From: an uncultured Candidatus Saccharibacteria bacterium
GTDB lineage: Bacteria > Patescibacteriota > UBA1384 > XYA2-FULL-43-10
Assembly: GCA_964389035.1 (NCBI GenBank)
Contig: CAYMCH010000001.1
Location: forward strand, 1-52,035
DNA length: 52,035 nt
Direction of reading: 5' to 3'
The position numbers were made by a program, and so were the translations under genes. Of the stretch, positions 1 to 52,035 are shown piece by piece (the stretch's first letter is position 1; every line of letters starts with the position of its first letter). Under the pieces are notes generated by a model. The model was not told the DNA's origin. It worked only from the letters and a program-made list of their open reading frames with translations, and made no database searches.

Positions 1-295
1 GGCTAGGGCCAAAATATATCATTAAAGACAAGAATAAAAGCGCTGTGGCTCCTTCCACAGCAGGATATTGCCATGATAGTTTCCTTTTGCACGATCGGCA
101 TCTGCCACGCAATAGCACAAAACTTAAGATAGGGACCAAGTCATACCATGCAATCTCTTTTTGGCAGTGCTTGCATTTAGATCTGGTATCAACTATGCTT
201 TTTAAATCGTCTATGCGAAATATCACCACATTCAAAAAGCTGCCAATTGCTAATCCTGCCGCAATAGCTACAATTTCCCAATAAGCTAAACTCAT
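1..295 (-). CDS. pilD: Prepilin peptidase (A24 family), N-terminal part; gene runs off the left edge
   Basis: Minus-strand ATG at 293-295; absent from the ORF track because the ORF is truncated by the window. Translation MSLAYWEIVAIAAGLAIGSFLNVVIFRIDD...SKCKHCQKEIAWYDLVPILSFVLLRGRCRSCKRKLSWQYPAVE shows the GSFLNV and CxxC...CxxC N-terminal pattern of PilD-type peptidases. It lies directly downstream of two pilin genes. Confidence 0.85.
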   Translation of the reverse strand, partial: MSLAYWEIVAIAAGLAIGSFLNVVIFRIDDLKSIVDTRSKCKHCQKEIAWYDLVPILSFVLLRGRCRSCKRKLSWQYPAVEGATALLFLSLMIYFGPS

Positions 296-314
296 AGTCT
301 CTTTCTGATTAATT

Positions 315-352
315 CTGATAGAACTCCCCAAGTTTTGGGGAGTCTATATCAG
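315..352 (-). promoter_or_regulatory. Imperfect ~16-bp stem-loop between the distal pilin gene and pilD (possible attenuator or mRNA stabiliser)
   Basis: ctgatagaactcccca-agtt-tggggagtctatatcag. The 8-bp core ACTCCCCA/TGGGGAGT is perfect. No U-tract follows on the minus strand, so it is not a canonical terminator. Confidence 0.35.
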
Positions 353-358
353 AGCCAA

Positions 359-877
359 TTAGTCGTTAACTAAACCATAATCGTAATTTACTGTATCTTC
401 ACCAACGTCCATTGCTGTTCTCATCACATCACCAGTAGCGCCATCTAATGGAATAGTGTGAGCAGAATTGTCAACGCTACCATGATCAGAGTCATTATTA
501 TTTTCAAGATCACAGATTATAGCGAACCCATCTCTGGCAGTATTTGCAGCGTAGTAATACGGATTAGTCGCTCTTGTATCTGCTGGCAATTTCTTAATAT
601 AAGCTGTTACTAAAGTCGCCTCAAATGCAGTTGGTGTTTCTGTCGCAGAGGGGGTCATGCTAATAAACGTATTAGCGGTCCCAGTTGGAAATAATTCATT
701 GTTGTCAGACTGGTACATCGCTAAAGCGCTCTTAATTGACCTCAAGTCGCTTTTTCTGTTAGCGTCGCGAGCTTTTGTTCTTGCGCCGTTAACGGCTACC
801 AATACCATGGAAGCCAAGATGCCGATGATGGCAATAACCACCAGCAGCTCTATAAGTGTAAAACCTCGTTTCTTCAT
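359..877 (-). CDS. Type IV pilin / pseudopilin (class III signal peptide)
   Basis: N-terminus MKKRG|[17 protein letters not shown] is the prepilin cleavage/methylation motif plus hydrophobic helix. RBS GGAGGAG lies upstream of the ATG. Confidence 0.85.
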
Positions 878-897
878 ATCTCCTCCAATTAATAAAA

Positions 898-1383
898 TTA
901 TTTACAATTATTAGTTACAGTCGCACCGCTAGCAGTTGGTGCGCAGCTAATATTTAGGGAAGAATCATTCTCGTGCTCAAGCGGGGAAAACAGGGGATTA
1001 GTCGTCTCGCCAGAAACAGCTGTAGTGCTTGAATTGCCATCTAGCCTTGTAACACCACTTGTTGCAACTACAACATAATAAGAGTTGTAGCCAGATAGCT
1101 TGCCTGGCCAATTAGCTGATACTTGACCGCCATCTAAACAAGCATTACTAGATGGTGTTTCAATCGGATTCGCTGATGTTCCCATAGTAGCGACCTTATT
1201 GCTTTCATCTGCATCCCTACACAAAGCAACTGCTGACAAGACTCTATTTATACTTTCGAGGGCAGCTGATCTCTGAGCCTTTGGCTTAGCATTGGACAAA
1301 GAAACAAGTATTATAGTAGCTAATATTCCAATAATTGCTATTGCTACCAACAACTCTATTAATGTAAAACCTTTTTTCTTCAT
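898..1383 (-). CDS. Type IV pilin / pseudopilin (class III signal peptide)
   Basis: N-terminus MKKKG|[31 protein letters not shown] lies before the ATG. Confidence 0.85.
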
Positions 1384-1455
1384 TCTTTCCTCCTATTTTT
1401 TACAGTCTTGATCGACCCCTCCAGTTAACGGCAAGACCTGATAATATTTGTAATA

Positions 1456-1488
1456 ATTTCTATTTGTTACGCGTCAGCAAATAGAAAT
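1456..1488 (-). promoter_or_regulatory. 11-bp perfect stem-loop in the pilC-pilin spacer
   Basis: atttctatttg (1456-1466) pairs with caaatagaaat (1478-1488), with an 11-nt loop. It is followed on the minus strand by an AU-rich stretch but no clean U-run. Confidence 0.3.
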
Positions 1489-1494
1489 CAAATA

Positions 1495-2691
1495 TTATTG
1501 TAATTGTGCAATTGAATAAATCGGAACCAACACCGCAAATATCAATACGGCAACTCCGCCTCCAATAATTAATAATATAATTGGCTCTATAAGACTGGAA
1601 ATTGATTTAATACGAGTAGAAGTTTCTGATTCGTAAAACTCGGCTACTTTTGACAAAACTTGATCAAGTTTACCAGTTTGCTCACCTACCGCTACCATTT
1701 GACCGATAAATTTTGGGAAATATTCGTTTCTCTGCATCGGTGTAGAAAGTGGCACCCCTCTTTCTACTTCTATTACCATCCCGTTTATCTCCTCTTCTAG
1801 CAAAGTATTATTGATAGTACTAGACATAATTTTTAGGGCATCGAGTAAAGGCACACCCGATTTAATAAGCATCTCCATAATTCGTGCGAAACGAGACATA
1901 TACACACCAAACAATAAACCTTTTATCCCAGGTATCGTTAATTGAAGCATACCTATAGTTCTAACTCCAACTTCTGACATAGTAAACACCTTAGCAACCA
2001 CAACAATAAGAATAATAATTATCAATACCAACCACCATTTAGCTTGCATAAAATCAGATGATGCTAACATAGCTCTGGTCGCCCAAGGTAATTCGGCACC
2101 AGATTTATCAAATAAATTTTTTAGTTGCGGGATAACTTTTATCAGCATATACCCGCCAATAACAATAAGTGCAAAAAGAATAAATATCGGGTAATACATA
2201 GCGCCTTTTATCTTTGAGATAAAATCATTATCATTTTCTAACCTATCTGCTGTTTGAGACAACACTACATCTAAATTACCAGTTGTTTCACCTGATTTGA
2301 CAATACTAATAAAAACTCTGTCGAATACTTCTGGGTGTTTGGCTAAAGCAGTCGAAAAACTTTGACCTTCTTCGATATCTTTGTAGATAGTGTAATATAT
2401 GTCTTTTAGATTGTCGTTACGCGCATTGTTTGCAGCTACACTCACAGCTTTGCTTAAAGTAAGACCTGCATCTACCATAGTAGCTAGCTGACGCGCAAAT
2501 ACAGCTCTATCACGCGTATTTGCCTTGAATCTAAAAAAACTCGAAAAATCGAAAGTTTTTTCAGCAATAATATCCATGGCAATGAGCTTATTATCAAATA
2601 ATATCTTTTCAGCTTCAAACTCATTGTTCGCTTGAACAGTGCCAGTAACTACATCGCCTTTCCCATTTTTTGCTTTATATAAAAATTTCAT
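1495..2691 (-). CDS. pilC: Type IV pilus platform protein PilC (GspF family)
   Basis: 398 aa. Duplicated GspF-type architecture: a cytoplasmic helical domain followed by TM segments, twice. Sits between pilT and the pilin genes. Confidence 0.9.
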   Translation of the reverse strand: MKFLYKAKNGKGDVVTGTVQANNEFEAEKILFDNKLIAMDIIAEKTFDFSSFFRFKANTRDRAVFARQLATMVDAGLTLSKAVSVAANNARNDNLKDIYYTIYKDIEEGQSFSTALAKHPEVFDRVFISIVKSGETTGNLDVVLSQTADRLENDNDFISKIKGAMYYPIFILFALIVIGGYMLIKVIPQLKNLFDKSGAELPWATRAMLASSDFMQAKWWLVLIIIILIVVVAKVFTMSEVGVRTIGMLQLTIPGIKGLLFGVYMSRFARIMEMLIKSGVPLLDALKIMSSTINNTLLEEEINGMVIEVERGVPLSTPMQRNEYFPKFIGQMVAVGEQTGKLDQVLSKVAEFYESETSTRIKSISSLIEPIILLIIGGGVAVLIFAVLVPIYSIAQLQ

Positions 2692-2909
2692 TTGTTATTA
2701 AATAGCTACATTGAGAAGCTATATTGTGGATCCTTTATACCTCAGGATGACAATTTGTATCATAATCCTTGATTCATAATTGTTATTCATTATTCAACAT
2801 TTTGCGTTTATCATTTATCGTTTTGCGTTAACGGTTAGCTGACAAATATTATTTCTGTATTCTGTATTCTTTCCACTTGATGCACTCTCTACTTACTACT
2901 ATCTACCCA

Positions 2910-3980
2910 CTAATAAACCATCATCTTCAAACTCTTGGGATCAACTGACCATGTTAGAGCATCTTCTAGGGTAATTTCTCCTCTAGACACTAGCTCAGCC
3001 AATACTTTATCTAAACTTATCATACCTTCAGATGCAGCTGTTTGTATAATATTTGGGATTTGATGAATTTTATTTTCTCTTATCAAACTCTTTATTGCAG
3101 AATTTGCAATCATTATCTCGGCGGCAAGCACTCTACCACCATTTACCCTAGGAATTAATCTTTGCGACACTACTCCTAAAAGCACACTTGCTAATTGGCT
3201 TCTAACTTGCTGCTGCTGGTGCGGAGGAAATACGCTAACCATACGATCGGCAGTTTGAGCGGCTGAGTTTGTATGTAAGGTGGTAAATACCAAATGACCT
3301 GTTTCTGCCAATGTTAGAGCTGCATCAATAGTTTCTAAATCACGCATTTCACCAACCAACACTACATCTGGATCTTCGCGCAGACTCGAACGCAAAGCAC
3401 GAGCAAAGGTGTTGGTATCTTGCCCTACCTCGCGTTGTGATACAATACTTTTTTTATGTTCAAACACATATTCAATAGGGTCTTCAATGGTAATAATATG
3501 CTCTCTGCGCTCTTCATTTATTTTATCAATCATCGCCGCCAAAGTAGTTGATTTACCACTACCAGTAGGACCAGTAATAATAACGAAACCTTGGCTATGT
3601 TCGGTAAATTTCTCTAATATTGGAGGCAAACCCAATTCCTTAAACGGCTTGATGGCACTTGAAATCAAACGAAAAGAAGCTGCGATATTTCCTTTTTGAT
3701 AATAAAGATTGACACGAAACCTCATGTCCTTGAAACCAAAGGAAAAATCAACCTCTTTTTTTTGATCTAGAGCGCCCATCAGTGTGTCATCTGCCACATC
3801 GGAAATTAATTCTTTGGCTTTAGCAGAAGTTAAGGGAGCTACATCTGGAATGGAAAATAATTTGCCATCTACTCTTAATGTTACTGGGATTCCGACATTT
3901 ATATGAATATCGGAAGCGTGTTTAGAAATTGCATAATCTAAATATGCACTCATCTCAGAACCAGCTTTTACTTCAGACAT
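2910..3980 (-). CDS. pilT: Type IV pilus retraction ATPase PilT
   Basis: 356 aa. Walker A GPTGSGKST, Asp box, Walker B DPDVVLVGEMRD and His box TGHLVFTTLHT. Size and lack of an N-terminal extension fit PilT. RBS GGAGGGG. Confidence 0.9.
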   Translation of the reverse strand: MSEVKAGSEMSAYLDYAISKHASDIHINVGIPVTLRVDGKLFSIPDVAPLTSAKAKELISDVADDTLMGALDQKKEVDFSFGFKDMRFRVNLYYQKGNIAASFRLISSAIKPFKELGLPPILEKFTEHSQGFVIITGPTGSGKSTTLAAMIDKINEERREHIITIEDPIEYVFEHKKSIVSQREVGQDTNTFARALRSSLREDPDVVLVGEMRDLETIDAALTLAETGHLVFTTLHTNSAAQTADRMVSVFPPHQQQQVRSQLASVLLGVVSQRLIPRVNGGRVLAAEIMIANSAIKSLIRENKIHQIPNIIQTAASEGMISLDKVLAELVSRGEITLEDALTWSVDPKSLKMMVY

Positions 3981-4046
3981 TTCCCCTCCGATTAAATTAT
4001 CTTAATAAAATTATATATTTTACTATCGCTGCGGTCAATACAGGTT

Positions 4047-6473
4047 TTATCCTGAAGTCGCACGATACACCTCATCTATTGTAGTAATTCCTTCCATACA
4101 TTTCAATAAACCATCTTGACGCATAGATATCATACCATCTTCTATGGCCGCACTACGAATATCGTTGGAACTTCTTTTGTCAATTGCTAATGCTTCAACT
4201 TTTTCTGTCATCCGCAATACTTCAAATATACCGACTCTACCTTTATAACCATTATTACACTCGCTACACCCCACTCCATGATAAAATTTGAAATCAGGCT
4301 TCAAGCGAGCCAAATCACGCTTGTTGTTCTTGGGCATGCTGTCCAATTCTCTTTTGATTGTCTCGATTAAGGATTGTGGCACTTTCATTTCTTCTTTGCA
4401 TTTCGGACAAATTCTTCTGACTAACCTTTGGGCAATTATCTCATTGATCGATGATGTTATTAGAAAAGGTTCAATCCCCATATTTGTCAATCTCGGCAAA
4501 GCACCAGAAGCGTCGTTGGTATGCAAAGTAGATAGTACCAAATGTCCTGTTAATGCTGCATGTGTTGCCATAGCAGCTGTTTCTCCGTCACGGACCTCGC
4601 CCACCATCACAACATTTGGATCCTGTCTCAGCACACTTCGTAAACCTTCAGCAAAAGTAAAACCGATAGCAGGTTTGATCTGGCATTGATTAACACCCGG
4701 GATCTCGTATTCGACAGGATCTTCCAAAGTAACTATATTCACCGAAGGAGTGCTAATTCTATTTAATATTGCATAAAGAGTAGTTGACTTGCCACTCCCA
4801 GTGGGTCCTGTGGATAAAATAACTCCGTAAGGTTTAGCAATATTTTCAATTGTCAATTCAAAAGCTCTGCCAGTCATACCCAGATCTTCAAGCGACAATA
4901 CTCCTTGATCTTTGTCTAAAACCCTCATTACGATTTTCTCGCCGTGAACTGTCGGCAAAGCTGAAACACGAACATCAACTTGATTGTGTTTAAAACTTAC
5001 ATCAAATCTACCATCTTGTGGGATTCTGGTTTCATCAATTTTCATCTTTCCTAAAATCTTGATCCTGCTTACAATTGAAGGGTGCATTTCTAGTGGTAAT
5101 TTGGCTATATCTCGTAATACACCATCAACTCGATATCTTATTCTCAAATCCTTTGCTCCTGCCTCTACATGCACATCGGAGCTTCGTAAAAATAATGCGT
5201 AATTGATAATAGCAGCCACAACTTTAGGTATATACCTTTCTGATAATATCTTTCTTAGCTCTTCTTCATTTTGAATATTTCCATCAAGCAAGTTGCCAAT
5301 TTCAGCCTCATCGCTCTGTGACACATTTATTTTTGCTTGTTGAGATTCATCTTTTGGAGATTCTTCTATCGTGATAGGGTCATGATCTTCTTGATTAATT
5401 AATATTTCTTGACTCTTATCCTGTTGCTTAATAGCATTATTGTTGTTTGATTGATCGGGTATCAATGAACCGATAGATTTTCCCTCATCGCCTGTTTCAC
5501 TATGTATTGCATCAACAGTAATAGCAGGCACATCTTCTTTTTTACCTTTAAATCCAGAAAATATTCCTGATAATGAAATTGTTTCATCGTCTGTATTTGA
5601 TTCTTCAGACTGGTTTTTTTTATCATTTGATGGTTTGTCATCATTTTCAATAGATTCTTCAATATGTTCATATTTCTTTTCAAGAGAATCATCTTGATAA
5701 TGCTCGATGATATAATCGATATCTTCTCCAGAAGTAGCAAAAAGTTGAATTGATACGTTATTTTGTTTCTGAATATAATCAACAGATCTTCTCACCTCTG
5801 AGTCATCTGGTCTTTCTGCCGCCATAAAAAAATTTCTGTCATCTCTTTGATCAAATATTACTGCTCGATGTTTCTTTACAAAATCTATAGGCAGTTTTTG
5901 GATCAATGTTTTGGATATATTTTGGTTTCTTAAAAATACTACCGGAAATCTTGATAAATTAAGTTGATTTTCAACATTCTTACCATTATATTGTTTTATC
6001 ACTTCATTGAAATCATCTGGTCCTGTAATAAATAATACCATGGTGTAAGGACTATTAGCCATCACATTTTCCATACCTTCTCTAAAAGATTGATTGAGCT
6101 CAGAAGGTCTCGATACAGCTAGTTGTAAGTTGTTACCATTCAAACCAAAAGCAATTATACCGTACTTTTGAGCTATTTTTTGTGGAATAATATTTAATAT
6201 GCTCGGCTCAATTCTAGTATTAGTTAAAGAAATATAGGGGATTTTCAATAAAATGCTGTAAGCTTTGTTAATTGTTTCCCGAGTAACAACCCTATTGTCC
6301 AATAAAACTTTTTCAAGATCTCTATTTGTTCTAAATCTATTTTTTAAACTCTCAGAATCTTCATTAGATATTAATCCTTGAATTACAAAAACATCCAAGA
6401 TCGATTGCATAGGAATACCTTGGATCATTAATCCACTCGAAAAAAAGCTGTTTTGAAAAACTTGTTTTGGCAT
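4047..6473 (-). CDS. pilB: Type IV pilus assembly ATPase PilB (GspE family) with long N-terminal extension
   Basis: C-terminal 400 aa carry GPTGSGKST, DPNVVMVGEVRD, TGHLVLSTLHT and the tetracysteine CPKC...CSEC motif of GspE/PilB. The N-terminal half has GspE-N-like regions. The true start may be the internal Met at 6410 (MQSILDVFVIQGLIS). Confidence 0.9.
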   Translation of the reverse strand: MPKQVFQNSFFSSGLMIQGIPMQSILDVFVIQGLISNEDSESLKNRFRTNRDLEKVLLDNRVVTRETINKAYSILLKIPYISLTNTRIEPSILNIIPQKIAQKYGIIAFGLNGNNLQLAVSRPSELNQSFREGMENVMANSPYTMVLFITGPDDFNEVIKQYNGKNVENQLNLSRFPVVFLRNQNISKTLIQKLPIDFVKKHRAVIFDQRDDRNFFMAAERPDDSEVRRSVDYIQKQNNVSIQLFATSGEDIDYIIEHYQDDSLEKKYEHIEESIENDDKPSNDKKNQSEESNTDDETISLSGIFSGFKGKKEDVPAITVDAIHSETGDEGKSIGSLIPDQSNNNNAIKQQDKSQEILINQEDHDPITIEESPKDESQQAKINVSQSDEAEIGNLLDGNIQNEEELRKILSERYIPKVVAAIINYALFLRSSDVHVEAGAKDLRIRYRVDGVLRDIAKLPLEMHPSIVSRIKILGKMKIDETRIPQDGRFDVSFKHNQVDVRVSALPTVHGEKIVMRVLDKDQGVLSLEDLGMTGRAFELTIENIAKPYGVILSTGPTGSGKSTTLYAILNRISTPSVNIVTLEDPVEYEIPGVNQCQIKPAIGFTFAEGLRSVLRQDPNVVMVGEVRDGETAAMATHAALTGHLVLSTLHTNDASGALPRLTNMGIEPFLITSSINEIIAQRLVRRICPKCKEEMKVPQSLIETIKRELDSMPKNNKRDLARLKPDFKFYHGVGCSECNNGYKGRVGIFEVLRMTEKVEALAIDKRSSNDIRSAAIEDGMISMRQDGLLKCMEGITTIDEVYRATSG

Positions 6474-6540
6474 TATTAATAATGTCCGTTATATTACTTT
6501 CTCAATAACCGATCTATTAAAGCTTTCTCCTTATTAATCA

Positions 6541-6568
6541 CAAAAAATACGCAGCTTATTTTGCTGCG
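6541..6568 (-). terminator. Putative intrinsic terminator/attenuator upstream of pilB
   Basis: On the minus strand the hairpin CGCAGC-aaaataa-GCTGCG is followed by UAUUUUUU. Confidence 0.45.
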
Positions 6569-6632
6569 AACATTAAACATTATACGCAATTTACCTTTGA
6601 TCTCATTTTGCCCCTCATAAATTTTATTTTAT

Positions 6633-6899
6633 TTACTCAGGGTCATTAAATGGGTTCTCTCTCCCCATTTTATCCGTAGGAGTAGGTATTGGAATCCCTG
6701 AATTATTTTGATATTTTGATATTATTTTGATTGCTTGATTTTTTATGCCAGAAATATCAACAGGTGCATATGACGATACAAATGCTTTATTCGAAGTCTG
6801 TTTTGAATCACTCGAAGATCTCCATATAGAATAAAAAGAAGCGATTATTACAATCAAAAAAAATACTGATCCGATTAAACTTAAACTTGATTTTTTCAT
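6633..6899 (-). CDS. Small membrane-anchored protein, pilus-operon associated (unknown function)
   Basis: 88 aa with one N-terminal TM (LSLIGSVFFLIVIIASFY). RBS GAGGTAG. Sits between the PilO-like gene and pilB. Confidence 0.55.
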   Translation of the reverse strand: MKKSSLSLIGSVFFLIVIIASFYSIWRSSSDSKQTSNKAFVSSYAPVDISGIKNQAIKIISKYQNNSGIPIPTPTDKMGRENPFNDPE

Positions 6900-6957
6900 A
6901 CTACCTCACAATATTTTACAAATCTCAAATCTTATTTATATATTTTAAAGCTAGATA

Positions 6958-7506
6958 TTAGTTATCTCCAGAACTGCTTGGAGACATACTGTATGCCTCA
7001 ATATTTAAAGAAAGTGCCATTTTACCTTCATCTGCTAGAGTATAGTTCAGTGACTTAATATTCATAAATTTTATAGATTTTTCCAGAGCTTCGATAAAAC
7101 CATTCAGCTCACCAAATGTGCCTGTAACATTTAGAGCTATAGAAATAGTTTGTCCCGATATGTCTAAATCTGCAGATTGACCCTTAGATATCGAGATTGA
7201 TGGAAGAATAATATTATTTTTCAAAGCGATAGCTTCTAGTTCTGTTATTAAATTCGGTTCATCTGTATTATCGGGTACAGCAACCATGATTGATTTTAAG
7301 GTGGAATCGATAAGTGATAAATCGTTTTTTGTGATATCAAGCGACTCTATTTTTGACGATACATTTGATATTTCTTGGTCTAGATCGCTTAATTTTTTAA
7401 CATTAGCCGCATAAGAGGGACTTATCAGCCTCCAAGATATTATAACTGCTCCAATTGTAAGAATTATTGCTAATAAACTTAATGTAGAAGAATTATTTTT
7501 TTTCAT
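6958..7506 (-). CDS. pilO: PilO-like pilus alignment protein
   Basis: 182 aa. N-terminal TM, a coiled-coil segment, then an alpha/beta C-terminal domain. Position after the PilN-like gene. Assignment rests on architecture and context only. Confidence 0.55.
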   Translation of the reverse strand: MKKNNSSTLSLLAIILTIGAVIISWRLISPSYAANVKKLSDLDQEISNVSSKIESLDITKNDLSLIDSTLKSIMVAVPDNTDEPNLITELEAIALKNNIILPSISISKGQSADLDISGQTISIALNVTGTFGELNGFIEALEKSIKFMNIKSLNYTLADEGKMALSLNIEAYSMSPSSSGDN

Positions 7507-7523
7507 AATTGCTGTCCCTTAAT

Positions 7524-8186
7524 TTAATTTAAATCAGGAGGTTCGTCAGTAAGATCAATATTACTATCTAAAGAACTTGAATCATATGATTCTTCAAAAA
7601 CATCAGTATTATCATCAGCAGTTAAATCTTTTTTAACATTTATTTTGGCAGTGACAGAAAAAGTAACCATTTTTTTGGCATCTTGATCTGAACTTTGACT
7701 TCGGCTTATCCCTCCTACGCTAACCTCGGATACTCGATTGTAACTCTTTAATGCGATCATAAAATCTGCTACATTGCGATACGTTGAGGTTGCTCCGTCT
7801 AACTGCAACACCCCGTCTGAAGAAATCAACAAATTTTGAATAGCTACATCCTTAGTCGTGTATTTGTAAAGCTCTGCTAATAAATCTTTTTTTGTAATTT
7901 GACTATTGCTTATCTGAGAAAATATATCAAAAGCCGTTTTGAATGTATTGGCTTTAGTTTCTATCTGACTATACGAAGGAGATTGCAACTGAGATATTAA
8001 TTCATCGCGAGTTAACTGTTTTTCTTTTACGGAGTTTTCCACAGACTTGCTAAGCATTAATAACATAATTGTGGCTATAAGCGATATTCCAAAAGTCAAC
8101 CACAAAACCACAGGAGCTTTTGAGCTCTTCTTGCTACCATCCATACTAAATTTACTTGTATCGTTATCGAGAAATTTTTCGTTCAT
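7524..8186 (-). CDS. pilN: PilN-like pilus alignment protein
   Basis: Start moved to the ATG at 8184-8186 (MNEKFLD), which is preceded by GGAGGGG. Short cytoplasmic N-terminus, one TM (VVLWLTFGISLIATIMLLML), then a periplasmic domain. Assignment rests on context. Confidence 0.5.
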   Translation of the reverse strand: MNEKFLDNDTSKFSMDGSKKSSKAPVVLWLTFGISLIATIMLLMLSKSVENSVKEKQLTRDELISQLQSPSYSQIETKANTFKTAFDIFSQISNSQITKKDLLAELYKYTTKDVAIQNLLISSDGVLQLDGATSTYRNVADFMIALKSYNRVSEVSVGGISRSQSSDQDAKKMVTFSVTAKINVKKDLTADDNTDVFEESYDSSSLDSNIDLTDEPPDLN

Positions 8187-8259
8187 TTCCCCTCCGTTAT
8201 TGGACAATTCAATTATATAAATTCTATTTAAAATACACAATACCTATAATTATTTTATT

Positions 8260-11200
8260 TTATTGTGCAGAATTATTATTTATAGAAAAGCTTAAATATC
8301 TAAATCCCGGTGGCCATTTATCTTCAGTTTTATAATCATACCTTATATCTAGTTTACCAAAAGTATCAAAACCTTTGAAATCACCTGCCGCTATTGAGCC
8401 TAATATTTTTATGTTTTTGGCCATTACCTTAACAGAATCTCTAACATATACCGACGCCTCCAACTCATTATCTCCTTCTAATATTAAATCACCATTTACA
8501 ATTAACCCTAAATTATTATATGGTTCCCCAATATTACCTTTTACAATTTTAACGCCTTGTCTAAGTGTTAGATTCCCATTAATTATTATTGTACCTTGTC
8601 CATAATAATTATGCACGGAAGTATAATTACCTCCTCCTAAATCTAAGCGCGTATCAATTTTCCACGATTTACCTTGTAACAATGACTCCGCTTGACTATT
8701 GGCAGTATTTGATAAATCATTACCTTGTAGATACCAATTTGGATACAGGTTAGTATTGTTTGCCGTAATAGGTTGAGCTTCTCCTTGCATTGTAGCAATC
8801 TTAGACTCATAATAATCCCCAAAATTTGATATTTGACTCAAAGGATTTGTAGAATAATTTTCTATCTCCCAGCTACTTCCTACGCCACTTGCAACGTCAT
8901 TTGATTGATTCAAGTTATTCCCATAAAACGCAAAGTTTTTAAGATAACTGTCCGAATTATATACATCTCCTGAGATTATGTTCGGTATGATTTGCCTGCA
9001 AGACGATGGGGAGATCTTGATTGTATTGCCTGTATATAATCCTGAAGGCAAATATTCTACGAATGAATGAGGAGAACCAAGTATTGGGGTGGTTTCAGAA
9101 CCATCTGCCCCACAATTTTTATTTGATTGCGTATCAATCCAACCAGGATCAACGTCGGCAAAATTTAATTTTACATTAAATTTAAATATCTCGTCATTTG
9201 GATCCAAGATGTAATCTCTATCAGCAGAATATGCAGTGGGATATATCACACAAGATATTTGCTCATTGCTTGATGAACAACTGTATGTATCATCTTTTTT
9301 TCCTTCAAGCTTTGGTTCAGATAATATTTTTACGCCAGGAGGGAATTTTTGCTGAATTTTTATTGCCATGCCTGAACTTATTCCTGAAATATTGTCAAGA
9401 ATTGGTGATATAGTATTGGATAAATCCGATGTTGAACTCGTTTCGTAATAGGTTTTAATTTTAGGAGATAAAGAATTGGAACGAATATTATTCGTAATAT
9501 CTTGAAATTTTTTCCTGATTATTCCCTTGTTTTTGTTGCTTATTGTTTTTCCAAAATAAGCTGTATGGATAAGATTAACTCCATTGTCTTTGATGTTCTT
9601 TGCGATTGTATTATCTAACAAAGGAATTGTATAATTTTCGCATGTTGTCTCCCCTATTCTGGAAATACAAGGTGAATAAAGCTCGTTAAACGGAGATATA
9701 AATAAGATGTATTGTTGAGCAACATTTCTCTTTTCTCTACCGATAATTCGCATAGCCTCTTCCAAACCTGAGCCAAATGATGTTCCCGAGGCAAGATCTT
9801 TAGATGAATAGTGCATCACTTCATAAGCCATGGTGTGTGGCAACGGGTCACCGTTTTCGTCAAGACCTGCAATAATATCAGAAGAATCAATAAAATTATA
9901 CGCTCCAGAACCACTGCCTCTAGTAAAGGTTTGCACTTGATTTTCAATATTTTCTCCTGATCCCTCGCTCCATATTCCAGTAATGGCTACTCTCATACTC
10001 CTCGGGTATTGCCTATTGATGTCGGCAATCTGCATTAATAAATTTTTTAATGCAGTTCTTAGATTTAATTCTCTATCGTCAGAATTTAAAGCATACAAAT
10101 CAGATACAATAATTAAATCTATGGGCTTACGACGAAAACTAGCTATATCATCCATACCTTGTACGTTTATCTCTAAATTCATATCCTCATTCGCAAATAT
10201 TTTGCTATCGTTACTAGGCTCATTTAGTTGCGGGTAAAGAGCAGATCTATTTTCTGATAGCAAAGATTGAGTTAGGGTTTTATTGTCAGTGTTTATCGCT
10301 TGAGGAATTGACCCCAAATCTAAGAAACTAGAACCGTTTGATCCACTATAGTAAGTTGAAGCAGAAAAACGACTATTTGAATCAATAAATTCTCGAAGTT
10401 TATCCTCATGAGATGCCGTACCTTTAAAATTAAAATTGGTCGTTACGATTTTTACATACCCACCTGATCCTTCAGAAGAAATAGTAGATGTAGCTTGATA
10501 ACCTCCTTTAGCAATAAAAATGTATTGCCCAACAACTTGTGTGTAATTTACATTTACATTGTTTGCCGAAATGAATACTGACCCACCTGAACCTCCAGCA
10601 TAATAATTTTGTGAATTAGATTTTATTGCATTACCATCTCCCCCTGTGACTTTAATAGTAGATAATGCATTATTAAAGTTGACATTACTCGCTCTAATTT
10701 GGATTTTGCCACCTCCGGAACCACCAATAGTCGGTTCATCTCCTAGATAATGCGACGAACCACCTCCTGAGCCAAGTGTATTTGAATAAGCACTACTACC
10801 ATAGTAATTAGCATTTTTATAAATTCTAGTATCGTTATAATATTGCCCCCCGCCACCTGATCCAGCATGAGCTGCGGATTGAGGAACTTTATCTGAAGAT
10901 AAACCGCCAGCAGATCCTAAATCGCTGTTGTATCCACCTGCACGATTATTAGTAAAAGGATTTCCATCATCGCCTCTTCGCAATTCCCCATCATAACCAG
11001 CATATCCCTTACCACTTAAATCAATATTTCCACCATTAAAAATAATATCATTAGTTACAACTAAATCCACTCCAGCATCAATATATCTTTCTGGATTTCC
11101 TGCTGTAATATTTGGATTAATTGTTTTGGCTGATCTTGTGTAATTATGATAAACCTCAGTTGAATATACGGTAGAAGTACCTTTAGAGAAGGGAGAAGAT

Positions 11201-12351
11201 GCATATGTTTCTGAGTATGTGCTGATATTTGTATTATCGTCAAAACACAAATCAAATATTCCATCAGTAACTTTACCATACCCACCATTAAAAAAGGTAT
11301 CGATATCAATTTCAGGGTTTGTATATGTAATATAAGCATTTGATAAATCACCCGATATCCAGCCCAATGTATGAGAAGCTGATGTTTCTAAATATGAATC
11401 TCTCAGATAATAATTGAATTCGGCTTTTTTTAATTCAGATGTATCTAATTCTTCTTCGTCATTAAAACCGGTTAATAAATTTAGGTCTATTCCACTTTCA
11501 TTTCCGATAATAGTGTTCGTGTCATCACGCAAAACCACTCTCATGATTTCGTTCTTCTCATTACGATCATCATTCTTAAACCTTATACGAATAGGATAAT
11601 ATCTGTCGACTCCTGAATCATTATCCATTAACGCTCCAGGATTATCTGAATAACGGTTTTGATCGAAATTAGTAGCATCTGTCTGCCATATTTTGTCAAT
11701 TACTGTCCAGTTGTTAACACTGCTTATCGAATTACCGTCAAAAAACGTTGGGGAATATTCCACGCTACAACCATTGCCCAACCTGCTGGTATAATAAGTT
11801 TGTGGACAAGTTACTTTTCTTTTTTCAGTAGGACCAACTTTTAAATAAGTAATAAACTCAATAGCCCACTCTTGATCAGAGTATTGGTAAGCGTTAATCT
11901 TCCCTTCTCGATTTGATTGAGGTTGTGAAATAATACCACCATTCAAAGTCAAGCTTTTGTAATGCTGTGAACCTTCAAGCAACAAGTTTGCTCCAGTTTG
12001 CACTATCACATCTGTTTCGCTGCCTAATTCCAATTGACTAGAATTATACATAAATGGAGTACTTAGATATGAAACATAAGAATATGATTCTAAAGTGTCA
12101 GGGGTGTCTGCTATTACACTACCATCTTTTTTATACACTTTTCCTTCACTATCTACAGTATAATATCCGCTACCGAATGTTACGATTTTTCCGTCACCAG
12201 TAACATTGATACCTGCAATAGCTTTTTCGCTTGATGGGCGCAAAGACAACCACAAAACTAAAGCCAAAGAAAAAGCCAATACAGCTACAATGGACCTTTT
12301 AATAATAATTCTATAATATAAGGTGTACTTTCGATTTTTTAACACCAACAC
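8260..12351 (-). CDS. Large (1363 aa) membrane-anchored surface protein with PA14-like, Gly-rich beta-helix-like and vWA-like regions; candidate pilus-associated adhesin
   Basis: N-terminal signal anchor (IVAVLAFSLALVLWLSL). A region ending RYYPIRIRFKNDD resembles PA14. There are repetitive GGSGGG.../AGGSGGSVFISANNVNVN segments. A DLIIVSD...TSFGSGLEEAMRII...ILFISP segment resembles a vWA fold with a non-canonical MIDAS. Only a 19-nt gap separates it from the PilN-like ORF in the track (72 nt to the preferred 8186 start). The start may be GTG at 12345, given the spacing to GGAGG. Confidence 0.8.
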   Translation of the reverse strand: MLVLKNRKYTLYYRIIIKRSIVAVLAFSLALVLWLSLRPSSEKAIAGINVTGDGKIVTFGSGYYTVDSEGKVYKKDGSVIADTPDTLESYSYVSYLSTPFMYNSSQLELGSETDVIVQTGANLLLEGSQHYKSLTLNGGIISQPQSNREGKINAYQYSDQEWAIEFITYLKVGPTEKRKVTCPQTYYTSRLGNGCSVEYSPTFFDGNSISSVNNWTVIDKIWQTDATNFDQNRYSDNPGALMDNDSGVDRYYPIRIRFKNDDRNEKNEIMRVVLRDDTNTIIGNESGIDLNLLTGFNDEEELDTSELKKAEFNYYLRDSYLETSASHTLGWISGDLSNAYITYTNPEIDIDTFFNGGYGKVTDGIFDLCFDDNTNISTYSETYASSPFSKGTSTVYSTEVYHNYTRSAKTINPNITAGNPERYIDAGVDLVVTNDIIFNGGNIDLSGKGYAGYDGELRRGDDGNPFTNNRAGGYNSDLGSAGGLSSDKVPQSAAHAGSGGGGQYYNDTRIYKNANYYGSSAYSNTLGSGGGSSHYLGDEPTIGGSGGGKIQIRASNVNFNNALSTIKVTGGDGNAIKSNSQNYYAGGSGGSVFISANNVNVNYTQVVGQYIFIAKGGYQATSTISSEGSGGYVKIVTTNFNFKGTASHEDKLREFIDSNSRFSASTYYSGSNGSSFLDLGSIPQAINTDNKTLTQSLLSENRSALYPQLNEPSNDSKIFANEDMNLEINVQGMDDIASFRRKPIDLIIVSDLYALNSDDRELNLRTALKNLLMQIADINRQYPRSMRVAITGIWSEGSGENIENQVQTFTRGSGSGAYNFIDSSDIIAGLDENGDPLPHTMAYEVMHYSSKDLASGTSFGSGLEEAMRIIGREKRNVAQQYILFISPFNELYSPCISRIGETTCENYTIPLLDNTIAKNIKDNGVNLIHTAYFGKTISNKNKGIIRKKFQDITNNIRSNSLSPKIKTYYETSSTSDLSNTISPILDNISGISSGMAIKIQQKFPPGVKILSEPKLEGKKDDTYSCSSSNEQISCVIYPTAYSADRDYILDPNDEIFKFNVKLNFADVDPGWIDTQSNKNCGADGSETTPILGSPHSFVEYLPSGLYTGNTIKISPSSCRQIIPNIISGDVYNSDSYLKNFAFYGNNLNQSNDVASGVGSSWEIENYSTNPLSQISNFGDYYESKIATMQGEAQPITANNTNLYPNWYLQGNDLSNTANSQAESLLQGKSWKIDTRLDLGGGNYTSVHNYYGQGTIIINGNLTLRQGVKIVKGNIGEPYNNLGLIVNGDLILEGDNELEASVYVRDSVKVMAKNIKILGSIAAGDFKGFDTFGKLDIRYDYKTEDKWPPGFRYLSFSINNNSAQ

Positions 12352-12442
12352 CCTCCGCCTATATACAGAATAACAATCAGTATATTTAAATTATACTTAA
12401 TTGCAAAAAATTATTCAATAAATTATTATCGACAATCATAAG

Positions 12443-15400
12443 TTATTCAACTGATTTCAATGATTCAATCATATTTATTTTCTTTAGCTTGAAATATGTA
12501 GCTGTTTGAATAATTACTGCCAAAACAATAGTTATTAATGAAGTATAGACATAGCTAAGTTCACGAATAACTTTTATAAAAACTGTATTATCCGTCTCAA
12601 CCATTCTAATCACTATTTGATGTAGCAATATTCCCGCTATTAGACCTGCAATAATTCCAAATAGTGTAAGTATAAAAGACTCTCGATAGATATATTCGTT
12701 CACCTCATTATCGTAAAAACCTAAAACTTTTAAAGTAGCAATTTCTCTCTTTCGCTCGCTTATGTTTATTGTAGTAAGGTTATACAAAACGATCAAGACT
12801 AGCAAAGATGAGATTATAATAATTAGATAGATAATACTATTCAAACCAGAAACAAGATCATTGAAAGTATTTAAATTATCAGATGAAAAATTGACATATG
12901 CTATTTTACCACTATCAATCAAACTTTTTGCTAACTCTGAATTATTATTTGCCTCATTATCAGAAACAATCATATTATATAATATTGGCTTCACAAAAGT
13001 CTCCGTGTAAAGAGCTTTGTTCATATAAATATAATGAAAAGTATAATTTTCTACAATGTCTGTAACTTTAAAAATATAGGGCATATTGTTGATATCTCTG
13101 ATCTTTATACTTTGCCCAATTTTTATTTTCAATAAACTGGCTATTTTTTGAGTAATTACTACTCCATTATTTGGTAAAATGGCGATTTCACCGCTTTCTT
13201 TACTATTTAGAGCAAAATATTTACTAAATTGAGTCTCATTTTCAGGAACTACCATATAAGTTTCTATTTCTTCTCCATTTAACTCAAAAGTAAATGAGGT
13301 TTGATAAATCAAAGTCGGGTCAACAATTTTTTCTTTTGATAAGATAGTCGCAAAATCATTGTCTAGAATACTAATATCTTTATTTAGCACTATCAAATCA
13401 TCATATTTAAATATCTCGCTATACTGAATTTTGGCAATACGATCAACACTATCCCTTATACCAAAGCCTGTTAATAATAATGCTGTACAGCCAGCGATTC
13501 CAATTATCGTCATTAGAACACGCTTTTTATATCTAAACATGTTTCTAATAGTAACCTTCCATGTGAAAGATAATCGACTCCAGATATAACTAACATTTTC
13601 TAAATATATTTTTTTACCTTTTTTGGGAGAAACCGGACGCATCAGATAAGCAGGCTTGTTTTTTAGCTCATTCATACATGTAATAATCGTAACTGAACAC
13701 ATTAGTATAACTGATACTACTAAAATATTTATCAGCATCAATATATCGTATCCTACAATGAATATCGGCAAATTATAATTTGAAGTATATACTGAATATA
13801 TTATTCTTGGTATAGATTCACTCCCCACATAAAACCCTGAAGCCACTCCCAAAAACGTAGCAACAAGTACATATATAATATAAATAAGAATAATACGAGC
13901 ATTACTGAACCCAAGTGATGCCAGAGTCCCGAGCTCTCCCCGCTCCTCCTCGATCATCCTTGCCATAGTATTGAGACTCATTAATGCTACAATTAGTAAA
14001 AAAAACAAAGGAAAGATAGAAGCAATCATAGACACTTTTGTAGTATCATCTTTCAGATCAAGATAGCCAGCATTATCATTTCTATCAAGCAACAGCCACT
14101 CTGGTTTCTTGATCTTTTTAATATCCTCTTTGGCCTTAGCAATTTTTGCTTCCCCATCACTAATTATTTTGTTAAATTCATCCAAATTTTTTTGATATTC
14201 CTCATAACTACTACTTAGTGTCTTTTCGTTTTGAGTAATTTCTTCCCTACCTTTTACAATACTTTCTCTAGCTTTAGCAATTTCGGTATCGAATGTTTCG
14301 ATACCGTTATTTAAAGCTGTTTCTTTCTCTTTTAAAGTAATTATCGATGATTGCAACTTTAACATCTCTTGATAGGAATTAGTATAATTTGCTATTTGGT
14401 CTGATAAATCGATATATTCAGGCGAACCCGGAATTAAGGAATTTAAATTATTATTCATGATGTCCAAATTATTTTTCAGCTCAGTAGTTTTCGCATCAAC
14501 TTCATTTATACCGATTGTATTTTTTGCTAAATTAACATTGATTAACTCCCATGCACTGGCTATTTCCTTTTTAGCACTATCAAATTCCATCTTTTTGTCT
14601 ACCACACTTTTCTCTAACTCGACGAATTTTTTTTCAACATTATTTTTAGCATCTTTTAATTTTGATTTATGATAATCCAAATCTTTTTTAGCTTTATCTA
14701 GTTTATCTTTACCATCTTTTTTGATTGTTGATAAATCGTTTTCTGATTTAAACAATTCGCTCGTTGCTTTTTCTAGCACTTCCTCGTATCTTTTACTCTC
14801 TTGTATCGGTTTAATCTGTAACAACTCCTTTTCTAAAAACTGATAATTTTCATTATAATCTTGGGAATATGTTTTGCTTTCTTTGGTGTCTTTTGCTGTA
14901 ATGTAAATTTCTGTGAAATAGTCAATGGTAAAATTATCTTTTGGAATAAATATAAACGAAGATAATTTTCCGTCTCCAGCGCTAGAGATTCCGTAATCCT
15001 TGAGTGTATACAACACTGATTTTATTGTCCCCACTACCTTGTATGTTGAATTTTTCAGCTTATCATTAACATTGCTGCTTATCTCTACTTCGTCGCCGAC
15101 ATTATAATAATTATTATCCCCCAGACATTCTCTGTTGTTCTCCGGCATACGTCCTTCTACTAAAGCAATTTCATTAATTTGCTGTTCGATAGCATGCACT
15201 CTCACAGCCTCACCTTTTGAGACAACATCTAATGAAAAACTTGGGACAACTAACTGAGAGTGAGAAAGAGCCTCAAGCGAATTTACATCCTCATTGGTCA
15301 ACCCCAAAGTACTTACAATTTTAAAATCCATTAAATTATTTTGGTCGTAATATTTATCTACAGAATCCACAATATCAGGCGAGCTAGAACGAATTCCAAC

Positions 15401-15505
15401 AAAAAAACCAGTACCCAAAAAAACGATCATCACCAAAGAGAAAAATCTACCTAGAGATTTTTTTACTTTGATATAAGCATTTTTGAACAATAGACGCATT
15501 ACCAA
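12443..15505 (-). CDS. ABC transporter permease, MacB/FtsX type, with two FtsX modules and a long coiled-coil extracytoplasmic insert
   Basis: 1020 aa. FtsX-family motifs EERGELGTLASLGF and ERKREIATLKVLGF each precede 3-TM bundles. Residues ~225-470 are heptad-rich (KLDKAKKDLDYHKSKLKDAKNNVEKKFVELEKS...). The start overlaps the stop of the ATPase gene. Confidence 0.85.
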   Translation of the reverse strand: MVMRLLFKNAYIKVKKSLGRFFSLVMIVFLGTGFFVGIRSSSPDIVDSVDKYYDQNNLMDFKIVSTLGLTNEDVNSLEALSHSQLVVPSFSLDVVSKGEAVRVHAIEQQINEIALVEGRMPENNRECLGDNNYYNVGDEVEISSNVNDKLKNSTYKVVGTIKSVLYTLKDYGISSAGDGKLSSFIFIPKDNFTIDYFTEIYITAKDTKESKTYSQDYNENYQFLEKELLQIKPIQESKRYEEVLEKATSELFKSENDLSTIKKDGKDKLDKAKKDLDYHKSKLKDAKNNVEKKFVELEKSVVDKKMEFDSAKKEIASAWELINVNLAKNTIGINEVDAKTTELKNNLDIMNNNLNSLIPGSPEYIDLSDQIANYTNSYQEMLKLQSSIITLKEKETALNNGIETFDTEIAKARESIVKGREEITQNEKTLSSSYEEYQKNLDEFNKIISDGEAKIAKAKEDIKKIKKPEWLLLDRNDNAGYLDLKDDTTKVSMIASIFPLFFLLIVALMSLNTMARMIEEERGELGTLASLGFSNARIILIYIIYVLVATFLGVASGFYVGSESIPRIIYSVYTSNYNLPIFIVGYDILMLINILVVSVILMCSVTIITCMNELKNKPAYLMRPVSPKKGKKIYLENVSYIWSRLSFTWKVTIRNMFRYKKRVLMTIIGIAGCTALLLTGFGIRDSVDRIAKIQYSEIFKYDDLIVLNKDISILDNDFATILSKEKIVDPTLIYQTSFTFELNGEEIETYMVVPENETQFSKYFALNSKESGEIAILPNNGVVITQKIASLLKIKIGQSIKIRDINNMPYIFKVTDIVENYTFHYIYMNKALYTETFVKPILYNMIVSDNEANNNSELAKSLIDSGKIAYVNFSSDNLNTFNDLVSGLNSIIYLIIIISSLLVLIVLYNLTTINISERKREIATLKVLGFYDNEVNEYIYRESFILTLFGIIAGLIAGILLHQIVIRMVETDNTVFIKVIRELSYVYTSLITIVLAVIIQTATYFKLKKINMIESLKSVE

Positions 15506-16200
15506 GCAATCTCATTAATATTTTTAGGATGCTTATGGACAATAACTTCCTCTACTTTACCGTTTCTCATTTTAATAACTTTATCAGCTATTTCGGCAAT
15601 AACCGAGTTATGAGTAATTATTACAGTAGTCATTTTCATATCACGACAATTTTTATGCAACAGTTCTATTATTTTTTTGCCAGTGTTACTGTCTAGAGCA
15701 CCTGTTGGTTCGTCACACAGCAATAATTTGGGATTCTTAGCAATTGCTCTAGCTATAGCCACTCTTTGCTGTTCACCACCCGATAGCTGTGAAGGAAAAT
15801 TCATCATCCTCTGTTCTAGACCTACTTGCGAGATAATTTTCTTAGGCTCTAGCGCATTTTGGCATATTTGACAAGCTAGCTCTACATTTTCTATAGCAGT
15901 CAAATTTTGTATTAAATTGTAAAATTGGAATACAAAACCAATATCTTCACGACGATATTTGGTTAAAAATTTTGAATTAAATTTATCAATTCTTGAGCCA
16001 TCTACAATTATCTTTCCACTATCACAATCATCCATACCACCCAAGATATTCAAAACTGTTGTTTTACCAGCTCCTGACGGACCCAAAATCACAGCTAACT
16101 CTCCTTTTTCTATACCAAAAGAGCATTTATCCAAGGCAATAATTTTAGTGTCACCCAATGAATATTCTTTTCTGATATCTTTTAGTTCTATAAATGCCAT
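15499..16200 (-). CDS. ABC transporter ATP-binding protein (MacB/LolD-like)
   Basis: Walker A GPSGAGKTT, signature LSGGEQQRVAIARA, Walker B LLLCDEPTGALD. RBS GAGGAGAAATA. Confidence 0.92.
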   Translation of the reverse strand: MAFIELKDIRKEYSLGDTKIIALDKCSFGIEKGELAVILGPSGAGKTTVLNILGGMDDCDSGKIIVDGSRIDKFNSKFLTKYRREDIGFVFQFYNLIQNLTAIENVELACQICQNALEPKKIISQVGLEQRMMNFPSQLSGGEQQRVAIARAIAKNPKLLLCDEPTGALDSNTGKKIIELLHKNCRDMKMTTVIITHNSVIAEIADKVIKMRNGKVEEVIVHKHPKNINEIAW

Positions 16201-16344
16201 TATTTCTCCTCAAATATAAATATATACTGAAAAAAATGATAATTTTTAATCATATTATAGCAAATTAAGATTATTGTTTTTAGTAATATTATCAAAATTA
16301 TTGAATTTAAATATTTTTACTGTGTATTATTACACTTACAATAT

Positions 16345-16371
16345 AAAAAGCCTGACAAAAATCAGGTTTTT
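16345..16371 (-). terminator. Weak bidirectional hairpin terminator downstream of tRNA-Trp
   Basis: The CCTGA-caaaaa-TCAGG hairpin is flanked by an A5 run on one side and a T5 run on the other. Confidence 0.35.
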
Positions 16372-16373
16372 CT

Positions 16374-16448
16374 TGGCAGGGGTATGAGGAGTCGAACCTC
16401 AGTCTGCGGTTTTGGAGACCGCCATAATAGCCGTTATACGATACCCCT
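16374..16448 (-). tRNA. tRNA-Trp (anticodon CCA), CCA encoded
   Basis: Hand-folded cloverleaf. Acceptor AGGGGTA/TACCCCT, anticodon arm GCGGT-CTCCAAA-ACCGC, T-arm GAGGTTCGACTCCTC. Confidence 0.92.
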
Positions 16449-16532
16449 ATAAGCAAAAAGTTGAAAAGCAAAAAATTTACAAAAATAGCAATATATAAAT
16501 TTTAAAAAACTTTCCATCTTTTAACTGTATAT

Positions 16533-16700
16533 TTATTTAGTTTCTTTGTGCAATGTGCTCTTTTTACATCTTGGACAATATTTTTTGAACTCTAATCTTT
16601 TAATCACGTCTTGACCTTTCAGTCTTTTTTCCGTGTGATGATTACGCTCCTTGCAAACACTGCATTCCAAGGTCACAATTTCTCTAGCATCTTTAGCCAT
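16533..16700 (-). CDS. rpmG: 50S ribosomal protein L33
   Basis: 55-aa ORF, below the ORF-track cutoff: [55 protein letters not shown]. It has the CxxC...CxxC and LHKETK signature of L33. Confidence 0.9.
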
Positions 16701-16732
16701 AATTATCCTATTGATTTCTAAATATATATTAA

Positions 16733-16808
16733 TGGAGCCGTTGGGCGGACTTGAACCGCCGACTTACTCCTTACCATGGAGTTACTCTACCAACTGAGTT
16801 ACAACGGC
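16733..16808 (-). tRNA. tRNA-Thr (anticodon GGU), CCA encoded
   Basis: GCCGTTGTAACTCAGTTGGTAGAGTAACTCCATGGTAAGGAGTAAGTCGGCGGTTCAAGTCCGCCCAACGGCTCCA. The anticodon loop is AT-GGT-AA. Confidence 0.92.
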
Positions 16809-16828
16809 AGATTAACCTAAAAAATTAT

Positions 16829-16915
16829 TGGTGCTGAGGGCAGGATTCGAACCTGCGAAGGCATAAAGCCGATAGATTTACAGTCTATTGCGTTTGACCG
16901 CTTCGCTACCTCAGC
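16829..16915 (-). tRNA. tRNA-Tyr (anticodon GUA), long variable arm, CCA encoded
   Basis: Anticodon arm ATAGA-CTGTAAA-TCTAT, variable arm CGGCTTTATGCCTTC, T-arm GCAGGTTCGAATCCTGC, acceptor GCTGAGG/CCTCAGC. Confidence 0.9.
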
Positions 16916-16989
16916 TTAATAAATCGTTGGGTAAACATACATAATAGCATGATTCAGACCTAATAACATATTTATCCCGCACCAGCGTA

Positions 16990-17064
16990 TGGAGCCGAAG
17001 GAGGGACTCGAACCCACAACCTACTGTTTACAAAACAGTTGCTCTACCATTGAGCTACTTCGGC
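16990..17064 (-). tRNA. tRNA-Thr (anticodon UGU), CCA encoded
   Basis: GCCGAAGTAGCTCAATGGTAGAGCAACTGTTTTGTAAACAGTAGGTTGTGGGTTCGAGTCCCTCCTTCGGCTCCA. The anticodon loop is TT-TGT-AA. Confidence 0.92.
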
Positions 17065-17081
17065 TTGGTGAGGGACTGGCG

Positions 17082-17106
17082 CAAAACAGTTGCTCTACCA
17101 TTGAGC
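17082..17106 (-). repeat. 25-nt exact direct copy of the D-arm to anticodon-stem part of the adjacent tRNA-Thr(UGU) (tRNA fragment)
   Basis: caaaacagttgctctaccattgagc occurs at 17031-17055 (inside the tRNA) and again at 17082-17106. The second copy has no T-arm or acceptor partner and cannot be folded into a cloverleaf. Confidence 0.7.
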
Positions 17107-17201
17107 CAAGGTGGCATTCAACATGCCAAAATCAAAACCGTCCCTTTTGGCAATAATACTATATCTTAATTTAGCAAAAATGGCAATCATATGGGTTAGT
17201 G

Positions 17202-17945
17202 TTATTTTGAACGAAAAACATGTGAATGAGACATCTGTTTTTCTTCTGCTATTGCAGCCAGCCTTCGATATTCTTTATTGTCTAGATCTAGGCAAGATGC
17301 ACGCTTAAAAGCTTTCGCGGATTTTGCAAATTGCCTAACTTCCAAATACGCTTGGCCCAAAAGACCGTACCAACTAGCTTCATTACGATTAATCATTACT
17401 GCTTTTAATAAATTATCTATTGCCTCACTATATTTTTCTTTTATCAAATAATATTCCCCCATTACAGCATATGACATTGGATTTTCTGGATTACATTTTA
17501 CAGCTGTATCGGCGGCTATTTTTGCATTTTCGTGTTCACCTCTTTTCAGAGCTATACTGGCAATAAACGCGTATGCTTGGTCACAATGCTTATCGGCTGT
17601 AAGAGCTTGAATGGCCTTTTCTTCAGCAGTATTTAGATCACCAGATTTTATACTCTCGCTTGATTCAAATAACAATTTAGCAATTTCAGGGTCTTCGGCA
17701 TCGTATTTTTGTTTCGCCGTCTCTAACTCCACAGGAGTAACAATATCTTCTTGATCAGCAACGATCGCACCTCTGATTTCATCTTCTTCAACATGGCGTT
17801 TTCGTGCGAAAACTCGCGAAAATGAAGCCATATTTATCCTGCTATCTTTTTTATTTACCAAAACTGGCTTTTTGCTACCGGGATATTTTCTAATCAACAA
17901 AAAAGCGATCGCCCCTACGCATATTATAATTGCAGCCTCTAACAA
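17202..17945 (-). CDS. TPR-repeat protein with N-terminal TM anchor
   Basis: 247 aa. TM AAIIICVGAIAFLLI, followed by several 34-residue TPR-like units (...AYAFIASIALKRGEHENAKIAADTAVKCNPENP...). Confidence 0.75.
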   Translation of the reverse strand: MLEAAIIICVGAIAFLLIRKYPGSKKPVLVNKKDSRINMASFSRVFARKRHVEEDEIRGAIVADQEDIVTPVELETAKQKYDAEDPEIAKLLFESSESIKSGDLNTAEEKAIQALTADKHCDQAYAFIASIALKRGEHENAKIAADTAVKCNPENPMSYAVMGEYYLIKEKYSEAIDNLLKAVMINRNEASWYGLLGQAYLEVRQFAKSAKAFKRASCLDLDNKEYRRLAAIAEEKQMSHSHVFRSK

Positions 17946-18751
17946 CGTACCTCCACAATATTATTATTCTCCAATTTTACAGAATAACTATTTTTTAATA
18001 CATTGTGCGATATAACTTTTCCCTTACCTTCTTTTGTCTCTACCTCAACACCAATCTCTGGATAATTTTTTTTGGCTTCCCTGTATGATTCTAACTCATA
18101 TTTTAAACAACACATTAGTTTACCACAAACTCCCGTAACTCTATTGGACCCCATCTGTGCTAAATTTTGGTCAACGGCCATATCTAAAGTAACGCTTTCA
18201 AGATTACCTTTGATAAATCTTTTACAACACAGACTTTGACCACATCTACCTATTCCTCCTAGATATCTTGCTTCATCTCTAGCTCCAACCTGTTGCAATC
18301 TAATAATTTTTTTAAAAGTATGTGCCAAATCAGATACTAACATTCTAAAATCGACTCTCGATGGCGCAGTAAAATAAAAAGTGATTTTTTTTTCATCGAA
18401 AGACAAACCAGCATCTAGCAACTGCATCGGTAACTTGTATTTATCTATTTTGTTTTGACATTCTAGCATATATACTTTTACTTCTTTATCTAAACGTTCA
18501 ATTTGTTCTTTGTCTTTTTCGTTAATTTTTCTGATATACAAATATTCCATTATGTCATCATCGCTTTTGTTACTGCTGTGCTCTTTATCTTCGCATACCA
18601 CCTGATCTGAAACCACATATGCGATTTCCATACCAGTCTTAGACTCAACTAAGATTTCTTCACCATTTATTAATTTATGGTTGTCTGTTTCAATCTGAGA
18701 ATATTTACCATCGGCTTTTAAACGTATTGCTGTTTTAGACATAATTTGCAT
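17939..18751 (-). CDS. PSP1 domain protein (YaaT/RicT-like)
   Basis: Cys-rich PSP1 C-terminal signature GGIGRCGQSLCCKRF...TGVCGKLMCCLKYE. It has the conserved position after holB. The start may be the ATG at 18742. Confidence 0.85.
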   Translation of the reverse strand: MQIMSKTAIRLKADGKYSQIETDNHKLINGEEILVESKTGMEIAYVVSDQVVCEDKEHSSNKSDDDIMEYLYIRKINEKDKEQIERLDKEVKVYMLECQNKIDKYKLPMQLLDAGLSFDEKKITFYFTAPSRVDFRMLVSDLAHTFKKIIRLQQVGARDEARYLGGIGRCGQSLCCKRFIKGNLESVTLDMAVDQNLAQMGSNRVTGVCGKLMCCLKYELESYREAKKNYPEIGVEVETKEGKGKVISHNVLKNSYSVKLENNNIVEVRC

Positions 18752-19424
18752 ACCTTAATATTAACGATTCAAGAGCCAATTTTGCATTCACATTTCTTTT
18801 TAAGTCTCTTTTTGTCTCGACTATTTCTTTGATAAATTTTGCCTCTTTTAGATTTCGATCGATTAATAATTTATTTCTTAATTGAATCTCAAAACTCATT
18901 AAAAATTCTAAAGATTTCCCTTCATCAACAATTTTTCCTATAACTCTACTTTGATTATAAAAAGGTGTATCTAGCAACCCCATGACATCTATCTTTGCAA
19001 TTTTGTCTTCTTTAGACAATAAATTAATTTTACGACATCTTGATGTAATTGTTGGTAATAAATTATCACTCTCACTATGTAATATTATTATAGCATATTT
19101 TGGAGGCTCTTCTAAAGTTTTAAGTAAAGAATTTGCCGCTTCTTTATTCATTTTTGAAGCATTTTCAACGATCAATGCTTTATATTCCCCAATAGGAGTA
19201 AGATTTATGAATCGCTGAGAATGTATAATCTGTTTTATACTGATAATATCATTTTTTCCTTCTGATTCTTCCGAGCGTATAATAATTTTATCAAAATCTG
19301 TAATTGTTAAATCTTTTAAAATATTGTTAGTATATTCTAAAACCTCCTCTATTCCTCCTATAAGCAATAATGATATAGGAGGTATAATGCTTTCTTTTAT
19401 CTTGTACGTTTGATATTTAATCAT
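18735..19424 (-). CDS. holB: DNA polymerase III delta-prime subunit (short form)
   Basis: AANSLLKTLEEPP clamp-loader motif and SRC motif (TITSRCRK). 229 aa. Confidence 0.8.
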   Translation of the reverse strand: MIKYQTYKIKESIIPPISLLLIGGIEEVLEYTNNILKDLTITDFDKIIIRSEESEGKNDIISIKQIIHSQRFINLTPIGEYKALIVENASKMNKEAANSLLKTLEEPPKYAIIILHSESDNLLPTITSRCRKINLLSKEDKIAKIDVMGLLDTPFYNQSRVIGKIVDEGKSLEFLMSFEIQLRNKLLIDRNLKEAKFIKEIVETKRDLKRNVNAKLALESLILRYANYV

Positions 19425-19529
19425 AGTAAGAATAATTTAGCAAAATGAGCCTATTTTTACAATGGCATTATTATATGATAATGTGCTAGAATATATTATA
19501 ATTTAACATTACTTAACAAAGAAAGTTAT

Positions 19530-19871
19530 ATGGGGAAATCAAAAGTAAAAGAATCTGATTTAGAAGATAAGTTACTCATGTGCAAAGATTGCGGAGAAAA
19601 GTTTGTCTGGACAACTGGAGAACAAAAATTTTTTCTTGATAAAGGATTACAAAATATTCCAAAAAGATGCAAGGTCTGCACAGCATTGTATAAAAATAAA
19701 CTAAGAGAGAAACACCCTGTTTTTTGGATCAAATGTAAATCTTGCAAGAAAAAAGCCGAAGTCCCGTTCGAGCCAAAAACTGAAGATATTCTATGCGAGA
19801 GCTGTTTTAACAAAAAGATTAGCGAGAGAGATCAGGCTATAAAGAAATTAGGTGAGTCTGTCCCCGAATAA
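19530..19871 (+). CDS. Zinc-ribbon domain protein (zf-trcl-like)
   Basis: CKDCGEKFVWTTGEQKFFLDKGLQNIPKRCKVC followed by a second CKSC...CESC pair. Confidence 0.65.
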   Translation: MGKSKVKESDLEDKLLMCKDCGEKFVWTTGEQKFFLDKGLQNIPKRCKVCTALYKNKLREKHPVFWIKCKSCKKKAEVPFEPKTEDILCESCFNKKISERDQAIKKLGESVPE

Positions 19872-19872
19872 C

Positions 19873-20049
19873 TTATTCTGCGATTTCTCTACGAGAAATT
19901 GTTTTGATAGTTTTTAAGCATTTTGTACACATAACAAGACCATTAACTTTTTGTAAGTTAGGTTTAAATTTTCTCTTAGTGTGTACTTGAGAATGGGAAA
20001 CATTGCTCCCAGAAACAGCTTTTTTGCCACACAATGTACATCTAGCCAT
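19873..20049 (-). CDS. rpmB: 50S ribosomal protein L28
   Basis: Start at the internal ATG at 20047-20049: [35 protein letters not shown]..., the L28 pattern. The longer track ORF (to 20124) adds a non-homologous leader. Confidence 0.88.
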
Positions 20050-20135
20050 AATATTCTCCCAATATGTCAACAATTTGATATAATTTACAAATAACACTTT
20101 AACATATTTATTCATATTATTCAATCTTTATCATT

Positions 20136-20783
20136 ATGATGATTTCCAATTTAATTCAAAATCCTATTTTATTGATAATTTTTTTATTGGGTTTATTGCT
20201 AGCCATTACTATTCATGAATACGCCCACGCATATGCAGCCTACAAGTGCGGAGATCCAACCGCAAAACTAATGGGGAGACTTTCTTTGAATCCTCTGGTT
20301 CATCTGGACCCGCTAGGAACTATCTTTCTTTTCCTAGTAGGTTTTGGTTGGGGAAAACCAGTTCCGACCAATCCCAACAATTACTCTAAAAGAAGTGATG
20401 AAATCTGTGTCGCAATGGCAGGCATTGTTGCCAATATGATTGTGGCAATTGTATTGGCTATTCCGATCAGAATTGCAAGTATTCAAGGCATTACCATAGA
20501 TTCAAATTTCTGGCTTAGCATGCTTTCAATCATAGTAGATATGAATATTATATTAGCTGCATTTAATATATTACCTATTTATCCACTAGATGGATCACAT
20601 ATTGTTGAATATTTTATGGATCAAGAAACTCAACATTTATTTCAAGCATACAGTCCTTATGTGTTATTTGCCATTTTAATTCTTGATCGAGTTACTAATA
20701 CTTCCATTCTTTATTCCATTATGGAGCCTATTATTAGAATCTTCTCCCTTGTCGCTAAGGGTACATTTTCTTTGTTTATATAA
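20136..20783 (+). CDS. Site-2 protease family (M50) membrane metalloprotease
   Basis: HEYAHAY (HExxH) in TM1 and NILPIYPLDGSH (LDG motif). Multi-pass membrane protein. Confidence 0.85.
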   Translation: MMISNLIQNPILLIIFLLGLLLAITIHEYAHAYAAYKCGDPTAKLMGRLSLNPLVHLDPLGTIFLFLVGFGWGKPVPTNPNNYSKRSDEICVAMAGIVANMIVAIVLAIPIRIASIQGITIDSNFWLSMLSIIVDMNIILAAFNILPIYPLDGSHIVEYFMDQETQHLFQAYSPYVLFAILILDRVTNTSILYSIMEPIIRIFSLVAKGTFSLFI

Positions 20784-20811
20784 ATTTTATAATTAATATG
20801 ATAATATTATT

Positions 20812-21003
20812 ATGTTCTGTCAGATCCTATAAATTGGCTAATACTTTTTTATTGGGACTTGTGCACATTTTTTATAGTAATATAATTATTGGGAACACAA
20901 GTAGGCTTAGGTCTAATCCAACATTTTTGTTACCCGAGGGTAGCAAGTGCGGACGCCCACTTGGTTTTTTCTAACCAATTTTATAGTACATCTGGCAGAA
21001 CAT
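20812..21003 (+). other. ~190-nt palindromic, highly structured element (MITE-like or ncRNA candidate)
   Basis: The arms 20812-20840 and 20972-21003 pair over 26 bp: 14 bp contiguous (20812-20825 with 20990-21003, including one G-U), then a 12-bp helix with 1 mismatch and 1 bulge. Internal hairpins are at 20857-20863/20896-20902 and 20944-20963. Confidence 0.4.
20944..20970 (+). terminator. Intrinsic terminator-like hairpin plus T6 downstream of the M50 protease gene
   Basis: CAAGTG-cggacgcc-CACTTG, then G and TTTTTT. Confidence 0.55.
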
Positions 21004-21573
21004 TAGATCTGATCGATAACATTCCATTGCTACTCAATGGTAACTCAGTGTTTTTCCGATGATAAAAATGTGAGGCGGTAAACAGTAAAAAAATAAATGA
21101 TAAAGATAAAACGCGGTAGAATACAGGATTCTGCTATTAGTTTCTATTATTGTAATGTTGGTTATTGAATATTGATCATTGGATATTTAATTGATATTTT
21201 ATATCTTGCTAACCGCTAACGCTGTGACGGGATACGGGATCAAATCCGGAATGACAAAGTGATTTGATATTTGTAATTTCATTAAGAATTATAAATTTGG
21301 ATTTTGAAATTTATTCCGCCTACCTACCTGCAAGCCTGTAGTTTCTTCCTATTTCTGCACCCATTCCGTGTTTTTCTGTATTGTTACTTTCTAACTTTAT
21401 AAACTTTCTATCTTCCCCTTTACCGTTTTATTTATCACCTAACACCTGAAACCTAAAACCTGTATTCTAAATACTTAATTCATAATTCTTTATTTACTTC
21501 CTGCCATACATTTACCATCATACATTTTGCTTTTTGCTTTTTTCCTATTACATTTATCTTAATAACTTTTTGT

Positions 21574-21650
21574 CGGGGTGTAGCACAGTTGGCTAGTGCG
21601 CATGGCTGGGGGTCATGAGGCCGCCGGTTCAAGTCCGGCCACCCCGACCA
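21574..21650 (+). tRNA. tRNA-Pro (anticodon GGG), CCA encoded
   Basis: Acceptor CGGGGTG/CACCCCG, anticodon arm CATGG-CTGGGGG-TCATG, T-arm GCCGGTTCAAGTCCGGC, ending ACCA. Confidence 0.92.
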
Positions 21651-21661
21651 TTGAAAACTTT

Positions 21662-21700
21662 GTCGAATTTACTCAACGAAGCGCGAACTTTTTTCGAACA
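21662..21700. repeat. Left terminal inverted repeat of the island
   Basis: The reverse complement tgttcgaaaaaagttcgcgcttcgttgagtaaattcgac matches 25068-25106 at 34/39 positions. Confidence 0.8.
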
Positions 21701-21838
21701 GAATTCAAAGTAATTTTATACTTGCAAATTTCACTCTGAATTTCCAGAGCAATATTCCAATGTTCCTCCTCGCTTCGCTCGGCGTGTTTTTGTGCGGTCG
21801 CTGGAGGGGTGTGGGGAGGAAACGACCGCACGAGTTTT

Positions 21839-22117
21839 GAAAAACGGGTATAGAATTCGGTAAATCGCGTGGTGGAGGAGCCGATCCCGAACACTCGCCT
21901 TATGGATATCTCGAACTTTTGGGTCACTAATTTTGAACGATTGATATCTGCCGTGCCGGTATGATTTATCGGCAAGTTCGGCATGTAGCACAAGAATATT
22001 GTCCATAAAATTAAGTGAAAATTTAGCTACATCTTTTCGCTTCCTCTTGCCTTTTAAGAATTCGCGCCATGAAATAAGTAAATTATCAACCGATATGATA
22101 TTATTGAAAATATGATG
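21839..22117 (-). pseudogene. Reverse transcriptase remnant (DGR-type), N-terminal ~94 codons only, no canonical start codon
   Basis: A single open frame reads HHIFNNIISVDNLLISWREFLKGKRKRKDVAKFSLNFMDNILVLHAELADKSYRHGRYQSFKISDPKVRDIHKASVRDRLLHHAIYRILYPFF. This follows the N-terminal/finger pattern of Brt-like DGR RTs (..NL..A....GKR......F......L...L....Y....Y..F.I.(D/E)PK.R.I......DR..HHA.....P.F). Similarity stops at ~21839. No palm or YxDD region appears in any frame. Confidence 0.7.
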
Positions 22118-22125
22118 CAGCCCAA

Positions 22126-22156
<31 letters not shown>

Positions 22157-22196
22157 GAGTTGCCCCTCGATCCTTTGCCGAATAAAAGAGGGATAT

Positions 22197-22553
22197 TTGA
22201 TTTGGATTAATTTTGTTCCTCATATCGCTAGAAGTTCTCGATATACCATTGGTCAGCGAATTGAAAATAAGTTTTTAGATTTACTGGAATTATCATACAT
22301 AACCTATTTTAACGATAAAGATAAAAAGAAAGAAAAAATCTCTGAGTGTGTCTTGACCTTGGAGACACTCAAATTCATTGTTTCCATTGCATGGGAAGGC
22401 AAGATCATACCTAATAACAAGTATGAAGAATTGGCGAGAAAACTCGATGAAGCAGGTAAAATGTACGGTGGCTGGAAGAAAAATTTTGATAATCCGCAAA
22501 AAAAACCGCTCATTGTAGCACGGAAAAGAAATACTTTCGAAGACGGAACATAA
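22197..22553 (+). CDS. avd: Avd-like four-helix-bundle protein (DGR accessory variability determinant / S23-IVS family), TTG start, possibly N-terminally truncated
   Basis: ...VPHIARSSRYTIGQRIENKFLDLLELSYITYF...LETLKFIVSIAWEGKIIPNNKYEELARKLDEAGKMYGGWKKN parallels Bordetella phage bAvd (..SIPRKHG.AREMFLKCLLGQVELFIVA...RILGSWIAR). GAGGG lies 6 nt before the TTG. The frame stays open upstream to 22116 (..SILCRIKEGY..) but has no in-frame ATG. Confidence 0.7.
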   Translation: MIWINFVPHIARSSRYTIGQRIENKFLDLLELSYITYFNDKDKKKEKISECVLTLETLKFIVSIAWEGKIIPNNKYEELARKLDEAGKMYGGWKKNFDNPQKKPLIVARKRNTFEDGT

Positions 22554-22669
22554 ACTCATTGTCAGCATTCCACTTGTTGTCAGGCTTAGCCCATTTGTTG
22601 TTGAGCCACAAGCCATCGTCGTTGTGTTCCATGTTGAAGACGTTAGGGTTGCCGTTCCGGTCTGTAATT
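22538..22669 (-). repeat. DGR template repeat (TR)
   Basis: 132-nt copy that carries A (minus strand) at 19 of the 24 positions differing from the copy inside the target ORF. Non-coding. Its 3' end overlaps the 3' end of the Avd-like gene on the opposite strand. Confidence 0.78.
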
Positions 22670-22993
22670 GTGTGATCCTCCACCTATACCACTGCCCTCG
22701 CAATCTATCGGTAAAAGGCGCCGAGCTGTATTTTATTTGGGATCGAAAATCCCCGAGCATTTCACACCAAGTTTGTCTTTTTATGTAGACAAAATACGAA
22801 CCCTCTTTTGGAAGTCGTGACCGTCAGTATTCTCAATTCATGTTCACCGGAGAGGTTTCGCCAAGCCGTAGCCGGGCAATTCAATCTCTCTGTATTTAGT
22901 ATATCAAAAATTTGTATCGTGCGGCTTCGCCGCATAAGTATCAAAGTATCTAAAACTTAAAGCTTTAAAAGTAAACAAAAAGAGATCAAAAAT

Positions 22994-24421
22994 CTAAGTT
23001 GCCTGAGAAACTTGGCGAAGACGGAACATAAACTCGCTGCCAGCATTCCACTTGCGGTCAGGCTCAGCCCACCCTTCTTTGAGCCACAAGCAATCGCCGT
23101 AGTGTTCCAGGTCGAAGACGTAATGGACGCCGCGCCGGTCTGCAATTTGCTTCATAGCAATTGTATAACAATCATCCAGAGGTTGTTCTTGATCTTTTGA
23201 TCTTTGATACGGTCCAACTACAGCCGGACAGAGTTCAAGCCCAAATTCTTCTGCTTTGGCATAAATTTGATCTGTCGTAGCACCGTCCAGAAAACCCAAA
23301 TCTTGAACTTTTAGCCGTATGGTATTAATTTGTTCAGGATTTGGTTGAGTTGTATATTCAACCCTGTCCAGCATATCTTGAGCATAGTCGTAAATTTTTA
23401 TTCCTTTTGCCTTTAATTCAGCAACCAGTTCATCCTTAGTTTTGCTACCGATCTCAAGTTCGCTCTTTCGGATTCTGCCTTCGGGGAAAGAAGTGTAAAT
23501 ATTTTCGAGATTTGGCATCTGAAATATGCCGGCAAAAAGCGGGCCGATGTAATTTTTTGTCTGTTTATGGATCTGATCTTGATTCCATGCAATTTCATTT
23601 GGCTGGCAATCCAGGACGATTGGAGCGTCTGCTTTCGGGTCCCTTTGGGAGCGAACTTCAGCAACTCGCGAATCTCTGTCGTAGTCAAAACCCTCAATCT
23701 GCGAGTTTATTTCATATAGAAAAATAAGTTCGTCTTTAGAAAGATCATCTCCTGCCTGATGTTTCTTGTAGACCAAAGTCATTTGTTTCATATCGGCAGC
23801 TTTCTTGTCGTATTTTTCGCCGCCCGGAAAAGCGTGATATTCCTGCTGGGCAATGTCAACTAACTCCGGCTCAAGCTCCTGTCTTTGATTTACGCCGCGA
23901 ATTTCACCTACTTGGTCGCCTTCCATTCTGATTGCAACTCTCGGCTCAGTGTACTGGCCGTCAGCATTTTTTGTGTAATAGACATAGAAGTCGCCACCCT
24001 GCAGATGGCCTTCGGCGCTTCCCTCGGCCGTGCACCAGCCGGTACCCTTTCCCTTAAGATCGCCCTCTAGCTTTCGCCAGTCGCCGCCCTGATCGTACTT
24101 TCGCCACTCCCCCTCAATACTCTCGCGATTCAGTTTGCCAGCGGTTTCGACTTGGGCAAAGGCGTACAAACCAGCGAAATCTTTTGATTTTAATAATCTA
24201 TCTAGATGCTCTTGCTTTTCGCTTGCTTGCGGATCATTTTGATCAATCGTTTGTTCCTGATCTTCGCCGGATAGTCGTTTGTATACCCAGCCGAGAGCTT
24301 CAGAATTAAGCTCAGGAAAGGGCGCAATTGTTTTTGGTGTTCGCTTGGAGTAGGTTAGTTTTTCCTTATCCAGCGTTCCCATTTTCCGCAAGTTACGAAC
24401 AACAAAATATCGAAACCACAT
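22994..24421 (-). CDS. DGR target protein, main (C-terminal) part; the variable region encodes the last ~45 residues
   Basis: 475-aa ORF in the track. The frame is open upstream to 24622 and overlaps the 24555..24875 ORF. The C-terminus ...IADRRGVHYVFDLEHYGDCLWLKEGWAEPDRKWNAGSEFMFRLRQVSQAT contains the VR. Confidence 0.8.
   Translation of the reverse strand: MWFRYFVVRNLRKMGTLDKEKLTYSKRTPKTIAPFPELNSEALGWVYKRLSGEDQEQTIDQNDPQASEKQEHLDRLLKSKDFAGLYAFAQVETAGKLNRESIEGEWRKYDQGGDWRKLEGDLKGKGTGWCTAEGSAEGHLQGGDFYVYYTKNADGQYTEPRVAIRMEGDQVGEIRGVNQRQELEPELVDIAQQEYHAFPGGEKYDKKAADMKQMTLVYKKHQAGDDLSKDELIFLYEINSQIEGFDYDRDSRVAEVRSQRDPKADAPIVLDCQPNEIAWNQDQIHKQTKNYIGPLFAGIFQMPNLENIYTSFPEGRIRKSELEIGSKTKDELVAELKAKGIKIYDYAQDMLDRVEYTTQPNPEQINTIRLKVQDLGFLDGATTDQIYAKAEEFGLELCPAVVGPYQRSKDQEQPLDDCYTIAMKQIADRRGVHYVFDLEHYGDCLWLKEGWAEPDRKWNAGSEFMFRLRQVSQAT
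23016..23147 (-). repeat. DGR variable repeat (VR)
   Basis: 132 nt, 108/132 identical to 22538-22669, ungapped. It ends 20 nt before the stop codon of the target ORF. Confidence 0.78.
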
Positions 24422-24554
24422 CGGCTGTTTGGCATCATTTTCGCCAAGGTAGTCGAGCCATGATTGCAGTGTCTTTCTTTGTTGTTCGGCTTTTTCTTCG
24501 ATTAAATTTTTGTATTTGTCGATAACTTCTTCATTAAATTCCAGACGTTCAATA

Positions 24555-24875
24555 TCACCACCTCGTCCTTGTTCGATCGCAAGCTTTTTTTTCTGATTCG
24601 TAAAGTCCTTGAGCCAGAGCTGTCAAAGTTTCTTCGTCTTTAGAGTCAATCGTAAATTCATCCAGAATTTTATGACTTAAACGCTCAAGACCTCGTTCAT
24701 CTGAGGATATTTTTTCGAGGCGACCCATGTATGCCCCAACACGCTCTTCGCGAGTTCTGATTTTTTCGCCCCCACTTCTGGCTTTAATCGAGGCCCTTTC
24801 TACTTCATGAGAGCCTGAAAGATCGACATATTTTTCTGCCAAGAATTCTGGTCCTGGACCGCTTCCTACTGGCAT
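24555..24875 (-). CDS. N-terminal fragment of the DGR target gene, separated from the rest by a 1-nt frameshift at an A8 run
   Basis: Good RBS (AAGGAGCAAGT-ATG). The ORF ends 30 nt after an A8 tract (24585-24592). The downstream ORF's frame is already open across that tract. Confidence 0.6.
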   Translation of the reverse strand: MPVGSGPGPEFLAEKYVDLSGSHEVERASIKARSGGEKIRTREERVGAYMGRLEKISSDERGLERLSHKILDEFTIDSKDEETLTALAQGLYESEKKACDRTRTRW

Positions 24876-24910
24876 ACTTGCTCCTTTTTTTAGCTTAAAC
24901 TTCTGATTTC

Positions 24911-24939
24911 ATTATTGATCAATTATTCAAATTTTTCAA
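24911..24939 (-). promoter_or_regulatory. Putative sigma70-type promoter of the target gene
   Basis: On the minus strand: TTGAAA (24939-24934), 17 nt, AATAAT (24916-24911). This lies ~35 nt upstream of the ATG at 24875. Confidence 0.35.
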
Positions 24940-25067
24940 CCTTTTTCTTCTCATATTAGAAATTCGCCAAGCAATCACAGCGAGCGAAGGCGGAAGTATT
25001 TAGCATATACTCTAGAAATTTAAGGAGAAATACGCTATTATGTATTTGTTATTTGCTTTCGGAGTTT

Positions 25068-25106
25068 TGTTCGAAATAAGTTCGAACTTCGTTCAGCAAA
25101 TTCGAC
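25068..25106. repeat. Right terminal inverted repeat of the island
   Basis: tgttcgaaataagttcgaacttcgttcagcaaattcgac is the inverted partner of 21662-21700. Confidence 0.8.
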
Positions 25107-25212
25107 CATCAAAATATTAATGCCTTGAATCACATATTTTTAATGTTCGTGGCGATTGTTATATGATCAAAAAATATTAAACAATTTTAATAATTTGATT
25201 AAAGGAGGAAAC

Positions 25213-25836
25213 ATGTCCGATGAACAGCAGCAGCAAGCTGCACCAAGTCCGGCACCGTCTTCTACGACGCCGACACAAAACACGGCAAAAAAAAGTGGCA
25301 ATAAAACTTGTCTAATTGTTGCGATTGTCATTCTGGCACTTATACTTTTAGGCGCTGGCGGGCTATATATCGGTTATCGTTACCTAAAAAGTAAAATCGA
25401 CATCTCGACCAGCGAAAATTCATCTTCGTTCAAAGTCGGAGACACTGAAGTCAACACATCAAATAATAGCGATAGTTATGTCTACAATGACATTAAAAGT
25501 CAAACACCCAATAATGCTCTATTAAAGACAACTGACTCCGAAATCGTCGCAATTCTACAAAAGCTCTACGGCGGATCCAAGCTAAAAACATGGGCATCCA
25601 TTGATACAAAGTCTGGATCTCTTAATTATATAACAAAAAATACTATTACATCTGAATCTTTTGTCTTGTTAGAGAATGAGATTAAAAACATAGGATATTC
25701 CGAAACTCAAAATTACAGCTCGCAAGATAGTGTAGTGATAACCGGCAAAAAAAATAATGTTTCGGTTTCAATAACATCGGATATTTCCATACACAACAAC
25801 GAAATTATAGTTAATGTAATCGAATACACTCAATAA
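25213..25836 (+). CDS. Hypothetical membrane-anchored protein (Q/P/S/T-rich N-terminus, one TM)
   Basis: Start moved to the ATG at 25213, preceded by AAAGGAGGAAAC. TM CLIVAIVILALILLGAGGLYIGY. Confidence 0.7.
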   Translation: MSDEQQQQAAPSPAPSSTTPTQNTAKKSGNKTCLIVAIVILALILLGAGGLYIGYRYLKSKIDISTSENSSSFKVGDTEVNTSNNSDSYVYNDIKSQTPNNALLKTTDSEIVAILQKLYGGSKLKTWASIDTKSGSLNYITKNTITSESFVLLENEIKNIGYSETQNYSSQDSVVITGKKNNVSVSITSDISIHNNEIIVNVIEYTQ

Positions 25837-25949
25837 TCCCAAAATAAATAATCTGCCAAAATATGATGGTAAATTTTTTATATTTATAGAACGATAAAGA
25901 TACTGATATTTTTAATTATTAAAATATTCTGTTAAAATTATATTACTGT

Positions 25950-28109
25950 ATGGCAAAAGAGCTACCAATTGTTCATAAAGCGTTTTTGGCAACGAAAATT
26001 GTATCGTCTAGTTTTTTTCTATTAACCGAAAGAACAGATAGTAAAACAGGCGATAATTTTTTGTTTTATATGATAGAAACAAGCCACGAAAAAAACGGTC
26101 AAAAAATTCAGCAACAAATTCATAACAATCTTACCAAAAAAATATTAGCAAGCGACTATTATTCGCTACCACAATTTGAAAGCTCACTACAAAATTTGAA
26201 TGCTTCTTTAGATGGACTTAAAATTTTGTCTTCGAGTAGCGATATGGTAAATGTATTAATTGGTTTTTGCGAGTCTAATATTTTACATTTAAGCATGACA
26301 GGCTCAGTAGAAGGATATTTATTGCGCAAAGGAAAGATTAATTCATTAACTGATGGTCTAAACACTAATGAGGAATTTGGATTCCATAATATCACTTCAG
26401 GCGAACTCAGCATCCAAGACATTGTAATTATTGGAAATAAAAGTTTTTTTGATCGATTATCGCTTGATAGAATCCGCAAAACTGTAAATATTTATTCTCC
26501 CAAATTAGCAATTAAAGAATTTTTTCAACATTTAAGAAAGAGCAAATATTTTAATTGTAACGCTATCGTAATCCAAGCAACAAATACTCAACATGATCAC
26601 AAAGAAGATGAAAATTTACCCGATCTCTTATACCTTGATACTATTGAGGAAACTGTTCTACAAAATATTCAAAAAAAGACAGCTCCAATAGTAAAAAACA
26701 TTTTAAATATATTATCAAAAACTTTTACATCAATTTCAAGCTATTCCAGTAAATTTGCTGGTAAAGCTACTGAAAAATGGCAAAAAGATTACGCCCCCAA
26801 AGCCAAAGAAATTATTATTAAAACAAATGATAAAACTCAAAAAGGAATAAAAAATATTTCAGAAAAAATTAGCAATACTCCAAACAATGTGATAAAAAAG
26901 AAAACATTAAAAATCAAGTCATATGATAAATCTCGTCAGCTTATTTCTAAACCAATAGTAAAGTACATGAGTAAAATCAAAAATATCTTTTTTACTATTT
27001 GCAAAAAAAATAATAGAAAATATTTCTATGCAACATTAATAATAATATTAATTATTGTAGCTTATGGAAAGATTGTTTCAAACAACAAAAATCGCAATGC
27101 TATTAAAAAACAGAATGATACAGTTTATTCTGTTGATAAAGCATCGGAAATTCTTAAATTGGCTCAAGAAGATATATTGTTGGGAAAATCAAATGGTCTT
27201 GACAAATTAAATGAAGCATTGAATTTAACTAATATAGCGATAGACAACCCTTCTACACACGACAAAGCACTTGAAATTAAAAAACAAATTTTTGAAGAGA
27301 TGGACAAAACTACAAGCACAAAAAGATTTTATGACATAAAACCCATTTTTAGTTTTAAAAATGAAATAGTAATATCAGCAGTTTCTGGTTCGGTAATTTA
27401 TGGAATAACCATTGACGGCAAAATTTATTCCACCGATGCTAGAGATAAAGATCCAAAACTTCTTAGTGCCATAGAATCAAGTATGGGGGTGCCAGTATCT
27501 GCATGCTATTCTGACTCTACCAATTTACTTTATGTTTTGACTAATAAACCAACAGTTTGGGCTTATGATCCATTATCTCAATCTGGAGCAGAATTGACTA
27601 TTTCTGATGATTCAAAATGGGAAAATGGCACATCAATATCAGTTTATAGCACAAATTTATACATTCTAGATTCCTCCGCGGGAAAAATATGGAGACACAG
27701 CAAAAATGGTAACAATTTTAATGCAGGTACTTCATTCGCAGGAGCAAAAAATACCGACGCAAAAGATGGCATTTCATTAGCAATTGATGGAAGCGCTTAT
27801 GTGTTGAAAACAAATGGCACTGTTTCCAAATTTTCTCATGGAGCATTGGATTCAACATTCAATATTTCATCTCCACCAGCACCAAATAACACAATTTCTA
27901 AACCATCTCAAATTTATACTGATTCAGATTCTCAAAATATCTTTATCTCCGATCTGTCCTTAAACCGCATTCTCAGATTTGCTAAAGCGGGAGAATTTGT
28001 AGATCAATACATAATCGAAAACAAAGAAATCTCAAATATATTGGTTAATCCAAGAGTACAAAAATTGTGGGTGGTATCTAAAAAAGATGTGTTTGAAATC
28101 GATCTTTAA
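25950..28109 (+). CDS. Hypothetical 719-aa membrane protein with C-terminal beta-propeller-like repeats
   Basis: Central TM (YFYATLIIILIIVAYGKIV). The C-terminal ~330 aa hold recurring ..LY(V/I)LD...GKI(W/Y)R.. type blades. The N-terminal ~200 aa faintly resemble a PP2C-like fold; this is weak. Confidence 0.75.
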   Translation: MAKELPIVHKAFLATKIVSSSFFLLTERTDSKTGDNFLFYMIETSHEKNGQKIQQQIHNNLTKKILASDYYSLPQFESSLQNLNASLDGLKILSSSSDMVNVLIGFCESNILHLSMTGSVEGYLLRKGKINSLTDGLNTNEEFGFHNITSGELSIQDIVIIGNKSFFDRLSLDRIRKTVNIYSPKLAIKEFFQHLRKSKYFNCNAIVIQATNTQHDHKEDENLPDLLYLDTIEETVLQNIQKKTAPIVKNILNILSKTFTSISSYSSKFAGKATEKWQKDYAPKAKEIIIKTNDKTQKGIKNISEKISNTPNNVIKKKTLKIKSYDKSRQLISKPIVKYMSKIKNIFFTICKKNNRKYFYATLIIILIIVAYGKIVSNNKNRNAIKKQNDTVYSVDKASEILKLAQEDILLGKSNGLDKLNEALNLTNIAIDNPSTHDKALEIKKQIFEEMDKTTSTKRFYDIKPIFSFKNEIVISAVSGSVIYGITIDGKIYSTDARDKDPKLLSAIESSMGVPVSACYSDSTNLLYVLTNKPTVWAYDPLSQSGAELTISDDSKWENGTSISVYSTNLYILDSSAGKIWRHSKNGNNFNAGTSFAGAKNTDAKDGISLAIDGSAYVLKTNGTVSKFSHGALDSTFNISSPPAPNNTISKPSQIYTDSDSQNIFISDLSLNRILRFAKAGEFVDQYIIENKEISNILVNPRVQKLWVVSKKDVFEIDL

Positions 28110-28122
28110 ACATTCCCCTCCC

Positions 28123-28326
28123 TTAATCAACCAATACTGGCTCTCTGTCATAAGAAATGAGTTTATAGTAATTTGGACTTGATTCGCGGGTAACTATATA
28201 TACTCTTTCTTTATTATTTCTTGAGGCTAATACACCCTTTATACCTTTTTCGATATCAAACCAAATACCATTTTCGTATCCCATATCAGCATCTATAGTA
28301 ACAAAATTCGGATTAAAATTTTTCAA
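28123..28326 (-). CDS. Hypothetical; probable C-terminal half of a frameshifted SRAP-like gene
   Basis: The track ORF starts at a TTG overlapping the upstream stop. The sequence ...GIWFDIEKGIKGV...VYIVTRES...YDREPVLV loosely follows the C-terminal half of SRAP/YedK proteins. Confidence 0.4.
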   Translation of the reverse strand: MKNFNPNFVTIDADMGYENGIWFDIEKGIKGVLASRNNKERVYIVTRESSPNYYKLISYDREPVLVD

Positions 28327-28574
28327 TTGCCTTGATCAATTGATTTTTCTCTGGCCCATCCTGTTTTGGGAAGATGTAAATTTTTGTCCTTATTTCCCCA
28401 TTCAACTAATGCATGTTTATCGCTTATTATTACAGGGATAATAGCTTTCGGAGACCAAAAATGCACTTGGATGTTTCCCGAACTTTCAGCTTTGGTTATT
28501 TGCTCTTCAGAAAAGTATTCTTTCAATTGTTTTTTTGTAAATTTAGAAATTTTATATCCAATTCCACCACACAC
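28323..28574 (-). CDS. Hypothetical; SRAP-like N-terminal half (starts MCGG)
   Basis: An N-terminal Met-Cys-Gly, as in SOS-response-associated peptidases. ...IIPVII...VEWGN...GWAREKS loosely follows that family. Confidence 0.5.
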   Translation of the reverse strand: MCGGIGYKISKFTKKQLKEYFSEEQITKAESSGNIQVHFWSPKAIIPVIISDKHALVEWGNKDKNLHLPKTGWAREKSIDQGN

Positions 28575-28578
28575 AATA

Positions 28579-28848
28579 TTATTTTCCTTTTTGTCTAAGC
28601 CAAATATTTTTTATCCAAGGGAAAGCTAGAGTAGATATCAAGAAACCTATTGTAGGAACAATCGCATTCATCCATGGATTCGCAACTCCAATAAAATTCA
28701 TATAGATACCAAGTGGAAGATATGTGAATATAGCAATTAATAGTCGCCTAATAAAGCTTGTTTCCCACTCTTTATCAATCTCTACTTTTTTATTTCTGTC
28801 TTTAATGTTTTTTATTTCTAATTCTAGGTTTTTTATTCTTTCTTCCAT
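28579..28848 (-). CDS. Small membrane protein (N-terminal coiled coil plus 2 TM)
   Basis: 89 aa. MEERIKNLELEIKNIKDRNKK, then two hydrophobic segments. Confidence 0.6.
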   Translation of the reverse strand: MEERIKNLELEIKNIKDRNKKVEIDKEWETSFIRRLLIAIFTYLPLGIYMNFIGVANPWMNAIVPTIGFLISTLAFPWIKNIWLRQKGK

Positions 28849-28979
28849 ATTATTCCTAACGATTTCTTAATATTTTAAATTCTAATACGTTATATCTCAA
28901 AGTCATAATAATTGCTCCATCTATTAATTTTTCGAATAGTACATGGCTACTGATAAAATCAAAAAAATGATATTTTTTA

Positions 28980-29075
28980 TCACACAATTACTATTACAAA
29001 TAAACAAGCTACGAATATAATAGATGCCAATGCAACAGATTCAAATGGTATTTTTTTGTTTTTCAATTCTGACAT
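28980..29075 (-). CDS. Candidate 31-aa hydrophobic peptide
   Basis: MSELKNKKIPFESVALASIIFVACLFVIVIV with RBS GGAGAAAAATG. Below the ORF-track cutoff. Coding status is unproven. Confidence 0.3.
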   Translation of the reverse strand: MSELKNKKIPFESVALASIIFVACLFVIVIV

Positions 29076-29149
29076 TTTTCTCCTATTGCTCTTTGAAAAC
29101 AAAATATAATAATTTCATATAATGACTTATTGACCTAACAATTTACGTC

Positions 29150-29479
29150 CTATTGCTCAATACGATCAAGAGTTAAATCACTGTCGACACCACTGTCTAA
29201 CAAATCTTTACCTGTCTGCATTTTGCGTTGTTTTTTTACTAACTTATTTTTTATTCCGACTAAGTGTATATGTGCTTCCATATATTCTTTCATCTCTTTA
29301 CAATCAAAATCCTTTGATAAAATTAGATGAGATAAAATTTTTTCACATCTTTCAGTGACAAGCGAAATTATGGCAAGCTGTTCTACAAGCTCCTGCTGGT
29401 TTTGCGGTTCTTTGAACTCAGGCATTTCAAATTTTTGAGCTAAAAGCTTTTCTATACTAAAATTACCTTTGTCACCCAT
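29150..29479 (-). CDS. Hypothetical protein (109 aa, helical, acidic)
   Basis: ORF only; no recognisable motif. Confidence 0.55.
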   Translation of the reverse strand: MGDKGNFSIEKLLAQKFEMPEFKEPQNQQELVEQLAIISLVTERCEKILSHLILSKDFDCKEMKEYMEAHIHLVGIKNKLVKKQRKMQTGKDLLDSGVDSDLTLDRIEQ

Positions 29480-29495
29480 ATTTTTTCTCGATTAA

Positions 29496-31139
29496 TTACA
29501 TTCTTTCTGGAGTACTAATACCACAAATAGATAAAGATGTATTTAATACAATTTTTGTGGCTGTTATTAAGGCCAACCTAGCATTTTTCAATTTTTCTTC
29601 TTCGTCTAAAACTCGGCATTTTGAATAAAAATTATGAAATGAAGTAGCTAACGAATATGAATATTGTGCAATTAATTGCACAGCATAAGTTTTACTTGTT
29701 TCATTAATAATATCTGGAAACTGAGCAATTATTTTTATTAATTCCAGCTCACTCTCTTCTTCTAATATATTTATATTAATAGCAGTAGCATTAAATTTCC
29801 CAGCCTTGCGTAGAATTGAGCATATTCTTGCATAGGCATATTGAATATAATAAACTGGGTTTTTTTCGCTCTTGTCTTTAGCTAATTCCAGATCAAAATC
29901 TATTGGTGTATTACAATTTTGTGATAATATGTAATATTTAAATACATCAGAGCCAACACCATATTTAATAACATCGGCAAGCATAATAAAATTTCCTTCT
30001 CTTTTGCTCATTTTTATTATCTCTTCGCCATTTTTAACTCTTACGTTTTGATATAATAATATCTCTAATTTATTTGGATCAACTCCAATTGCTGTCATCG
30101 CTGACTTCATACGAGCAATATGACCATGATGATTCGAGCCCCAAATATCAATCATTTTTATAGCACCTTGATCAATTTTATACTTATGACAAGCAATATC
30201 ATCTGCAAAATATGTATATGTGTTACTTCCATCGCTTTTTTGCAACACATCTTCATTATCACAATTGTCAAGATTATCCGCGTTTTTGAACCACAGTGCT
30301 CCTTCTCGATTAACTGTCGCTCCTCGAGTATTTAATGCATCAATAATCTCTTTAGTCTTACCACTGTTCTCTAATTCACTTTGATAAATAAATTCATCAT
30401 ATTCTATGCCTAATAATTGAACTTCATTTTTTATTAGTTCAACCATTGCCTTTACTCCCTTATCTTTAAAGAAAACGATGTAGTCATCCTTGTCATGTAT
30501 TCGATCCAGCTCCTTTTTATATTTCTTCTTAAGAACTTTTACTGTTTCTTTTATATATAAACCGGGATACCCTCCTTCAGGAAAAGTCGCCTCCAATCCA
30601 TTACTTATTTCATAATAATAGTAAAAAGATTCAGCCAATTTATCAATTTGCCCACCTATATCATTTACATAAAATGATTTATGTACTTTATAACCGTTAA
30701 ATTTCAATAAGTTAGCAATGCACTCACCTATAGGACCCCCTCTGGCGTTACCAATATGTACAGGACCCGTTGGATTTGCTGATATGTACTCCACATTGAC
30801 CATCTTTCCATCCCCCTCAAGCGTTGATCCGTATTGCTCCTTTTTATTTAATACAACATTAACTATTTCGCAATAGTATGATTTTTTTAATAATATATTA
30901 ACAAAACCGGGGCCTGCTATATCGATCTTTTGGATTATATCTTTATTTATTTTTGACTTTAATTTTTCTGCACATTTTCTAGGATCGTTATCAGTATGTT
31001 TGGCAATTAATAATGCAATGTTTGAAGCATAATCACCCATTTCTTTTTTAGGTGAGATTGAGACATCAAAACCAACAGGGACATCATATCCGGCTTCTTT
31101 TACTGCTTTTATTAGTATTTCTTTTAACTCTGTTATCAT
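29496..31139 (-). CDS. argS: Arginine--tRNA ligase
   Basis: Class I motifs SANPTGPVHIGNARGG (HIGH) and KMSKREGN (KMSK). 547 aa. Confidence 0.93.
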   Translation of the reverse strand: MITELKEILIKAVKEAGYDVPVGFDVSISPKKEMGDYASNIALLIAKHTDNDPRKCAEKLKSKINKDIIQKIDIAGPGFVNILLKKSYYCEIVNVVLNKKEQYGSTLEGDGKMVNVEYISANPTGPVHIGNARGGPIGECIANLLKFNGYKVHKSFYVNDIGGQIDKLAESFYYYYEISNGLEATFPEGGYPGLYIKETVKVLKKKYKKELDRIHDKDDYIVFFKDKGVKAMVELIKNEVQLLGIEYDEFIYQSELENSGKTKEIIDALNTRGATVNREGALWFKNADNLDNCDNEDVLQKSDGSNTYTYFADDIACHKYKIDQGAIKMIDIWGSNHHGHIARMKSAMTAIGVDPNKLEILLYQNVRVKNGEEIIKMSKREGNFIMLADVIKYGVGSDVFKYYILSQNCNTPIDFDLELAKDKSEKNPVYYIQYAYARICSILRKAGKFNATAININILEEESELELIKIIAQFPDIINETSKTYAVQLIAQYSYSLATSFHNFYSKCRVLDEEEKLKNARLALITATKIVLNTSLSICGISTPERM

Positions 31140-32305
31140 TTAATCTTCCAGAAATGTCTTTTACCTACTTGAATTACCATACCCTTATAAACAGTAATTG
31201 TTGCTTTGTCATCAATAATTTTCAAGCCATCAATCTTTACTGCTCCTTGTTCGATTAATCTCCTAATCTCTGAGTTTGACCTTTCTAAACCGATATTATT
31301 AAGAAGTAATACTATATCATAACTACCAATTAAATGAACTTCTTTTATATCATCTGGCAATTTTCCTTTTTGAAACTGATTAATAAAATTATTTTTAGCT
31401 TGATTCGCTATCTCTTCGCCATCATATAATTTCACTATTTCGTAAGCTAATCTTTCTTTATAATCTCTAGGATTTTTTCCTTTTTCCATCTCATATTGAT
31501 ACTTATCAAGAATTATATCGGATACATCTGTACATAATTGAAAATATTTGATAATCATATTGTCGGTGATAGACATAATTTTACCAAATTTATCATCTGG
31601 ATTATCGTTTACACCAACATAATTACCCAGTGATTTAGACATCTTATTTTTACCATCAAGCCCAATTAATAATTCTGTCAATATTATATCTTGAGGGACC
31701 TGACCCGATTTTTTCTGCAATTCTCTCCCAGCTAAAATATTGAATCTTTGATCCGTACCTCCTATCTCAATATCAGCTTCGAGCATTACCGAATCATAAG
31801 CTTGCATCATAGGATATAGTAATTCATGCATAGAAATCTCATTCCCGGATTTTAATCTTTTTTCAAAATCGTCTCTCTCTATAATTTGAGCAACAGAAAA
31901 ATGAGATCCCAATCTTATTAAATCCTGTATATTTAATTTTTTAAACCATTCTGAATTTTTTCTAATCTCAACTTTATTTATATCCAAAACCTTATTTACT
32001 TGGTCAAGATATGTTTGGGCATTCTCATTTATTTGCTCTTCTGTTAATACAGGTCTTGTTTTGTTTTTTCCTGAAGGATCTCCCACCATCGCAGTATAAT
32101 CACCAATTAAAAAAATTACAGTATGACCAGAATCTTGAAATTTTTTTAATTGTCTCAAGGCAACACAATGACCAAGATGAATATCAGGACTCGATGGATC
32201 TACGCCTAATTTGATTCTCAATTTTTTTCCAGATTCCAGCCTTTTTTTAAGACCTTTTTCTGATATTAAATCAACCACACCTCTAGTAAAAATTTTTTTA
32301 AACAT
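31136..32305 (-). CDS. tyrS: Tyrosine--tRNA ligase
   Basis: PDIHLGH (HIGH), GDYTAMVGDPSGK, KMSKSLGN, and a C-terminal S4-like domain (SNSEIRRLIEQGAVKIDG). Confidence 0.93.
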   Translation of the reverse strand: MFKKIFTRGVVDLISEKGLKKRLESGKKLRIKLGVDPSSPDIHLGHCVALRQLKKFQDSGHTVIFLIGDYTAMVGDPSGKNKTRPVLTEEQINENAQTYLDQVNKVLDINKVEIRKNSEWFKKLNIQDLIRLGSHFSVAQIIERDDFEKRLKSGNEISMHELLYPMMQAYDSVMLEADIEIGGTDQRFNILAGRELQKKSGQVPQDIILTELLIGLDGKNKMSKSLGNYVGVNDNPDDKFGKIMSITDNMIIKYFQLCTDVSDIILDKYQYEMEKGKNPRDYKERLAYEIVKLYDGEEIANQAKNNFINQFQKGKLPDDIKEVHLIGSYDIVLLLNNIGLERSNSEIRRLIEQGAVKIDGLKIIDDKATITVYKGMVIQVGKRHFWKIK

Positions 32306-32324
32306 AGCACCTCGTGATTAGCTG

Positions 32325-32353
32325 TTGACACATAAATTTGCTAGAGATAAAAT
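32325..32353 (+). promoter_or_regulatory. Putative sigma70-type promoter for the PBP gene
   Basis: TTGACA (32325-32330), 17 nt, TAAAAT (32348-32353). This lies ~70 nt upstream of the ATG at 32421. Confidence 0.45.
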
Positions 32354-32420
32354 CTAGCAGTTTATTAGTTTACATAATACCAATCTACCTCTATAATGTA
32401 AAGGAAGGAGAAGCAGTAAT

Positions 32421-35243
32421 ATGAAGAAAAAAAGAAGCTTACTAGATAGATTTAAAAATCCTCTAAAAGTCCGTAAACTATTAGTTCCGCAAAAAACTTC
32501 AAAAAAAATTTGGCACAGAATAAGAAAGTATTTTCATTATGCATTAATTATTGTTGTTTTTATTGTTGCCTTTTCTTTCGCCTGGTTTTCAAAAGATTTG
32601 CCAACCCCAGACAAAATTGCTAAAAGAAGTGCAACTCAATCCACCAAAATTTATGATCGTACTGGTGAAATATTACTTTATGAAACTGGTGAACAAATAA
32701 GAACGATAGTCAGAAACGATCAAATTTCCGATAATTTAAAGAATGCCACTATTGCCATAGAAGATGAAAATTTTAAACATCATCACGGTTTTGATTTGCG
32801 CGGTTTAGCCGCAGCAATATGGCAAAAAATTTCTCATCGTACTACTCGAACCCGTGGGGCTTCTACTATTACTCAACAATATGTTAAAAATGCTCTTCTC
32901 GATTCCAATAGAACTCTCACAAGAAAAATCAAAGAGTTAATTTTAGCAATCGAACTTGAAGCTATGTATAGCAAAGACGAAATATTAACTATGTACTTAA
33001 ATGAAATACCTTATGGTGGCAATATTGCAGGTGCAGAAGCGGCTTCAAAAACTTATTATGGCAAACCAGCTTCAGAATTATCTATCTCTGAAGCAGCTAC
33101 TTTAGCGGCCATCCCACAATCTCCTACATATTACTATCCCTATGGAACTCATACTGAAGATCTTGTTTACAGAAAAAATTATGTTTTGAAACGAATGGTT
33201 CAGACAGGTTATATTACACAAGCACAAGCCGATGAAGCAAAAAATCAAGACTCGACAACAGTTGGTATTTCTTTGCAACAAAGAAAAAGCTCGATCCTAG
33301 CTCCTCATTTTGCTATGTATGTAATTGAGCAAGCTGCCGAAGAATTTGGAGAAGAAAAAATCCAGAAAGAAGGTTATAAAATCATAACCACTCTGGATTA
33401 TAATAATCAAAAAATTGCCGAGGATGCAATCTCTGTGGGAAGTGCAAAATTAGATAAATATAATGCCTCCAATGCTGCCTTAGTTTCTGTTGATAATAAT
33501 ACTGGAGAAATTGTAGCAATGGTGGGATCAAGAAATTATTTTGACACAAAAATTGATGGTAATGTAAACGTAGCCGATTCACTCCGACAACCAGGATCCT
33601 CTTTCAAACCATTTGCTTATGCAACTTTGTTTAAAAACAAAGAATACTCACCAAGTAAAATTCTTTGGGATCTCCAAACAGATTTTGGAGGAGGTTATAT
33701 TCCAAAAAATTACAATGGAAATTATAACGGTCCAGTTACAATAAGAACGGCATTGTCTAATTCTCTAAATATTCCTGCCGTTAAAGCATTAGGTATAGCA
33801 GGTATTGATAATGTGATTAGAACCGCAAGCGAAATGGGGATTACCACTCTTACGGATACAGATCGTTATGGATTATCACTAGTATTAGGTGCAGGCGAAG
33901 TTAAACCAGTTGAAATGGCCGGTGCTTTTAGCGTTTTTGCAACAGGAGGCATAAAGCACGATTTAAAATCAATTATGAAAGTATATGACAATAGAGGTAA
34001 ATTAGTCTACGAATACGATAAAAACAATAATAAGGGAAGACAAGTCCTTGATCCTCAGATAGCTTATGAAATATCTGATATTTTGTCAGATAACAATGCC
34101 AGATCTATGGTTTTTGGCAGAAATTCAGCATTACACTTTCCAGGAAAAACAATAGCTGCAAAAACCGGGACTACCTCATCTTTCAAAGACGCTTGGACAG
34201 TTGGATATTCCAAATCAATCGCTACTGCTGTTTGGGTCGGAAACAATGATTCATCAGCCATGAAAGGAGGAGCTGACGGTTCGGTTTTAGCAGGACCAAT
34301 ATTTCATATTTATATGGATCAAGTAGTCACTGCTAACGAGCCATTTGATCGACCAAGCAAAATACAAGAGCTAACCGTAGAGAAATATTCAAATAAATTA
34401 CCATCTGACTTATCCCAAGAAACCACGACGGATATTTTCGCTGAATGGCAATTGCCCGAAGGGCAAGATGATGTTCATGTTAGAGTAAAAGTATGTAAAT
34501 CTAATGGTCTTTTAGCTTCAGACAATGTTTCATCTGACCTAACCGAAGAACGAATTTATACAAAAATAGTCTCTGAGAAACCAGATAATCCCAATTGGGA
34601 AAATCCAGTTAGAGCTTGGGCAAATGCCAGAGGATGGAACAATTCTCCGCCACAAGATAAATGTGATGTATCCAATATTCCTACATCAATTATTATTAAT
34701 AGTCCAAGCAATGGAGTTGATGTCTCAGGTCCCTTAGTTATTAACGCAACTGTTTCTTCTTCATATTCAATTAAATCGGTATCTTTTTATATAGATGATG
34801 TCTCCATAGGAAATGATGATTCTAGTCCATATGAGATAAGCTACGATTTTGATAATCTTACTAAGGGGAATCACAAGATTACTGCTATTGCCGATGATTC
34901 AAATGGCGGCAATGTAAAAACTTCAATTGATATAAATGTCACCAAAGATAATGTTCCACCTGCGATCAGTGCCATAAATTACGAGAAAATAAATACCACC
35001 TCATATAAAATATCTTGGGTTACCGACGAACCATCTATGTCGCAAGTGATATATGACACACTTTCTAAACCATCTCAACCATATGATTACTCATTTAAAT
35101 CTTTAGTCGATTCAAATCAAGTAACCAGTCACGAAATAATTATCAGTGTACTAGAGAGCCAAAAATACTATTTTAGAGTTATATCCACTGATTTATCAAA
35201 TAATACTTCAGTATCAGAACCAGAAAACTCATTTAGCTCATAA
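32421..35243 (+). CDS. Class A penicillin-binding protein (glycosyltransferase + transpeptidase) with a C-terminal Ig/FN3-like extension
   Basis: GT51 motifs EDENFKHHHGFD, GASTITQQ and RKIKE. TP motifs SSFKP, SNS and KTGT. The ~250-aa C-terminal beta-rich tail is read as Ig/FN3-like by inference. Confidence 0.92.
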   Translation: MKKKRSLLDRFKNPLKVRKLLVPQKTSKKIWHRIRKYFHYALIIVVFIVAFSFAWFSKDLPTPDKIAKRSATQSTKIYDRTGEILLYETGEQIRTIVRNDQISDNLKNATIAIEDENFKHHHGFDLRGLAAAIWQKISHRTTRTRGASTITQQYVKNALLDSNRTLTRKIKELILAIELEAMYSKDEILTMYLNEIPYGGNIAGAEAASKTYYGKPASELSISEAATLAAIPQSPTYYYPYGTHTEDLVYRKNYVLKRMVQTGYITQAQADEAKNQDSTTVGISLQQRKSSILAPHFAMYVIEQAAEEFGEEKIQKEGYKIITTLDYNNQKIAEDAISVGSAKLDKYNASNAALVSVDNNTGEIVAMVGSRNYFDTKIDGNVNVADSLRQPGSSFKPFAYATLFKNKEYSPSKILWDLQTDFGGGYIPKNYNGNYNGPVTIRTALSNSLNIPAVKALGIAGIDNVIRTASEMGITTLTDTDRYGLSLVLGAGEVKPVEMAGAFSVFATGGIKHDLKSIMKVYDNRGKLVYEYDKNNNKGRQVLDPQIAYEISDILSDNNARSMVFGRNSALHFPGKTIAAKTGTTSSFKDAWTVGYSKSIATAVWVGNNDSSAMKGGADGSVLAGPIFHIYMDQVVTANEPFDRPSKIQELTVEKYSNKLPSDLSQETTTDIFAEWQLPEGQDDVHVRVKVCKSNGLLASDNVSSDLTEERIYTKIVSEKPDNPNWENPVRAWANARGWNNSPPQDKCDVSNIPTSIIINSPSNGVDVSGPLVINATVSSSYSIKSVSFYIDDVSIGNDDSSPYEISYDFDNLTKGNHKITAIADDSNGGNVKTSIDINVTKDNVPPAISAINYEKINTTSYKISWVTDEPSMSQVIYDTLSKPSQPYDYSFKSLVDSNQVTSHEIIISVLESQKYYFRVISTDLSNNTSVSEPENSFSS

Positions 35244-36530
35244 ATATTTATCAAGAAATTGCGAGAGATCTTTTACCTCTGCTTGAGATATTGTTTTATA
35301 GCCTAACTGCTTACTTTCTTTTGTCCTATTCTGCTCACCGCTTACCCTGCGAATTTCTCCCATTAGACCTACCTCTCCGAATATACAAGAATTAATTTCA
35401 TATGGTTTATTTTTATAAGACGACATAATAGCAGCAGATATTGCTAGATCGGCTGCTGGTTCTTTAATTTTAAGTCCACCAACAATATTTAGATATATAT
35501 CATAATTTGCAAGATTCATTCCAGTTGACTTTTGAATAACTGCGGATAAAATATTTAATCTATTTAAATCATAACCTGATGCTGTCCTTTTAGGATATCC
35601 AAATTTAGTAATAATTGTCAAAGCCTGAATTTCAATAAATAATATTCTTCTCCCCTCCATTATCGGACAAATTACGCTACCAGCTTTATTTTCTCTTTGC
35701 GATAAATAAAATTCTGTTGGATTTGCCATCTCTTTCAATCCGTCATTGTTCATAGTAAATATTCCAATTTCGTTAGTAGGACCAAATCTATTTTTAATAC
35801 CTCTAATAATTCTTTCCTCATGATGTTTTTCTCCCTCGAAATACAATACAACATCAACTAAATGCTCAATAATCTTGGGACCAGCGATAGTCCCCTCTTT
35901 AGTCACATGGCCAATTATTAGAACGCTTATGTCATTTTTCTTGGCCAATCTTTGCAAAAATAAACCGGATTCCTTGACTTGGCTTATACTTCCAGCACTT
36001 GAATCTAAATTTGACATATATACCGTCTGAATCGAATCAATAATTAAAAGATCAGGTTTTTGTTTAATTATCTCTTTCTCAAGTAATAATAAATCTCCAT
36101 TAGAAACGAGATTAAAATCATTATTACCAATTTTCAACCTATTTACACGATTTTTAATTTGAGATAATGATTCTTCGGCCGAAATATAGAAAGTATTATT
36201 TAAAGTCTTACAAAGTTGCGTAGTAATTGTAGATTTTCCTATGCCAGGTTCTCCTCCAAGCAATATTACACTACCTCTTATCAAACCTCCTCCTAATACT
36301 CTATCCAGTTCCAACATTCCTGTTTTAATCCGAATGTTTTCATCGTTTTTTATTTCGCTAATTTTTTTAATTTCCAAATCATTATTATAATGATTATTAT
36401 TAGATTCATGAGCTACTGTTATTTCTTTTAAAGTATTCCAATTTCCACAATTATTACATTTACCTGACCATGTAATTTGCTCTTCTCCACAGTAATCACA
36501 AATATAGATTTTTTTACTATTTTTACTCAT
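35238..36530 (-). CDS. radA: DNA repair protein RadA/Sms
   Basis: N-terminal CDYCGEEQITWSGKCNNCGNWN zinc finger, Walker A GGEPGIGKST, KNRFG motif and a Lon-like C-terminal domain. Confidence 0.93.
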   Translation of the reverse strand: MSKNSKKIYICDYCGEEQITWSGKCNNCGNWNTLKEITVAHESNNNHYNNDLEIKKISEIKNDENIRIKTGMLELDRVLGGGLIRGSVILLGGEPGIGKSTITTQLCKTLNNTFYISAEESLSQIKNRVNRLKIGNNDFNLVSNGDLLLLEKEIIKQKPDLLIIDSIQTVYMSNLDSSAGSISQVKESGLFLQRLAKKNDISVLIIGHVTKEGTIAGPKIIEHLVDVVLYFEGEKHHEERIIRGIKNRFGPTNEIGIFTMNNDGLKEMANPTEFYLSQRENKAGSVICPIMEGRRILFIEIQALTIITKFGYPKRTASGYDLNRLNILSAVIQKSTGMNLANYDIYLNIVGGLKIKEPAADLAISAAIMSSYKNKPYEINSCIFGEVGLMGEIRRVSGEQNRTKESKQLGYKTISQAEVKDLSQFLDKYL

Positions 36531-36537
36531 AAGTATG

Positions 36538-38199
36538 TTATCTTACAAATTCAATATCAATAATATGTAATTGTAAACTTTTTTGACCATTCCAAATATT
36601 ATTTTCTAAATAATATATTATATTTATTTTTTTTGCAGATTTAAATTCTATTTCTTTGTAAGGACAGTTAAAATATATCGATTTTATCTTTACATCTTTT
36701 TCAATCAATACTGCAGATAAATGTTCTTTATCATTACCAATGAATGAAAATTTTTCCACTAAAATATTAGTTGATAGAAAAATAGGTTTTTTATTTCCTA
36801 ATCCAAAAGGTTCCATCAGTAATAATTTATCATACAATGTATAATTTAGTTGGGAAAATTTAATTTCTAAATCTATATTGTATTTTTTTTTCAAATTCTC
36901 ATTAGAAATACTTTTTGTAGCTATTTTTAAAATACTACTAACAAATTTATGATAATTTTCTAATTTTAATTTTAAACCTGCCGCTCCTTTATGACCACCA
37001 TATTTTTCTAAATACCTAGATGATTTAGTTAATAAATCAATAATATTAATATTATTGATGCTTCTCGCGCTTCCTGTGAATACATCGCCTTCTTGCGAAA
37101 AAACTATTACCGGTCTAGAATACTTTTCTACCAACTTAGAAGCACATGGACCGATTATTCCCTTTTGCCAATCTCCAGAAATAATAATGATATTATCATT
37201 TGCAAGATTGTCTTGATCAATAATATGTGAGGCTTCTTTTATTAAAACATTCATCATCTCTTGTCTTATAATATTTTCTTCTTCTAATCGTTTTGCTTTA
37301 CAACTGGCTTCATTTTCACTTTCAGTTGTTAATAAATAATAAGAATCAATAGGTTTAGAAATTCTTCCTGGGGCATTGATTTTAGGTGCAATAATAAATC
37401 CAACTTCGTAAGTGGTAATAGTTTCTTTTTTTATTTTTGATATCTCTATTAATTTATTGATTCCTATATTTTTTGTTTTATTTACAACTTTTAAACCAAA
37501 TTTCGCTATTACTCGGTTATCATGTACCAATGGTACCACATCAGAAATTGTAGAAATTGCAATTAAATCTAAATTCCATTTTAAAAATTTTTCATCAATA
37601 TCTTTAAATTCTTTGCTAATTTCTACTGCCAATTTATAAACTACTCCCGCTCCAGATAGTTCTTTGAAAATTTCTTTTGATTCCGAAATTTTTGGATTTA
37701 TTACTGCATAAGCGTCAGGTATGGTGTCCCCAGGTTCATGATGATCGGTAATAATTATATCCAAACCAAGTGATTTGGCATAATCCACTTCAATGATATT
37801 TCTGATACCGAGATCAACAGTGATTATAACCGTACAGCATTTTTTAGCCAAATAATCTATCCCGTCTTTATTCAATCCGTAACCTTCTTCTCTAGTAGGT
37901 ATATATGTTTCTGAATCTATTTTTAGGAGTTTAAGCACCTTATGTAAAAAAGCTGCCCCAGGAATTCCATCTGCATCATAATCAGCAAATATGCCAATTT
38001 TTTCCTTATTCTGTTTGGCTTTTTTTATTCTCTCAAGAAATTTATCGCTTCCATCTAAAGATTTCTGATTAACTAAGTCATTATAGAAATCTGGATACAA
38101 ATAACTCTCTTTTTCCTTTTCACTTACACCTCTATTTATTAGAAGTTGGTCAAACACATTATTACTTTTTCGCTCAAATAAAACCCAATTCTTTTTCAT
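36538..38199 (-). CDS. recJ: Single-stranded-DNA-specific exonuclease RecJ
   Basis: DHH family motifs: DYDADGI, VDLG, ITDHHEP, and DHHA1 GGHKGAAG. Confidence 0.9.
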   Translation of the reverse strand: MKKNWVLFERKSNNVFDQLLINRGVSEKEKESYLYPDFYNDLVNQKSLDGSDKFLERIKKAKQNKEKIGIFADYDADGIPGAAFLHKVLKLLKIDSETYIPTREEGYGLNKDGIDYLAKKCCTVIITVDLGIRNIIEVDYAKSLGLDIIITDHHEPGDTIPDAYAVINPKISESKEIFKELSGAGVVYKLAVEISKEFKDIDEKFLKWNLDLIAISTISDVVPLVHDNRVIAKFGLKVVNKTKNIGINKLIEISKIKKETITTYEVGFIIAPKINAPGRISKPIDSYYLLTTESENEASCKAKRLEEENIIRQEMMNVLIKEASHIIDQDNLANDNIIIISGDWQKGIIGPCASKLVEKYSRPVIVFSQEGDVFTGSARSINNINIIDLLTKSSRYLEKYGGHKGAAGLKLKLENYHKFVSSILKIATKSISNENLKKKYNIDLEIKFSQLNYTLYDKLLLMEPFGLGNKKPIFLSTNILVEKFSFIGNDKEHLSAVLIEKDVKIKSIYFNCPYKEIEFKSAKKINIIYYLENNIWNGQKSLQLHIIDIEFVR

Positions 38200-39035
38200 T
38201 ATTTATAATAAGCCCAACCATTTACTCTTACATCAATATATTCGGTTACAGCTTCCTTTTTTTGCATTAATACTAGTTTTAAATTTTTTATCTGTTGTTG
38301 GGGAGACCTTAAAGTATCAAACTTAATATAATATCCATTTTTTGTTCTAAGATTCAAATCCACCGTTGTTTCTTCAACAAAAAACGTGTCAGGTTCAATA
38401 TTAACTTCGTTTTTAATATTATCTTTTATATAAGTTACAAAATATATATATTTTTGTGTTGTAATCTTGCTCGGAATAGATAATGATATATTTTTATTAT
38501 CATAAATGATCGGCAAATTACTATAGACTGAAATATCATTTATTTCTTTGTATGCTTTTCCTAAATCATTGATCAAATATTTTTTATCATTCGTCACCCA
38601 CAACATTGTAGGTTTATTTTCTTCTACAATTATTTTCAACGCACTAGGAATCCCTTTGTATATTCTCACATTGTTTATTTCTGGAATATTACTCAATATA
38701 TTGTTTTCAATATCATCTGTCTTTTCAAATAAAATATTGTTTCCCAAATAAGAGTATCTTGTAATATCTTCTGTTTTTATATTATTATTTCCTGATACAA
38801 TAATTTCTTTAATAGAAAATATTTTAGAATAAAAGGTTAAATAAATTAGTGCTATTGTAAGGATTAGTATTTTTATACTATTAAAAATTATTTTGTAATT
38901 AATATTTGTGTTTGCAGAAACAATAGATTTAGAATTATAAAATAAGGCAGGATTTTTTCTGCGATATTTATTGCTTTTTTTACCAGTTACCCAAATACTC
39001 AATTTCCTCCTCAAGCATAATGTCATAATTGTCAT
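38199..39035 (-). CDS. ftsQ: FtsQ/DivIB-like cell division protein (TM + POTRA)
   Basis: TM ILILTIALIYLTF, followed by the POTRA-like IKEIIVSGNNNIKTEDI. The track start overlaps murB by 56 nt, so the true start is probably later (e.g. TTG at 39002). Confidence 0.6.
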   Translation of the reverse strand: MTIMTLCLRRKLSIWVTGKKSNKYRRKNPALFYNSKSIVSANTNINYKIIFNSIKILILTIALIYLTFYSKIFSIKEIIVSGNNNIKTEDITRYSYLGNNILFEKTDDIENNILSNIPEINNVRIYKGIPSALKIIVEENKPTMLWVTNDKKYLINDLGKAYKEINDISVYSNLPIIYDNKNISLSIPSKITTQKYIYFVTYIKDNIKNEVNIEPDTFFVEETTVDLNLRTKNGYYIKFDTLRSPQQQIKNLKLVLMQKKEAVTEYIDVRVNGWAYYK

Positions 39036-39918
39036 ATACCGCTTGTTTAACCATATCAGATAATTTTTTTATCTCTTTTGCACTTGCGTCTTTCTGATTA
39101 ACAATAAAATTTGCATGTTTACGCGAAATCATTGCTCCGCCTACTCTCATTTTCTTTGCACCAGACTTCTCTAGCAAATAACCAGCAGCTTGCTCTGGCA
39201 ATTTGCCCGGATTCTTAAACCAGCTCCCGCATGATTTTTCACCGACTGGTTGTTTCTCCTGCCTAATTTGATTAAATTCTTTAATGTTTTTCAAGATTTC
39301 GTCGCTTCTTTTTTGTGCCATTCTCATATGAACTGTAAGAATAATCGGTTTAAATCCATCTTTAAATGACCTTTTTAATTTAGTGCTTCTATAGCTAAAT
39401 TCCATCCAATCATGAGATCTTTTTATTATCTTTATCTCCCCCATTGCTTTTTCTAAAATTGTGACGCTTTTCACATAATCACCAATGTATGATGTCTGAG
39501 ATCCAGCATTGCCGTATATTGCTCCACCCAATGTGCCAGGCACACCAGCCATGAATTCTATTCCTCCAAGATTTTCTGAAGCAGTCATGTTTAATAATTT
39601 TGATACACTGACTCCAGAATCAGCGATAACCTCACCTTTGTCTTTATTGATAACAATATTTTTTGATGCATTTTTTATAACCAATCCTTTAAATCCGATA
39701 TCAGAAAATACGATATTACTTCCTCCACCAATAATCAAATAAGGAATATTAAATTTTTCCGCCAAACCGACTGATTGTACTAATTGTTCAATATTTTGAG
39801 CACAATAAAAATAGTCTGCAATACCGCCGACCCCAATAGTAGTATAATTTTTTAGTAATGTTTTAAATTCTAAGTTATCTCCGAGTCTATCTTTGAGTTC
39901 GTCATCGATAATATCCAT
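38980..39918 (-). CDS. murB: UDP-N-acetylenolpyruvoylglucosamine reductase
   Basis: FAD-binding pattern TIGVGGIADYF...IIGGGSNI and the C-terminal MurB domain (GSWFKNP). Confidence 0.9.
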   Translation of the reverse strand: MDIIDDELKDRLGDNLEFKTLLKNYTTIGVGGIADYFYCAQNIEQLVQSVGLAEKFNIPYLIIGGGSNIVFSDIGFKGLVIKNASKNIVINKDKGEVIADSGVSVSKLLNMTASENLGGIEFMAGVPGTLGGAIYGNAGSQTSYIGDYVKSVTILEKAMGEIKIIKRSHDWMEFSYRSTKLKRSFKDGFKPIILTVHMRMAQKRSDEILKNIKEFNQIRQEKQPVGEKSCGSWFKNPGKLPEQAAGYLLEKSGAKKMRVGGAMISRKHANFIVNQKDASAKEIKKLSDMVKQAVYDNYDIMLEEEIEYLGNW

Positions 39919-41186
39919 TATTTTTCTCCGATTAATATTTCTAGGATTTTATATATTGGCGGAATACCTAGAGTTAACAACACTGTATTTTCTTTAGAAT
40001 AGTTTTTAAGTTCTTTTATAATTTCTGTATCGTTTTCAAAATATTTGGCTCTAGTTTTCTTATTATTAATTTTATTTACAATATCCAGCGAACTAATATC
40101 TAATTTTTCATCTCGGCCTGGTACAAAATATATCTCTTTTATATATACACAATCAGCCTCATCAAATGATGTCGAAAAGTCATTCAAAAGAGGTAATATT
40201 CTTTTATATTGATGGGGCCAAAACACAACAATAATTTTTCTTTTAGGATTTTGCTTTTTTATCGCTTTTATTGTAGCCTTTATTTCTGTAGGATGATGTC
40301 CGTAATCATCATATAATAATGAATTATTATATTCACCCCAATATTCCATTCTTCTTTTGGCACCTTTAAATGTCCTAAACACATTTCGGCACACATTTCT
40401 ATTAATATCGAGATTATCAGCTAAAGCCAAGACAGCTGTCGCATTTAATTTATTATGATCTCCCAGAATTGATATATCGTAATTAAAATTATTATATTTT
40501 TCAGAACCTTTACCATACCAAATTACATTAAAGGTTTTTTCTTTAATAGAATCTATTACTTTCCGAATATTCGCATCTTCAAAATTAGCGATAACAATTC
40601 CGTTTTTTCTCACTTGAGTAATATATTTTTTAAAAGTGTCGCATATTTCATTAATTCCTCCAGGATAGGTATCCAAATGCTCTTCGTCTATATTTGTTAA
40701 AATTATTATGTGTGGTTTAAAATCTAAAAAACTTTTATCATACTCACAAGCTTCCATCACAAAATAATCCGAATTACCGATCCTTAACGATGAATTATTA
40801 AATTCTTTTATATGTTCGCCTATTAACACTGTAGGATCCATCCCTGCCTCTATCATTATTAGTCCTACAAGGCTTGTAGTAGTCGTTTTACCATGCATTC
40901 CAGAAATCGCAATTAGTTTATATGTTTTAGTAATTTGACCTAACAGCTCTGATCTTTTTAGTACGGGTATGCCAATTTCTTGAGCTTTTTTAACCTCAAC
41001 CCAACCCGGCGATCCTAAATTAACTGCGGAAGTTCTGACAACAATATCAATATCTTTTGTAATATTTTTGGCTCTATGACCTCCAGTTTTAATATCTGAT
41101 CCAGTCACAATGTGACCCCGACTCTTTAACAAATTAGCAATAGCTGACATTGAAACACCTTGGTCTCCGATAAGATGATATTTCAT
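39918..41186 (-). CDS. murC: UDP-N-acetylmuramate--L-alanine ligase
   Basis: Mur ligase P-loop SGMHGKTTTTS. N-terminal Rossmann HLIGDQGVSMSAIA. Position in the dcw cluster. Confidence 0.9.
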   Translation of the reverse strand: MKYHLIGDQGVSMSAIANLLKSRGHIVTGSDIKTGGHRAKNITKDIDIVVRTSAVNLGSPGWVEVKKAQEIGIPVLKRSELLGQITKTYKLIAISGMHGKTTTTSLVGLIMIEAGMDPTVLIGEHIKEFNNSSLRIGNSDYFVMEACEYDKSFLDFKPHIIILTNIDEEHLDTYPGGINEICDTFKKYITQVRKNGIVIANFEDANIRKVIDSIKEKTFNVIWYGKGSEKYNNFNYDISILGDHNKLNATAVLALADNLDINRNVCRNVFRTFKGAKRRMEYWGEYNNSLLYDDYGHHPTEIKATIKAIKKQNPKRKIIVVFWPHQYKRILPLLNDFSTSFDEADCVYIKEIYFVPGRDEKLDISSLDIVNKINNKKTRAKYFENDTEIIKELKNYSKENTVLLTLGIPPIYKILEILIGEK

Positions 41187-42265
41187 ATTTTATCTCCTAA
41201 ATATTTTTTTATTCCCCTTATTACATAATCCCTTCCATTGGTCTTTATTGATTTTTTTGCATTAGATGATATCACTTCGACATTTTTTTGGTTTGATAGA
41301 ATAAAATTAATTCTATCCAGTAAAACACTCGGCTTTAACAAATCTTGACGAATCACAATTGCGCCACCAATCTTTTCTAAATATTTTGCATTTTTTGCTT
41401 GATGATCTGAAGCAGCAAATGGATATGGAATTAAAATAGAGGCCTTAGATAGCCGAGCAATTTCTCCTATCGTTGATCCTGATCTAGATATTATCAAATC
41501 AGCAGAAATCAATGATCTTTCCATTTTTTCTTTAGAAAAGATAAAATATTCATAATTTCGAGATAAGTTAATCGGCAAACGCCTAATGATATCTTCTGTG
41601 TCTTCTACTTCATTACGCCCGATTTGATGTATTACGTTATATTTTTGTAGTAACTCTGGCAATATTGAAAAAATACATTTATTAATATATTTTGCTCCTT
41701 GACTCCCGCCAGTAACCAAAATTATTGGTCTGCTTTTTAAATAAGGCTTTATCCCATCAAAATCTCTGATTATCATTCCAGAATAATCCAATTTGGATTT
41801 ATCTAAATTATAAGTATCTACAGGAAAAGATACAAATGTTTTAACCGAAGAACGATAAAAGAATTTATTTGCTAAGCCCATCTCGCTATCGGATTCATGG
41901 ATAAAATATGGGATTTTTAATAACTTCGCCCAAAATAATAATGGTACTGAATTAAATCCACCCTTAGAAAATATAATTCTCGGTTTATATATAATAATTA
42001 AATAAAGTGATCTCAATGTAGCATAAAATATTTTTATTATCTCAATAATATTTTTTAAAAATTGGTGCCTGTTGATCTTACCAGAAATTATAATGAACGA
42101 TTCTGAATCGGGAAATAATTGTTTCTCTACAGCACTTCCAGTATGCACAATTTTTACTAAAACCGACGCATCCTTTTTAAATTCTTTATATAATTCAAAA
42201 ACTGGTATGGCATGACCTCCAGTTGAAGAGCTAATTAATATTATTTTATTTTTTTTCTTATTCAT
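41183..42265 (-). CDS. murG: Undecaprenyldiphospho-muramoylpentapeptide beta-N-acetylglucosaminyltransferase
   Basis: N-terminal STGGHAIP (G-loop). GT28 C-terminal half (GGSQGA). dcw context. Confidence 0.88.
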   Translation of the reverse strand: MNKKKNKIILISSSTGGHAIPVFELYKEFKKDASVLVKIVHTGSAVEKQLFPDSESFIIISGKINRHQFLKNIIEIIKIFYATLRSLYLIIIYKPRIIFSKGGFNSVPLLFWAKLLKIPYFIHESDSEMGLANKFFYRSSVKTFVSFPVDTYNLDKSKLDYSGMIIRDFDGIKPYLKSRPIILVTGGSQGAKYINKCIFSILPELLQKYNVIHQIGRNEVEDTEDIIRRLPINLSRNYEYFIFSKEKMERSLISADLIISRSGSTIGEIARLSKASILIPYPFAASDHQAKNAKYLEKIGGAIVIRQDLLKPSVLLDRINFILSNQKNVEVISSNAKKSIKTNGRDYVIRGIKKYLGDKI

Positions 42266-43392
42266 GATTTTTTTATTTGATATTTATTGCAATCTCCAAA
42301 TTTTGAGATATTAATCAGTATTCCCGCTGCTGCCAATAAAATTAGTAGTGAAGATCCACCGTAACTTACAAAAGGAAGCGGCATACCAGTCAATGGTACT
42401 ATAGAAAGCATCGCACCTATATTAACGAAAGCTTGCCAAATAATCCAAGTTGTAATACCTGTAGCCAACAATGATGAATACATATCAGGAGCATTTTTTG
42501 CTACTCTGTATCCCCTCACTCCGACAAAACCAAACATTAATATTACTAAAGATGCTCTTAAAAACCCTAGCTCTTCGCAAATTATCGCAAATATAGAATC
42601 AGTATGTGCCTCTGGTAAATATAAATATTTTTGTTTACTTTGACCAAAACCCATTCCCCAAAGCCCACCTGAACCAATAGCAATTAATGCATTCCTTATA
42701 TGATAACCGCTTCCCATAGAGTCACTTTCAGGATTGAGAAAAGTGGTAAAACGTTGAAGTCTATATGGCTCTAATTTTATAGCAATCCAAAATAATAATC
42801 CTGCCATACCGGCACCAGCAAAAAGATTAATATATGAAGCACCCGCAATAATATACATGGCTGCAGATATCCCTAGCATAACAGATAACGTACCAAAATC
42901 TTTCTGTAACAACATTAGAATTGAGACAATTGCCATAAAGATAAAAAAAGGTAATGACTTTGAACGACTAATATTCTTAATATCTTGGTTAGAAAACCAT
43001 CCAGACAAATAAAACATCAATGATAACTTCGCTAATTCTGATGGCTGAAATTGTTGACCAGCAATACTTATCCATCTGGTGGAAGATCTCTCGTTTTCAT
43101 GACCAAATAATAATGGTAATACCAAAAAGAATAATGTGGCGAATAACATAAATTTTGTATTTTTCTGCCAAAAACGATAATCTATGGCTTGAAAAATAAG
43201 CCACACCACTATTCCAATGGCTACCCATTTGACCTGTTTTGCTAAATAATATTTGTCTGTTGCTCCATCTGTAATTTGCAGTGAATAATATTTAGAAACT
43301 GAATATATGGCAATTAATCCAAATATTACTAAGGCAAATATTCCTAGTGCCAACCAATAATCCGGCTTGTTTTTTTTAAAATTTTTATCCAT
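42262..43392 (-). CDS. ftsW: SEDS-family protein FtsW
   Basis: 10-TM SEDS pattern (QPSELAK, LPEAHTDSIFA, PLPFVSYGGSS). Confidence 0.88.
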   Translation of the reverse strand: MDKNFKKNKPDYWLALGIFALVIFGLIAIYSVSKYYSLQITDGATDKYYLAKQVKWVAIGIVVWLIFQAIDYRFWQKNTKFMLFATLFFLVLPLLFGHENERSSTRWISIAGQQFQPSELAKLSLMFYLSGWFSNQDIKNISRSKSLPFFIFMAIVSILMLLQKDFGTLSVMLGISAAMYIIAGASYINLFAGAGMAGLLFWIAIKLEPYRLQRFTTFLNPESDSMGSGYHIRNALIAIGSGGLWGMGFGQSKQKYLYLPEAHTDSIFAIICEELGFLRASLVILMFGFVGVRGYRVAKNAPDMYSSLLATGITTWIIWQAFVNIGAMLSIVPLTGMPLPFVSYGGSSLLILLAAAGILINISKFGDCNKYQIKKS

Positions 43393-44788
43393 TATTTTGT
43401 ATTATTCTGACTAGACTTTTAAATTTTTCCCCTCGATCTTTATAGTTTTTGAACATGTCAAACGAAGCACAAGCAGGAGAGAACAATATTAAATCTCCCA
43501 CATTAATATTATCCAAAGCTTTTTCTAATGCATATTTCAAATTTTTATGAGCTAAAATTATCTTGCCTTTAAATTTTTCTTTAATTAATGCTTCATTTAG
43601 ACGATTTGCCTCATTTCCTATTAGAATTATTTTAATTACATTGCTTGACACAATTTTTTCACAAAGCGACTTAAAAACAGCATTTTTACTACTACCGCCT
43701 AAAATCAAAATTTTATTTTGAGAAAAAGAATTTATCGCTGCTATTGTTGGCTCAGGATTAGTAGCAAAAGAATCATTAAATATTTTAGCTCCTTTTACTT
43801 CACCCACATATTCTAACCTGTGTGGTAATCCTTTAAACTTAACAACAACGTCCCTGATAATTTCAGAATTTACATTTAATATGTTAGACACCAGACTAGC
43901 AAAAGCAATATTTTCTAAATTATGTATACCTGCAATCAATAACTCTTTACTGTCACAAATTTTTAATTCTTTACCATATTTTAATAAAAAAACCTCACCA
44001 TTATATTGATCATACAACTTCACTTTAGCAGCACAATCTAAACAATCTGATCGTGAAATAATCTTAACTTGAGATTTAGCTTGCTGATAATAACTTTTTT
44101 CAATCGTATGATTAATTATTAAATAATCATCACTGTTTTGATAGTAAAAAATTGATTTTTTAGCGTCTTTATACTCATTTATTTCTCGATGATAATCTAA
44201 ATGGTCTTGAGTTAGATTTGTAACAACTGCAATATGCGGACTTTTATGTAAATCTTGTAATTGAAAGCTGGAAAGTTCTAAAACAACATAGTCGTTACTA
44301 GTTATCTGATCTAACAATGTTATGGCTGGTAAGCCTATATTTCCAGCTAAAAAAACCTTATATTTATTTTTTAAAATTTCATAAATTAATGATGATGTCG
44401 TTCCCTTGCCCTTTGTACCTGTTACTCCAATAATTTTAGCTGGGCACAAATCGAAAAATAACTTAATTTGACTTGATATTTCCGTGCCATTTAATTTTGC
44501 CTCTTGAATTTCCGGTGTTAAATACTTTATTCCTGGAGAACGAAACACTATATCATACTTATTTAAACCTTCTAAATAGTTACTTCCAAGGATTTTTTGA
44601 CATTTGTTATTTTGAAATATCGTTTTAATTTCATTTCCTAAAGTTGATTTGTACAATTCGTCTTGATTTTGCTTATCCAAAATATCAACATTAATATTAT
44701 TGTTCAACAAAAATTTAGCTAAAGCCAATCCTTCTATACCAATACCCAAAACTGCAACTTTTTTTAAAGTCAAATCTTTTATATTCAT
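43385..44788 (-). CDS. murD: UDP-N-acetylmuramoylalanine--D-glutamate ligase
   Basis: VAVLGIGIEG Rossmann N-terminus and GVTGTKGKGTT P-loop. dcw position. Confidence 0.88.
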   Translation of the reverse strand: MNIKDLTLKKVAVLGIGIEGLALAKFLLNNNINVDILDKQNQDELYKSTLGNEIKTIFQNNKCQKILGSNYLEGLNKYDIVFRSPGIKYLTPEIQEAKLNGTEISSQIKLFFDLCPAKIIGVTGTKGKGTTSSLIYEILKNKYKVFLAGNIGLPAITLLDQITSNDYVVLELSSFQLQDLHKSPHIAVVTNLTQDHLDYHREINEYKDAKKSIFYYQNSDDYLIINHTIEKSYYQQAKSQVKIISRSDCLDCAAKVKLYDQYNGEVFLLKYGKELKICDSKELLIAGIHNLENIAFASLVSNILNVNSEIIRDVVVKFKGLPHRLEYVGEVKGAKIFNDSFATNPEPTIAAINSFSQNKILILGGSSKNAVFKSLCEKIVSSNVIKIILIGNEANRLNEALIKEKFKGKIILAHKNLKYALEKALDNINVGDLILFSPACASFDMFKNYKDRGEKFKSLVRIIQNNG

Positions 44789-44860
44789 AGCTTTATTCTA
44801 TCTTATAAATAACCACAATTGAATACTTGATTCTTTGGGATCACAATAAAAATCTAAAAA

Positions 44861-45874
44861 TCATCCTCTACCTAAAAGAGCAATCATAAGACCAGCTGCT
44901 GAAGATACTGCTCCTATTATCCAAAACCTCATAGTAACTTTATATTCTGGCCATCCGATAGCCTCCAAATGATGATGTAGCGGCGAAGATAAAAATATTT
45001 TTTTCCCTTTACGAAGTTTTTTCGATAAAAATTGTAATATAAAACTTAATCCTTCTAATGAAAAAACAGCGGTGATTATATATAATGGAATAATGGTATT
45101 AGTTAAGGCTGCCACAACCCCCAAAGTCATGCCTAAAGCCATTGATCCGGTATCACCCATAAAAAATCTTGCAGGTGGAATATTAAACCACAAAAAAGAC
45201 AACAAAGCTCCCATTATTGTTCCACAAAAAGCCGCCAACTCTGTTTTTCCCTCTGCTAGACAGATTATTGAATAAGCACAAAACGATAAGACGAATATGC
45301 CACCGGCCAAACCATCTAACCCATCAGTCTCATTAGAAGCAAAAGCCATCCATATCAAAGTAAAAACAAATACAGGAATATACCACCAACCAATAGTGTA
45401 ATCACCAAGTGCGGGCACATGAATAGAATTCCATTCAAGTTTAGAATAAAACCACCATGATCCAAATAAGGCAATAACAATATAGATTAAAAATTTATCG
45501 CGGAATCTCATACCCCCACCATTTGGACCTTTGCCTCGAATATTCCATAAATCATCAATAGCTCCTACAAATCCCGTAGCCACTAAAGCAAATAATGGCA
45601 ACCATGTTGCTTTTCTTTCAAGATTAAAAGCTATAGTAATAATCGCAGCTACCACCCAGATCAATAACCCAGCCATGGTCGGTGTGCCTTGTTTTTTTGC
45701 ATGCATTTTTGCAAATATCGGCGCTGACTTAGAGTCTCTAATCCTTTTGCCAAGACGATGTTTAAATAAAAATTCAGTAAATAACGGAGTTAATGAAAAT
45801 GACACTAAAAAAGCTGCAACCGTAAACCACAACATTTTTGACACATCTAGTGATGAAAAATTTAATGTTTCCAT
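44861..45874 (-). CDS. mraY: Phospho-N-acetylmuramoyl-pentapeptide transferase
   Basis: KQGTPTMAG, NETDGLDGLAGG and FMGDTGS motifs. Confidence 0.93.
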   Translation of the reverse strand: METLNFSSLDVSKMLWFTVAAFLVSFSLTPLFTEFLFKHRLGKRIRDSKSAPIFAKMHAKKQGTPTMAGLLIWVVAAIITIAFNLERKATWLPLFALVATGFVGAIDDLWNIRGKGPNGGGMRFRDKFLIYIVIALFGSWWFYSKLEWNSIHVPALGDYTIGWWYIPVFVFTLIWMAFASNETDGLDGLAGGIFVLSFCAYSIICLAEGKTELAAFCGTIMGALLSFLWFNIPPARFFMGDTGSMALGMTLGVVAALTNTIIPLYIITAVFSLEGLSFILQFLSKKLRKGKKIFLSSPLHHHLEAIGWPEYKVTMRFWIIGAVSSAAGLMIALLGRG

Positions 45875-46041
45875 ATAATTCTCCTTATTTAGTATTTACT
45901 AATTTCCTTAAATTACGAAATAATTTTAATTAAGTTTATAAAATTTTTATTACTTTTTAAGATTATCATATTAAGAACTCATAACCATCGAAATTTTAAA
46001 AATAAAAAAATTTCGCAATTCAAGGAAATTAATATGATGCT

Positions 46042-47298
46042 TTAATAAACATTATTTTTTTTGTTCCTCCATTCTCTACCTTGCCTAACCAAGACTTTCT
46101 TAGGATCTATTTTATCATGTAATAATTTCTTGACCACCTCTTCAAAATAATTTTTGTTTTGACTGGCTTTCACTAAAACTAAATCATTTTCGTTAATAAT
46201 ATTTTTCAGTTCTTTCTGCATTTCTAACCTATTTCTAAAACTAAATACTTTAGATGCGCAACATTCTTTTTCCATTGCAGTAGCGTTTGGTCCTGCAAAA
46301 ATTACAACATCAATATCTTTTGAAATATATTTTGAAATATTTAAATGCTCTTCTAAATCCAAATCACCCAATTCATTCATGTTGCCGAGAATTAACACCT
46401 TTCGACCAGAGTATTTAATTTCACTTAAAGTATCAATTGCCGCTCTTACAGAAGCAGGATTTGCATTGTAAGTATCATCAATTATGATTACATTGTTACT
46501 ACCTTCTAATATATTCATTCTTCCATAATAAGGTTTTCTGGAATTTATACTATCTCTTATTTCAGTTAGTTTCATGCCTAATTTATTCGCGACTCCAGCA
46601 GCAACAAGATCAGAATAAACCATTTGTTTCCCGATCAATTTGTTTGATATTTTTAGTCTGTCTTCACCGATAATTAAGTCATATTTATTACCATCGATAG
46701 TCGTATCCAAATACTCGGCATAAATTTTAGCTTCCGAAGTAATAACACTATAAGATATTCCTTTACGAATATTTTTTAATAAATATTCATCATCAACATT
46801 ATAAAATAAATTATCTGACTCAACATACTTAGATAATTTTAGTTTCTCAATCTGCATATCTTCAAGTGAAGGAAAATTTACCACATGCGCCGGTGTAGCC
46901 GCAGTAATTACGGCAATTGTCGGTTTAGCAATATTGCAAAAATAATCGATATCTCCAGGATTTTCGACGCCCATCTCGAGAACCAAATACTTAGGATATT
47001 TCCTGTCTCTTAAATGTTGTTTGATTTTTATTAAAAATATTGGCCACTCCACTTTAGACGGCTGTTTAGTATAGCCCAAGATAGATAGTGGTACACCTAT
47101 CTCTGCATTCAAATTTCCGCTGGTAGCCCTTACCTCCTCTCCATATATTGATTTTAATACATGGGCTATCGCTTCTTTCGTTGATGTTTTCCCTACCGAA
47201 CCGGTAATAGCGATTACTACTGGTCTGTGAAGTTTTAACATTTCTTTAGCAACCTCTGCCAGTTTAGAATATATTATTTTTAATGCTATTTTCTTCAT
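46042..47298 (-). CDS. murF: UDP-N-acetylmuramoyl-tripeptide--D-alanyl-D-alanine ligase
   Basis: ITGSVGKTSTKE, GNLNAEIGVPLSIL and DDTYNANPASV are MurF signatures, not MurE. Confidence 0.85.
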   Translation of the reverse strand: MKKIALKIIYSKLAEVAKEMLKLHRPVVIAITGSVGKTSTKEAIAHVLKSIYGEEVRATSGNLNAEIGVPLSILGYTKQPSKVEWPIFLIKIKQHLRDRKYPKYLVLEMGVENPGDIDYFCNIAKPTIAVITAATPAHVVNFPSLEDMQIEKLKLSKYVESDNLFYNVDDEYLLKNIRKGISYSVITSEAKIYAEYLDTTIDGNKYDLIIGEDRLKISNKLIGKQMVYSDLVAAGVANKLGMKLTEIRDSINSRKPYYGRMNILEGSNNVIIIDDTYNANPASVRAAIDTLSEIKYSGRKVLILGNMNELGDLDLEEHLNISKYISKDIDVVIFAGPNATAMEKECCASKVFSFRNRLEMQKELKNIINENDLVLVKASQNKNYFEEVVKKLLHDKIDPKKVLVRQGREWRNKKNNVY

Positions 47299-47312
47299 GT
47301 CCTCTGATCCAA

Positions 47313-49049
47313 TTAATTTGCGTTGTTAGCAGGTAATCTATAGTAAAAATTTAACAAAAAAGATGAAATTTCGCCAAATAACGGAGCAGCTGTACTCTCA
47401 GCATATTTTTCGGTCTTTGGTTTATCTAATTTTACCAACATAGCGTATTTTGGGTTTTCAGTAGGAGCAAATCCCGCGAGACTATGAACAAAAATTCCCA
47501 AACCAGATTCGTTCTCTTCATAACCACCTTCAGGCTTCGCGATTTGGGCTGTACCTGTCTTGGCGCCTATAGAAAAACCCTCCACTTTAGCTCTCCATGA
47601 ATGCCCACCTTCAACGACTTGTTTTAGAATACTAGCCATTGTCCTTGCAGTATCCTCCTTGACAACTCGAGCACCTTCTCGAGGTTCTACTTTCTTTTCA
47701 GTTCCGTTAGGCATAATAATTTTATCTACAATGTGCGGGTACATATATACACCACCATTCGCCAATGCAGCATATGCCGCTACCAATTGGATTGGGGAAA
47801 CTGCGATGCCCTGACCGAAAGAAATCGTGGCTCGGTTAATATCCTTCCACTTCTCTACAGGTTTTGTATAACCAGATACCTCTGAATCAAGATCTATACC
47901 TGTCTTGTCAAAAAAATTATATTTTTTTATATAATCATACATAGTCTCTTTACCAAGCTGTTCAGATAACCATACCATCGCCACATTATCAGAATTTTGC
48001 AAAACTTGAATCATATTTTCTTTACCAAAAGCTTTTCGTTCAGCTGTTTTTATCTCATAATTGTCGACCCACACATGCCAATCAAATGTCCCCTCAGTTT
48101 CTGGAGTCACCAAACCTTTATCTATCGCCGCAGACATAATTAATGGTTTAAATATACTTCCAGGCTCATACAAATAAGCAATCGCTGGATTTACAAATAT
48201 CCCTGGATTATCTTTGGCAATTTGTCGATAATTATTGGGATTATAATCAGGTAAACTTGCCATCGCGACAATCCCACCTGTTTCTACATCCATAATAAGC
48301 ACTGTACCCGAGTCAGCTTGATACTTATCTATAGCTTCTTTGAGTTTCTTTTGAACAAAATATTGTACAGATCTATCTATCGTTAAAACATAGCTTGTTC
48401 CATCTTGAGCTTCTTTTTGATCAAGCAAAGATATTATATTACCCAAAGTATCTTTTTCCCCTACCATGTTGCCACTTGTGCCATGAAGTTCTTTATCATA
48501 GTGACCCTCAAAGCCATAATTGCCTTTACCCTCGGCATTTACAAAACCCAACAAATGCGAAGCTAGATTATTTTCGGGATAATACCTACTATTTTCAGGC
48601 ACGGTAATGATACCAGTAATTTTTAGTTTAGAAATATTTTGAGCATTATCATAATCTAAACCTTTTTTTATTGGAGGGATATACAGCTTATCATTGTTGA
48701 TTGCATCGAATATCTCTTTCTCACCTAATCCAATTAAACTAGATAATTTTTTTGAAGTATCCTTTTTATCAATTACTTGTCTCGGAACAACCCAAACTTG
48801 ATAAGTTTTTACATCAAAACTTAACGGATACAAAGAATTTTCATCCTCTATGGTATCATGAGCATAAATTTTTCCTCTTTGAGCCGTCTCGATCTTTTCA
48901 AATCTCTGTTGTCCTTCAGCTAAAGCGATATATTTATCATGTTGCATTATTTGTTTTTCAAACATCCTAGCCAATATAACGCTCATTAAAATAATCACGA
49001 TAATACCTGCCGCTTTATAACGCGACTGAATTTCTTTGTTTGATTGCAT
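47313..49049 (-). CDS. ftsI: Class B penicillin-binding protein (FtsI-type transpeptidase)
   Basis: N-terminal TM, dimerisation domain, and SIFKP (SxxK), SDN, KTGT. Confidence 0.88.
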   Translation of the reverse strand: MQSNKEIQSRYKAAGIIVIILMSVILARMFEKQIMQHDKYIALAEGQQRFEKIETAQRGKIYAHDTIEDENSLYPLSFDVKTYQVWVVPRQVIDKKDTSKKLSSLIGLGEKEIFDAINNDKLYIPPIKKGLDYDNAQNISKLKITGIITVPENSRYYPENNLASHLLGFVNAEGKGNYGFEGHYDKELHGTSGNMVGEKDTLGNIISLLDQKEAQDGTSYVLTIDRSVQYFVQKKLKEAIDKYQADSGTVLIMDVETGGIVAMASLPDYNPNNYRQIAKDNPGIFVNPAIAYLYEPGSIFKPLIMSAAIDKGLVTPETEGTFDWHVWVDNYEIKTAERKAFGKENMIQVLQNSDNVAMVWLSEQLGKETMYDYIKKYNFFDKTGIDLDSEVSGYTKPVEKWKDINRATISFGQGIAVSPIQLVAAYAALANGGVYMYPHIVDKIIMPNGTEKKVEPREGARVVKEDTARTMASILKQVVEGGHSWRAKVEGFSIGAKTGTAQIAKPEGGYEENESGLGIFVHSLAGFAPTENPKYAMLVKLDKPKTEKYAESTAAPLFGEISSFLLNFYYRLPANNAN

Positions 49050-49085
49050 AAGATTATTTTACAATAATAGTACAAAAATGAGCAA

Positions 49086-49451
49086 TTATCTCGATGTCGC
49101 AAGACCAGAAACTTGCTCCTCAACATGATCAACTTTAGATACCGGTTCCATAGTGGGTTTTTCAATGTTTTGATCAATTTGTTGCAATGATTGTAAACGA
49201 ACTTTTTCTACCTCTAAACGTTCTTTTTTTAATTCTAATTCTTCTTTTCTATCGGTAATATCTCTAATTTTCATACTTCGATTTGCTCCTTCGGTAGCCT
49301 GAGTTAAATACAGCAAAGCTAATATTCCAAATACTGCGATTGCAACAAATTTTATTGCATTATTGCCAACAGCAACTTCTCTCTTTACTGAACGTTTCTT
49401 TATACCCAGACTTGATTCTTTTGAATTTGTAATAGTAAGCATTCTACCCAT
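49086..49451 (-). CDS. ftsL: FtsL-like bitopic division protein (TM + coiled coil)
   Basis: 121 aa. TM FVAIAVFGILALLYL, then a heptad region EELELKKERLEVEKVRLQSL. Position between mraZ and ftsI. Confidence 0.55.
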   Translation of the reverse strand: MGRMLTITNSKESSLGIKKRSVKREVAVGNNAIKFVAIAVFGILALLYLTQATEGANRSMKIRDITDRKEELELKKERLEVEKVRLQSLQQIDQNIEKPTMEPVSKVDHVEEQVSGLATSR

Positions 49452-49473
49452 AACTTTATTCCAAAATTAGTGT

Positions 49474-49648
49474 CAACTTATAATAATCAGCAGCCAGTAT
49501 ATTTTGTTTTTTATAATTTTTTGATATAATTTTCTAGTGAATGACCTTCCAGCACTAACTGGGAGGTTATTTGTTTTTGTTTTTGATAGAGATGTTTAGC
49601 CTTTGCCCCTCCAATAATTTGGCTCTGGCTGCTGATTATTATAAGTTG
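49474..49648. repeat. Perfect 24-bp inverted repeat enclosing a 127-nt spacer, in the mraZ-ftsL gap
   Basis: caacttataataatcagcagccag (49474-49497) is the exact reverse complement of ctggctgctgattattataagttg (49625-49648). Confidence 0.9.
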
Positions 49649-49656
49649 TTAATGTT

Positions 49657-50088
49657 CTAAAAACCTAATTGGTCCAAATTTTCTGCGACTTCCTCAGAAT
49701 TTTCTTCCATATTTTTCTTAAATTCTTTCCACTTATCTTCCGGCCAAATTTCTATTCTGTCGTAAACACCATTTACATTAATTTTCCCTTTTATCGAAGC
49801 GTATTCCAATAAATATTTAGGCAATACTATGCGTCCACTTTTATCCAATTCAATCTCAGAAGCACCTGCAAGCATTAATCTTGAAAAGCTTCTAGCATTT
49901 TTTTGAGTAATAGGAAGGGCTGAAATTTTTTCTGCTAATATTTCAAAATTTTTTCTGGGATATATCCACAAGCAATGATCTAGCCCTCTAGTAACTACAC
50001 AACCATCTGCCAATCTAGCTCTAAATTTTGCTGGGACCGACAATCTGTTTTTTTCATCGATAGTATGTGAATATTCTCCGATAAACAT
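49657..50088 (-). CDS. mraZ: Transcriptional regulator MraZ
   Basis: MFIGEYSHTIDEKNRLSVPAKFR and a second SpoVT/AbrB-like repeat (DKSGRIVLPKYL). Confidence 0.92.
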   Translation of the reverse strand: MFIGEYSHTIDEKNRLSVPAKFRARLADGCVVTRGLDHCLWIYPRKNFEILAEKISALPITQKNARSFSRLMLAGASEIELDKSGRIVLPKYLLEYASIKGKINVNGVYDRIEIWPEDKWKEFKKNMEENSEEVAENLDQLGF

Positions 50089-50245
50089 AATAGTCCACAG
50101 GTATTAAAAATTCTTACGATTTATGAACTCTTCGCTTTTCAATATACTTTTTTATTTTATTGCGCCGCGCACGCGATATAGTATCACGGATTTTTGTTTT
50201 TTGTAGATATATTTTGTGAGAAATAAGATTACATATTTTTTGTAT

Positions 50246-50270
50246 CCCACTTTATCCCACAATATGCCAC
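50246..50270 (-). promoter_or_regulatory. Candidate MraZ operator: three GTGG(G/C) boxes at 10-nt phasing
   Basis: The minus strand reads GTGGCatattGTGGGataaaGTGGG, 160-180 nt upstream of the mraZ start. It mirrors the triple GTGGG repeat bound by MraZ in E. coli and other bacteria. Confidence 0.55.
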
Positions 50271-50390
50271 TAGTTACCATTTTATGCTTTGAAAAAGTTT
50301 TGGTCAAAGGTTTTAGACCCACATTTTGTGGATAAAGCTGTGGATATATACCAGCAAAGATATTTACTTGTTATAGTATTGATAAATTAT

Positions 50391-50418
50391 AAAAAAAAGA
50401 CCCGTACTTATACGGGTC
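50391..50418 (-). terminator. Intrinsic terminator of glyQS
   Basis: On the minus strand: GACCCGTA-taag-TACGGGTC followed by T8, 22 nt after the stop codon. Confidence 0.8.
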
Positions 50419-50439
50419 TAAAAAATATCAAAAAATATT

Positions 50440-51816
50440 TTATTTCAATTTATGATAAAAATATTGATGTAATTCCGTAGAATCTATTCTCTCTTGCTTC
50501 AAACTGTCACGATCTCTTATCGTTACAGTATTGTCTTCTAATGTTTCAAAATCAACCGTCACGCACCAAGGAGTACCTATTTCATCCTGACGACGATAAC
50601 GTTTGCCAATGTTACCGTTATCATCAAATTCACAAACGAAATCATTTTTTAGGTTTTCGTATATACTACGAGCTTTTTCGACTAATTTTGGTTTATTTTT
50701 TAATAGAGGAAATATAGCAACTTTTACTGGCGCTATTTTAATCGGAAATTTCATCAATATTCTTTCGCCATCTTCTAACTTCTCTTCGGTATATGCCGAA
50801 ATCAAAGCTATCAGTATACAACGATCTAATCCAAATGTCGGCTCTAACACATGGGGTATATACCTTGTATTGTTTGGTTCATCAAAGTACTCTAACTTTT
50901 CTCCGGATTTTTCAGAATGAACTTTCAAATCAAAATCACTCCTATGAGCCAATCCAAATAGTTCCTTAAAACCAAAAGGAAACTTGTACTCAATATCAAT
51001 AGTCTTTTTGGAATAATGGGATAATTTTTCTTTAGGATGCTCATATCTGCGTAAATCTTCGGTTTTTGCACCCAATTCATTGGCAAATTCTTCCTGCAGC
51101 CTAAGCCATTCATTAAACAATTTTTGCCAATCGGCATCAGGTGAAATAAAATACTCAATCTCCATCTGCTCAAATTCCCGCAAGCGAAAGATAAAGTTGC
51201 CAGCGACAATTTCGTTGCGAAAAGCTTTACCAATCTGAGCTATACCAAAAGGAATTTTTTGTCGAGTAGAATCAAGCACATTTTTAAATTCTATAAAAAT
51301 CGCACCGGCAGTTTCTGGACGAAGGTAAGCAATTGATCTACCGTTGCTTCCAGTGGTATTCATATCTGTTTTGAACATCATATTAAAATTGCGGACTTCG
51401 CTCCAATTTTTCTTTTTGCAATTCGGACAATTGATCTTTTCATCTAAAATAGCTTTCATCTCATCTAACTTCCCCTCGAGATCCTGCCCTGTCGCCTCTT
51501 CGACCAAATTATCTGCTCTGTATCTGCTTTTACATTCCTTACAGTCTACCATAGCATCATTAAAACTATTGGTATGGCCGCTTGCTTCCCATAACTTTGG
51601 ATGCAAAATAATCGGACCATCTATACCTACAATATCAGGCCTATTTTGCACATACTTTTTCCACCAGAGATCTTTGATATTTTTTTTCAGCTCCACTCCA
51701 TATGGACCGTAATTGTATGAATTGGCAAACCCGCCATAAATTTCACTGGCACTATTTACAAACCCCCTGCGCTTGCAAAGCGATACGATTTTTTCCATTT
51801 TATTGACTTCTGTCAT
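50440..51816 (-). CDS. glyQS: Glycine--tRNA ligase (homodimeric class II type)
   Basis: N-terminus KIVSLCKRRGFVNSASEIYGG...YGPYGVELKKNI and class II motifs (FRNE, GLDR). RBS AAGGTGG. Confidence 0.93.
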   Translation of the reverse strand: MTEVNKMEKIVSLCKRRGFVNSASEIYGGFANSYNYGPYGVELKKNIKDLWWKKYVQNRPDIVGIDGPIILHPKLWEASGHTNSFNDAMVDCKECKSRYRADNLVEEATGQDLEGKLDEMKAILDEKINCPNCKKKNWSEVRNFNMMFKTDMNTTGSNGRSIAYLRPETAGAIFIEFKNVLDSTRQKIPFGIAQIGKAFRNEIVAGNFIFRLREFEQMEIEYFISPDADWQKLFNEWLRLQEEFANELGAKTEDLRRYEHPKEKLSHYSKKTIDIEYKFPFGFKELFGLAHRSDFDLKVHSEKSGEKLEYFDEPNNTRYIPHVLEPTFGLDRCILIALISAYTEEKLEDGERILMKFPIKIAPVKVAIFPLLKNKPKLVEKARSIYENLKNDFVCEFDDNGNIGKRYRRQDEIGTPWCVTVDFETLEDNTVTIRDRDSLKQERIDSTELHQYFYHKLK

Positions 51817-52011
51817 ATTATTTTTTCCACCTTAAGAACTTTACTTGTCCAGCGAAGCTATTGCGTAGTTGGATGAACTTTACCTTACAAACTATCTCAT
51901 TGCTTTGATAATATCACTTCTCCCCTCCTCCGTAAACCTTGACATTTTAATATTATGTAATATCGTATAGTTGCGCTCAAGCTGAGCGACATACTCCAAG
52001 GAGGCGGACAG

Positions 52012-52035
52012 ATGACATCAGGAAAACTGCTGTTG
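52012..52035 (+). CDS. First 8 codons of an unidentified plus-strand gene running off the right edge
   Basis: AAGGAGG lies 7 nt before ATG (MTSGKLLL...). A TTGACA lies at 51939-51944 upstream. The fragment is too short to identify. Confidence 0.3.

What the first reader, a model, noticed from the sequence alone, without database searches (positions are those of the whole stretch)
22538..23147. Adenine-specific mismatch pattern between two 132-nt repeats: a DGR template/variable repeat pair
The copies 22538-22669 and 23016-23147 have the same orientation and align without gaps, with 24 mismatches. I read them on the minus strand, which is the coding strand of ORF 22994..24421. At 19 of the 24 mismatches the first copy has A and the ORF copy has C, G or T. 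The first copy contains 42 A, so 45% of its A positions differ, against 5 of 90 non-A positions. In the ORF frame the first copy reads RNGNPNVFNMEHNDDGLWLNNKWAKPDNKWNADNEFMFRL, which is rich in AAC (Asn) codons. The ORF copy reads RRGVHYVFDLEHYGDCLWLKEGWAEPDRKWNAGSEFMFRL. The 3'-terminal ~20 nt (GAGTTTATGTTCCGTCTTCG) are identical in both, like an IMH-type invariant end. A GC hairpin GCGGC-ttc-GCCGC (22921-22933) lies ~83 nt downstream of the VR. Adenine-directed TR-to-VR mutagenesis is the defining signature of diversity-generating retroelements. An Avd-like gene and a DGR-type RT N-terminus lie next to the repeats.
Basis: partly seen in the sequence, partly recalled or inferred. Interest (0 to 1): 0.85.

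Follow-up and report, generated by a model that had tools for sequence, protein, structure and literature searches.

The report
Decayed DGR remnant in a Patescibacteria genome
The two 132-nt repeats are a genuine template/variable repeat pair of a diversity-generating retroelement, but its reverse transcriptase has lost about 750 bp, so this is a frozen relic of past hypermutation and not a working diversifier.

Summary
Copies 22538-22669 and 23016-23147 align without gaps and have 24 mismatches. Nineteen fall on the 42 adenines of the first copy and 5 on its 90 other bases (Fisher p=1.5e-7). Eighteen of the 19 are at codon positions 1-2 of the target ORF.

The cassette belongs to a large DGR lineage found only in Patescibacteria (CPR). 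Its order is target-VR, GC hairpin, TR, avd on the opposite strand, a (GA)n tract, then RT. Here the element is broken:
- A clean deletion of about 746 bp leaves only the first ~96 residues of the RT.
- The target gene is split by a +1 frameshift in an A8 run.
- The share of non-adenine mismatches (5 of 24) is the highest among 31 relatives.
- Two independent public assemblies carry the same lesions and an identical VR, while SNPs have accumulated in the TR and elsewhere.

Of 62 related loci with enough flank, 29 have a full RT, 10 have remnants and 23 have nothing.

Verdict: a new, degenerate member of a known kind. The identification is right, but there is no evidence of present activity. 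The more interesting side observation is a hypermutable (GA)n or poly-G tract conserved just upstream of the RT across this lineage.

The parts
24555..24875 (-). 5' fragment of the DGR target gene (106-aa ORF). It aligns to the N-terminus of the 610-650-aa homologues, then leaves the frame.
   Evidence: The same 106-aa product is found in an independent Logan contig, L085.
24585..24592 (-). A8 homopolymer carrying a +1 frameshift that splits the target gene. A7 would restore ...YESEKKLAIEQGRGG...
   Evidence: Relatives have interrupted A runs at this site. The frameshift is present in L085.
22994..24421 (-). Main ORF of the target gene (475 aa). It belongs to a Patescibacteria-wide family of unknown function with no Pfam domain. 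The reading frame is open upstream to the frameshift site.
   Evidence: AF2 model pLDDT 87.
23016..23147 (-). Variable repeat (VR). It encodes the last ~43 residues before the C-terminal tail RQVSQAT.
   Evidence: These columns are hypervariable across the whole family. The VR is identical in L084 and L085.
22920..22934 (-). GC hairpin TGCGGC-gaa-GCCGCA, starting 82 nt downstream of the VR and followed by a T-rich run.
   Evidence: It is conserved in position, with compensatory stem changes, in L023, L038, L027 and L020. Compare the VR-flanking hairpin of the BPP-1 DGR (PMC3240598).
22538..22669 (-). Template repeat (TR): 42 A, 8 AAC and 2 AAT codons. Its 3' end overlaps the 3' end of avd in antisense.
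22498..22523 (-). Weakened copy of the hairpin plus U-run that follows the TR in relatives (AAAGTATTTCTTTTCC-hairpin-TTTTT).
   Evidence: In relatives z is about -2 to -2.5 for five of seven folded (L019 -0.7, L063 -0.5); in the window z is +0.58.
22197..22553 (+). avd accessory gene (118 aa, TTG start), apparently intact, on the strand opposite to TR, VR and RT. This orientation is normal for the lineage.
   Evidence: Pfam PF22296 55.7 bits against a cut-off of 40. NCBIfam DivGenRetAVD 59 bits, below its cut-off of 80. Same orientation in more than 30 relatives.
22128..22156 (-). (GA)14.5 / (CT)14.5 microsatellite in the ~70-nt gap between the divergent avd and RT genes.
   Evidence: It is conserved as (GA)n or poly-G at this position in 24 of 31 related loci with an RT anchor. 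It is 4 units shorter in L084.
21841..22126 (-). Remnant of the DGR reverse transcriptase: the N-terminal ~96 residues only, ending ...HHAIYRILYPFF. There is no catalytic domain. The frame then runs through unrelated sequence to a stop at 21731-21733.
   Evidence: No Pfam or NCBIfam RT hit. No other RT-like sequence in the window.
21662..21841 (.). RT-side arm of the inverted repeat that brackets the cassette. The RT deletion junction lies at its inner edge (~21841). It contains the hairpin GTGCGGTCG-22 nt-CGACCGCAC.
24927..25108 (.). Target-side arm of the inverted repeat. It includes a promoter-like site (24939-24911, minus strand) upstream of the target gene.
21574..21650 (+). tRNA-Pro(GGG) abutting the cassette. 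It marks one boundary of the 44%-GC island.

Best explanation
This is a chromosomal DGR cassette of the Patescibacteria-specific DGR lineage that worked in the past and is now defunct.

In intact relatives the order is: target gene with a C-terminal VR, a GC hairpin, the TR with a terminator-like hairpin after it, avd on the opposite strand, a (GA)n or poly-G tract, then a 330-390-aa DGR-type RT.

The inferred mechanism follows established DGR biology. TR RNA is copied by the RT-Avd complex, which misincorporates opposite template adenines. The cDNA then replaces the VR up to the shared 3' boundary ...TTCCGTCTTCG. This recodes about 19 codon positions of a ligand-binding C-terminal domain.

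In this genome a ~746-bp deletion removed everything after RT residue ~96, and a +1 slip in an A run split the target gene. The VR has been frozen since then. Ordinary GC-to-AT drift is now accumulating in both VR and TR.

Shown here: the repeat statistics, the architecture, the deletion, the frameshift, and the invariant VR across assemblies. Inferred: the cDNA mechanism itself and the order of the decay events.
For: - A-specific mismatches: 19/42 A against 5/90 non-A, p=1.5e-7, with 18 of 19 at codon positions 1-2.
- Same geometry in 30 related loci, where 83-100% of mismatches (mostly 90-100%) fall on TR adenines.
- Avd is recognised by Pfam. The RT stub is 86% identical to the N-terminus of the L023 RT.
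- The full-length L023 RT best matches the 328-aa chain 8ub7_A (E 7e-42, colinear) and carries LGNLTSQ and YADD motifs.
- Deletion: window 23830-21840 matches L023 1423-3477. Window 21841-21790 then matches L023 4224-4274, just past the RT stop. No other RT is present in the 52-kb contig.
- Frameshift: homologues are 610-650 aa and align across both ORFs. A8 sits where A7 would be in frame.
- Independent assemblies: L084 (SRR29243433) has the same RT deletion and a 100% identical VR. It differs by 1 SNP in the TR, 1 SNP elsewhere in the target gene, and a 4-unit microsatellite change. L085 (SRR8925826) is 100% identical over 2324 nt, including the frameshift and the VR.
- Non-A mismatches: 5 of 24 is the largest share in the set. 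A published survey gives a median of 0 and a maximum of 3 (PMC11661182). Four of the five are derived in the VR and all four are GC>AT.
- The post-TR hairpin is weakened.
- Remnants are common in this family: 29 loci with a full RT, 10 with remnants, 23 with nothing.
Against: - Avd, TR and the VR-flanking hairpin look intact, so an RT supplied in trans could still use them.
- The 475-aa ORF has no further lesions and keeps every residue that is invariant across the family. A shortened protein may therefore still be made and kept under selection.
- The strain comparison uses consensus assemblies only. L085 may come from the same sample as the window. Minority VR variants would not be visible.
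- The closest intact relatives, L019 and L023, also show 3-4 non-A differences. The excess here is therefore suggestive and not decisive.
Confidence: 0.8

Rival explanations
1. The cassette is still active. A second, intact DGR elsewhere in the same genome, outside this 52-kb contig, supplies the RT in trans. That RT uses the local TR, Avd and VR.
For: - Avd, TR, the shared 3' boundary and the hairpin are preserved.
- Some related genomes carry more than one cassette or cassette fragment on one contig, for example L071 and L077.
- About 10% of DGR-containing complete genomes carry several DGRs (PMC5758913).
Against: - The VR is identical in three assemblies while the TR itself has acquired a SNP.
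- The target gene is frameshifted.
- The post-TR hairpin is weakened.
- There are five non-A mismatches.
- No RT was found in the contig.
- The closest RT N-terminus listed from the 5.8-billion-protein collection is only 80% identical. That list held only proteins of 172 aa or fewer.
Confidence: 0.12
2. The RT truncation and the frameshift are assembly or sequencing artefacts, and the real locus is an intact DGR.
For: - Homopolymer length errors are common.
- DGR loci with repeats are prone to misassembly.
Against: - The same deletion junction appears in an independent Logan assembly from a different run, L084.
- The same A8 frameshift appears in L085.
- The junction joins two sequences that are ~746 bp apart in L023, with only ~3-4 nt of microhomology. 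It does not lie at a repeat that would confuse an assembler.
Confidence: 0.04
3. The two copies are an ordinary diverged duplication, and the adenine bias is due to chance or to base composition.
For: The genome is AT-rich, and drift there is GC>AT biased.
Against: - Fisher p=1.5e-7.
- The changes are A>G, A>C and A>T, which is the opposite direction to AT-biased drift.
- An identical repeat geometry with 83-100% A-site mismatches (mostly 90-100%) occurs in 30 other loci next to Avd and RT.
Confidence: 0.01

Closest known systems
Bordetella phage BPP-1 DGR (mtd-VR, avd, TR, brt), the prototype
   Same: - Adenine-specific TR-to-VR substitutions.
- A ~130-nt repeat (134 bp in BPP-1), with A-sites at codon positions 1-2 and in AAC codons.
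- VR at the 3' end of the target ORF.
- An Avd accessory protein.
- An invariant 3' boundary shared by TR and VR.
- A GC-rich hairpin downstream of the VR (PMC3240598, PMC5758913).
- RTs of intact relatives best match the 328-aa PDB chain 8ub7_A. From memory and from its length, I take this chain to be bRT.
   Different: - avd lies after the TR and on the opposite strand, divergent from the RT.
- The hairpin has a 5-6-bp stem and a GNA triloop about 70-95 nt from the VR. BPP-1-type hairpins have 7-10-bp stems, GRNA tetraloops and lie 4-34 bp away (PMC3240598).
- There is no G/C-only IMH block.
- The target is a chromosomal protein of unknown function, not a phage tail fibre.
- The C-type lectin fold is not confirmed.
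- Here the RT is deleted.
Patescibacteria/CPR-restricted DGRs (DGR clade 2 of Roux et al. 2021, PMC8144416; first reported by Paul et al. 2017, which I could not read)
   Same: - All 1883 protein homologues and 385 genome loci with source names are from Patescibacteria.
- The cassette is cellular and chromosomal.
- The target lacks any recognisable transmembrane or conserved domain, as described for this clade (PMC8144416).
   Different: - This copy is a remnant without a functional RT.
- I did not place the RT stub in an RT phylogeny, so assignment to the clade rests on host, target type and close homology to intact relatives.
Degenerate DGR cassettes (examples with non-A substitutions and frameshifts in Wu et al. 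2018, PMC5758913)
   Same: A TR/VR pair keeps the adenine signature while other components carry lesions. Non-A substitutions and a frameshift are both present.
   Different: Here the decay can be dated relative to intact relatives: an exact deletion junction, the same lesions in independent assemblies, and a family-wide series of intact, remnant and absent states.
Simple-sequence-repeat contingency loci, for example repeat tracts in intergenic promoter or 5'-UTR regions of Haemophilus (PMC12721329, PMC2651432). This comparison concerns only the (GA)n tract noticed in passing.
   Same: - A hypermutable tract sits at a fixed position between two divergent genes and immediately upstream of one of them.
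- Its length is polymorphic between near-identical sequences.
   Different: No expression data exist. The tract could simply be a purine-rich ribosome-binding region. The host is an uncultivated CPR bacterium.

Membership tests
Diversity-generating retroelement (DGR) | Two near-identical repeats whose differences are concentrated at adenines of one copy (the TR). | tested here: met
   19 of 24 mismatches fall on TR adenines: 19/42 A against 5/90 non-A, p=1.5e-7.
Diversity-generating retroelement (DGR) | The VR lies within, usually at the 3' end of, a protein-coding target gene. Variable adenines fall at codon positions 1-2 (AAY codons). | tested here: met
   The VR ends 7 codons (6 full codons plus one base) before the stop of ORF 22994-24421. 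Eighteen of 19 sites are at codon positions 1-2. The TR has 8 AAC and 2 AAT codons.
Diversity-generating retroelement (DGR) | A DGR-clade reverse transcriptase with a complete catalytic domain, encoded in the cassette. | tested here: not met
   Only ~96 N-terminal residues remain, and ~746 bp are deleted relative to L023. There is no RT profile hit and no other RT in the window.
Diversity-generating retroelement (DGR) | An accessory protein (Avd or an HRDC type) next to the TR and RT. | tested here: met
   Pfam bAvd PF22296 scores 55.7 bits against a cut-off of 40. NCBIfam DivGenRetAVD scores 59 bits, below its cut-off of 80.
Diversity-generating retroelement (DGR) | An IMH / IMH* boundary at the 3' end of VR and TR, and a GC-rich inverted repeat downstream of the VR. 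| tested here: inconclusive
   - The shared invariant end ...TTCCGTCTTCG is followed by a lineage-wide TR-A / VR-C difference.
- The GC hairpin is present and conserved in close relatives.
- Its stem length, loop and distance differ from the characterised BPP-1 type (PMC3240598). Function was not tested.
Diversity-generating retroelement (DGR) | Ongoing diversification: the VR varies between strains or reads at TR-adenine positions. | tested here: not met
   The VR is identical in the window, L084 and L085, while a TR SNP, a non-VR SNP and a microsatellite indel are seen. Only consensus assemblies were available, not reads.
Diversity-generating retroelement (DGR) | The VR is displayed on a C-type lectin (or Ig-like) fold. 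| tested here: inconclusive
   The C-terminal domain model is confident (pLDDT 91.7). The best Foldseek matches are C-type lectin CRDs, but they are weak (E>=0.13, TM 0.36-0.44). No hit reaches E<=0.001 in PDB or BFVD.
CPR/Patescibacteria DGR lineage (clade 2 of PMC8144416) | Cellular DGRs restricted to Patescibacteria, whose targets lack recognisable domains. | tested here: met
   All homologous targets and cassettes with a source name are from Patescibacteria MAGs. The target has no Pfam domain. The flanks are housekeeping genes.
CPR/Patescibacteria DGR lineage (clade 2 of PMC8144416) | The RT groups phylogenetically within the clade. | not tested
   No reference RT tree was available. The only evidence is 65-86% identity of the 98-aa stub to the RTs of relatives.

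The most novel reading that the evidence does not exclude
In this CPR DGR lineage, a hypermutable simple-sequence tract sits in the ~70-nt gap between the divergent avd and RT genes, within about 10 nt (up to ~30) of the RT N-terminus. It is (GA)5-21 in most loci and poly-G8-14 in others. The tract may act as a slipped-strand on/off or rheostat switch for the mutagenic machinery. Hypermutation of the target would then itself be phase-variable.

The window shows the tract changing length between near-identical populations (14 against 10 units), although here the RT it would control is already dead.
Probability: 0.3. Interest if true: 0.6.

Novelty: new member of a known kind. Interest (0 to 1): 0.3.

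Why it matters
As a DGR, this locus adds little: DGRs are already known to be abundant in Patescibacteria.

Its value is as a well-documented snapshot of DGR decay. The template/variable pair still carries an unmistakable adenine signature, yet the reverse transcriptase is gone and the variable region is frozen. This is a caution for scans that call an active DGR from the TR/VR pattern alone.

The target family is very widespread: about 1900 homologues and 385 species-level genomes. It has no known function and occurs with intact DGRs, with remnants and with none. That makes it a good system for asking what CPR bacteria diversify, and why they so often stop.

If the conserved repeat tract upstream of the RT proves to be regulatory, it would be a new layer of control over targeted hypermutation.

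Tried and rejected
- **Exact-sequence look-ups of window proteins.** The 475-aa ORF and the M50 peptidase gave nothing. Only the Avd and the 106-aa ORF found contigs.
- **Profile searches of the target.** Pfam and NCBIfam gave only noise-level hits. A PDB sequence-profile search of the family found nothing.
- **Structure searches.** Foldseek of the full-length and C-terminal models against PDB and BFVD gave no significant match.
- **Avd against PDB by sequence.** No match.
- **Rfam.** Gathering and E-value thresholds over the cassette and the IR element found only tRNAs.
- **Second RT in the window.** tblastn with eight full-length related RTs found none.
- **Near-identical intact RT.** A search with the 98-aa stub listed only proteins of 172 aa or fewer, the best at 80% identity. 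This says little about whether an intact sibling exists.
- **Terminal inverted repeats as a general feature of these cassettes.** Rejected. Only the window and L023, of 22 cassettes tested, have them. Single copies of the IR element occur without any DGR. A scan of viral contigs was empty.
- **Pairing between the post-TR pyrimidine tract and the (GA)n or poly-G tract.** I saw no covariation between loci with (GA)n and loci with poly-G (by eye), so I dropped the idea.
- **(GA)n as part of an upstream-extended RT coding frame.** Tract lengths fall in all three classes modulo 3, and upstream start codons are inconsistent. This reading is unlikely.
- **Literature.** Paul et al. 2017 could not be retrieved.
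Full report
**1. The observation**

The window contains one long direct repeat in the region, 22538-22669 and 23016-23147: 132 nt, ungapped, 82% identical. Read on the minus strand there are 24 mismatches. In 19 of them the 22538-22669 copy has A and the other copy has G (13), C (3) or T (3).

The first copy has 42 A, so 45% of its adenines differ against 5 of its 90 other bases (odds ratio 14, one-sided Fisher p=1.5e-7). Eleven of the 19 sites are first codon positions of ORF 22994-24421, seven are second positions and one is a third position. In that frame the first copy holds 8 AAC and 2 AAT codons among 43. No third copy exists in the window.

**2. What surrounds it**

Reading the minus strand from 25.1 kb down to 21.6 kb, the region contains:
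- a 106-aa ORF (24555-24875);
- the 475-aa ORF with the VR at its 3' end;
- a GC hairpin (22920-22934);
- the TR;
- an Avd gene on the opposite strand (22197-22553, Pfam bAvd 55.7 bits against a cut-off of 40);
- a (GA)14.5 microsatellite (22128-22156);
- a 98-residue stretch that is clearly the N-terminus of a DGR-type reverse transcriptase (...NIISVDNLLISWREFLKGKRKRKDV...ISDPKVRDIHKASVRDRLLHHAIYRILYPFF);
- unrelated sequence, then tRNA-Pro.

This 3.4-kb segment has 44% G+C in a contig that averages about 32%. The contig otherwise carries housekeeping genes: ArgRS, DNA polymerase III delta', PSP1 and an M50 peptidase. The window is an entire unnamed 52,035-nt NCBI contig.

**3. Relatives**

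The 475-aa protein has 1883 homologues. Every one that carries a source name comes from Patescibacteria. Nearly all of those listed are 610-650 aa and have no Pfam domain. A scan of one genome per species found 385 loci.

The homologues align across both the 106-aa ORF and the 475-aa ORF. The two ORFs are therefore one gene split by a frameshift. The C-terminal ~40 residues are hypervariable at the same columns throughout the family (consensus IAMKQIADRxGxPxVFxLxRxxDGLWLxxxWAxPxxxWxxxxxFVFRLRK).

Thirty of the fetched loci have a VR at the gene's 3' end and a TR about 450-500 nt (820 nt in L038) downstream. Between 83% and 100% (mostly 90-100%) of their mismatches fall on TR adenines. In most of them the order is the same as here: target-VR, TR, avd on the opposite strand, then the RT diverging from avd by about 60-90 nt. 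The inverted avd is therefore normal for this lineage and is not a rearrangement.

Intact RTs in relatives are open frames of 330-410 aa with LGNLTSQ and YADD motifs. The L023 RT best matches the 328-aa PDB chain 8ub7_A (E 7e-42, colinear). This is far better than its matches to group II intron or retron RTs. From its length, and from memory, I take that chain to be the Bordetella phage bRT.

Roux et al. describe a DGR clade restricted to Patescibacteria whose targets lack recognisable domains (PMC8144416). This cassette fits that description.

**4. The element is broken**

Nucleotide comparison with the closest intact cassette, L023, shows colinearity from the target gene through TR and avd to RT codon ~96 (window 23830-21840 = L023 1423-3477, 76.5%). 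Window 21841-21790 then matches L023 4224-4274 at 92%, which is just beyond the RT stop codon. So ~746 bp, the whole catalytic part of the RT, are missing, with only about 3-4 nt of microhomology at the junction. The stub gives no RT profile hit. No other RT-like sequence exists in the 52 kb.

The target gene has A8 at 24585-24592 where A7 would be in frame. Relatives have interrupted A runs at this site.

The hairpin plus U-run that follows the TR in relatives folds significantly better than shuffles in five of the seven relatives tested (z about -2 to -2.5; L019 -0.7, L063 -0.5), and the stems covary. In the window it is no better than shuffled sequence (z +0.58).

Five non-adenine mismatches out of 24 is the largest share in the comparison set. 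A published survey reports a median of 0 and a maximum of 3 (PMC11661182). Aligning the TRs of ten relatives shows that four of the five are derived in the VR: C>A three times and G>T once. All four run GC to AT, the direction of drift expected in this AT-rich genome. The fifth position is polymorphic among TRs.

**5. A strain test**

Exact look-ups of window proteins found two short contigs from other sequencing runs.

L084 (SRR29243433, 2700 nt) matches window 21341-24048 at 99.6%. It has the same RT deletion and a VR identical at all 132 positions. It differs by:
- a 4-unit change in the microsatellite;
- one SNP inside the TR (22654);
- one SNP in the target gene outside the VR (23269).

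L085 (SRR8925826, 2324 nt) is 100% identical to window 24956-22633, including the A8 frameshift and the VR.

The lesions are therefore not assembly artefacts. The VR is the stable part, while the TR has begun to drift. These are consensus assemblies, and L085 may derive from the same sample as the window. Read-level data would be needed to exclude low-frequency variants.

**6. Decay is common in this family**

Among 62 related loci with enough downstream sequence, 29 have a full RT. Ten retain only fragments: for example, the last 59 RT residues in L005, residues 269-356 in L011, 214-361 in L072 and 38-215 in L057, or only a TR or an avd. Twenty-three have nothing recognisable. Some of the 23, such as L001, are among the closest homologues of the window protein. 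The window is one intermediate stage in this series.

**7. Mechanism**

Shown here: the adenine-specific repeat pair, the cassette architecture and its conservation, the RT deletion, the frameshift, and the invariant VR.

Inferred from established DGR biology (PMC3240598, PMC5758913):
- In the intact ancestor, TR RNA was reverse-transcribed by the RT-Avd complex with random incorporation opposite template A.
- The cDNA replaced the VR up to the shared boundary ...TTCCGTCTTCG.
- Directly after this boundary nearly all relatives have TR CGAAAG against VR CGCAAG. This fixed A/C difference behaves like an IMH*/IMH directional marker.

The GC hairpin downstream of the VR is real. As DNA its dG is -7.1 kcal/mol and its z-score is -3.7. 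Its position is conserved, with compensatory stem changes: GCGGC/GCCGC, GTGGC/GCCAC and CCGCC/GGCGG. It has a GNA triloop, which from my own knowledge forms unusually stable DNA mini-hairpins. It differs from the characterised BPP-1 type, which has 7-10-bp stems, GRNA tetraloops and lies 4-34 bp from the VR (PMC3240598).

Without an RT, none of this can operate now unless an RT acts in trans. I give that rival about 12%.

**8. The target protein**

AlphaFold models are confident: pLDDT 87 for the 475 aa and 91.7 for the C-terminal 171 aa. Foldseek finds nothing at E<=0.001 in PDB or BFVD. The best weak matches to the VR-bearing domain are C-type lectin CRDs (Mincle, E 0.13, TM 0.36-0.44). A family profile finds no PDB relative by sequence.

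This agrees with the published expectation that CPR targets carry unrecognised C-type lectin variants (PMC8144416), but I cannot confirm the fold. Function remains unknown. The conserved GKGTGWCTA and PRVAIRM motifs have no annotated counterpart in the libraries I searched.

**9. Side observations**

(a) *Repeat tract upstream of the RT.* The (GA)n tract is not an accident of this locus.
- In 907 kb of fetched sequence there are 30 tracts of (GA)>=5 or G>=8. Twenty-six of them lie within 40 nt upstream of a DGR RT N-terminus, in 24 of 31 loci with an RT anchor. Two more lie next to RT fragments or cut contigs.
- The tract length differs between the window and L084.
- A G8/G9 difference is the only indel in 902 nt of 93%-identical sequence between L063 and L066.
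- Many of these RTs also lack ATG, GTG or TTG at their conserved N-terminus.
- I found no paper linking DGRs to simple-sequence repeats.

(b) *Flanking inverted repeat.* The cassette is bracketed by an inverted repeat here (21662-21841 against 24927-25108; a 45-nt core at 84%). In L023 the repeat is 238 nt at 92%. The cassette is inverted relative to the tRNA-Pro flank between the two genomes. Other relatives lack the repeat, and single copies occur without a DGR. It looks like a pre-existing intergenic element that permits inversion, not a transposon end.

**10. Verdict**

The finding is real and correctly identified as a DGR TR/VR pair. It belongs to a known kind, CPR DGRs, and this copy is a decayed remnant. 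Interest is modest, at 0.3. The conserved repeat tract upstream of the RT is the lead most worth following.

Noticed in passing
window 22128-22156; also L008, L014, L017, L018, L019, L020, L023, L024, L027, L029, L038, L045, L053, L055, L060, L062, L070 with (GA)n; L009, L063, L066, L071, L077, L081 with poly-G: A simple-sequence tract sits in the short gap between the divergent avd and RT genes, usually within 10 nt (up to ~30) of the RT N-terminus. It is (GA)5-21 in most loci and G8-14 in others. Twenty-six of the 30 such tracts in 907 kb of fetched sequence are at this position. The length differs between the window and the 99.6%-identical L084 (14 against 10 units). G8 against G9 is the only indel between the 93%-identical L063 and L066. 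It may be a phase-variable control or a purine-rich ribosome-binding region. No description was found in the searchable literature.
   Followed up: partly
window 22100-22130; RT N-termini of L014, L017, L018, L020, L023, L027, L045, L055 and others: Many RT genes of this lineage have no ATG, GTG or TTG at their conserved N-terminus. Two or three codons before an invariant CAT, the codon is CTG (window, L023), TTG (L019, L008, L060, L066, L081), CTT, ATT, TTT or, rarely, ATG. The translation start is unresolved.
   Followed up: partly
window 21662-21841 and 24927-25108; L023 93-329 and 4197-4423: The whole cassette is bracketed by an inverted repeat: 238 nt at 92% in L023, and weaker in the window. 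It is flipped relative to the tRNA-Pro flank between the two genomes, as expected for inversion by recombination between the arms. The RT deletion ends inside the RT-side arm. Other relatives lack the repeat.
   Followed up: partly
window 21793-21832; L023 4234-4274 and 242-282; L086 ~720-945; L087, L089, L090: The repeat arm is a conserved intergenic element. It has a ~45-nt core and a hairpin (GTGCGGYCG, a 22-nt C-rich loop, CGRCCGCAC) showing a compensatory T-A to C-G change. It occurs as a single copy without any DGR in several metagenome contigs. There is no Rfam match, and its function is unknown.
   Followed up: partly
window ~21700-25100: The cassette is a compositional island: 44-45% G+C at 23-25 kb against about 30-33% in the flanks. 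It abuts tRNA-Pro, which suggests horizontal acquisition of the cassette alone.
   Followed up: no
L027 8350-8375, L036, L048, L077, L023, L019; window 22498-22523: Directly after the TR, relatives share AAAGTATTTCTTTTCC followed by a hairpin with covarying stems and a U-run, which looks like a terminator. This would place the TR on the target-gene transcript and separate it from the avd and RT transcripts. The window copy is weakened.
   Followed up: partly
3' ends of TR and VR in the window and about 20 relatives: Immediately after the shared ...CTTCG, the TR reads AAAG and the VR reads CAAG in nearly all relatives. This fixed A/C difference could mark directionality, as IMH* against IMH does.
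   Followed up: no
L077 7729-11459; L071 5128-5521 and 8426-8890: Some relatives carry duplicated cassette parts on one contig. L077 has two identical VR/TR pairs 3.1 kb apart. L071 has two avd copies and an RT N-terminal fragment. These may be real tandem duplications or assembly artefacts.
   Followed up: no
L024, L051, L053, L057, L058, L062, L071, L075: In these loci the avd-RT module lies in the opposite orientation relative to the target gene, and no TR was detected by my scan downstream of the VR. This may be an alternative architecture of the same lineage.
   Followed up: no
target family: L001-L083, P0001-P0120: The same ~630-aa protein family, with a C-terminus that is hypervariable between species, occurs with a full DGR (29 loci), with remnants (10) or with no DGR nearby (23). 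This suggests repeated loss of the diversifier while the target is retained.
   Followed up: partly
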